Shown: positions 1-39,145 of the stretch, piece after piece
Layout: every line of letters starts with the position of its first letter
Position numbering within the stretch: position 1 is the first letter of the stretch
Virus record (IMG/VR): IMGVR_UViG_3300032305_000737
Span: 1 to 39,145 of that record
From: a virus
Taxonomy: Duplodnaviria; Caudoviricetes
Direction: 5' to 3' (one strand)
DNA length: 39,145 nt
Notes under the pieces: generated by a model
What the model saw: only the letters and a program-made list of their open reading frames with translations
What the model was told of the DNA's origin: nothing
Databases searched by the model: none
Position numbers and translations under genes: made by a program

Positions 1-123
1 ACAAACATCTTGCACCCACAAATACAGGTTAGTATAGGTTTGCCAGTTAAGTCAAGCACTTAGTACCAGCCCTTGTTGTGGTGCAACCAAGCCTTACAGG
101 GTGTGCCATAACGATACTCGATA
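1..123. repeat. Terminal direct repeat, copy 1 (circular assembly overlap)
   Basis: Identical to 39023-39145, and ORFs read through the junction. Confidence 0.95.
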
Positions 124-464
124 TAGCGATAGGCTCTGAGTATCTGGACTGCTGGGTCTTTACTCTTCTCGCCTAACATCTGTGCAATTCCGTAGGCTGA
201 TGAGCCTTGCTGGTTCTTTGCCAGATGGTCGAATTTACTTTCCTTCATAAAGATTTTCCAGACACAATCCCGTTCTTTTTTATCCCAACCCCAGCCAACT
301 TGGGCATAGCGCATAGCCATTATCTTGTTGGCTTTCTTCTCTTCCATTGTTGCCTTGGTTCTTATAACTGGTGGCTTGTCATCTCTTATCTTTACTGTGT
401 GGTTTATCTGTGCAACTAAAAACACAGAAGTTAAAACCGATAGAATAATAAATCGTTTTGTCAT
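60..464 (-). CDS. Lytic transglycosylase (SLT/lysozyme-like fold) with N-terminal signal/TM segment
   Basis: Hydrophobic N-terminus; catalytic ES in MKESKF; SSAYGIAQ and YIEYRYGTPCKAW motifs typical of actinobacterial SLT-domain proteins. Confidence 0.8.
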   Translation of the reverse strand: MTKRFIILSVLTSVFLVAQINHTVKIRDDKPPVIRTKATMEEKKANKIMAMRYAQVGWGWDKKERDCVWKIFMKESKFDHLAKNQQGSSAYGIAQMLGEKSKDPAVQILRAYRYIEYRYGTPCKAWLHHNKGWY

Positions 465-814
465 TTATCTATTCTAGCAATCCTCAGTCGAACATTCCTT
501 CTGTGTCGTCTCTCTGCTCGAACCATATTTTCCTGTGGCTTCTTTGTTGTCAGTAAGTACCGCTCAACAGTTAGTAAACCACCCCAGATTGAGCCGTGCC
601 CGCCTGTAAACTCTAGGTTTTGACGCTCTAGCCCCTGCTCTAAACACTTAGCCCTGACTGGACATATGTGGCATAACTCTATTGCCTGTACACTTCGCAA
701 CACTTCCAACTTCTGCACATCTGAGTCGTTGGAATTGTTGTAGTGCCATAGGTCTGGGTCTGGGTGTTGATTACAGTTGCCTTCTTCGTGCCATCTTCTA
801 TCAGGCAACGTCAT
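461..814 (-). CDS. whiB: WhiB-family Fe-S transcriptional regulator
   Basis: W...C, CxxC-x5-C (CHICPVRAKC), GSIWGGL turn and basic C-terminus. Confidence 0.92.
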   Translation of the reverse strand: MTLPDRRWHEEGNCNQHPDPDLWHYNNSNDSDVQKLEVLRSVQAIELCHICPVRAKCLEQGLERQNLEFTGGHGSIWGGLLTVERYLLTTKKPQENMVRAERRHRRNVRLRIARIDK

Positions 815-1041
815 TAAATCACCGCTTTAAGGTGGCGTATCTCCAAGATAGAGGAAGGCAAAGAGTAGTGAATGTCTTCATAATATTTTTCGGTTTTAAT
901 CTCGTGTTCGTACAACCATTCGTCCTGTTCTTGAATGCTAAGAGATTTCCAATTTGCGGGGACTTCGGTGCCCTCTGGTAGCGTTACCTTGACAACTTGA
1001 ATTCCCTTAACTTCATATGTAATTTGAAATTCTTTATTCAC
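814..1041 (-). CDS. Hypothetical protein
   Basis: ORF track 814..1062; the likely start is GTG at 1041, overlapping the upstream TGA (GTGA coupling). Confidence 0.7.
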   Translation of the reverse strand: MNKEFQITYEVKGIQVVKVTLPEGTEVPANWKSLSIQEQDEWLYEHEIKTEKYYEDIHYSLPSSILEIRHLKAVI

Positions 1042-1178
1042 TCTGTCTCTCCGTTCTCGCAAGACTCACACGTCTTGGAATTGTAAGTGTTGCGGTCAAA
1101 CTCATTGTCACATTGGCTACACATAACCCACTCTGAGTCATCATAAAATACTGGGTCGTTTAGTTGTGGTTCACTCAT
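1038..1178 (-). CDS. Small zinc-ribbon protein (CxxC...CxxC)
   Basis: MSEPQLND...CSQC...CESC; GGAGG upstream of ATG 1178. Confidence 0.7.
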   Translation of the reverse strand: MSEPQLNDPVFYDDSEWVMCSQCDNEFDRNTYNSKTCESCENGETE

Positions 1179-1305
1179 CGTCTTCCTCCATTGGTTCCGC
1201 GTCTGTCTCTCCGTCTTTAATACACTCGCCACAGACATACCATTTGCCGTTGTCATCTAGCCAAATAAAATCTGCCACACCTTCACAGAACTTACACTCA
1301 TTCAT
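1171..1305 (-). CDS. 44-aa zinc-finger microprotein
   Basis: Hand translation MNECKFCEGVADFIWLDDNGKWYVCGECIKDGETDAEPMEEDDE; overlaps both neighbours; GAGGAGG upstream. Confidence 0.7.
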   Translation of the reverse strand: MNECKFCEGVADFIWLDDNGKWYVCGECIKDGETDAEPMEEDDE

Positions 1306-1402
1306 CTTCTTCCTCCTCTGTCATCAAGCCTAACTCTCTGAGTGCTTGCATTGCCTCGTTCAAACTATCTATTGCGCTTTTAATTTGTTGCTCTGTTGTC
1401 AT
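1298..1402 (-). CDS. 34-aa acidic microprotein
   Basis: MTTEQQIKSAIDSLNEAMQALRELGLMTEEEEDE; preceded by GACAGGAGAA. Confidence 0.65.
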   Translation of the reverse strand: MTTEQQIKSAIDSLNEAMQALRELGLMTEEEEDE

Positions 1403-1545
1403 TCGTTTTCTCCTGTCTTTGGGCAATCATCGAATGGGAAATATTCTTGCTCTTCACACCCGCACCAATTAAATTTCTCAACGTGCTGTGCGTGTGTTTG
1501 TAGTTCTGCTATATCTGACCAACTTAACTGCTCTTCTTGTTCCAT
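1399..1545 (-). CDS. 48-aa Cys-containing microprotein
   Basis: MEQEEQLSWSDIAELQTHAQHVEKFNWCGCEEQEYFPFDDCPKTGENE; GACAGGAGAA RBS; ATGA overlap with the next gene. Confidence 0.7.
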   Translation of the reverse strand: MEQEEQLSWSDIAELQTHAQHVEKFNWCGCEEQEYFPFDDCPKTGENE

Positions 1546-1573
1546 TCTGTTCTCCTGTCGTTGCATTTCCATA

Positions 1574-1610
1574 AGCCTAGGCGATTTGCCTTGGCTTGTC
1601 TAGCATTTGC
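1574..1610 (-). promoter_or_regulatory. SigA-type promoter TAGACA-17-TAGGCT with upstream GCAAATGC
   Basis: -35 at 1602-1597 and -10 at 1579-1574; the 17-mer around the -35 is 16/17 identical to 4006-4022. Confidence 0.6.
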
Positions 1611-1674
1611 GCTTTAGTTCTTGTCCGTGATGACATTCATTAAGAGGTCGTAAACAATCTCCGCAAATAATCAT
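1600..1674 (-). CDS. 24-aa Cys/His microprotein
   Basis: MIICGDCLRPLNECHHGQELKRKC; ATGA coupling with the upstream gene. Confidence 0.45.
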   Translation of the reverse strand: MIICGDCLRPLNECHHGQELKRKC

Positions 1675-1838
1675 CGCTCGTCCCTATATTTAATTATGGT
1701 CTGCATTATCTGGCAAACTTTGCACTCGCAAGGCTCGCCTCCCATATTCCACTCGAACTCTAAGTGTGAATAATTGTCCTCGTAAATTTCATTGAGTAAT
1801 TGTTCCACTGTGTAGGGCTTGGTTTCTGTGGTGCTCAT
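1671..1838 (-). CDS. 55-aa hypothetical protein (CxCxxC)
   Basis: MSTTETKPYTVEQLLNEIYEDNYSHLEFEWNMGGEPCECKVCQIMQTIIKYRDER; ATGA overlaps on both sides. Confidence 0.7.
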   Translation of the reverse strand: MSTTETKPYTVEQLLNEIYEDNYSHLEFEWNMGGEPCECKVCQIMQTIIKYRDER

Positions 1839-2158
1839 TCGTTGCCCCGTTCTGCAATCATTTGCCCCGTGCGAATGCCTGCTATGAGGCTTCTGAGGGT
1901 GCGCTCCGCCTCTGCCTTGGTTCCGCCTAGGTAATCACTAAACCCGCGAGGCTCCCAGTGTCCTGAGCCGTACTTGCTACCGCCTGAAAAGTGAATGCGA
2001 TAAGCGCGTCCGTAAGTTTTTGAGCCCGCTTGAAGTACTAAGTGCGGGCGTTTATTTGACTCGTAAGTATCTGGCACTTCTTCGCCCTCTAGTAATGGCT
2101 TTACTAACTCTTCAAGAACACCAACTAATCGGTGTAGGTCTTCCATTTTTGTTTGCAT
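1835..2158 (-). CDS. Hypothetical protein
   Basis: 107-aa ORF with GACAGGAGAA RBS at 2174-2165. Confidence 0.8.
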   Translation of the reverse strand: MQTKMEDLHRLVGVLEELVKPLLEGEEVPDTYESNKRPHLVLQAGSKTYGRAYRIHFSGGSKYGSGHWEPRGFSDYLGGTKAEAERTLRSLIAGIRTGQMIAERGNE

Positions 2159-2251
2159 TTATTCTTCTCCTGTCGTGATGTCGTTGTCTATTAGTATTCC
2201 TGCAATACATAGAAAGATTATAGGGAAAACGGCTAAAAGTAAAGGGGTCAT
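2159..2251 (-). CDS. 30-aa membrane peptide
   Basis: MTPLLLAVFPIIFLCIAGILIDNDITTGEE; fills the gap exactly and overlaps the upstream stop. Confidence 0.55.
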   Translation of the reverse strand: MTPLLLAVFPIIFLCIAGILIDNDITTGEE

Positions 2252-2400
2252 TGTGTGCCCTTTCTTGCGTCGCTCTTCTCCCATTCGGAGAGCCACAGAC
2301 GCAAGGCGTCGCGGTTTTGCGTTCTGAGTGCTTCGCTAAAGCACCACACGCGGAGAGCGTTTGTTGAATTTGTGTTTATAAGTTCCAATAATTGTGCCAT
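2248..2400 (-). CDS. 50-aa hypothetical protein
   Basis: MAQLLELINTNSTNALRVWCFSEALRTQNRDALRLWLSEW...; ACAGGAGG RBS; internal ALRVW/ALRLW repeat. Confidence 0.65.
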   Translation of the reverse strand: MAQLLELINTNSTNALRVWCFSEALRTQNRDALRLWLSEWEKSDARKGTQ

Positions 2401-2550
2401 TTATTTTCCTCCTGTTTGTTTGTCGTATGCTCTGACTCTTGCCATTCCTCTTCGGTGTGCGTCTCGTATTGCGTCCAACAGCATTAGACACCCTCCGATT
2501 AAGCCCGCGTAGGTGATAAGCACAAGCCCTGTTATGAGTGCGCTTTCCAT
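2401..2550 (-). CDS. 49-aa membrane protein
   Basis: MESALITGLVLITYAGLIGGCLMLLDAIRD...; CAGGAGG RBS; TAATG coupling. Confidence 0.65.
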   Translation of the reverse strand: MESALITGLVLITYAGLIGGCLMLLDAIRDAHRRGMARVRAYDKQTGGK

Positions 2551-2792
2551 TAGTTGCCCTCCTGTGTATCTGCCAGAAAAATAACCTTGTCGCTTTCGTG
2601 TTGTTGTAAAAATTGCTTTACGCTTGCAAGGGTTTGAAACTCAACTCTAAAGTCAATATCTCGCGTAAACATCACACGCCCCGCCCGCCATAAGTGCCCC
2701 TCTCTGTAAGCGTAGTATTGCCCGCACTCTGTGGCGTGATATGTCCCGCAATTTTTCCATTTCAAAACCTTGTTTGAAATTGTCGTGTGCAT
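2550..2792 (-). CDS. Hypothetical protein
   Basis: 80-aa ORF, TAATG-coupled at both ends. Confidence 0.75.
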   Translation of the reverse strand: MHTTISNKVLKWKNCGTYHATECGQYYAYREGHLWRAGRVMFTRDIDFRVEFQTLASVKQFLQQHESDKVIFLADTQEGN

Positions 2793-3109
2793 TAGTTCAC
2801 CCCCTGTAAACTGTCGGCGATAGCGTTACGGGTAAGGTTCTGGTGCTTGCTTGTTGTAACGCTAAATTTTTGCGCGACAACGTACCAACCGCGGGCGTCT
2901 GTGTGCCAAGCGATAGGCGTCCCATATGAAAAGACTACATAAGCAATTCTTGACTCATTCATAGCAGACTCAAGGAGTGCATATTCTTCGCGGTTCAAAC
3001 GTCCCTCGCTTGGGGTGTAATCTTTAAAGTTTCCCGATAGTGCCGACGCCTTGAACTCATCGCGGGTTGCGATGTAGTGAATAGCGTCTCTCTGGTTTAG
3101 TTGTTTCAT
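2792..3109 (-). CDS. Conserved phage early protein of unknown function (SYxTPIA...SxTTSKHQ type)
   Basis: Motifs VFSYGTPIAW and FSVTTSKHQN; GACAGGAGAA RBS. Confidence 0.8.
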   Translation of the reverse strand: MKQLNQRDAIHYIATRDEFKASALSGNFKDYTPSEGRLNREEYALLESAMNESRIAYVVFSYGTPIAWHTDARGWYVVAQKFSVTTSKHQNLTRNAIADSLQGVN

Positions 3110-3154
3110 TCTGTTCTCCTGTCGTTGTTTGGTTCTGGTAGATTTTCTACCCGT

Positions 3155-3202
3155 ACCCCGCTAGTGTCTCGAACACTTCGCACTCTGTAAAGTGTGCGGG
3201 GC
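3155..3202 (-). ncRNA. Mini tRNA-like element A
   Basis: 7-bp stem GCCCCGC/GCGGGGT enclosing a CACT/AGTG arm and an AGTG-TTCGAGA-CACT T-arm. Confidence 0.65.
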
Positions 3203-3213
3203 TGTGAGTTGCC

Positions 3214-3321
3214 TCACTTAGTTGCTTTTTTATGGTTCTTTCTTGTGCATTTGCCGCAAATCTTGTGAGCCGTAAAGGCTAGCAATAAATCGCTATCATC
3301 TCCGCATTGTTGGCATTTCAT
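3214..3321 (-). CDS. 35-aa zinc-finger microprotein
   Basis: MKCQQCGDDSDLLLAFTAHKICGKCTRKNHKKATK; TAATG coupling; it is the 3' part of track ORF 3214..3474. Confidence 0.65.
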   Translation of the reverse strand: MKCQQCGDDSDLLLAFTAHKICGKCTRKNHKKATK

Positions 3322-3494
3322 TAGAAGTTGTCCTCCCACATCTTGAAAGCCCACACGCCGACACCCGCAAGAACTAGCGCAACACCCGCGAATGGTAGAA
3401 CCTGTGCCCCGATACCCCAAGCCCATAGAAATATATTTCCTTGGTTGTAAGCGTCCTCTGTAACCTGTGCCCAAGTTGTCAAGTAGTTAATCAT
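3321..3494 (-). CDS. 57-aa membrane protein
   Basis: MINYLTTWAQVTEDAYNQGNIFLWAWGIGAQVLPFAGVALVLAGVGVWAFKMWEDNF; GACAGGAGAA RBS at 3512-3503. Confidence 0.7.
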   Translation of the reverse strand: MINYLTTWAQVTEDAYNQGNIFLWAWGIGAQVLPFAGVALVLAGVGVWAFKMWEDNF

Positions 3495-3540
3495 TTTCTG
3501 TTTTCTCCTGTCTAAGGCGGGCGGTGTTGCCCTGCCTAGT

Positions 3541-3581
3541 GCCCCCGTCGGATTGTGAACCCGTACCCGCTAGGCGGGGGC
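3541..3581 (-). ncRNA. Mini tRNA-like element B
   Basis: 7-bp stem GCCCCCG/CGGGGGC, a short arm, and a CGGG-TTCACAA-TCCG T-arm; same flanks (ACA...AC) as element A. Confidence 0.6.
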
Positions 3582-3595
3582 TGTCTTGCCCTTGC

Positions 3596-3760
3596 TTACA
3601 TATCCCAACCCTTTATATATCTCCACTCTTGGCGGATTGAGTTCTGCAATAAAGCCAAGGTGTAGAGACTTTCTCTATCCTTGCGAGCCTCTAGGGTCTC
3701 GCGGTATTGGTTAAGTGCCCCTTCTAGTAGTTCCAACTCATCAAGTGTCAAGTTCTTCAT
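3596..3760 (-). CDS. 54-aa hypothetical protein
   Basis: MKNLTLDELELLEGALNQYRETLEARKDRESLYTLALLQNSIRQEWRYIKGWDM; TAATG coupling. Confidence 0.65.
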   Translation of the reverse strand: MKNLTLDELELLEGALNQYRETLEARKDRESLYTLALLQNSIRQEWRYIKGWDM

Positions 3761-3936
3761 TACATTCTCACCCCGTTAACAATATAACCACCGCTCAAGA
3801 TGTGCTCAAGGTCTCCTAAAACTGTTTTGATAGTTTCAAGGATTTCACCCTGTGCGCCATATGCCTCCTCTGCCTTTATTTGGTTTTGAATTGCTAACTT
3901 AATCTCTGTGAGTGAGAGAGTTTCGCTTGTGTTCAT
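3760..3936 (-). CDS. 58-aa hypothetical protein, first gene of the leftward operon
   Basis: MNTSETLSLTEIKLAIQNQIKAEEAYG...; GACAGGAGAA RBS at 3950-3941. Confidence 0.7.
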   Translation of the reverse strand: MNTSETLSLTEIKLAIQNQIKAEEAYGAQGEILETIKTVLGDLEHILSGGYIVNGVRM

Positions 3937-3984
3937 TTGGTTCTCCTGTCTTCGCTTGGGGCTTATTCCCCTTGCTATGACTTA

Positions 3985-4022
3985 ACTCTCTCACGCTTGG
4001 GGGGTGCTTGTCAAGCATTTGC
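3985..4022 (-). promoter_or_regulatory. Putative early promoter TTGACA-18-GAGAGT (TGn-extended)
   Basis: Perfect -35 at 4014-4009 within GCAAATGCTTGACAAGC; the -10 is weak. Confidence 0.45.
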
Positions 4023-4046
4023 CACATATTTTTTACGCTTATGTCG

Positions 4047-4062
4047 TGTGAGATACATCACA
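4047..4062. promoter_or_regulatory. CRP/GlxR-type box TGTGA-N6-TCACA
   Basis: tgtga gataca tcaca, a perfect consensus match. Confidence 0.6.
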
Positions 4063-4122
4063 TCAACCGACAAGGGGAAATCTATAAAGCACACGGGTTA
4101 GAGATTGTCAAGGGTGAAACCC

Positions 4123-4138
4123 TGTGAGTTACATCACA
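4123..4138. promoter_or_regulatory. CRP/GlxR-type box TGTGA-N6-TCACA
   Basis: tgtga gttaca tcaca, a perfect consensus match; 11 nt upstream of a minus-strand TTGACA (4111-4106). Confidence 0.6.
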
Positions 4139-4139
4139 C

Positions 4140-4745
4140 TCGCGGAACCTGTTGAGGGTTGGATAAGTTGTTGAACTTTCAACTACTTCCCCGCATTTCA
4201 TAGTTCAATCTTTAAAGACTAGACCCCGCGAATTATGGGAGGGGGATAGTCACCTATTAAGTCTATTCATTATGCGATTATATCCTTGCCAAACTCTGGC
4301 ATTTAAACCCGCAATCCTGCGGGATTTATATTATAAACAAGACTCTAACCCTCTGGTAAAGGGTGAGGGTCTGCCTCACCTAACTATTGCGGTATCTTTT
4401 GACCCTAGGGTTGTTTAATTGGCTTACTTACTTGTATATATACTCCCATTCTAATTTTCTGTTATATTCGCTAAATGCGCCCTGACCAGGGCTTTTATAT
4501 ATATTAGCCCCCCTTATAAAGATATTTAAAAATATATTGATATTAAGTGTTCGGTTTTGGTACTTTGAACGGGTTATCTTATATGTAAAGATTAATTATA
4601 ATCTTTAACGGATTAACCTCCGTTTGCTCTACGGTTAATCCTTAATTAATATATAATATATATAACAGTTGCCACAGTTATGCCGTCTAACGGGTACCGT
4701 TTATACATCGTTTTATAACCTCTACAGAGGGCAACTTTAGGGGGC
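4140..4745. other. Non-coding AT-rich, palindrome-dense region (candidate origin, packaging site or genome end)
   Basis: No ORFs; lies at the divergence point of the two transcription directions; many inverted repeats and TA runs. Confidence 0.5.
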
Positions 4746-4749
4746 ACCT

Positions 4750-6615
4750 ATGGGACGCAAGCCAGGAATTCAGAACATCCCCAAGCGCGAGGCGCAAGAG
4801 AAAGTTCTACTCCAACTAGAGCAAGGCTCGACCATTACAGCGGCTATGGCATCTGTAGGACGTAACGACGTCACCTTCCGCCAGTGGACAATGAACGAAC
4901 CTGAGTTCAAGGAACGCTCTGACAAAGCCCGACTGGTCGGTAAAGGGGTTATCGCTGACTTAGGCGACTTGAAGGAAATCTCCTTCCCAGACTTCTGTGA
5001 GCAGTTCCTAGATACCAAGATGTTCCCTCACCACCTCAACTGGATTGATTTAATCGAGGGGCGCGAGCCGCGCTGGATACACCCTGCTATGACCTACGAG
5101 CCAGGGGCTGTCAACAGAGTGCTCGTCAACGTCCCACCTGAGCACGCTAAGTCTACGGTCATCACGACCAACTATGTGACCTACAAGATTGTGACGAACC
5201 CCAACTCACGAGTCATCATTGTCTCAAAGACTCAGGGTATGGCACGCAAGTTCCTTGGTGCGATTAAGACAAGACTTAACCACCCCGCCTTTATCAAACT
5301 GCAGACTGCTTTTGGTCCAAATGGCGGATATAAGGCAGACGCCACTACGTGGTCTGCAGATATGATTTATTTGGGTACAGGACGCGATAGTGGCGAAAAA
5401 GACCCAACAGTTCAAGCACTAGGACTTGGTTCCCAGATTTATGGTGCTCGTGCCGACTTGATTATTGTCGATGACGCTGTGATGGGTAGCAACGCCCACG
5501 AGTGGGAAAAGCAGATGGAATGGCTTCAGAAGGAAGTTATTACCCGTCTTGGACGCTACGGTAAACTTATCATCGTAGGTACCAGAGTCTCACCGATTGA
5601 CCTCTACAAGATGCTACGAGATGGCTCACAGTGGACTGGTGGCAAATCACCCTTCACCTATATGGCTATGCCAGCCGTTCTTGAGTTTGACGAGAAACCT
5701 GCAAATTGGAAAACCCTTTGGGCTAAAACTGATAGACCCGAAGGAGATGTGGACGAACCTGATGCCGACGGACTTTATCCGAAATGGGATGGACCCGCGC
5801 TCTTTACACGTCGCTCTGAGGTCGCTCCGTCAGTTTGGGCTATGGTCTACCAACAGGAAGACGTCCAAGAAGATTCAATCTTCTCACCTTCCTGTGTCGC
5901 AGGTTCCGTCAACGGAATGCGAAAGCGCGGACCACTAAAGGCTGGTAACCCAGGACATCCTAAGCACGTTGAGGGATACACCATCATTGGTCTTGACCCT
6001 GCTATGGCAGGTGCTACAGGAGCAGTCGTTTGTACCTACAACAAGGCTGACGGAAAAATCTATGTGCTAGATGCGGTCAATATGACAGACCCTACTCCAC
6101 AGAAGATTCAAAATTTAATCGAAGATTGGGTGGAGAAATACCGCCCTCAAGAATTGCGTATCGAAATCAATGCACATCAGAAAGCGTATGCGCTGGACGA
6201 CCATCTACGAAACTTCTTAGCAGGTTACGGTACGCAACTGAATTCACACTTTACTGGCAAGAATAAGTGGGACACTTCTTTTGGTGTGGCATCTATGGCT
6301 ACCCTCTTTGGTAATACTAGAGATGGCAGATTCCAAGATAACAACATCATCGAACTACCAAGCAATGAAGGCTCTGAGGGTTTAAAGACTCTTGTACAGG
6401 AACTCATTACTTGGAAGCCAGATACCAGAAACCCTACTGACGTTGTTATGGCTCTATGGTTTGCGGTTATCCGCATTAGAGAGTTAATGCAAAAGTCAAG
6501 TCAAGCATCACAGTATCAAAGCAACCGCTGGGCAACTCGCGCTCAACAAGGTCGCAGATATGCAGTCAATTTAGATGACGCATTTGCAGACCAATGGTCA
6601 AACCAATACGGATAG
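4750..6615 (+). CDS. terL: Terminase large subunit with N-terminal HTH-like extension
   Basis: Walker A-like VPPEHAKST, Walker B LIIVDD, coupling motif VGTR, RNase H-like IGLDPA and DVVMAL; upstream of the portal. Confidence 0.93.
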   Translation: MGRKPGIQNIPKREAQEKVLLQLEQGSTITAAMASVGRNDVTFRQWTMNEPEFKERSDKARLVGKGVIADLGDLKEISFPDFCEQFLDTKMFPHHLNWIDLIEGREPRWIHPAMTYEPGAVNRVLVNVPPEHAKSTVITTNYVTYKIVTNPNSRVIIVSKTQGMARKFLGAIKTRLNHPAFIKLQTAFGPNGGYKADATTWSADMIYLGTGRDSGEKDPTVQALGLGSQIYGARADLIIVDDAVMGSNAHEWEKQMEWLQKEVITRLGRYGKLIIVGTRVSPIDLYKMLRDGSQWTGGKSPFTYMAMPAVLEFDEKPANWKTLWAKTDRPEGDVDEPDADGLYPKWDGPALFTRRSEVAPSVWAMVYQQEDVQEDSIFSPSCVAGSVNGMRKRGPLKAGNPGHPKHVEGYTIIGLDPAMAGATGAVVCTYNKADGKIYVLDAVNMTDPTPQKIQNLIEDWVEKYRPQELRIEINAHQKAYALDDHLRNFLAGYGTQLNSHFTGKNKWDTSFGVASMATLFGNTRDGRFQDNNIIELPSNEGSEGLKTLVQELITWKPDTRNPTDVVMALWFAVIRIRELMQKSSQASQYQSNRWATRAQQGRRYAVNLDDAFADQWSNQYG

Positions 6616-6623
6616 GAATAACT

Positions 6624-6911
6624 ATGGCAAGCAGAAGTAATCAACCACGTGTACCTGGTAAACTTAAAATGAATAAGTGGGATTATGATATGGCTACGGA
6701 AGTAGCAGGTCAAAAACCAACTACTCCTAAGGAAGCAAAAACACAAAAGCAAGCAATCAATGAAGCAAAAGCCTTTGAATCAATGTTTCCTAAACTTGCA
6801 CAAAGCCGTAGGGGTAGTGCTCCATCAGTTACCAGCCAGGCTCGTACCCAAGGTGGAGTAAAAACAACTACATCAACAGTTAATAAACTATACCGCCCAA
6901 TGGGTAACTAA
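6624..6911 (+). CDS. Hypothetical basic protein
   Basis: Track ORF 6594..6911; ATG 6624 has AGGA upstream. Confidence 0.7.
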   Translation: MASRSNQPRVPGKLKMNKWDYDMATEVAGQKPTTPKEAKTQKQAINEAKAFESMFPKLAQSRRGSAPSVTSQARTQGGVKTTTSTVNKLYRPMGN

Positions 6912-6938
6912 TTTTTCCCTTTAATCGTTAGGACAACA

Positions 6939-8726
6939 ATGGCATTATCAATGGAACAGGTAGCAGCAAGAGTAACCTCTTTGCGCTACCGCAACAGTGA
7001 GCGCGATGCTCGCAACCTTGACGTTCTTGCTGTCCGTAAGGGTCAAATCTCACAGGTTTACCCTGACTTCTTTCCAGACGGTGTAGATGCCAACGTAGTT
7101 GCTAACTTCATTGACGTCGTTGCACGTGACTTGTCAGAGGTTATGGCTCCACTGCCAGCAGTAAACTGCTCAGCAGCAAATTCAGTTTCAGACAGAGCGC
7201 GTACATTTGCTGACAAGCGTACCCGTATTGCGTCGAACTACTTCTCACATTCAGACTTATCAGTACAGATGTACTCAGGCGCTGACTGGTACATCACCTA
7301 TGGTTTCGTTCCGTTCATTATTGAACTGGATGAAGAAGCAAAACTGCCACGTATCCGCATAGAAAACCCGATAGGTTCCTATCCAGAGTTTGACCGCTAT
7401 GGACGTTGTGTGGCATTTGCTAAGAGATACCTAATGACATTAGGCGAACTCGTTACTCAGTTTCCAGAGTTTGAAAGGCAACTGCTTGGTGGTCAAGGCT
7501 ACAAGCAAGACCTTAATAACGAGGTTGAGTTAATTCGCTATTATGACAAAGACCAATCAATCATCTATTTACCAACAAAGGAAGATTTAGTTCTTTCTAA
7601 GGTTAACAATCCTCTAGGTAAGATGATGGTCATTGTTGCACGTAAGCCTTCAGTTGATGGAGAACTACGTGGACAATTTGATGATGTTCTAGGTATCCAG
7701 TTACTACGCAACCGCTTTGCATTGCTTGCAATGGAAGCAGCAGAAAAATCTGTTCAGGCTCCTATCGTACTTCCACAGGATGTACAGGAACTACAACTTG
7801 GTGGAGACGCAGTTATCCGTACTGCAAACCCAGCAGGTGTACGCCGCGTAGAACTCACACTTCCCCAAGGTGCATTTACTGAGCAGACATTGCTCAACCA
7901 GGAACTTCGTGTTGGTACACGTTACCCAGAATCACGTACAGGTAACATTGATGCTTCAATCGTCACTGGACAAGGCGTACAAGCACTTATGGGTGCATTC
8001 GATACCCAGGTCAAATCAGCACAGGCTATCTTCGCTGCAGCACTACGCGATGTAATTAGCCTCTGCTTTGAAGTTGATGAAAAGATTTATCCAGAAGAAA
8101 AAACAATCCGCGGTGTAGATTCAGGTTCTCCATATGAAGTCACATACAAGCCATCTAAGGATATCAAAGAAGACTACTCTGCTGATGTTCGTTACGGTAT
8201 GCTTGCTGGTCTTAACCCAGCGCAAGGTCTTATCTTTATGCTTCAGGCACTTGGAGGAAAACTCATCAGCCGAGATATGGCTATGAGAGAACTTCCATTT
8301 ACTGTAAACGTAACACAAGAACTTGAGAAGATTGAAATTGAAGATATGCGTGCCGCGTTACTTGGTTCGCTTACTGCCTATACACAAGCCATTCCACAGA
8401 TGGCAACACAAGGTCAGGATGCTTCAGAAGTAGTACGTAAGATTGCTGCGGTTATCAAGGCTCGTCAAAAGGGTCAAGCACTAGAAGACGCAATTGAAGC
8501 CACATTCGCTCCGCAGCAGCAAGTTCCTCCTGCTGGGGCACCACAAGCGGTTGAGCAAATGTCCCCTGCTCCCGAAGGCGTTCCAGCAGGAGGCGCTATT
8601 GCTCCAGAGGGCGAAGTAGGAATTGAAGCCCCACCAGCAGCACCACCAGACATTATGAGTATTTTATCAAGCCTTAGTGGCGCAGGAGAAGCAAACGCTA
8701 GCGTAAGAACCGTAGCACGTAGATAA
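6939..8726 (+). CDS. Portal (head-tail connector) protein
   Basis: 595 aa directly after the terminase; helical, with a Pro/Ala/Gln-rich tail typical of podovirus-type portals. Confidence 0.85.
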   Translation: MALSMEQVAARVTSLRYRNSERDARNLDVLAVRKGQISQVYPDFFPDGVDANVVANFIDVVARDLSEVMAPLPAVNCSAANSVSDRARTFADKRTRIASNYFSHSDLSVQMYSGADWYITYGFVPFIIELDEEAKLPRIRIENPIGSYPEFDRYGRCVAFAKRYLMTLGELVTQFPEFERQLLGGQGYKQDLNNEVELIRYYDKDQSIIYLPTKEDLVLSKVNNPLGKMMVIVARKPSVDGELRGQFDDVLGIQLLRNRFALLAMEAAEKSVQAPIVLPQDVQELQLGGDAVIRTANPAGVRRVELTLPQGAFTEQTLLNQELRVGTRYPESRTGNIDASIVTGQGVQALMGAFDTQVKSAQAIFAAALRDVISLCFEVDEKIYPEEKTIRGVDSGSPYEVTYKPSKDIKEDYSADVRYGMLAGLNPAQGLIFMLQALGGKLISRDMAMRELPFTVNVTQELEKIEIEDMRAALLGSLTAYTQAIPQMATQGQDASEVVRKIAAVIKARQKGQALEDAIEATFAPQQQVPPAGAPQAVEQMSPAPEGVPAGGAIAPEGEVGIEAPPAAPPDIMSILSSLSGAGEANASVRTVARR

Positions 8727-8741
8727 TTAAGGCAGGGGACA

Positions 8742-9278
8742 ATGACAACAATTATCGGCGTTGAATACGCAAATCGCTGTGTTGTTCTTGGCGATTCTCG
8801 CGTTGTAGGTGATTCAAAGATTTACTCTCATCCAGATATGGTTAAAGTTGTAACTAACGGAAACTTTATTATTGGAGCAGCAGGAGATGTACGAGCATTG
8901 CAGGTTATCTTGCATACTTGGAAGCCACCTGTTGCGATTGCTAAAGATAAAGAAAACCTTTTTCAGTTTATGATTGGCAAAGTTGTTCCATCTATTAAGC
9001 AACAACTAACTGAATATGGTCTTTTAGAATCAAAGTCAACAGACAAAGAGTTTGAACTTTATGTGTTAATAGCATTTAATGGAAACATCTTTGAAATTGA
9101 TAGTGACTTTGCAGTATCTCGTAGCGAATCAGGCTACTACGGTATAGGCACTGGTGGCGATTACGCCCTAGGTGCACTATATGCAGGTGCTACACCTGAG
9201 CAAGCAGCATCTATTGCTGCACTAAATGACAGTAAGACAGCAGAACCATTTGTAGTAGAAACTCAATATAAAAAATGA
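8742..9278 (+). CDS. Ntn-hydrolase, proteasome beta-subunit/HslV-like threonine protease
   Basis: M-T-T-I-I-G start, GDSR, a conserved K near residue 34, IGAAG, and GIGTGGDYALGAL. Confidence 0.85.
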   Translation: MTTIIGVEYANRCVVLGDSRVVGDSKIYSHPDMVKVVTNGNFIIGAAGDVRALQVILHTWKPPVAIAKDKENLFQFMIGKVVPSIKQQLTEYGLLESKSTDKEFELYVLIAFNGNIFEIDSDFAVSRSESGYYGIGTGGDYALGALYAGATPEQAASIAALNDSKTAEPFVVETQYKK

Positions 9279-9529
9279 ATGAAGAGTTTCGTGAAGCAGT
9301 AGAAGATGCTCTACGTTTGTTAGTAGATAACGATTCTAATGGTAAAAATTATATCGCTTCAGGTTGGGTTTTAATATCCGAATGGGCAGATTACGAAGGT
9401 AACCGCTTTCTTCATACAGAAGTTAGCGAAGCAATGACTCCCTGGAATGCAGCAGGAATGATGCGTTTAGCAGAAGAGTACAACAGTGAACTTGAAGATA
9501 CTTTATTAGAAGAAGAGGATGACGAATGA
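9275..9529 (+). CDS. Acidic hypothetical protein
   Basis: ATGA-coupled at both ends. Confidence 0.75.
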   Translation: MNEEFREAVEDALRLLVDNDSNGKNYIASGWVLISEWADYEGNRFLHTEVSEAMTPWNAAGMMRLAEEYNSELEDTLLEEEDDE

Positions 9530-10011
9530 CAACAGCACCAGAAAATCGTGGTGGAGACCGTCCGACAGCATCTCAGAATAATCCTGCAAACATTTCTGCT
9601 ACAGGCGGTGCAGGTGGCAAAGGCACTCAAGCACCTAAGTACATTCCAGGTATGAAGAGTTTAGGCTCAACAGGGGTAGCAACTATGGCACAACAGGGTG
9701 GTGCAGCATTGGCTGGTAACCCAGTCCCTAAAGTGCAGGCTCCTACAAACCCAATGGAATCAATGATGGCTGGTCTAACGCCTCTTGATGCAGAATCAAT
9801 GGATGATTTACCAATTTCTGATGGAGTAGATATTGGTCGCGGGCGTGGTTCAGAAGCATTGCCTGCACGTTTAACATCTACAATTAATCAAGATGAAAAC
9901 GTAGCACTAATTAAGCGTTATCTTCCAGATTTAATGAATGCTACTCGCTTACAGGGTGCACCTGATTCATATAAGCAGTTTGTTAACTATCTGAAAAACC
10001 AGATACTTTGA
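9526..10011 (+). CDS. Hypothetical virion-associated protein
   Basis: Gly/Ala/Pro-rich 161 aa; coupled in the operon. Confidence 0.75.
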   Translation: MTTAPENRGGDRPTASQNNPANISATGGAGGKGTQAPKYIPGMKSLGSTGVATMAQQGGAALAGNPVPKVQAPTNPMESMMAGLTPLDAESMDDLPISDGVDIGRGRGSEALPARLTSTINQDENVALIKRYLPDLMNATRLQGAPDSYKQFVNYLKNQIL

Positions 10012-10214
10012 TGAGATGGGTAGAAAATAACTTCTTTGACCACCTAGATAAGTTTGCTAATTCTCTAGGTTATGACAATTATGAAATAGCAATCCCTTTG
10101 GCAATGGTTCCTTGGGAGTCACCAGAAGATAGAGATATCTTTATTCTTACTATTACTGGTAATGAAGTACAAGGTGGTAGCCCTGATACATTTACAGCAG
10201 CGGAGGTGAAGTAA
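10008..10214 (+). CDS. Hypothetical protein
   Basis: 68 aa; fills the gap and is TAATG-coupled to the next gene. Confidence 0.7.
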   Translation: MMRWVENNFFDHLDKFANSLGYDNYEIAIPLAMVPWESPEDRDIFILTITGNEVQGGSPDTFTAAEVK

Positions 10215-13200
10215 TGCCGTTATGGGAAGACTTTATCAATTCTGTCAAGGGTGCCGCTAAAGGTATTGCATCAATTCCTGGTGCATTAATTGGCAATGTA
10301 GCCTCTTCTGGCGCTCAACTAGGTGCTGCACAAACATTTAAAGGTGACCCAACCGCTGCCGCTGCAGCAGGTATTGCCGCTGAAACAGGAACACAGAAGG
10401 CTTTGAAAAAGGCTGGACTTTCTACTGTTGATACAAGCGTTGCAAAGGCTGTTGACCCAGTTCTTTACGCTGCACAGAAGGCTGAGCAATATGTATTTAG
10501 CCCTATCATTGCTCGTCCCATCTCGACAGCATTTTTACTTACTGACCCAACTAGCCGTTTATATAAGGCTGGTGAGTATGGTAAAGGTTTTCAGTTCTCG
10601 GATGTAATTGATGCTTACGAGCGAAGCGAAAAAGTTTCTCTTGGTGTATCTCTTCTTAAGAGTAATCTTACACCGCTAGGCGACTTTCAAAGTCTTATTC
10701 TTAAAAATGGTGGCATAGATGTTGCAGATGTTGACCTATGGGACGATGCACAGATTCAAAAAAACTTTCAGGAAAATACTCTTGGTAAGTGGATTACAGG
10801 AACAAACGACTTTTTAATTAAGAACATTGCAATCAACGTTGCAGGTGTAGGTCTTGCTGCAGGTGTACGCGCTAGCGCATTAAAGGCTGGTCTTAACACA
10901 CGTTTTCGTGTTGGTGATGTAGATGCTATGCCTAAGGCTGAGGATTTAATCAACCAACACATTACATTCCGCAAGTCTGGTGGAACAGAGGGCAACTTGA
11001 CTGTCTTTGGACAAGACATTGAAGACCTTGCTGCATCAGAAAACATTATTGACATTACAAGAATTGTTAAAAAGCATAGCAATAACTCTCGACTTCCTGC
11101 TCTTGTTAGAGATACTAAGGACCCAGAGTTTGTTCGTGACTTGATTCTTGCAGATAAGGCTTATGCTCCAGCAATTGAGCGCCTTGCTTCTGCAGGTATG
11201 CGCGATGACCTATGGGTATTAGGTGATGGTAATTTAGTTATTCAAGGAAACTACGCATCTACTGGACAACTTCCAAGAGTAACTCCTGAAACTTCTGGTC
11301 GTGTTTTTGGTGCATTTGATGATGCTATTAAAAAGAACCCTAAGCACCAAGAAATTTATGATGCTTTCTTAAAGGAAGTTGAAGACCCAACTACTGGTAT
11401 TGTATCAACTGAGCCAAAATTTTTTGGTAAGAACTATAAGCCAGCAGAGCCAGTCCTTGGACGTTCAGGGTTTGCTGCTGTACGTTCTCGTGCTGGAAAG
11501 ATTAGAACTGCTGCGATTGAACGCGATTTTTCCAATGTTGGTGGATTTACGCAAACAGTATTGAGTCCTAAGTACATTAATGGACCCACTACAGTTCTTA
11601 TTCGTACCTTTGGAACAATGATGCCTAAGGGTTTCATTACTAACTCAGGTGTTCGTCCTCAAAATGGTATCGATGAATTAATTGCTACATTTGATGATAT
11701 TCCTTTGTTTACTCGTGGTGACAAGATGATTGAAAACCACGAAGGCATTCCAATGACTGTCTCTCAATATCGTACTGAAATAATTGATAAGTTCGTATCA
11801 GCAAAGACTGATGGCGAAAGAGCAGCAATGATTAACAATCTCAACGTAGAGTTGGCTCGTGCGATTGCTTTTAGTCGCGGTTTTCGTAATACAGAATTAA
11901 TTGATACTTTTGTTGATAATTTATTACAAGATGTATACACTGTGCACGGAAACCTAAGCCGTATGGGTACAGCACTTGACCCAACAGGCGTAAGAATTCA
12001 AGTTGCCCCTAAGACTCAGGCTCAACTTGCTAACTCAATGCCTGTTTTGCCATTTGGCGAACTTGATAGAATGCTCGCCCGTGCTGCACGTCGTGAACAA
12101 AATGTAGTTGCAGGCGCTGTTCAAACTAGCGCTGGACTTGCACGTGATTCTATGCGTGGCATATTTGAACTTGGAAACAAGGCTTTTTCTATCTCCGCAT
12201 TATATCGTTTCAGTTATATTCCAAAGAACTCAATCTTTGAACCTTTACTAGCAGCGACTATGGCTGAAGGTAGCAAGTTTGCTACTACTATGTTTGGTGC
12301 TGCAGGTAGACAGATTATCAAAAACAGTGCAAATTTTGTAATTCGTAATATTGAAAAGTCTAAAACTATTTTGCCTAGCGCAAAAAAAGAGATTCAAAAA
12401 GAAATTAAGGCTTTATCACAGCAATATGATATGGCTATTACGAATCGAGATATTACATACGCAAAATATGAGCAACTATTTAATGATGTTCCTGGGGTAT
12501 CTCCAGCAACCAAGCGTGAATGGGCAGATGTAGTTAAGGAAGACTTACGTACTGCAGAGAAGATGGTTGATTACCTTGAGACACAACTCAATAGGTACAC
12601 TGTTGAATACGGTCAGCCTGTTAACGTCCCATCTTTGTATGGTCTGCGCCGTAGAATCCAGACACTTAAGGACCTACCAGCAGATGCTCGTGCAGGGGAA
12701 CGCTATGCCTCTGAGATTCGTAATGCAGAACTTTTGATTGCTAAAGCGTCTCAAACTATTAATACTCTTGCTCCAGAAATTAATGATTTAGATGCATTAA
12801 TTGCAGCAAGATATAAAGCGATTGGTGATGCTCTTGATGAACTTGGACCTAAGGTCAAAGAACGTGGAGAGATATTCTCTGTAGCAGAAGGTCGCTATGA
12901 GGCTAAGCCTTTATTGCCTGAAATGGAAAAGATTACACTGGCTAATGGTCAAGTGTTTGAAATGCCATCTATGCGTAATCGAAATTATCTTGGTGATGGT
13001 TACTTCAGCGAAATATCAAGCAATAACACAAGAACAATTGAAATTCTTGGCAATAAAGCAACTGTAGCAAAGTTTAATACAATCTTTAGAAATGGTCCAC
13101 AGACTATTACTAACGTTGCAGACCCTTTATACTTTGATGAGTTGGCTTATGTAGTCAATAACTTTATGCGTGGGGATATGCTGGTTGACCAGATTCTTGC

Positions 13201-15346
13201 TGGTAAGTCACGAGAAACTCTTCTTGCTTGGGCATCTACTCCTCAAGGTAAATCTTATGCAACTTCAATGGGTCGTCCAATTGACCAGTTAACAGATATG
13301 ATTGATGAAGGATTCTCATATGTCAATCGTTATCTACCTAGCAAAGATGCACAACTACTTGCTGCTGCAGGTCCTGTCAAGAAGACTGACCTAGAGCAAT
13401 TATTGGCTGACAAGTTAGACCAGATGGTTGGCATTCAGCCATTAGATATTCCATACGGAAATCCTACTGGTCTTGTCAAGGCTAGTAATCAAGCAATTGA
13501 TTCAGCAATGGCAAATGCTTGGAGATTTTTACTTAAGCCAGAAAACTTAATTCGTGAAGTTTATGGAACTGTTGACTTTTCTAAGCGTTTAGTTGCAAAA
13601 GCAAATATGCTTGTTGCTCAAGGACAAGAAGTAACACTTGCGACTATTCTATCTTTGCGTCAGGCTGTTGCTGCCGAAATGGTTGAGAACATCAGCAAAA
13701 CTTTCTATACAATTCCACGCCAACAGCGCGGTCTGTATCTTGCAAGAACACTGACAACATTTCCTAATGCTGCTGCTTCTGGTATCTATCGTTATGGTGG
13801 GTTTGCTGTCAAGCAGCCTGGACGTATGGGTGGATTCCTTAACAGTTACTATGGTTTATATAACTCATTTGGCGTAGATAAGTACGGTAATCCAGTTGAG
13901 AACCCTATGGAAGCAGAGTATCTGCTTATTCCTGGTACAAAGGAAATGGGACTTAACGATGGCAAAGGCGTAATAATCAGTGCTCGTTCAACCAACTATA
14001 TTGCCAACTTACCTGGACCATCCTACTTAGTTCCTCTTGCTATTGGACGTGTTTTATCTTGGAAGGTAAGCACCGAGGATGAGATTAAAAAGACTGTTGA
14101 TAAAACAGTCGGAAGAATTCCTGGATACTCATATGATGAGTTGTTTCCATACGGAATTGAACCTGATTTAAAGACCCAACTAGGGCGTACATTTACACCT
14201 GCTTGGGCACGTAACCTAGCAACTGCTTTGAATAAAAGCACAACAGATGAGATGTGGGTTAACTCTTTACTTTCTGAAGCGCAGCGTCAAGAGATTCTTC
14301 ACGATATGAAACTAGGTCCTAAGCCTACAGAAGAAAGTATTCGTAAGGGTACAGAGAGTATCTACCTACGTAAGTTCCGCACACAGTTTTTCTCTCTACT
14401 TGGTACACCTCAGTATGTTGAGTCTCGTCCTGATGCACTGTTTTCTGATTACTACTATATGTTGTATGACAAGTACAAGGCTAAGACAGACCCTAAGACT
14501 GGTAAACCACTTACTGAAATGCAAGCATCTAAGTTAGCAGAGGATGAATTTCAGAAGCAAATGCGTCTTGCAGGTGGTGCGGACTTCCCAATGGACCGCC
14601 TATTTACTGGTGGAGCACGGGAAAAGATTGCATATTTCCCACCAAGTCAGAAGGCTTACAGCCGAATCTATGAAGATTTTTCTGGTCTTGCTAAGCAATT
14701 AGAACGTCTTGACCCATCACTTGTTGGGCTAATGACTGCTGACCTACCAAGAGATTATAGTATTCAGGTTAGCAAGTTTCTTAATGACCCTAATGCAACT
14801 CTTCCTGGTGGAACTGTTCTTAATTCACAACTTAAAACACCACAAATGGTTGAAGATGAACTCACTAAGTCACGTCTTTGGAAAGCCTATACAGAGTACA
14901 AAGATTCATTAAATAAGGCAGCAAAAGAACAGTTAAAATTAGCAAGTTATCTAAGCGTTCCAGAATTTAAAGACCAACTCAGAGCATATGCTGAGACTCT
15001 TGGTGCCACAAGTCCTGAATGGTTTATTGAGTATGCAGGTGGCGGAGCCGCTAAAGATAGTGCATATCTACAATCTGTTGGTCTTAAGACACTTGTAAAT
15101 GATGATAAGTTTATGAAGAAGTTCGGAAACACACAGTTCTGGACTCACGCTAAAGCATTCATTTTATACAGAGATTCATTTGGTAAGGCTCGACTAGATG
15201 CTCCATCAGGATACAAGGGTGCAATTGAAGAGCAATGGCAATTATATCTTGAAGAAAACCTTTCTTTATGGGACCCAACTTTACAAAGAATAATTACACG
15301 CTATTACAGCAATGATGGTTTGAATATAAAGGAGCCTAAACGATGA
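10214..15346 (+). CDS. Large putative internal virion/DNA-ejection protein
   Basis: 1710 aa with a GGAGGTG RBS. Function is inferred from size and position only; no catalytic motif recognised. Confidence 0.6.
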   Translation: MPLWEDFINSVKGAAKGIASIPGALIGNVASSGAQLGAAQTFKGDPTAAAAAGIAAETGTQKALKKAGLSTVDTSVAKAVDPVLYAAQKAEQYVFSPIIARPISTAFLLTDPTSRLYKAGEYGKGFQFSDVIDAYERSEKVSLGVSLLKSNLTPLGDFQSLILKNGGIDVADVDLWDDAQIQKNFQENTLGKWITGTNDFLIKNIAINVAGVGLAAGVRASALKAGLNTRFRVGDVDAMPKAEDLINQHITFRKSGGTEGNLTVFGQDIEDLAASENIIDITRIVKKHSNNSRLPALVRDTKDPEFVRDLILADKAYAPAIERLASAGMRDDLWVLGDGNLVIQGNYASTGQLPRVTPETSGRVFGAFDDAIKKNPKHQEIYDAFLKEVEDPTTGIVSTEPKFFGKNYKPAEPVLGRSGFAAVRSRAGKIRTAAIERDFSNVGGFTQTVLSPKYINGPTTVLIRTFGTMMPKGFITNSGVRPQNGIDELIATFDDIPLFTRGDKMIENHEGIPMTVSQYRTEIIDKFVSAKTDGERAAMINNLNVELARAIAFSRGFRNTELIDTFVDNLLQDVYTVHGNLSRMGTALDPTGVRIQVAPKTQAQLANSMPVLPFGELDRMLARAARREQNVVAGAVQTSAGLARDSMRGIFELGNKAFSISALYRFSYIPKNSIFEPLLAATMAEGSKFATTMFGAAGRQIIKNSANFVIRNIEKSKTILPSAKKEIQKEIKALSQQYDMAITNRDITYAKYEQLFNDVPGVSPATKREWADVVKEDLRTAEKMVDYLETQLNRYTVEYGQPVNVPSLYGLRRRIQTLKDLPADARAGERYASEIRNAELLIAKASQTINTLAPEINDLDALIAARYKAIGDALDELGPKVKERGEIFSVAEGRYEAKPLLPEMEKITLANGQVFEMPSMRNRNYLGDGYFSEISSNNTRTIEILGNKATVAKFNTIFRNGPQTITNVADPLYFDELAYVVNNFMRGDMLVDQILAGKSRETLLAWASTPQGKSYATSMGRPIDQLTDMIDEGFSYVNRYLPSKDAQLLAAAGPVKKTDLEQLLADKLDQMVGIQPLDIPYGNPTGLVKASNQAIDSAMANAWRFLLKPENLIREVYGTVDFSKRLVAKANMLVAQGQEVTLATILSLRQAVAAEMVENISKTFYTIPRQQRGLYLARTLTTFPNAAASGIYRYGGFAVKQPGRMGGFLNSYYGLYNSFGVDKYGNPVENPMEAEYLLIPGTKEMGLNDGKGVIISARSTNYIANLPGPSYLVPLAIGRVLSWKVSTEDEIKKTVDKTVGRIPGYSYDELFPYGIEPDLKTQLGRTFTPAWARNLATALNKSTTDEMWVNSLLSEAQRQEILHDMKLGPKPTEESIRKGTESIYLRKFRTQFFSLLGTPQYVESRPDALFSDYYYMLYDKYKAKTDPKTGKPLTEMQASKLAEDEFQKQMRLAGGADFPMDRLFTGGAREKIAYFPPSQKAYSRIYEDFSGLAKQLERLDPSLVGLMTADLPRDYSIQVSKFLNDPNATLPGGTVLNSQLKTPQMVEDELTKSRLWKAYTEYKDSLNKAAKEQLKLASYLSVPEFKDQLRAYAETLGATSPEWFIEYAGGGAAKDSAYLQSVGLKTLVNDDKFMKKFGNTQFWTHAKAFILYRDSFGKARLDAPSGYKGAIEEQWQLYLEENLSLWDPTLQRIITRYYSNDGLNIKEPKR

Positions 15347-16437
15347 GTCCAATTCCACCACCACCGACCATTGTCATTCCTAAAAAGGAAACCAAGGGTC
15401 CAAAGATTACCTATATCTGGATGCCAGATAAAAATGGTAACTTGGTTAAGGCTGACGCATCTGTAGTAAAGAAGTCATTTGCCAAACTACCAGGTAGTGC
15501 ACAGGTTGCACTTACTCAGTATCTACTTACTATTGCCAACAAGCAACCAACCGATGTCGCCCGTCAGGCTCTATGGAATGACATCGTAGATGGTGCTATT
15601 GCTTCCTTTAAAGAAGGTAAGAAGCAAAGCCCTTGGGACGTTCTTGATACTCTAACAAAGAACTCTCCTGCTGTTAATGGCGAAAGCGTAACTTATACAT
15701 CCTACGATGATATTACTGCAGGTGCATTGCTGAATCAAATTGCTAAGACTATTGGCTTTGACGTTACTCAACTTACCGCTGCAGATAAGACAGAATTCTT
15801 TAATAAGTTAAATACTGAGGCTAAGGCTTCTGGTAAATCAACTACTCGTAAGGCTGCAACTGGTGGTACAGAGACAATTATTACTCCGTCACTGTTTAAT
15901 GCTAAGGACTTTACAGAGTCTTTCTTGTGGGCAAAGGTAAATATCGGTGACACAACTAAGTTACCATCTAGTGCAATTACACAGATTTCTTCAATCAAGA
16001 GTCTTCTTCGAGACAACGGAATATCTGATTTAAGCCAGAAAGAAATCAACGCCCTTGGTGTAGCACTTGCTTCAGGAAAATCAACTATTGATGCACTCAA
16101 GAAAGACCTAGGTGCCAAGGCTGCAACACGTTACCCACTGTTTGCAAAGAGACTACAAGATACTCCAGGATTAACAGTCAAGGATATTGTAGAACCTTAC
16201 ATCACACAGATGGCTAAGTACTGGGAGATTGACCCTAATACGGTTGACTTAGATAATCCAGACCTTGATAAGTTTGTTCGTCCAGATGGAACAGCAGGAA
16301 ATGTACAGATGGGTTCAATCTCTGACTGGGTTACATATTTAAAGAATCATCCTAACTCAGAAAAAGCAAGTTGGGCTAAAGATTTAGCACGCGATTCTGC
16401 AGTAGGAGTTGCAAGAGCGATGGGATTTGGTGTTTAA
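15343..16437 (+). CDS. Putative internal virion protein
   Basis: 364 aa, ATGA-coupled; function inferred from context. Confidence 0.55.
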   Translation: MSPIPPPPTIVIPKKETKGPKITYIWMPDKNGNLVKADASVVKKSFAKLPGSAQVALTQYLLTIANKQPTDVARQALWNDIVDGAIASFKEGKKQSPWDVLDTLTKNSPAVNGESVTYTSYDDITAGALLNQIAKTIGFDVTQLTAADKTEFFNKLNTEAKASGKSTTRKAATGGTETIITPSLFNAKDFTESFLWAKVNIGDTTKLPSSAITQISSIKSLLRDNGISDLSQKEINALGVALASGKSTIDALKKDLGAKAATRYPLFAKRLQDTPGLTVKDIVEPYITQMAKYWEIDPNTVDLDNPDLDKFVRPDGTAGNVQMGSISDWVTYLKNHPNSEKASWAKDLARDSAVGVARAMGFGV

Positions 16438-18015
16438 ATGGCTAGAATTAACCCAGATAGAATGATGATTGATGGTGGTGGGGTTGAAATATCGCTCTCA
16501 CCAACATTTCTTCCAGAAGATTCTGGTGCAAGAAATGCCTTAGCAAACATTGCAGCCCAGCCAGCCCCTGCTTCAGTAGATGAACGAATTGCTCTTCGCA
16601 AACTACAGTCTGGTCAATCATTAACAGATGACGAAAAGCGTTCTCTTGGATTACCTGTTTCTACTGCTACGATAACTACACCTTCAACAAGTATTGCTAC
16701 AACCACAACTGCTGTAACGTCAACTGTTACAAAGTGGACAAAAGCATCAACAGTAAATACTGCTAATGGACCAGTCGATGTTGATGCAAATGGAATTGCA
16801 CAAGACGGAACCAAACCAGTTGCTGTAACAACTAAAATAGACGGAAATGTGCCAGCAGGTTTTACCGCTGGACCATTCCCTAAAGAATTAGAACAATACT
16901 TTGGCTCAAGTTCTGGATACCTTGGCTATCGAATTATTACTAATGAAGATGGAAGTCAGCAACTTGAGGTTGCAGATGCGCCAGGAAGCACAAAGACATT
17001 TGGTTTTAAATTTACACCCTCTGAGTCTGGTGGATATAAAAAGTTTACCTCTTCAACATTAGGACTTGGTGGCTCAACTACTGTAGTTGATACAAGCGGA
17101 AGCACTGGAGCCACAGGTTTTGATGTATTTAAAAATACACTATCATTATTTTTTGGTCCATCAGAAATAAGCAAGCCTTGGGTAAGTCAACTATATAAAA
17201 CCGTATCTGGTTTTACTAAGAGTGGCTCCACTCCAGAAGAAGCCTTTAATATGGCTCTTTTAGAATCACGTAATAATCCAGCAATGGCTGACTTTACTAA
17301 ACGATTCAAAGGTATATTTGCACTTCAAGATATGAAACAGCAAGGTAAGGCTGTTACTGTACCTACTGTCGCTGAGTATTTTGCAACAGAATCCAAGATG
17401 GGTGATATGCTTAAGGCATCTAACTTAGGTGATTTGGCTAACGAAGACTTCTTAGGAGATGTGCTCAGTAAGGGTGTATCTGCCACAGAGTTTGGTAACA
17501 GAATTACACAAATCTTTGACCGCATTGATAATGCACCAGATGTAATCAAGAAGACTATTGGAAGATACTTTCCATCTCTTGACCGCACACAACTTGCTAG
17601 GGCTTTGGCTTTGGGAGATAAGGGTGCTAAGCAACTTGAGCAAGAACTTGCTGGTTATGAAGTCCTTGCAGGTGCAGGTGCACAAGGTCTTGAGGTAAGT
17701 ACAGCACTTCCTGGTGGTATCACACTTGAGCAAGCACAACAGATTGCTAAGGGTGGCGGAACATACGCAAGCACTCTTCCACAGTTTGGTCAGATTGCTC
17801 GTGCTCGTGAGACAGAACAAAAACTTGCAGAGATTTCTGGAGTTAAATCACTTGGAGTTTCTGGTTTAACAAATGCAGTAATTGGCAAGTCTGCTGCAGA
17901 ACTTAAGGCACTAGAAGAATTAACAATGCAAGAAGAGGCACGTTTTGCAGGTAAGGCTGGAACCGCTGGTTCTAGAGCACTTGCATCACAATCTCGCGCT
18001 AATCGCGTAATCTAA
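16438..18015 (+). CDS. Putative internal virion/ejection protein
   Basis: 525 aa with a Thr-rich N-terminal half and a helical Ala/Gln-rich C-terminal half. Confidence 0.55.
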   Translation: MARINPDRMMIDGGGVEISLSPTFLPEDSGARNALANIAAQPAPASVDERIALRKLQSGQSLTDDEKRSLGLPVSTATITTPSTSIATTTTAVTSTVTKWTKASTVNTANGPVDVDANGIAQDGTKPVAVTTKIDGNVPAGFTAGPFPKELEQYFGSSSGYLGYRIITNEDGSQQLEVADAPGSTKTFGFKFTPSESGGYKKFTSSTLGLGGSTTVVDTSGSTGATGFDVFKNTLSLFFGPSEISKPWVSQLYKTVSGFTKSGSTPEEAFNMALLESRNNPAMADFTKRFKGIFALQDMKQQGKAVTVPTVAEYFATESKMGDMLKASNLGDLANEDFLGDVLSKGVSATEFGNRITQIFDRIDNAPDVIKKTIGRYFPSLDRTQLARALALGDKGAKQLEQELAGYEVLAGAGAQGLEVSTALPGGITLEQAQQIAKGGGTYASTLPQFGQIARARETEQKLAEISGVKSLGVSGLTNAVIGKSAAELKALEELTMQEEARFAGKAGTAGSRALASQSRANRVI

Positions 18016-18139
18016 AACAGAATCCTGAGCGGACCGACCAGCCCCGCCAGCGTAAAAGACTGGGAGTAAGAGCCAGACCATTTCCCCGAATGGTATCTGA
18101 GGCTTGCGAACTAACTACGAATAGAAGGGTGGCGTTGCT
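18016..18139 (+). promoter_or_regulatory. Structured leader of the scaffold-capsid genes
   Basis: GC-rich intergenic with stems gcgg/ccgc, ccag/ctgg and agcc-aga-ccatt/aatgg-tct-ggct. Confidence 0.45.
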
Positions 18140-18619
18140 ATGAGCAACAACTACTGGGACGACGAAGACGATGACCTAGATACAATCGAAGAAGCACCGA
18201 TGGATGGAAGTGACTTACTTAAAAAGTTACGAAAAGCCAAGCGTGCAGATGAGAAGCGTATTAAGGAACTTACTGAGCAACTTGAGACATTTTCCAAGGC
18301 GCAGCGTGAGTCAACTGTCAAGTCAGTACTAGAAAAGAAGGGCGTCAATCTTAAAGCAGCCCGTTTAGTAATGAAAGACTTAGATGAAATTAACGAAGAA
18401 TCAGTTTCTAACTGGCTCGATGATAATGCTGAGTTGTTCGGACTAACGGTTAACGAAGATAGTTCTAAGGTAACACAAGAAGACCGCGCTGCATTACGCA
18501 ACCAGGACTTGGTTACACAGAACGCTATGACCCCTGACCGAGCAAACGATATTGAATACAGAATGCAACAGGCTACGTCTGAAGAAGACATTCTGTCAAT
18601 TCTACGCTCACAACAATAA
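18140..18619 (+). CDS. Capsid scaffolding protein
   Basis: Acidic N-terminus and coiled coil; immediately upstream of the MCP. Confidence 0.8.
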   Translation: MSNNYWDDEDDDLDTIEEAPMDGSDLLKKLRKAKRADEKRIKELTEQLETFSKAQRESTVKSVLEKKGVNLKAARLVMKDLDEINEESVSNWLDDNAELFGLTVNEDSSKVTQEDRAALRNQDLVTQNAMTPDRANDIEYRMQQATSEEDILSILRSQQ

Positions 18620-18652
18620 TATCCGTTCATAGTCACTTGGAGGTGACCGCAT

Positions 18653-19852
18653 ATGCCTAACGCATATACATCCACAGGCTCTACCACTCTTGGTGGTACA
18701 GTCGGCGGTGCAGGTCTTGTACAGAAGGCGTATGACCGTCTTCTTGAGTTCGCTCTCCGCGCCGAACCACTAATTCGTTCAGTCGCAGACAAGACTCCAG
18801 CACAGCAATCAATCCCAGGTTCAACAGTAGTTCTACAGAAGTACGTTGACCTAAACGCAGTAACAGATACACTAACAGAGACAGTAGACCCAGATTCAGT
18901 CGCGTTGTCAACACCTAACACAGTTACAATTACTCTTAACGAGTACGGTAACTCTGTTCTTGTAACACGCGCTTTGGAACTATTCTCACTTGCAGACGTT
19001 GACCCAGCAATTGCTAACGTAATTGCGTTCAACCTTGCAGACTCAATCGATAAGGTTGCGATGACTACACTTAACGGTGGAACAAACGTAATCTACGGCG
19101 GTTCAACTGCCACATCAACAGCAACAATCACTGCTGCTGCAACACTAGACTCAGCAGACATCCGCAAGGCTGTTGCTAAGTTGCGTTCAGCAAAGGCTGC
19201 ATACCGCAAGGGTTCACTATACTGGACAGGTATCCACCCAGAAGTTTCACACGACCTTCGTGCAGAGACAGGCGCAGCAGGATGGCGCGACCCACACAAT
19301 TACTCTACACCAGAGAACATCTATGCTGGAGAAATTGGACAGTACGAAGGCGCATTCTTCGTAGAGTCACCACGCTTGTTCTCAACTAAGTCAGGTGCAG
19401 ACCAGACAGCATTGGCAACAACAACAGCAACAGTTGCAGGAACATCAGCAGGATTTACTCTTGGTGTTGCAGCGTCATCTGTTATTGGAACACGCGCTGA
19501 GGTTGGCGATAAGATTTCTGGAACAGGAATCGCATCTGGTGCAAAGATTACTGCAGTTTCAGTAAGCGGAGCAACAGAGACAATTACTGTAGACCTTGCT
19601 CACACAGCAGCAGTCACAGTAGGTGCAACAATCACAGTTACACCAGTAACTCGCGTATTCTCAACAATCGTATGTGGAAAGCAAGCAATGGCTCAGGCTG
19701 TTGCAGAAGAGCCACACGTTGTTATCGGACCAGTCGTTGACAAGTTGATGCGTTTCCGCCCAATGGGTTGGTACGGCGTACTCGGCTTTGCACGCTACCG
19801 TGAAGAAGCACTGTATCGTATCGAAACAGGCTCATCAATCGCTGCTCTCTAG
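18653..19852 (+). CDS. Major capsid protein (HK97 fold, N4-gp56-like)
   Basis: TITLNEYGN, IHPEVSHDLR, GEIGQYEG and DKLMRFRPMGWY motifs; GGAGGTG RBS; strongly biased codons. Confidence 0.92.
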   Translation: MPNAYTSTGSTTLGGTVGGAGLVQKAYDRLLEFALRAEPLIRSVADKTPAQQSIPGSTVVLQKYVDLNAVTDTLTETVDPDSVALSTPNTVTITLNEYGNSVLVTRALELFSLADVDPAIANVIAFNLADSIDKVAMTTLNGGTNVIYGGSTATSTATITAAATLDSADIRKAVAKLRSAKAAYRKGSLYWTGIHPEVSHDLRAETGAAGWRDPHNYSTPENIYAGEIGQYEGAFFVESPRLFSTKSGADQTALATTTATVAGTSAGFTLGVAASSVIGTRAEVGDKISGTGIASGAKITAVSVSGATETITVDLAHTAAVTVGATITVTPVTRVFSTIVCGKQAMAQAVAEEPHVVIGPVVDKLMRFRPMGWYGVLGFARYREEALYRIETGSSIAAL

Positions 19853-19865
19853 TAGTTAATTGACG

Positions 19866-19893
19866 GGTGGGCAGAGGGAAACCTCTGCTCATC
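19866..19893 (+). terminator. Hairpin after the MCP (terminator or mRNA stabiliser)
   Basis: ggtgggcagagg-GAAA-cctctgctcatc; no U-tract. Confidence 0.6.
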
Positions 19894-19916
19894 AGTAAGT
19901 TCACTAAGGAGGACTA

Positions 19917-20186
19917 ATGGCTACTTGGCTATTCAGAACACCAACAGTACAAGAAGGTCCTATTGGTGATGCACGCCTATTTTACTTCTATAAATTAGAT
20001 GTAGGGGTGTCAATCGTAAAGCAAAACGGAGTCTACTCCCAAGAACGATACATCCTTGATTCGGATATCCCAACATTCGAGCAGGTTTATCGTGGTGGCA
20101 GAAACTACAACGTTGACGATGCAACAAAGGCAGCATTAATTGCTGGCGGTGTTGGCGTTACAGAGGCAAACTTTACAGAAGTATAG
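19917..20186 (+). CDS. Hypothetical virion protein
   Basis: AAGGAGG RBS; 89 aa. Confidence 0.8.
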   Translation: MATWLFRTPTVQEGPIGDARLFYFYKLDVGVSIVKQNGVYSQERYILDSDIPTFEQVYRGGRNYNVDDATKAALIAGGVGVTEANFTEV

Positions 20187-20192
20187 GGACAA

Positions 20193-20507
20193 ATGGGATT
20201 ACATCAAAGACAGACACATCCAGAGTATGTAGAAGGTTGCTTTGGTTGCAAGATACAACTTCTTGAATTATCTACTGGCGATGCCAAGAGAGATATATCT
20301 GATAAGAAGTGGGTCGGAGAATTGAATGCCTACAAAGAAGCAAGAGCACAAGGTATTCAACCAGCAGGAACAACGCACAAACATATCCAACAGGCATACA
20401 CGGCAAGTGAAGTTCTCAATAAACCTTACAACGCTGACACTATGCCAACTGCAAAAAACATAACCAAACAATCCGTCGAAGTGATGAAAGAAATAGGAGC
20501 AATATAA
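20193..20507 (+). CDS. Hypothetical protein (H...CxxC)
   Basis: 104 aa containing THPEYVEGCFGC. Confidence 0.75.
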   Translation: MGLHQRQTHPEYVEGCFGCKIQLLELSTGDAKRDISDKKWVGELNAYKEARAQGIQPAGTTHKHIQQAYTASEVLNKPYNADTMPTAKNITKQSVEVMKEIGAI

Positions 20508-20677
20508 TGCCAATGGTCGGAAAAAAAGCATTCCCATACACACCCGCAGGTAAGAAGGCAGCCAAGGCTTATGCTGCTGGAGAAAAGATGGAATCCAAGT
20601 CTGAAAAGATGATGGAAATGAAAAAGGGTATGAAGAAGAAGGTTGCTAAAAAAGTTGCTAAGAAGAAGATGAAGTAA
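20507..20677 (+). CDS. 56-aa lysine-rich protein
   Basis: MPMVGKKAFPYTPAGKKAAK...KKKVAKKVAKKKMK; AGGAG RBS; TAATG coupling. Confidence 0.75.
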   Translation: MPMVGKKAFPYTPAGKKAAKAYAAGEKMESKSEKMMEMKKGMKKKVAKKVAKKKMK

Positions 20678-20679
20678 TT

Positions 20680-20967
20680 ATGGCAATGTCATATAATACT
20701 GGCAAAAAGTCAGCAGCAACGAAGAAGTCAGACCCATCCAATACAAAGCCATTCAACGTTCGGTTAATTAAGCCAGAAGAAATTATTAAAGATAAGCCTA
20801 AGGCTAAGGCTTCAACTGCCGATGCAGCACGCAAGCAGGCAACTGACCGTGCACAAATGCTTCGCGGTGAATCAGCAGAAGACAAGGCTTACCGCACACT
20901 TATGGAAAAGTATAACTATGACGTTACAAAGATTCCAGGTTTTAAAAGCGGCGGAGGCACACGATGA
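20680..20967 (+). CDS. Basic hypothetical protein
   Basis: 95 aa, Lys/Ala-rich. Confidence 0.7.
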   Translation: MAMSYNTGKKSAATKKSDPSNTKPFNVRLIKPEEIIKDKPKAKASTADAARKQATDRAQMLRGESAEDKAYRTLMEKYNYDVTKIPGFKSGGGTR

Positions 20968-21140
20968 AAAAGGCACATCCAGGATTTAAGAAAGTTGCCC
21001 AAACAATCGCTAAGAAGCAAGGCGTTTCTATGGAACGCGCTGGTGCAATCCTTGCTGCTGGTGCTCGCAAAGCATCCAAGAAAGCAGTCAAGGCTAACCC
21101 ACGTCTTAAGAAAGTATCTGGCGTAAAGAAGGGTAAGTAA
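20964..21140 (+). CDS. 58-aa lysine-rich protein
   Basis: MKKAHPGFKKVAQTIAKKQGVSMERAGAILAAGARKASKKAVKANPRLKKVSGVKKGK; GGAGG RBS. Confidence 0.75.
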   Translation: MKKAHPGFKKVAQTIAKKQGVSMERAGAILAAGARKASKKAVKANPRLKKVSGVKKGK

Positions 21141-21310
21141 TGATGAAAAACAAAGTTGAGAAAGTAATGGGCGAGTTCAAGCGGGGAACACTTCACTCTG
21201 GTAAAGGTGGGAAAGTTGTTAAATCTCGTAAGCAGGCTGTGGCTATTGCTCTCTCTGAAGCAGGCAAGTCAAAACCAAAAAAGACTGTTAAGAAGGCGAA
21301 GAAAAAATAA
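21140..21310 (+). CDS. 56-aa basic protein, DUF6496-like
   Basis: KVEKVMGEFKRGTLHSGKGGKVVKSRKQAVAIALSEA; the family name is from recall. Confidence 0.75.
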   Translation: MMKNKVEKVMGEFKRGTLHSGKGGKVVKSRKQAVAIALSEAGKSKPKKTVKKAKKK

Positions 21311-21564
21311 TGGACCCAAGACTAAAGCGAGCAGGAGTATCAGGCTTTAACAAGCCTAAGCGTACACCGAGTCATCCCAAGAAGTCACACGTTGTTGTGG
21401 CTAAAGAGGGAGATAAGGTCAAAACTATTCGCTTTGGTCAACAGGGAGTTACTGGCGATAAGAAGCCGACTGCACGTCAAGTATCATTTAAGGCTAGACA
21501 CGCAAAGAATATTGCTAAAGGAAAGATGTCAGCAGCCTACTGGGCAGACAAGGTGAAGTGGTGA
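21310..21564 (+). CDS. Basic hypothetical protein (IRFG...SFKARH...AYWA..W)
   Basis: 84 aa, TAATG-coupled. Confidence 0.8.
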   Translation: MDPRLKRAGVSGFNKPKRTPSHPKKSHVVVAKEGDKVKTIRFGQQGVTGDKKPTARQVSFKARHAKNIAKGKMSAAYWADKVKW

Positions 21565-21719
21565 AAAAGAAAGCATTCTGGGACAAGAAGAATCCTAACA
21601 AGAAATCAACACCTTTGACTGCAGCACAAAAGGCTAAAGCAAAGGCAAGAGCAAAAGCAGCAGGACGACCTTACCCAAACTTAGTAGACAATGCAGCAGT
21701 GAAAAGAAAGGCTAACTAA
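21561..21719 (+). CDS. 52-aa lysine-rich protein
   Basis: GTG start; KKKAFWDKKNPNKKSTPLTAAQKAKAKARAKAAGRPYPNLVDNAAVKRKAN; coupled on both sides. Confidence 0.7.
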   Translation: MKKKAFWDKKNPNKKSTPLTAAQKAKAKARAKAAGRPYPNLVDNAAVKRKAN

Positions 21720-21985
21720 TGGCTAGTGTTCCAGGTTTATCATTTTGTGCTGAACTCAATCGTTTGGCAAATGGTGGAGATTATCCACTAATGACTGCGT
21801 TCAAAGAGTCACAAGGCGCAGCCAATGCTTGGGCTGGGACAACAGGCAAGGGCTTAATCGCTGCTCTGAACTACAAGGCTGATGCTGGTCGTCAACCTAA
21901 TAACTTTAAAAACCTTAATGCTATCTGTAACGAGTTAGCATCTACTACTGGACTATCTGCTCTTGCAGCATTAAGGACTATCTAA
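21719..21985 (+). CDS. Hypothetical virion protein
   Basis: 88 aa with an internal repeat (AGTTGKGLIAAL / ASTTGLSALAAL). Confidence 0.75.
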   Translation: MASVPGLSFCAELNRLANGGDYPLMTAFKESQGAANAWAGTTGKGLIAALNYKADAGRQPNNFKNLNAICNELASTTGLSALAALRTI

Positions 21986-22902
21986 TGCCAAATCTATCAA
22001 GTATGATTGATGAAGTGCTTATTAACCTTGCAGGTTATACATATCAGCAGGATAGAGCAACCTACATTACTCAAGATGTTGCCGCTACGGCATCTACCAT
22101 TGCTAGCCCAATCACTTTGCAGTTAGCATCTACCGATAATATTGGTAAGGGCGCTATTGAGATTGATGAAGAACTGTTTTGGTTAGACTCATTTGACCGC
22201 GTATCTAACACAGCCACCGTTCCTCCTTATGGTCGTGGCTACTTAGGTACAGATATTGCTGCACACACTGCTGGAACTAAGGTTACTATCACACCTACCT
22301 TCCCACGCTATGTAATTAAGAAAGCAATTAACGATACTATTGCAGCCTTTGGCGCTACTATCTTTGCAGTTAAGACAACATCATTTGTTTTCAATGCAGC
22401 ACAGACTACATACGCATTTAACAACTTGAACATCCACAACATTATGACAATTATGTGGCAAGACATTGGACCTTCAGAAGAGTGGTTCCCAATCCGTCGT
22501 TGGTCTTGGGATTCATTGGCTTCAACTACAGCATTTGGTGCTGGAGCACAGACCGTAACAATTGGTGACTTTGTTCAACCAGGTCGTACGGTCAAGGTTG
22601 TATATGCAACTGACCCTGAACCATTTACTAGTAACTCACAAGACTTTGCAACTCAGACAGGATTACCTAACTCAGCACGCGATGTTGCAATCCTGGGCGC
22701 TTCATATCGCTTACTCACATATTTGGACCCTGCTCGTGCTGCACAAGTTAGCCCACAGGCTGACGAGACAGACAGTAAGCGTCCATATGGTGCATCACAG
22801 AGTGCAACGAAGCAACTCTACGCACTTTACATACAACGTTTAAATGAAGAAACAGCAAGACAGCAAGCCCAGTATCCAATCCGCGTTCACTACAGCCGAT
22901 AG
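21985..22902 (+). CDS. Putative head-tail adaptor (tail tubular protein A-like)
   Basis: 305 aa with helical termini around a beta-rich core; position before the fibre gene. Confidence 0.55.
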   Translation: MPNLSSMIDEVLINLAGYTYQQDRATYITQDVAATASTIASPITLQLASTDNIGKGAIEIDEELFWLDSFDRVSNTATVPPYGRGYLGTDIAAHTAGTKVTITPTFPRYVIKKAINDTIAAFGATIFAVKTTSFVFNAAQTTYAFNNLNIHNIMTIMWQDIGPSEEWFPIRRWSWDSLASTTAFGAGAQTVTIGDFVQPGRTVKVVYATDPEPFTSNSQDFATQTGLPNSARDVAILGASYRLLTYLDPARAAQVSPQADETDSKRPYGASQSATKQLYALYIQRLNEETARQQAQYPIRVHYSR

Positions 22903-22910
22903 GTAAATAA

Positions 22911-24590
22911 ATGACAACAAGAAAATATTCCTCACGCTCCCAGCAAACTACGCTAGCAGCCAACCTTACAGATGCAGCAACAAGTTGTACTGTAGTTTCT
23001 GGCTCAGCGTTACTTGGTGGAGCAACCGTCCCCGCTGGTACAACATTTACTGTTGTCATTGACCCAGATACAGCCCTCGAAGAAATTGTAGATGTCACGG
23101 TTGTTAGTACTAACGTATTAACAATTACCCGTGGGGTTGAAAATAACGGTACTGGTCAGGCTCACTCCGCTGGTGCTGCTGTTCGCCATATGGCAATCGG
23201 TCGTGACTTCCGAGAAGCCAACCTTCACATCGAAGCAACTGGTGGATACAACGATGGTACTGGTGCTCACACAATGCACGGTATCGCATCAGGTGAAGGC
23301 GACGTTGTAGGTACACTTAAGACTCAAACTCTTACTAACAAGACTTTAACAGCACCTACTATTACTAACCCAAGCATCTCTGGTGCTGGTGTAGATGCAA
23401 GCATTGTCTTTGAAGGCGCAACACCAGATGCCTTTGAGACTACGCTCACAGTAGTAGACCCAACTCAAGACAACACAGTTACACTGCCTAATACAACTGG
23501 TACAGTAGTAATTGCTAACGCAGCCCAGACTCTAACCAACAAGACTATCGATATGACTGGCGTAACACTTACTGGTCTTTCATCTGCTGGTATGACAACA
23601 TCTTCTGCTACACCAAAGTCGTATGTAGATAGCATCCTAGGTTCTGCTCAAGCAGCAGAAATTAGTGCAGCATCTGCTGCAACGTCTGCTACATCTGCTG
23701 CTACAAGCGCTACAAGCGCAGCAGCCAGTGCGGCAACAGCAGCATCCTCTGCAACTACATCTGCTAACTCAGCAACAGCGGCAGCAACAAGTGCTACCTC
23801 AGCAGCGGCATCTGCTACGGCAGCGGCTACATCAGCCACATCTGCTGCAGCAAGTGCAACTACTGCTGCTAACTCAGTAGCAACAATTGCAGGCTATGCA
23901 AGTGCTGCTGCTACATCTGCAACTAGCGCTTCTACTAGCGCGTCTTCTGCTGCTACATCAGCAACATCTTCTGCCAATAGTGCAACTGCCTCAGCATCAA
24001 GTGCTAGCGCATCTGCTACATCTGCAACAGCATCTGCATCATCTGCAAGTGCTGCTGCTACAAGTGCCTCAAGTGCAGCAACATCAGCAACCGCTGCAGC
24101 GACATCTGCTGCTAGCGCAGCAACAAGTGCAGCCTCGGCTGCAGCAGCAGTTGCGGCATCCTTTACCGCAAAGGGTGAGTTACTGGCTGGTACGGGACCA
24201 AGCGCATTCAGCCCATTAACAGTAGCGGCAACTAATGGATACGTTCTTAGCGTAAACTCAGCAACAGCAACAGGTCTTGAATGGGCTGCTGCTAACGCTG
24301 GAGATATTACAGGTGTAACTGCTGGTACAGGATTATCTGGTGGTGGAACATCAGGTGCTGTAACAGTAAGTCTTGACACATCATCTGTGTATGTGGTACC
24401 CTCTCAGTCGGGACAATCAGGTAAGTACTTAACAACTAATGGAACCGCTTCATCTTGGGGAGCAGTAGATGCATTACCATCACAGACTGGAAACTCAGGA
24501 AAATATTTGACCACCAACGGAACAGCCGCTGCGTGGGCTTCAATCGTAACCGACCCTACACCGTCAGTATTTATGCTGATGGGTGCCTAA
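22911..24590 (+). CDS. Tail fibre protein with Ala/Ser/Thr-rich coiled-coil shaft
   Basis: QTLTNKT repeats, about 180 aa of SAATSA repeats, GDITGVTAGTGLSGGG, and two PSQxGxSGKYLTTNGT repeats. Confidence 0.85.
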   Translation: MTTRKYSSRSQQTTLAANLTDAATSCTVVSGSALLGGATVPAGTTFTVVIDPDTALEEIVDVTVVSTNVLTITRGVENNGTGQAHSAGAAVRHMAIGRDFREANLHIEATGGYNDGTGAHTMHGIASGEGDVVGTLKTQTLTNKTLTAPTITNPSISGAGVDASIVFEGATPDAFETTLTVVDPTQDNTVTLPNTTGTVVIANAAQTLTNKTIDMTGVTLTGLSSAGMTTSSATPKSYVDSILGSAQAAEISAASAATSATSAATSATSAAASAATAASSATTSANSATAAATSATSAAASATAAATSATSAAASATTAANSVATIAGYASAAATSATSASTSASSAATSATSSANSATASASSASASATSATASASSASAAATSASSAATSATAAATSAASAATSAASAAAAVAASFTAKGELLAGTGPSAFSPLTVAATNGYVLSVNSATATGLEWAAANAGDITGVTAGTGLSGGGTSGAVTVSLDTSSVYVVPSQSGQSGKYLTTNGTASSWGAVDALPSQTGNSGKYLTTNGTAAAWASIVTDPTPSVFMLMGA

Positions 24591-24606
24591 GCAAAGGATA
24601 TAAACA

Positions 24607-24933
24607 ATGGCAAAGAAAGTACTTGGGCAAGTAAACCCATCTGCAACAACACTTACAACTCTATACACAGTACCTGCTTCTAAAGAAGCGGTAGTCTCAT
24701 CTATCTCAGTTGCTAACCTAACTGCAACTGCTGCAACATTTAGACTGGCAGTACGTCCAGCAGGTGCATCAATTGCTAACCAGCACTACATTGGATATGA
24801 CATTACAGTCGGAGCATCTGACTCAACAATCATTACAGTAGGTCTAACACTTGCAACAACAGATGTACTATCAGTCTACGCTTCTACAGCAAACGTTGCT
24901 TTCCAGGCGTTTGGAGACGAGGCTTCGGTCTAA
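24607..24933 (+). CDS. Small beta-rich tail-associated protein
   Basis: 108 aa containing TTLYTVPA; follows the fibre gene. Confidence 0.7.
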   Translation: MAKKVLGQVNPSATTLTTLYTVPASKEAVVSSISVANLTATAATFRLAVRPAGASIANQHYIGYDITVGASDSTIITVGLTLATTDVLSVYASTANVAFQAFGDEASV

Positions 24934-25808
24934 TGTCAATCTCTAGTCTTAAGACTGGTACTGTATCTCCATCTAGTTTACTGGCTGGCAATGGTGGTTT
25001 AGTATTTGTTGACTACCTTGTAGTAGCAGGTGGTGGTGGAGCAAGTGGTTATTACGCTGGCTCTGGTGGTGGCGCAGGTGGGTATAGAACTGGTGAAACT
25101 TTTCCTCTTATAGGAACAACTACAATTACTATTGGTGCTGGTGGTATTGGTGCAAACAGTACTTCTGGCGGTGCTAATTATGGAATACCAACTAGCGGGT
25201 CAGATTCAATTTTATCAACCATCACATCAACTGGCGGTGGCTACGGTTCAACTTTTAACAATGGCGCTAATGGTGGCTCTGGTGGTGGTGGTGGTAATGG
25301 CTCATCAGGAACTGCTGGTACAGGTAATACCCCATCAACAAGTCCATCCCAAGGAAACAATGGTTCGGTAGGTTCAACCGATAATACAACTTTTACAAAC
25401 GGCGGTGCTGGTGGTGGCGCTGGGGCTGCAGCCTCTGCTGCTGTTGGAGCAACTCGCGCTGGTAACGGTGGTAACGGTTCTGCATCTTCAATCACAGGCT
25501 CATCTGTAACTTATGCAGGTGGCGGTGGTGGAGCAGCGCAAGCAGGAAGTGCTGGAACTGGTGGAACTGGTGGAGGCGGTGCTGGCGTTACTGGTAACAA
25601 TGATGGAAACAACGGAACTGCAAACCTTGGTGGTGGCGGAGGCGGTGCTAATGGTGGAACAACTCGTACTGGTGGCAACGGTGGTTCGGGTGTAGTTATC
25701 CTTCGTGCATTGCGAGCAGCAACATCTACTACAGGTTCTCCTACTGCAACTACATCTGGTAGTTATTATATTTATCAATTTACTGGCTCAGGCACAATTA
25801 CATTCTAA
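24933..25808 (+). CDS. Glycine-rich tail protein 1
   Basis: VDYLVVAGGGG, YAGGGGG, GGSGVVI and FTGSGTITF motifs. Confidence 0.85.
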   Translation: MSISSLKTGTVSPSSLLAGNGGLVFVDYLVVAGGGGASGYYAGSGGGAGGYRTGETFPLIGTTTITIGAGGIGANSTSGGANYGIPTSGSDSILSTITSTGGGYGSTFNNGANGGSGGGGGNGSSGTAGTGNTPSTSPSQGNNGSVGSTDNTTFTNGGAGGGAGAAASAAVGATRAGNGGNGSASSITGSSVTYAGGGGGAAQAGSAGTGGTGGGGAGVTGNNDGNNGTANLGGGGGGANGGTTRTGGNGGSGVVILRALRAATSTTGSPTATTSGSYYIYQFTGSGTITF

Positions 25809-25817
25809 GGAGTAACA

Positions 25818-26708
25818 ATGGCTATTAGAAGTCTTAAGACTGGAGTGTTCAGTCGCAGTCTCCTTGTTGGTAATTCTGCAACAATATTTGTTGACTATTT
25901 AGTAGTCGCGGGCGGTGGTGGCGGTAACGGCACTTCAGGTGGCGGCGGCGGAGCAGGCGGTTTGCGTTCAACCGTAACTGCCACAGGTGGCGGTGGAACT
26001 TTAGAATCACCATTGCCAATTTTAGTTGGTACTTCTTATACCGTAACCATTGGTGCAGGCGGAGTAGGCGGAGCAGCAGAGAGTGGTTCTAATTCTGTAT
26101 TTTCCAGCATAACTTCAACTGGTGGTGGTGCTGGTAAAGGTGGCAATCAAAATGGACTTTCTGGCGGTTCAGGCGGTGGTGGCGGTAACGGCACTACTTC
26201 AGGTGGTGCTGGTACAGCAAATCAAGGTTTTGGTGGTGGTAATGGTAGAGATGGAACAGGCGGAGGTGGTTCTGGTGACCCGTACTCAACAGGCGGAGGC
26301 GGAGGTGCATCAGCCGTTGGTGCAAATGGAACAATTTCAGGCTCAGGTAACGGTGGAGCAGGAGTTTCTGTTTCAATTACTGGTAGTTCCGTAACTTATG
26401 CAGGCGGAGGTGGCGGCGGAGCAGACTCGTTTCGCTTAAATAATTCAGGTGGTACAGGTGGTTCTGGTGGCGGTGGTAACGGCGCACCAAATAATGGTTC
26501 TCTTGGCAACGATGGAACTGCTAACACTGGAGGAGGTGGTGGTGGTGGTGCAAACGGAAGCGCAGGTGGCAATGGTGGTTCAGGTAGAGTAATTATTCGC
26601 ATACCTGGTTCTATTACAGCGGCATCAACAACGGGTTCTCCAACCAGAACTGAAACTGGCGGATACACAATTTATCAATGGACTAGTTCAGGAAGCGTGA
26701 CTTTCTAA
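25818..26708 (+). CDS. Glycine-rich tail protein 2 (paralog of protein 1)
   Basis: Same motif series as 24933..25808. Confidence 0.85.
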   Translation: MAIRSLKTGVFSRSLLVGNSATIFVDYLVVAGGGGGNGTSGGGGGAGGLRSTVTATGGGGTLESPLPILVGTSYTVTIGAGGVGGAAESGSNSVFSSITSTGGGAGKGGNQNGLSGGSGGGGGNGTTSGGAGTANQGFGGGNGRDGTGGGGSGDPYSTGGGGGASAVGANGTISGSGNGGAGVSVSITGSSVTYAGGGGGGADSFRLNNSGGTGGSGGGGNGAPNNGSLGNDGTANTGGGGGGGANGSAGGNGGSGRVIIRIPGSITAASTTGSPTRTETGGYTIYQWTSSGSVTF

Positions 26709-27289
26709 TGGCTGTTATCAGTATTAAAAACAAAACTAAAAGTGGCTCACTGCTAGTTGGTAATGCTCCATTTGAACTTGGTGATTACGAGTCTATTCAA
26801 ACTGTAACAGTTGGCGCTACATCTGTAGAAAGCGTGTCATTTACTAGCATCCCTCAGACTTATCAGCATTTACAGTTACGTTGCTATGTTAAGGTAGACA
26901 GTCCTACTTGGATTCCTTTTAGTGTGAACAATGACACAAACACACAGCGCGCTACACATTTCCTTTCAGGCGGTGGAGCAAGTGTATCGGCTGGGGCGGG
27001 TCTTGGAGCGACAAGCGAAGGAAACTACGCAGCATTGATGGGAGCATCACAGTGGGGAACAATTATTGTAGACGTCTTAGATTATGTCAATACTAATAAG
27101 AACAAAACAACTAGAGCCTTGTCAGGTGTAGATAACAATGGTTCAGGTAATGTGACCCTTACATCTGTCTTGCACGTTACTAACGGAACAACTGCTGTAA
27201 CTTCTGTCAAGTTTGACATTTCTCAGTATGGAAGCGGCGCAAAGTTCGTAGAATACTCATCTTTCGCCCTATACGGAATTAAGGGGTAA
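26708..27289 (+). CDS. Beta-sandwich tail protein, paralog 1
   Basis: FTSIPQTY...LYGIK motifs shared with the next two genes. Confidence 0.75.
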   Translation: MAVISIKNKTKSGSLLVGNAPFELGDYESIQTVTVGATSVESVSFTSIPQTYQHLQLRCYVKVDSPTWIPFSVNNDTNTQRATHFLSGGGASVSAGAGLGATSEGNYAALMGASQWGTIIVDVLDYVNTNKNKTTRALSGVDNNGSGNVTLTSVLHVTNGTTAVTSVKFDISQYGSGAKFVEYSSFALYGIKG

Positions 27290-27292
27290 CAA

Positions 27293-27796
27293 ATGCCAGT
27301 TACATACAAACCAATTGCTACAACTAATGGAACAGGTTCTAGTGGAACAGTTAGTTTTACATCAATACCCGCAACTTATACAGATTTAGTTTTAGTAGGT
27401 TCTATAAGAAGCACCAGTGCAGCATCGGTTATGAGATATCGATTTAACGGTGCAACTACAAATTATTCTGCTACGACTCTTTATGGAACGGGTTCATCTG
27501 CAGAATCTTTTAGAACTACTGGCGAAAGTGGGATATACGGCTTAGGTGGTAGTGGTAACTACACACCTTCAGCGTCAAATACTTTTGCAGTTTTTAATCT
27601 TAATATATTTAATTATGCAAATACAACAACATACAAAACTTCTTTAATGAGAATTGGTGGTTCTGCAAGCGCAGAAACAAATGTTGGATTATGGAGAGCA
27701 AGCCCTGTTGCTATAACTCAAATTGATTTAGTACTTGATTCAGGTTCAATTACTTCTGATTCAACCTTTACTCTTTACGGAATCAAGGCGGCATAA
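27293..27796 (+). CDS. Beta-sandwich tail protein, paralog 2
   Basis: FTSIPATYTDL...LYGIK. Confidence 0.75.
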   Translation: MPVTYKPIATTNGTGSSGTVSFTSIPATYTDLVLVGSIRSTSAASVMRYRFNGATTNYSATTLYGTGSSAESFRTTGESGIYGLGGSGNYTPSASNTFAVFNLNIFNYANTTTYKTSLMRIGGSASAETNVGLWRASPVAITQIDLVLDSGSITSDSTFTLYGIKAA

Positions 27797-28293
27797 TGGC
27801 TACATTTATTAAAATTGCATCCGCAACCGTAGGTTCAGGTGGGGCTAGTAGCATTAACTTTAATTCTATCCCTGGCACCTATACGGATTTAGTATTAAAG
27901 GGAAGTATTAGAACCAATAGTGCTCAGACAGATAACAGTATGAGCCTTAACCTTAACGGTAGCGGTTCAGGGTTTTCATCTCGTTTTGTTTTTGGCAATG
28001 GCTCAAGTGCTGCAAGCGGTACAGGGGCTCTGATTTTGCAAGCAAATGGCGGCACTTCTACTGCTAGCACCTTTAGCAATTTTGAGATTTACCTGCCTAA
28101 TTACACAAGCAGCAACAATAAGTCTTTCTCTAATGATGCTGTGACTGAGAATAACGCGACATCTGCTATTGCGGGATTACTTGCAGGGCTTTGGTCCAAC
28201 ACAGCAGCAGTAACATCTTTATCAGTGGTAGCAAGTACTGGTACTTTTGTGCAGTATTCAACAGCAACACTTTACGGCATATCAAACTCATAA
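27796..28293 (+). CDS. Beta-sandwich tail protein, paralog 3
   Basis: FNSIPGTYTDL...LYGIS. Confidence 0.75.
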   Translation: MATFIKIASATVGSGGASSINFNSIPGTYTDLVLKGSIRTNSAQTDNSMSLNLNGSGSGFSSRFVFGNGSSAASGTGALILQANGGTSTASTFSNFEIYLPNYTSSNNKSFSNDAVTENNATSAIAGLLAGLWSNTAAVTSLSVVASTGTFVQYSTATLYGISNS

Positions 28294-28302
28294 GGAGAAA
28301 CA

Positions 28303-28527
28303 ATGACAACAGCAATCGAAGTAAACTGTGAAACAGGGGAAGTTGTTGAACGCCCTCTAACAACAGAAGAACTAGCACAACGCGAAGTAGATGCAGCAGC
28401 ATACGCTGCAGAACTAGCAGAACGTGAAGCAACAGAAGCAGCAGCACAGGCTGCTAAGGAATCAGCACAGGCTAAGTTAGCAGCACTTGGATTAACCGCC
28501 GAGGAAATTGCTGCACTATCTAAGTGA
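28303..28527 (+). CDS. Putative tail-fibre assembly chaperone
   Basis: EVNCETGEVVERPLT...AKLAALGLTAEEIAAL; AAGGAG RBS. Confidence 0.6.
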   Translation: MTTAIEVNCETGEVVERPLTTEELAQREVDAAAYAAELAEREATEAAAQAAKESAQAKLAALGLTAEEIAALSK

Positions 28528-28535
28528 GGGATGAG

Positions 28536-28910
28536 ATGGCACACTTTGCACAACTAGATGATAACAATGTAGTCACACAGGTAATCGTTGTGGCTAATGA
28601 TGAACTACTTCTTGACGGGGTAGAGAATGAGACTAAGGGCATTATGTTCTGCAAGTCTCTACTAGGTGAAGATACCCGCTGGGTTCAGACATCTTACAAT
28701 AACAACATCCGTAAGAACTATGCTGGCATTGGTTACACATATGACCCAGTTGCTGACCACTTCTTTGCGCCTCAGCCATATCCTTCTTGGACTTTGGATA
28801 GTGACGCCAAGTGGCAGGCGCCTGTACAATATCCAGTAGAAGAGGGTAAGTTCTTTACTTGGGACGAGCCAACTTTATCTTGGGTTGAAGTAACACTACC
28901 AACAGAATAA
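28536..28910 (+). CDS. Conserved phage tail-region protein (MAHFA...)
   Basis: MAHFAQLD...WVQTSYN...YAGIGYTYD...PYPSW; ATG 28536 preferred over GTG 28524. Confidence 0.8.
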   Translation: MAHFAQLDDNNVVTQVIVVANDELLLDGVENETKGIMFCKSLLGEDTRWVQTSYNNNIRKNYAGIGYTYDPVADHFFAPQPYPSWTLDSDAKWQAPVQYPVEEGKFFTWDEPTLSWVEVTLPTE

Positions 28911-28925
28911 TGGAAGCAGGGGACA

Positions 28926-29648
28926 ATGGCTAAAGTAAACAAAGGAACACTAGCACTAGGCTGGTGTGACAACGGCAATACAGATGGCAAGTTTACAGAG
29001 GGTATGGTTTCCATCGCCCTCCAGGCTCCTGCTAATGGTATTGAAATTACACACAGTATGCGAGTGCAAGGTAACCAAATCGGAAGACAGCGCCAAGTAC
29101 TCTTTGATTACTGGGCAGACCAGATTAAAACTGATTGGCTCTTATGGGTCGATTCAGATATTGTAATGGATATCCACGTACTCACTAAAGTATGGGATGC
29201 AGCAGACAAGATTGGTAAGCCAGTAGTAACTGGTACTTACTTTATCTCTAAGCAGAACGAAGGCACACTAGCCCAACCGTTTCCTGCGCTGTTTCACAAC
29301 GTAGATGAACACACACTACGTCACGTACATCCACTACCTGAGAATCAAGTAATACCAGTTGACTCAGCAGGACTTGGATTTACATTGATGCACAAGTCTG
29401 TGATACCAGCACTACGTGCTAAGTACCCAGACCAATCCTTGTTTGCAGAGCAAGAAGGATTAGGCGATAAGTATGTTGGAGAAGACATTGTGTTCTTCCG
29501 CAAACTTAAAGAAGCAGGCATTCCACTATACGCACACACAGGTGCGCTAGTACGACATATGAAACGATTCTCGTTAGACGTAGATTACTACGGTCTCTAC
29601 TGGAGTTGGCAAACATTGAAGAAAGAAATAGAGCAAAACAAACCCTAA
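28926..29648 (+). CDS. GT-A fold (GT2-like) glycosyltransferase
   Basis: WLLWVDSD (DxD), AGLGFTLM, GEDIVFF and a C-terminal H. Confidence 0.8.
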   Translation: MAKVNKGTLALGWCDNGNTDGKFTEGMVSIALQAPANGIEITHSMRVQGNQIGRQRQVLFDYWADQIKTDWLLWVDSDIVMDIHVLTKVWDAADKIGKPVVTGTYFISKQNEGTLAQPFPALFHNVDEHTLRHVHPLPENQVIPVDSAGLGFTLMHKSVIPALRAKYPDQSLFAEQEGLGDKYVGEDIVFFRKLKEAGIPLYAHTGALVRHMKRFSLDVDYYGLYWSWQTLKKEIEQNKP

Positions 29649-29657
29649 GGAGTCTAA

Positions 29658-31904
29658 GTGGCTGGTCGTGATATTACCGAAGGTCGTCCAACGCGAGCCA
29701 TCGCAACTGATATTGGTATCGTTTCCGACGGTGCAATCTGGCAGAACACGGACATTAATTATGATGTAGCAATCGGTGGACTTCCATTCATCTATGCAAT
29801 CAATGATGCACGACCATATGTTAGACAGACAGCACCTTTTCGTAAAGAACAGTTTGATAACCAGACAGAACCAGGAGAGCAATCTCTAACTGGTTGGTGG
29901 ATTCGTTCACAGTCTTCATTCCACGGTGGTACAGGTATTACTTACTTTGACCCACAAACCTCTGACCCATTTGGTCATTATCGTTTTGCAGATAGCAGAG
30001 GTGTAGATGTATGGGAACAAGGCGAAGTCAGATTACTTAAAGATGTAACTAGTGCACATATTACCACTGGACCAGTTGTTGGTACAGACCATCAGCATCC
30101 CGAACAACACACACGCTCTATCCAATGGTCTGGCTGTAATGGAGTATTGCTTCACGATGAGTTTGATGTTGACAAGATATTCCCAGCAATTACTGTATCT
30201 ATCACTAACAAAGCACTTACTACAAATGTAGCAACACTAACAACTGCAACCCCACACGGGTTGACTGTTGGTATGACAATAGTTATTGATGGAGTAGATG
30301 CAACATTTAATGGTACCTACAGAATCACAACTGTGCCTACTACCACTACATTTACTTACGCCAAGGTTGCATCTAACGTAGCCTCTACCGCAGTATCTCC
30401 AGCAGGTTCTGGAGTAACACAAGAAGTTATTCACTTTATTGATTATATTTCTGGCACAGACCGCAAGGTGCACGCCATCTGTGATGACGGAGTTAATGCA
30501 TATTGGATTACTAACAAAACATCAGGTGGGAATCAGCGCCTTACTATGTTTAAGAAGCCATTAACTGGAGACTCAACTACTGGTTCATCTAACCCATCTG
30601 CAACTGGCGATGTAACTCAAATGTTCCAAAGCGGTGACACCGAAATTATTTATGCCACTATGGAGTTTGTAAAAGACCGCATTGTCCTGTGCGTAAACAA
30701 TAAGGTGTACGAACTATCTACATCTGCTACTGCTTTGCCTAGCCCTACCTATACAAACCCTAACACTAACTACCATTACACATCAGTGGCAGCATCTGGT
30801 GCTGCTATCTATACCGCTGGTCACTCAGGCATCTACTCCACAATTCAGAAATACACACTGTCAACTGCTGGTGTTATGCCAACATTGACATCTGCTGTAG
30901 TTGCAGCAGAACTACCTGCTGGTGAGTTTGTTGAAAAATTGTATTACTACTTAGGCTATATGATGATTGGAACCAATAAGGGCATCCGTGCTTCTGTTGT
31001 TTCTGATGTTGATGGTTCGATTAACTATGGACCTTTGATTGTTGAAACAGTCCAACCAGTTTATGACTTTGCCGCACGAGATAGATTTGTATGGGCAACA
31101 ACAGGAATTGGCGTACTTGATGGTGGGTTGACTCGTATTGACTTAGGAACTGAACTAGAACCACTTCGTTTTGCATATGCAAACGACTTACAAATATCTC
31201 AAACTGCACAGCACTACACAACTGCGGTTGCATTTATTGGAACTACTAATCGTCTTGCTTTTGCTACCGCTTTTGATGTAACAGATGGTGCGATATATAT
31301 AGAGCACGCAACTAATTTAGTTCCTACTGGTTACTTAAAGACTGGCAACATTCGATACAACACACTTGAGAAGAAGAACTTTAAGCGACTACTAGGTCGA
31401 GGTAACTTCACCTACGGTTCTATGACACTTGATACTGTTGATGAGAACGGTGTTGAGTATGATGTTATCTCCTACGACGTATCAGTAGGTGCGCCAGAGG
31501 TAACAACCTCATCTCCTGCTGTAGCACAAGAGTACTTGGCTTACAAGTTCATTATGTACAGAGATGGAACAGACCCAAGCAAGGGTCCACAGTTCAAGGG
31601 TTATCAGGCTAAGGCAACGATTGCTACTCCACGTCAACGTGTGATGCAGTTCCCTGTCTATTGCTATGACATTGAGACTGACCGATACAACGTACTACTT
31701 GGATACGAAGGCAGAGCCTTTGACAAGATTCGTTTACTTGAAGACATCGAAGGCAACGGAGATGTTATTACCTGGCAAGACCTAACAACTGGCGAATCTC
31801 GTCAGGCTGTTATCGAACAAGTTACGTTCACCCGTTTGACCCCACCAGACAAGCGCTTTGATGGCTTTGGTGGCGTACTACAAATCACTATCCGTACCGT
31901 ATAA
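29658..31904 (+). CDS. Putative tail nozzle (tail tubular protein B-like, beta-propeller)
   Basis: 748 aa, beta-rich, last structural gene; GTG start with AAGGAG RBS. Confidence 0.6.
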   Translation: MAGRDITEGRPTRAIATDIGIVSDGAIWQNTDINYDVAIGGLPFIYAINDARPYVRQTAPFRKEQFDNQTEPGEQSLTGWWIRSQSSFHGGTGITYFDPQTSDPFGHYRFADSRGVDVWEQGEVRLLKDVTSAHITTGPVVGTDHQHPEQHTRSIQWSGCNGVLLHDEFDVDKIFPAITVSITNKALTTNVATLTTATPHGLTVGMTIVIDGVDATFNGTYRITTVPTTTTFTYAKVASNVASTAVSPAGSGVTQEVIHFIDYISGTDRKVHAICDDGVNAYWITNKTSGGNQRLTMFKKPLTGDSTTGSSNPSATGDVTQMFQSGDTEIIYATMEFVKDRIVLCVNNKVYELSTSATALPSPTYTNPNTNYHYTSVAASGAAIYTAGHSGIYSTIQKYTLSTAGVMPTLTSAVVAAELPAGEFVEKLYYYLGYMMIGTNKGIRASVVSDVDGSINYGPLIVETVQPVYDFAARDRFVWATTGIGVLDGGLTRIDLGTELEPLRFAYANDLQISQTAQHYTTAVAFIGTTNRLAFATAFDVTDGAIYIEHATNLVPTGYLKTGNIRYNTLEKKNFKRLLGRGNFTYGSMTLDTVDENGVEYDVISYDVSVGAPEVTTSSPAVAQEYLAYKFIMYRDGTDPSKGPQFKGYQAKATIATPRQRVMQFPVYCYDIETDRYNVLLGYEGRAFDKIRLLEDIEGNGDVITWQDLTTGESRQAVIEQVTFTRLTPPDKRFDGFGGVLQITIRTV

Positions 31905-31922
31905 CTCTTAGGAGCGCAACCA

Positions 31923-32126
31923 ATGACCGCAGCAAACTGGGCTGGACTAATCGTATCTGTAATCGCAATCGTATCGGCATTTGCTGGTTCGGTAAGATGG
32001 TTAGTTAAGCATTACCTTAGTGAACTTAAGCCCAATTCAGGGTCAAGTATGCGTGATGAGTTGACAGGACTCAAGCACGAGGTAGCCATCATCAAAAACC
32101 TAGTAATCGAACTTGTAAAGAAATGA
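31923..32126 (+). CDS. Membrane protein of the lysis cassette (1 TM plus coiled coil)
   Basis: Hydrophobic N-terminus and PNSGSSMRD motif; directly before the endolysin. Confidence 0.7.
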   Translation: MTAANWAGLIVSVIAIVSAFAGSVRWLVKHYLSELKPNSGSSMRDELTGLKHEVAIIKNLVIELVKK

Positions 32127-32132
32127 GCAACA

Positions 32133-32636
32133 ATGAAACCTGTAGCCAAGAAAGCCACACCTGCCGCTATTGCTGTCCTTCGACAAGCCACAGCGATTTC
32201 GCCATTGCGTATGAAAGCCAGCGATGGTCTTCTGCCGTCGAACGCTCATCTCAAGCAGAGTCCAACGAGCGACCATAACACTGGTCTTGCAGTTGACTTA
32301 ACACACGACCCTAAACACGGCATCGATTGCCTTGACATCTTCGAGAAGTTAAAGGAAGATGCACGAGTTGAGTACCTGATTTTCAAGGGAAAGATTTGGT
32401 CAAAGGCTCGTGCTAAAGAAGGTAACCGAAAGTACACAGGTTCCAACCAGCACAACAAACATCTTCATATTTCTATTAAGCCAGAACTATCCAAGGACAC
32501 AAGCCCTTGGTTCTGGTGGTTGAATCAACCTAAAACTCTTAATCAGGTTATTGCCAGTTTGACCCTAATGCCTGCAAAGAAAGCATATAAGACCGAAGTT
32601 TGCACCTGCTGTAAATTACACGGGGCAAAGTCCTAA
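32133..32636 (+). CDS. Endolysin, M15-like Zn peptidase
   Basis: SDH...AVD...HxxHLH zinc-ligand pattern; flanked by membrane proteins. Confidence 0.75.
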   Translation: MKPVAKKATPAAIAVLRQATAISPLRMKASDGLLPSNAHLKQSPTSDHNTGLAVDLTHDPKHGIDCLDIFEKLKEDARVEYLIFKGKIWSKARAKEGNRKYTGSNQHNKHLHISIKPELSKDTSPWFWWLNQPKTLNQVIASLTLMPAKKAYKTEVCTCCKLHGAKS

Positions 32637-32653
32637 TCCTATAGGAGGATACA

Positions 32654-32839
32654 ATGGAGCAATTCAAACAACTAGCACTATCTTGGTTCCGTGCTGCGGC
32701 GGCTGCCGTAGTCGCCATCTATATGACTGGCGAGACCAACCCAAAGACTCTTGCAGCAGCAGCACTTGCTGGTGTGGCTGGTCCAGTCCTTAAATGGCTA
32801 GACCCATCTGCTACAGAGTTCGGTCGCGGTTCAAAGTAA
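32654..32839 (+). CDS. Holin
   Basis: 61 aa with two hydrophobic helices and a charged C-terminus; AGGAGG RBS. Confidence 0.7.
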   Translation: MEQFKQLALSWFRAAAAAVVAIYMTGETNPKTLAAAALAGVAGPVLKWLDPSATEFGRGSK

Positions 32840-32878
32840 TACCCTTCATACGCCTTCCAAGGCGGTTTTAAGACACTT

Positions 32879-32922
32879 AGACCCTCAGGTCATAGGATTA
32901 CCTATGGCTTGGGGGTCTTTTT
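32879..32922 (+). terminator. Rho-independent terminator
   Basis: agaccctcaggtcatagg-atta-cctatggcttgggggtct followed by a T-run; ends the late operon. Confidence 0.85.
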
Positions 32923-32957
32923 GTCATTTCTGTAGGGTCATTGGTGTGTCGTAATAC

Positions 32958-32985
32958 TTGCGTTCAGGTCAGATGTGTGTATACT
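32958..32985 (+). promoter_or_regulatory. Putative SigA promoter of the replication operon
   Basis: TTGCGT-16-TATACT. Confidence 0.5.
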
Positions 32986-33073
32986 TAGATTATTAATTAT
33001 TAATTTAATTAATATAAGGCGCGGAGCGCCAATATTATATATATAATTATATATAATATATAACTAAATAGAT

Positions 33074-33148
33074 TTACATAGTTCTCCCTTGTTGAGTACC
33101 CTCCTGTCCTCTAAGGGAGGACTATGTAACAACTTTCAGACAGGAGAA
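33074..33148 (+). promoter_or_regulatory. Predicted RBS-sequestering pseudoknot
   Basis: 17-bp stem 33074-33090/33113-33129; loop CTCCTGTC (33101-33108) is complementary to GACAGGAG (33139-33146). Confidence 0.55.
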
Positions 33149-33152
33149 GTCG

Positions 33153-33338
33153 ATGATTAAATTGGACAGTTATGAACTGCCAGCACATATATCCTACTCA
33201 GCATTTACCACTTACCTAACCTGTGGATATCAGTACTACCTAGGTAGATTACTTCAAGTACCAGAGGAACCATCTATCTGGTCAGCAGGTGGACGAGCAT
33301 TCCACTATGCAGCAGAGTTGTATGACTATGACAATTAA
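33153..33338 (+). CDS. Cas4/RecB-like PD-(D/E)XK exonuclease, N-terminal part
   Basis: HISYSAFTTYLTCGYQYYL...GRAFHYAAE matches the S.S....C...Y...G...H N-terminus of the family. Confidence 0.8.
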   Translation: MIKLDSYELPAHISYSAFTTYLTCGYQYYLGRLLQVPEEPSIWSAGGRAFHYAAELYDYDN

Positions 33339-33930
33339 CCCATTATGGGAACAAGCGTGGCGGAAAGAGACCGAAGGTCTTGACTTTGCTAACGCACGAG
33401 TAGCAGGACGAGCAACTAAAATCAACCCTAACAAGGAAGATGCTGCTTGGTGGTACGAACAAGGTTCCATATGGACTGACAACTACATCCTATGGCGCAA
33501 GAACAACCCTAACTGGAAACTTTGGACAACACCTCAGGGTGCCAAGGCTATTGAGTTAGAGTTGAACCCAGTTATCTGTGGAGTACCAGTGAAGATGTTC
33601 ATTGACAGAATCTTTGAGGTCGACGGTAAGTTAGTTATCGTTGACTTGAAGACCTCTCGTGCACGTCCTCAGTCTGACCTTCAGTTGGGCTTCTACAAAA
33701 TAGGAGTCGAGATGATGCTGGGAGTGGAAGTCAATCTAGGAAACTACTGGATGTCTCGTGAGTCTGGGACAGGAGAGATGATTGACCTAAGTAGATATAC
33801 CTTAGACACGCTTGAATACTTTGTTGATGGCTTTGACAAAGCACGTAAGGCTGGTATATTTCTACCGAACCTACAATCGTGCAATTTCTGTGGACTCACA
33901 GAACATTGCCAATTCACGAAGGAAAAATAA
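33322..33930 (+). CDS. Cas4/RecB-like PD-(D/E)XK exonuclease, catalytic part
   Basis: E...IDRI...IVDLKT, QLGFY and CNFCGLTEHC; start at ATG 33322 or 33328 is uncertain. Confidence 0.85.
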   Translation: MTMTINPLWEQAWRKETEGLDFANARVAGRATKINPNKEDAAWWYEQGSIWTDNYILWRKNNPNWKLWTTPQGAKAIELELNPVICGVPVKMFIDRIFEVDGKLVIVDLKTSRARPQSDLQLGFYKIGVEMMLGVEVNLGNYWMSRESGTGEMIDLSRYTLDTLEYFVDGFDKARKAGIFLPNLQSCNFCGLTEHCQFTKEK

Positions 33931-34050
33931 ATGCACAAAGTAAGCACACTATCAGCACAAGATGTGTTGGTTGCACTTGAAATGAAAATCATTACACAAG
34001 ATGAAGCACGCGAAGCACTTGGCTTTGCAGTTACTAAGGAGGATAAGTAA
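33931..34050 (+). CDS. 39-aa hypothetical protein
   Basis: MHKVSTLSAQDVLVALEMKIITQDEAREALGFAVTKEDK; AAGGA RBS; TAATG coupling. Confidence 0.65.
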   Translation: MHKVSTLSAQDVLVALEMKIITQDEAREALGFAVTKEDK

Positions 34051-34433
34051 TGGCAGAAGATTGGAAGTTACAGGTCTCTTACAAGACCAATGGTGGGGAT
34101 ATGATAAATGTCCGTGCAAACACCGCAGATGAACTTAGCGTATTGCTAGAGGGAATCTCTGATTATTCAACACAGATTGCAGCAACAGGAAGAATGCTTA
34201 ATGGTGCAGGTGTGGCAGCCCCTTTGGCAACGCCTACTTCAACTCCCGCGCAGCCAGCAACTCCTACCTTCGTAACCGCCCCGACAGCGGAAGCATCAGG
34301 TACCACCCCAACGTGTCTACACGGGGAGCGAAAGTTCCTATCGGGAATCTCGAAGAAGAACGGCAAGCCGTATCGGATGTGGGTATGTCAGCAACCACAA
34401 GACCAAGGGCAATGCTCACCAGTCAATGGTTAG
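34050..34433 (+). CDS. Protein with Pro/Ala linker and C-terminal Zn-binding domain (possible ssDNA binding)
   Basis: CLHG...GKPYRMWVC...QC resembles a GRF-type zinc finger; lies between the nuclease and helicase genes. Confidence 0.6.
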   Translation: MAEDWKLQVSYKTNGGDMINVRANTADELSVLLEGISDYSTQIAATGRMLNGAGVAAPLATPTSTPAQPATPTFVTAPTAEASGTTPTCLHGERKFLSGISKKNGKPYRMWVCQQPQDQGQCSPVNG

Positions 34434-34452
34434 ACATTGACATAAACTAGAA

Positions 34453-34499
34453 TTGGTAGAGGGGTATTTATTAGGGGAAGATATCTACCCCTCTTCCAA
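34453..34499 (+). promoter_or_regulatory. Long hairpin before the helicase RBS
   Basis: ttggtagaggggta/tacccctcttccaa (13 of 14 paired), followed by GACAGGAGAA at 34505-34514. Confidence 0.55.
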
Positions 34500-34518
34500 C
34501 TTAAGACAGGAGAATTAA

Positions 34519-35301
34519 ATGAGAACATTAGTAAGAAGTGTAGGCAGAGCAGATATTGGTGGCGAACCATTACCTCCAGTCTTTCGTTCACTTGATTCAA
34601 ACAAAATTATATTTCGTAGAGCAGAAGTCTCTATGCTTGCAGGTACTCCAGGTGTGGGAAAGTCCACCCTGGCACTGGCTTTAGCCCTTAAAATGAAGGT
34701 GCCAAGCCTCTACATTTCAGCAGATACCAACGCACACACTATGGCTATGCGTCTTGCGTCAATGATTAGCGGTAAGAATCAAACTGATGTTGAGATACTA
34801 ATGAATAGCGATTACGGTTGGACTAAAGCAACCCTCTCACGAGGCGCACACATTGTCTGGTCATTTGAATCTTCTCCTACTCTGCAAGATATAGACGAGG
34901 AAGTTCAAGCCTTTGAAGAATTGTGGGGTTGTCCACCTACTGCAATCTTTGTTGATAACTTAATGGACATTGCCACCGATGGTGGTGAAGAGTTCGCATC
35001 TATGCGTGCGATTATGAAGGAGTTGAAATTCCTTGCTCGTGATACTAACGCTGCTATTATTATTTTGCATCATACTTCTGAGGCTGTACCTGGAAATCCT
35101 TGCCAACCTAGGTCGGCTCTTCAAGGTAAAGTCGCGCAACTTCCTGCTCTTATCTGTACTCTTGGAGTTGTTGGTACTTCTATGGCTATTGCACCTGTAA
35201 AGAACAGATACGGAAGAGCAGATGCGAATGGAGATTTGCTAGCGTGGCTAGCATTTAATCCTGAATATATGTTTGTTGACGATATACCAGAAAACTCATA
35301 G
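34519..35301 (+). CDS. DnaB-like (SF4) helicase, ATPase domain only
   Basis: GTPGVGKS Walker A, IFVDNL Walker B, IILHH and VKNRYG. Confidence 0.88.
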   Translation: MRTLVRSVGRADIGGEPLPPVFRSLDSNKIIFRRAEVSMLAGTPGVGKSTLALALALKMKVPSLYISADTNAHTMAMRLASMISGKNQTDVEILMNSDYGWTKATLSRGAHIVWSFESSPTLQDIDEEVQAFEELWGCPPTAIFVDNLMDIATDGGEEFASMRAIMKELKFLARDTNAAIIILHHTSEAVPGNPCQPRSALQGKVAQLPALICTLGVVGTSMAIAPVKNRYGRADANGDLLAWLAFNPEYMFVDDIPENS

Positions 35302-35308
35302 GAGAAAA

Positions 35309-35506
35309 ATGATTAGAGAAGAAGAAGACGATATGACTCAAGAGATGCGTGCATTTGTTTTGCTTGAACTTAAACAAGAGACCGCTAAGTTAATCGAAAA
35401 GATTGAATCAGCCAAGGTTCCAATCACTGATGAGTGGACTGAAGGTGTTAACGCTGGATTAGAATGGGCAGTACGTATCCTCAAGAAGGATAAGAGTGCA
35501 TCCTAG
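35309..35506 (+). CDS. Hypothetical protein
   Basis: AGGAG before ATG 35309. Confidence 0.7.
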   Translation: MIREEEDDMTQEMRAFVLLELKQETAKLIEKIESAKVPITDEWTEGVNAGLEWAVRILKKDKSAS

Positions 35507-35851
35507 ATGCCATCCCAATCGCGTAAGCATCGGGGATATCGTAGTCAAAAAGTACTGGCTAATTATTTGGTTGACAACGGCTTCCCTTTTGCTGAGAGTA
35601 CTGGGGCTGGTCGCAGTGGGACTGACGTTACTGGGACTGTGGGCATTGATTGGGAAGTAAAGGCAAGAACAGGATTTAATCCTAGTGCTGCTATCCAGCA
35701 ATTAAAAGATAGAGCAAACGATGACCTAGGCATAGTAGTGCTACGCTTGAATGGTCAAGGAGAAAAGAGCGTATCCGATTGGGTTTGCTTACTCAGGTTG
35801 GAGGATGCAGTGAAACTATTAAGAGATGCAGGATATGGTGATAAGAATTGA
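35507..35851 (+). CDS. Holliday junction resolvase (Hjc-type PD-(D/E)XK)
   Basis: RKHRG...YL...GF...GTDV...EVKAR. Confidence 0.8.
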   Translation: MPSQSRKHRGYRSQKVLANYLVDNGFPFAESTGAGRSGTDVTGTVGIDWEVKARTGFNPSAAIQQLKDRANDDLGIVVLRLNGQGEKSVSDWVCLLRLEDAVKLLRDAGYGDKN

Positions 35852-36215
35852 CAGCGACCTTCCGCCAATCGCGGACATACTCAGACACTACGGTGCGAAT
35901 CTTAGACAAACACACGGGCAAGTTAATCTCAAGTGTCCTTTTCATTCAGACACACACCAGTCAGGAAGTGCAAACCTTGATAAGAACATCTTCATTTGTT
36001 TCGCCTGTGGTGTCCAAGGAAACAGCATTCAAATTATTGTCAGACAAGAGGGGATGAGTTTCAATGAAGCAAAGCATTTTGCAGAAGGAATTACTGGGCA
36101 AAGCAGCAGCAGGGTACGCGGAAAACATTTATCAGGCGGAAGATTACCTAAAAAGCAGAGGTATTCCACTGGAAGTAGCACGTCTGGCGTCATTAGGCGT
36201 AGTCGCGGAGCCTGA
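35835..36215 (+). CDS. DNA primase, CHC2 zinc-binding part
   Basis: CPFHSD...S...FICFACG; start (35826, 35835 or 35838) is uncertain. Confidence 0.85.
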   Translation: MVIRIDSDLPPIADILRHYGANLRQTHGQVNLKCPFHSDTHQSGSANLDKNIFICFACGVQGNSIQIIVRQEGMSFNEAKHFAEGITGQSSSRVRGKHLSGGRLPKKQRYSTGSSTSGVIRRSRGA

Positions 36216-36690
36216 GACAGGACACGAAGCCTTCAAGGGTAGATTATCTATCCCTTACATTACTAAAACTGGTGTAGTTGACTTAAGATTTAGAAGCCTT
36301 AATCCTGCAGTTGAACCCAAATATATGGGTATGACTGGTGCCGAGACCAAGATGTACAACGTACTAGATGTGGAGCGAGCAAATGATTTTATTGGAGTCT
36401 GTGAAGGAGAGTTGGATACCCTTACTCTGTCTGCTTGCATTGGGATTCCTTGTATTGGAGTACCAGGGGCGAACAGTTGGAAGAAGCACTACACACGATT
36501 GTTGGCGGACTTTGAAAGGGTTTTTGTATTCGCAGATGGCGACCAGCCTGGAACGGAATTCGCCCGTAGTCTTGCCCGCGAACTACCAGTTACTATCATT
36601 CAACTCCCAGACGGACACGATGTTAATTCGATGTTCGTGCAAGAAGGGGTTGACTACTTCAATCAAAAGATGGGTGTAAATGAACATTGA
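36064..36690 (+). CDS. DNA primase, TOPRIM catalytic part
   Basis: YLKSRGI, GRLSIP, PKY, VCEGELD, FADGDQPG and DVN. Confidence 0.9.
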   Translation: MKQSILQKELLGKAAAGYAENIYQAEDYLKSRGIPLEVARLASLGVVAEPETGHEAFKGRLSIPYITKTGVVDLRFRSLNPAVEPKYMGMTGAETKMYNVLDVERANDFIGVCEGELDTLTLSACIGIPCIGVPGANSWKKHYTRLLADFERVFVFADGDQPGTEFARSLARELPVTIIQLPDGHDVNSMFVQEGVDYFNQKMGVNEH

Positions 36691-37051
36691 GGATACTCCT
36701 CCCCATAATCATTGCAATGATTGCAACATAACCTTTCCCGATTCGTTTGCCTTGATAGACCATATGCTGGAAGATGATGAAGAGTTTGACCCGTACTACC
36801 TGTTGCCCTCTGGATTCAAACTTATGTTAGGGTCAATGCTACGGTTCTTGTTCGACAATGCAGACGACCCAGACCAGATTAAACTGATAACTCAGTCTAC
36901 TTATGTTACACTATTTGCTAGTGAGAATGGTTACGACCTAGTAGATGAGTTAGTCGAAGATATGATTGTCAGGTCTGCACTTCAAGACTTTGACCGAGAC
37001 TTACAAAACTTACTAGCGGAGGAACCAGATGACAACGAAGGCGGAGCGTGA
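36680..37051 (+). CDS. Acidic protein with N-terminal C2H2-like finger
   Basis: HCNDCNITFPDSFALIDH. Confidence 0.7.
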   Translation: MNIEDTPPHNHCNDCNITFPDSFALIDHMLEDDEEFDPYYLLPSGFKLMLGSMLRFLFDNADDPDQIKLITQSTYVTLFASENGYDLVDELVEDMIVRSALQDFDRDLQNLLAEEPDDNEGGA

Positions 37052-37181
37052 AGAGATATGGCAGATTATTCAGTATCTAACAAACTTGGGTTTAAACGTA
37101 GTAAAGACGGAGACTCAGGGAACTTTGTTGATGGTTTCGTTAGCCATTCCGTTATTGCACGCGAACTCCACCTCGAAGTAA
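37029..37181 (+). CDS. Possible 50-aa overlapping ORF
   Basis: MTTKAEREEIWQIIQYLTNLGLNVVKTETQGTLLMVSLAIPLLHANSTSK; GGAGG RBS; overlaps 37058..37441. Confidence 0.45.
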   Translation: MTTKAEREEIWQIIQYLTNLGLNVVKTETQGTLLMVSLAIPLLHANSTSK

Positions 37182-37441
37182 ATCTTGAAAACATAAGCAA
37201 AGAATTATCTGAACTGCTTATCTCCAAGCATAAAGATTACGGTCCAAAGAATATTTCCCAAGCACCAGGCGGTGCAATCAACGGCTTGCGTGTGCGTATG
37301 CACGACAAACTTGCTCGCATTAACAATCTGATTGACAGTGGCGCAAGCCCTGAGCACGAGTCCTTAGAAGACTCCTTCAAGGATATGGCTAACTATGCAA
37401 TCATTGGGTTGCTAGTGTTAAGGGGTAAGTGGGACGAATGA
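37058..37441 (+). CDS. Nucleotide-modification-associated domain 1 (DUF1599, MazG-like helical) protein
   Basis: KHKDYG...RMHDKLARI...ESLEDSFKDMANYAII. Confidence 0.75.
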   Translation: MADYSVSNKLGFKRSKDGDSGNFVDGFVSHSVIARELHLEVNLENISKELSELLISKHKDYGPKNISQAPGGAINGLRVRMHDKLARINNLIDSGASPEHESLEDSFKDMANYAIIGLLVLRGKWDE

Positions 37442-37824
37442 AAGAACAGGAGTTGTTCGACTGGCTCAAAGAAGAACATTTCCCAGACTTAATACACTCC
37501 CCAGAACTCTTCGATGGGTTTGACTGCATCACAGATATGTACAAGATGTTCATTGAACTTAAGTCACGCAATACACATTACGATACGTTGTTGCTTGAGA
37601 AGAAGAAGTACGACTTCCTCATCACTAAGTCTGCTGAACTTGAGTTAACACCTTACTACATTAACTATACACCTGAGGGTGTGTGGTCTTTTCGTCTTGA
37701 CCTGATGAATGATTTAGTCTGGGAAGATAAGTGGTTGCCAGTTACAACTGAGTTTGCTAACAAGAATAAGATGATGAAGCCAGTCACGTTCCTCAAAATA
37801 GTGGACGGGACAAAGATTAAATGA
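37438..37824 (+). CDS. PD-(D/E)XK-like nuclease-fold protein
   Basis: E...FDC...IELKSR; ATGA coupling. Confidence 0.6.
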   Translation: MKEQELFDWLKEEHFPDLIHSPELFDGFDCITDMYKMFIELKSRNTHYDTLLLEKKKYDFLITKSAELELTPYYINYTPEGVWSFRLDLMNDLVWEDKWLPVTTEFANKNKMMKPVTFLKIVDGTKIK

Positions 37825-38507
37825 TTGAATGGGAAAGAATAAAGCGTTGGGATTATGTAGTAGATGCTGTCGCATCTGAATACTCTCGTAAGTTTTCAAC
37901 CATTGACATTGAAGACATCAGACAATCCTTGTATCAGTGGTTTGTAGAGCACCCAAATAAACTAGATGCTTGGGAAGAGATAGGTGACAAGGATGCAAAG
38001 AACCTTATCTATCGTAGCCTACGCAATCAAGCCTTAGATTATTGCAACCATTGGAAAGCAAAGTCTGGTGGGTATGAGACTAGCGATTTATTCTTTTATG
38101 AAGCAGATATGGTTGAGGCTTTGTTGCCTCCTGTATTGCGTGGAGAGTGGGGCGTAACCCACAAACTAAATCTTGGTAGAACTGGTCGCCCTTCTGCACC
38201 TAACGAGGGTGGCAATCTTATGGCAATGATGATTGAAGTTGACTATGCGTTTTGGAAACTGCCAAAGGATGACAGGAAAGTATTATTCCTACGCTATGCA
38301 GAGTCAATGGACTTCGGTGACATTGCAAAAGAATTAGATATGGGCACAGAGGATGCAGTTCGTATGCGTCACAAGCGTGCCATTCGTAAACTCATCAACA
38401 AGATTGGTGGGTTCAAACCATTTCGCGATTATGACGATGCCCCTCAGGAAGACTCAGGCGTTGACTCTGCTGGGTCTACCCAAAGTGACTCGCCATATGA
38501 GTCGTAG
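37821..38507 (+). CDS. Phage RNA polymerase sigma factor (sigma70/ECF-like)
   Basis: Region 2-like IEDIRQ...RNQALDY and region 4 HTH LPKDDRKVLFLRY...DIAKEL...VRMRHKRAIRKL. Confidence 0.85.
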   Translation: MIEWERIKRWDYVVDAVASEYSRKFSTIDIEDIRQSLYQWFVEHPNKLDAWEEIGDKDAKNLIYRSLRNQALDYCNHWKAKSGGYETSDLFFYEADMVEALLPPVLRGEWGVTHKLNLGRTGRPSAPNEGGNLMAMMIEVDYAFWKLPKDDRKVLFLRYAESMDFGDIAKELDMGTEDAVRMRHKRAIRKLINKIGGFKPFRDYDDAPQEDSGVDSAGSTQSDSPYES

Positions 38508-38599
38508 AACTCTTCAATCTCTTTACCGCTAGCAAACTGTAACTCTTTATTCTGTGGCTCACAATTACTGCAACCACCATTCTCACATACTGTACACAT
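38444..38599 (-). CDS. 51-aa Cys-rich microprotein
   Basis: MCTVCENGGCSNC...; AGGAGG RBS; converges on and overlaps the sigma gene 3' end. Confidence 0.65.
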   Translation of the reverse strand: MCTVCENGGCSNCEPQNKELQFASGKEIEEFYDSYGESLWVDPAESTPESS

Positions 38600-38600
38600 A

Positions 38601-38774
38601 CTATCCTCCTGTTGAATAAAATCCAGTTCCTTTGAACTGAACCGCTGGTGTTGAATATATCCTACTTGATACCTGTCCGCAAGGGCAAGTAACTTCTTCA
38701 TCTCGTTCTTCTGTCTTGCGACTTAAGACTATAAGTGAATGACACTTGCGACACCGATACTCATACGTTGGCAT
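38601..38774 (-). CDS. FmdB-family zinc ribbon protein
   Basis: MPTYEYRCRKC...CPCG...FKGTGFYST. Confidence 0.85.
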   Translation of the reverse strand: MPTYEYRCRKCHSLIVLSRKTEERDEEVTCPCGQVSSRIYSTPAVQFKGTGFYSTGG

Positions 38775-38905
38775 TAGAACTCGAATCCTATATACCAAAA
38801 CCCTATGGTTAGGTCAAAGTTGTACTTGCTAATCTGAAATCCAATACCAAATCCACTCGCCTTGCCCCAATAAAACCAAGACTTCCCAATTTTTTTCTCA
38901 CTCAT
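38774..38905 (-). CDS. 43-aa aromatic-rich microprotein
   Basis: MSEKKIGKSWFYWGKASGFGIGFQISKYNFDLTIGFWYIGFEF; coupled on both sides. Confidence 0.65.
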   Translation of the reverse strand: MSEKKIGKSWFYWGKASGFGIGFQISKYNFDLTIGFWYIGFEF

Positions 38906-39081
38906 TCATCTCTCCAATCCATAGGTGTTGGTGCAGTGCTGATTGCCTTGCACTCTTTGCATTCCTGTCTTAAGTCATACCAACTTACTTCTCTTGTCTC
39001 TTCATCCCACATTACTGTGACCACAAACATCTTGCACCCACAAATACAGGTTAGTATAGGTTTGCCAGTTAAGTCAAGCAC
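38902..39081 (-). CDS. 59-aa zinc-binding protein (CxCG...CxxC...APTP)
   Basis: GTG start right after the transglycosylase stop; extends out of the terminal repeat, supporting circularity. Confidence 0.7.
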   Translation of the reverse strand: MLDLTGKPILTCICGCKMFVVTVMWDEETREVSWYDLRQECKECKAISTAPTPMDWRDE

Positions 39082-39145
39082 TTAGTACCAGCCCTTGTTG
39101 TGGTGCAACCAAGCCTTACAGGGTGTGCCATAACGATACTCGATA
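39023..39145. repeat. Terminal direct repeat, copy 2
   Basis: Identical to 1-123. Confidence 0.95.

What the first reader, a model, noticed from the sequence alone, without database searches (positions are those of the whole stretch)
3137..3590. Pair of miniature tRNA-like RNAs punctuating the early transcript
Seen: two intergenic elements (3202-3155 and 3581-3541, minus) differ in sequence but share one architecture. It runs ACA, a 7-bp G-starting acceptor-like stem, one variable arm, A, a 4-bp stem with a 7-nt T-loop (G-TTCGAGA-C; G-TTCACAA-T), A, the acceptor 3' strand, AC, a second hairpin, then the GACAGGAGAA RBS. Compensatory changes (AGTG/CACT vs CGGG/TCCG; GC/GC vs CG/CG) indicate selection on structure. 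There is no anticodon arm or CCA. Known: acceptor stem plus T-arm is the minimal RNase P/RNase Z substrate, and phage P1 C4 and P4 CI RNAs are matured by RNase P. Inference: a phage mRNA-processing system that cuts the polycistron into hairpin-protected units, and/or releases 41-48 nt tRNA mimics as decoys for tRNA-targeting defences. This is the best candidate for an undescribed system here.
Basis: partly seen in the sequence, partly recalled or inferred. Interest (0 to 1): 0.85.

Follow-up and report, generated by a model that had tools for sequence, protein, structure and literature searches.

The report
tRNA mimics punctuating phage early messages
Two short RNA folds shaped like a tRNA without its anticodon arm sit in front of early genes of a freshwater phage and are kept by matched base changes in over a hundred variants in related phages; they likely mark where the host's RNase P cuts the long early message and then stay on as a protective cap, and one of them also hides a predicted promoter.

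Summary
The two elements are real and belong to a conserved family absent from Rfam. Related freshwater actinophages (closest isolates: Planktophila phages E7 and F5) gave 117 distinct versions, 1-4 per locus, always on the early strand, mostly before a hairpin and ribosome-binding site. All three helices covary. What is kept are the marks tRNA-processing enzymes read: G+1, an 11-12 nt arm from loop to discriminator, C56-R57, and R73-C74 never followed by C. Anticodon arm, CCA and U54-A58 are not kept. The likely host's gene table lists RNase P protein, RNase J and RNase E but no RNase Z. Best reading: RNase P cuts at G+1 and the mimic stays as a base-paired 5' cap on the downstream mRNA; release of CCA-tailed decoys is less likely. 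It works like organellar t-elements and shares the promoter overlay and gene shuffling of T4-type PeSL cassettes. No cut has been shown.

The parts
3155..3202 (-). Element 1 (promoter type): acceptor-like stem 3202-3196/3161-3155, D-like arm 3194-3181, T-like arm 3177-3163, bulged A 3162; predicted RNase P site 5' of G3202
   Evidence: 70.8 bits; a seed of the model
3203..3218 (.). CRP-like palindromic box (TGTGA-N6-TCACA, 1 mismatch) abutting G+1 of element 1; also a small RNA hairpin at the would-be upstream 3' end
3186..3191 (-). Predicted -35 hexamer (TTTACA; TTGACA in most relatives) in the D-like loop, 11 nt after the box
3163..3168 (-). Predicted -10 hexamer (GACACT, NANNNT type) 17 nt after the -35; predicted start near 3156, 2 nt before N73
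   Evidence: the start position is inferred from spacing
3152..3154 (-). A73-C74-G75 unpaired tail of element 1
3137..3151 (-). Downstream hairpin after element 1, no U-tract
3114..3123 (-). Ribosome-binding site (GACAGGAGAA) of ORF 3109-2792
2792..3109 (-). 105-aa early ORF after element 1; matches only PHROGs of unknown function
3541..3581 (-). Element 2 (no promoter): acceptor-like stem 3581-3575/3547-3541, short D-like hairpin within 3574-3564, T-like arm 3563-3549, bulged A 3548; predicted RNase P site 5' of G3581
   Evidence: 53.2 bits; a seed of the model
3538..3540 (-). A73-C74-T75 tail of element 2
3515..3537 (-). Downstream hairpin after element 2, no U-tract
3503..3512 (-). Ribosome-binding site of ORF 3494-3321
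3321..3494 (-). 57-aa early ORF between the two elements; no family match
3980..4138 (-). Upstream predicted early promoters without the fold (perfect CRP-like boxes 4123-4138 and 4047-4062, TTGACA sites); the likely source of read-through RNA
   Evidence: promoter function inferred

Best explanation
These are conserved tRNA mimics without an anticodon arm, placed between early genes of Planktophila-type freshwater phages, and they likely act in cis as sites where host RNase P cuts the long early transcript, after which the mimic would stay on the downstream mRNA as a base-paired 5' cap. Shown: the fold, its conservation, its position before a hairpin and ribosome-binding site, and the promoter-like signals in half the family. 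Inferred steps: (1) RNA from the upstream promoters reads through the elements. (2) RNase P recognises the 11-12 nt acceptor/T-like helix, G+1 and the unpaired R73-C74 and cuts 5' of G3581 and G3202. (3) The upstream piece is left with a nearly bare 3' end and decays on its own clock. (4) The downstream piece starts with a 5' monophosphate buried in a G+C-rich 7-bp stem, which shields it from RNase J and 5'-dependent RNase E. (5) With no RNase Z and a hairpin right after C74, little CCA-tailed product is made. (6) In the promoter type, the same DNA also starts new RNA near N73, so the next gene is fed both by read-through and by its own promoter. Recombination at these shared leaders shuffles genes between phages, probably as a side effect.
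For: Covariation: 13 of 15 pairs change on both sides, 97.9% of cells pair against 72% shuffled and 33-53% slid (rows were chosen for acceptor and T-stem pairing, but the D-like stem was not selected and has 4 of 4 pairs with double changes); 84 distinct model hits give the same picture (fitted to the model). Test with an unconstrained 3' half: 38 of 39. In 117 distinct cores: G+1 116, R73 117, C74 116, N75 never C, N-1 only A or C, arm length 12 nt in 79 and 11 nt in 33, C56 111 of 115, R57 115 of 115 (the model leans towards its seeds). R73-C74-nonC was also seen in all 39 and all 55 contexts where the tail was not part of the search. The arm length is kept through different builds (7+A+4, 7/5, 6/6), and the 6/6 class has U54 and A58 in 7 of 7 descriptor hits. 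All 107 model hits in 57 of 71 loci lie on the early strand upstream of the terminase. 113 of 117 have a ribosome-binding site within 50 nt. The likely host's table lists RnpA, RNase J, RNase E/G, PNPase, RNase PH, RNase D, CCA enzyme and CRP, and no RNase Z identifier (PMC10202952 Table S1). RNase P pairs with C74/C75 but cuts CCA-less precursors in vivo (PMC1874595); acceptor plus T arm is a known minimal substrate (PMC3858429).
Against: No RNA ends were seen. In the window's classes the loop is not a canonical T-loop (TTCRA 22 of 115) and the D-like loop has no G18-G19, so elbow mimicry is uncertain. N-1 is never U, the base that bacterial RNase P prefers (recalled). 62 of 117 have their own predicted promoter and 5 are followed by a separate promoter box; for these a cap on read-through RNA looks partly redundant. 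The N73-C74-nonC end is also the end of 15 of 21 tRNA genes of Streptomyces phage FlowerPower (counted by eye), which are presumably matured to CCA, so the tail does not rule out release. Host assignment rests on 97% terminase identity to E7/F5, and the absence of RNase Z rests on one genome's annotation. Three loci with 1.8-7 kb of early region had no element by either method (L094, L097, L099).
Confidence: 0.55

Rival explanations
1. Full punctuation. The mimic is cut on both sides (RNase P at G+1, another endonuclease at or just after N73/C74). The downstream mRNA then starts at its 5' hairpin, the same end that the overlaid promoter makes, and the small RNA is a by-product.
For: The downstream hairpin starts 2-4 nt after N73 in 52 of 62 promoter-type and 37 of 51 other elements. 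The predicted start of the overlaid promoter falls at N73 -2 to +1 in all 61 cases. Plant t-elements are cut on both sides (PMC1920247).
Against: No RNase Z identifier in the likely host's table. Cytidines after the discriminator suppress RNase Z (PMC7479834). The hairpin leaves little single strand for RNase E or J.
Confidence: 0.14
2. PeSL-like cassette. The fold is a terminator or attenuator for upstream RNA, fused to a promoter and ribosome-binding site, and the unit serves as a recombination joint; the tRNA likeness is incidental.
For: PeSL stem-loops overlap -35 or -10 boxes, terminate transcription and mediate shuffling (PMC2839356, PMC4122927). Half the family overlaps a predicted promoter. 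One identical core stands before 8 distinct ORF starts, at least 7 of them different genes. Some actinobacterial terminators lack U-tracts (recalled).
Against: A run of four T follows in only 2 of 117. 55 of 117 have no promoter, and 50 or more of these feed a gene directly. A terminator does not need a fixed 11-12 nt arm, G+1, C56-R57 or R73-C74.
Confidence: 0.13
3. Released decoy. The mimic is matured to a CCA-tailed 44-51 nt RNA that soaks up a host factor that binds the tRNA top half (an acceptor-end toxin, synthetase, EF-Tu or RNase P itself).
For: The end matches CCA-less actinophage tRNA genes. The host has a CCA enzyme, RNase PH and RNase D. Pairs 1-3 are nearly fixed in the window's classes (GCC/GGY in 107 of 117). 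M. smegmatis YrlA, a tRNA mimic, is cut by RNase P and gets CCA (PMC4201824).
Against: The copies are scattered before genes, not clustered, and lack their own promoter-terminator unit. U54, U55 and A58 drift. With no anticodon loop it cannot decoy anticodon nucleases. The hairpin after C74 would block 3' trimming. No Ro60/TROVE or tRNA-repair family was found in 39 window proteins by Pfam or 23 by PHROGs, and 'TROVE' is absent from the host table.
Confidence: 0.11
4. An uncut binding platform for a host or phage protein that sets translation or stability of the next gene.
For: It always lies in a leader; the conserved C56, R57, R59, A60 differ from a T-loop and could be a protein-binding site.
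Against: It does not explain G+1, the fixed arm length and R73-C74 together. The ribosome-binding site is not part of the fold.
Confidence: 0.07

Closest known systems
t-elements of plant mitochondria (Forner et al. 2007, PMC1920247; PMC3858429)
   Same: tRNA-like folds, some lacking arms, that separate mRNAs in a long transcript and act in cis as signals for RNase P and/or RNase Z.
   Different: Here in a phage, read by bacterial enzymes. The loop often lacks the GGTTCRANYCC motif used to find t-elements. The likely host seems to lack RNase Z. Half the copies are overlaid on a promoter. Cutting is not shown here.
PeSL cassettes of T4-type phages (PMC2839356, PMC4122927)
   Same: Intergenic units in a variable early region with a sigma70-like promoter, a structure overlapping -35/-10 and a ribosome-binding site; identical units stand before different genes.
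   Different: PeSLs have a single terminator hairpin. These have a three-helix tRNA-like fold with no U-tract, half lack a promoter, and the promoter carries a CRP-like box.
C4 RNA of phages P1/P7 (and CI RNA of P4, recalled)
   Same: Phage RNA with a tRNA-like structure and short D- and T-loops, matured by RNase P (PMC3858429 passage).
   Different: C4 is a released antisense regulator. There is no Rfam match here, and these occur as several unlike copies before unrelated genes.
tRNA-like domains of tmRNA and bacterial Y RNA (YrlA; PMC4201824)
   Same: Acceptor and T arms without a working anticodon; substrates of RNase P and the CCA enzyme.
   Different: No tag frame, no Ro60-binding module, no Ro60 gene found; much shorter; embedded in mRNA leaders.
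RNase III sites in the T7 early polycistron (recalled)
   Same: A host ribonuclease cuts a long early phage transcript into gene blocks at structured intergenic sites.
   Different: Those are long hairpins for RNase III, not tRNA mimics.

Membership tests
canonical tRNA | anticodon arm and full cloverleaf | tested here: not met
   ARAGORN 0 and Rfam 0 in the window; 41-48 nt cores with one inner hairpin
canonical tRNA | 12-bp acceptor/T branch (PMC5389517) | tested here: met
   3' arm 12 nt in 79 and 11 nt in 33 of 117, usually 7 bp + unpaired A + 4 bp; true 6/6 or 7/5 in the distant class
canonical tRNA | T-loop U54 U55 C56 R57 A58 | tested here: inconclusive
   C56 111 and R57 115 of 115, but TTCRA only 22 of 115; U54 and A58 in 7 of 7 distant-class descriptor hits
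t-element (organellar) | tRNA-like fold between or before coding regions of a long transcript | tested here: met
t-element (organellar) | mapped RNA ends coincide with the fold's ends (RNase P or Z cut) | not testable with these tools
   only contigs available
bacterial RNase P substrate | G+1 in a paired acceptor-like helix with a single-stranded R73-C74(-C75) tail | tested here: met
   G+1 116, R73 117, C74 116 of 117; C75 absent; CCA is not essential
bacterial RNase P substrate | cleavage 5' of G+1 by RNase P | not testable with these tools
   needs an in vitro assay or RNA end mapping
PeSL cassette | sigma70-like promoter overlapped by the structure, then a ribosome-binding site | tested here: inconclusive
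   met by sequence in 61 of 62 elements with a -35, absent in 55 of 117; activity untested; the strict TATAAT scan did not list it
PeSL cassette | stem-loop is a transcription terminator | tested here: inconclusive
   no U-tract (2 of 117) and no terminator call at either element; U-less termination untested
PeSL cassette | identical units flank different genes in related phages | tested here: met
C4 / c4-2 and other Rfam RNA families | score at the Rfam gathering threshold | tested here: not met
bacterial Y RNA (YrlA) | Ro60-binding motif and a nearby Ro60 gene | tested here: not met
   no Rfam match; no TROVE family in the proteins scanned

The most novel reading that the evidence does not exclude
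Phages of the most abundant freshwater bacteria use a mobile, sequence-variable tRNA mimic as a two-in-one switch. As DNA it is a CRP-controlled promoter. As read-through RNA it is an RNase P site whose product is a tRNA-shaped 5' cap against RNase J, in a host that has lost RNase Z. This would be tRNA punctuation reinvented by phages, with a cap instead of a released RNA, and it doubles as the joint for early-gene shuffling.
Probability: 0.35. Interest if true: 0.8.

Novelty: new variant of a known kind. Interest (0 to 1): 0.63.

Why it matters
If true, host RNase P, known mainly for tRNA 5' ends and a few small RNAs, is a routine processor of early mRNA in a very common phage group, and a tRNA mimic can serve as a 5' stabiliser. 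The overlap of a promoter with the mimic, where the -35 and -10 are kept through paired changes in the stems, is an unusual case of two codes on one sequence. It is directly testable: cultured phages E7 and F5 carry 3 and 2 copies and their host is in culture. The elements could also serve as compact processing-and-stabilising parts for actinobacterial expression.

Tried and rejected
Rfam at gathering score (window) and by E-value (2900-4800; ten related loci): only chance-level matches, none on the window's elements. ARAGORN: no tRNA in the window, and one tRNA-Trp in 23 related loci. RNA evidence: four runs held 5-7% of the words, all as contigs, two probably DNA; they show neither ends nor strand and were not used. 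Streptomyces phage FlowerPower (terminase 46% identical): no element; the model's best hits are the 3' halves of tRNA-Glu and tRNA-Lys at 16.5 and 14.5 bits. The genome-contig scan gave four bins, none named as an actinobacterium, so host tRNA ends, the P15 loop of host RNase P RNA and RNase Z in other Nanopelagicales stay untested. Fremin et al. 2023 catalogue: no hit for six short motifs in three files or for two motifs and four contig numbers in a fourth; two zip files and three oversized files could not be read, so a match there is not excluded. One search used wrong offsets and was replaced; the 'D 4/4 = 0' line is an indexing slip and is not used. A pairing test of a D-loop G with C56 was uninformative: three of the four non-C56 cases are loop-register shifts. 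I first took C74 as an RNase Z block and dropped that as a strong argument. A phage attachment site is unlikely: several unlike copies per genome and no integrase among the proteins scanned.

Full report
Setting. The window is a complete 39-kb phage record with direct terminal repeats. Its left 4.7 kb holds small leftward genes, among them a WhiB-like factor and a transglycosylase, opposite the terminase and portal genes. The terminase is 97% identical to two public records whose names match Planktophila phages E7 and F5, isolated on 'Ca. Planktophila' LanE-43 of the Nanopelagicales (PMC10202952; part 1 of 2 of the text read). The host of the window's phage is therefore inferred, not shown.

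The observation. A descriptor with G+1, C56-R57 and R73-C74 finds only these two in the window and none in 300 shuffles of the early region. Rfam and ARAGORN find nothing.

The family. I gathered relatives through the downstream protein (22 loci), the terminase (best 80 of 598), DNA patterns (67 and 24 loci) and the two isolates. A model built from 44 elements gave 107 hits in 57 of 71 loci. Those 71 were the 22 protein loci, the 2 isolates and the 47 of 80 terminase loci that held roughly 1 kb or more of early region; some overlap each other or the seeds. Every hit is on the early strand upstream of the terminase, 1-4 per locus. Merging two model alignments (211 rows) left 117 distinct cores. 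Six of the 11 model-negative terminase loci carry a more distant build with a 6/6 or 7/5 helix and a canonical T-loop; a pattern scan for it gave 27 distinct hits, 24 fully paired and 3 unrelated. L094, L097 and L099 had none. The loose descriptor counted 77 hits on the early sense strand against 9, 10 and 19 on the control strands of 44 loci.

The structure is under selection. In the seed alignment 13 of 15 pairs change on both sides and 97.9% of cells pair, against 72% shuffled and 33-53% slid; RNAalifold finds 13 of the same pairs unaided. Those rows were chosen for acceptor and T-stem pairing, so the cleaner tests are the D-like stem (not selected; 4 of 4 pairs with double changes) and the search by 5' half alone: 38 of 39 distinct hits have a 7/7 acceptor, against 102 of 1238 cross-pairings. 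Counts are of sequences, not of independent events.

What is kept points to tRNA-processing enzymes. Of 117 cores: G+1 116, R73 117, C74 116, N75 never C, N-1 A or C only, loop-to-discriminator distance 12 nt in 79 and 11 nt in 33; of 115 seven-base loops: C56 111, R57 115, A58 only 51. The tail holds where it was not searched for (39 of 39; 55 of 55 after dropping two truncated loci). The 12-bp branch is the standard measure of tRNA (PMC5389517 passages). Acceptor plus T arm is a minimal RNase P substrate, and C4 of P1/P7 is a phage example (PMC3858429 passages; PMC4919922 passages). RNase P pairs with C74 and C75, the C74 pair being exchangeable, and it cuts CCA-less precursors in vivo (PMC1874595 passages). 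Against a tidy fit: the loop of the window's classes may fold as U-A and U-G pairs with a three-base loop, there is no G18-G19, and N-1 is never U.

An overlaid promoter. Element 1 begins right after a TGTGA-N6-TCACA box. Eleven bases later TTTACA (TTGACA in most relatives) sits in the D-like loop. The same box, 10-11 nt spacing and TTGACA recur without any fold: 49 distinct sites at 10 nt and 22 at 11 nt, beside 69 folded ones at 11 nt; 50 of 69 unfolded sites in a recount have NANNNT 17 or 18 nt further on. Among the 117 cores, 62 have a -35-like hexamer, 54 of these the box, and 61 of 62 have NANNNT at 17 or 18 nt; 0 of the 55 others have it at the matching positions. The two spacings put the final T in different stems, so the signal is kept in two ways. 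Some variants that share the type-1 D-arm have lost both hexamers but keep the fold (L131, L146), so the fold does not depend on the promoter. The predicted start lies at N73 -2 to +1 (inferred from a 6-nt gap). The host table lists a CRP whose recognition helix resembles that of actinobacterial CRPs that bind this box (recalled); no adenylate cyclase is listed. The strict TATAAT-type scan does not list this promoter, and its activity is untested.

What follows the element. 113 of 117 have a ribosome-binding site within 50 nt; 5 are followed by a separate promoter box. A hairpin starts 2-4 nt after N73 in 89 of 113, with a mean energy near -9 against -3.5 kcal/mol shuffled, and a T run follows in only 2 of 117. 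The core of window element 2 stands unchanged before 8 distinct ORF starts, the shuffling pattern described for PeSLs (PMC2839356 and PMC4122927 passages).

Which enzymes are there. Table S1 of PMC10202952 (searched, not read whole; rows seen from cds2 to cds1389; the tool marks the file as cut) lists RnpA, CCA enzyme, RNase PH, PNPase, RNase J, RNase III, RNase D and RNase E/G. It has no K00784, TIGR02651, COG1234 or PF12706, and only three metallo-beta-lactamase proteins: ComEC, RNase J, GloB. Streptomyces and Mycobacterium do have RNase Z and mostly CCA-less tRNA genes (PMC4681348 and PMC10673834 passages). In hosts with RNase J, monophosphorylated cleavage products are degraded from the 5' end and 5' roadblocks stabilise RNA (PMC3997798 passages); that a paired 5' end resists RNase J and RNase E is recalled. 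So a single RNase P cut that leaves the mimic as a cap fits the enzyme set best (0.55). The opposing fact is that 15 of 21 FlowerPower tRNA genes end in the same N73-C74-nonC way, so release and CCA completion cannot be excluded. Cutting on both sides (0.14), termination (0.13), a decoy (0.11) and an uncut platform (0.07) remain.

Comparison and novelty. It works like the t-elements of plant mitochondria (PMC1920247 passages) and shares context with PeSLs, but the defining cut of a t-element could not be tested, and it fails the tests for tRNA, C4, Y RNA (PMC4201824 passages) and all Rfam families. Nine literature searches (listings and abstract starts seen) turned up no description of such elements in phage early regions. 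The library lacks most subscription papers, and part of the Fremin et al. catalogue (PMC10690425 passages) was unreadable. Earlier notes of this scan describe similar mimics in other phages; they are unchecked and add no evidence, but suggest that the kind recurs.

Verdict. Real, conserved and apparently undescribed: a new variant of tRNA punctuation, in phages, with a testable model in a cultured phage-host pair. Interest 0.63.

Noticed in passing
window 3203-3218, 4047-4062, 4123-4138; many related loci: The early promoters of this phage group look like a fixed class: CRP-like box, 10-11 nt, TTGACA, 17-18 nt, NANNNT. The box centre falls near -54, unlike the E. coli class I and II positions (recalled). 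148 of the distinct boxes had a -35-like hexamer 10-12 nt downstream. The host table lists CRP but no adenylate cyclase.
   Followed up: partly
window 3164-3149 and 3573-3559 (minus): The two elements share a 15-16 nt stretch (one base indel) in different structural registers: 3' end and tail of element 1, D-arm and T-stem start of element 2. It may record the birth of one type from the other by duplication.
   Followed up: no
L084:5031 region, L282-L324: The distant 6/6 class has a canonical T-loop, a GG-containing D-like loop without a stem, G73-C74-G75 and an upstream hairpin, closer to the tRNA-like domain of tmRNA; one copy per locus seen.
   Followed up: partly
window 4587-4660: A+T-rich nested inverted repeats between the early promoters and the terminase gene; a candidate replication origin or packaging signal.
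   Followed up: no
window 1566-1603 (minus): A further predicted early promoter (TAGACA, 17 nt, TAGGCT) before a 17-nt ribosome-binding-site block identical to the one after element 1.
   Followed up: no
L198:15986-18057: Streptomyces phage FlowerPower tRNA genes mostly encode only C74 and often abut the next tRNA after one base.
   Followed up: partly
L199-L202: Contigs of this phage group sit in four genome bins named as Burkholderiaceae, Saccharimonadales and Methylococcus, probably mis-binned; L200 carries the 6/6 element.
   Followed up: no
L036:6802-6874: One relative carries a true tRNA-Trp gene just upstream of its terminase.
   Followed up: no
window 33094-33125 (minus): Weak model hit (16 bits, E 0.016), a plain hairpin on the strand opposite the late genes; probably unrelated.
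   Followed up: no
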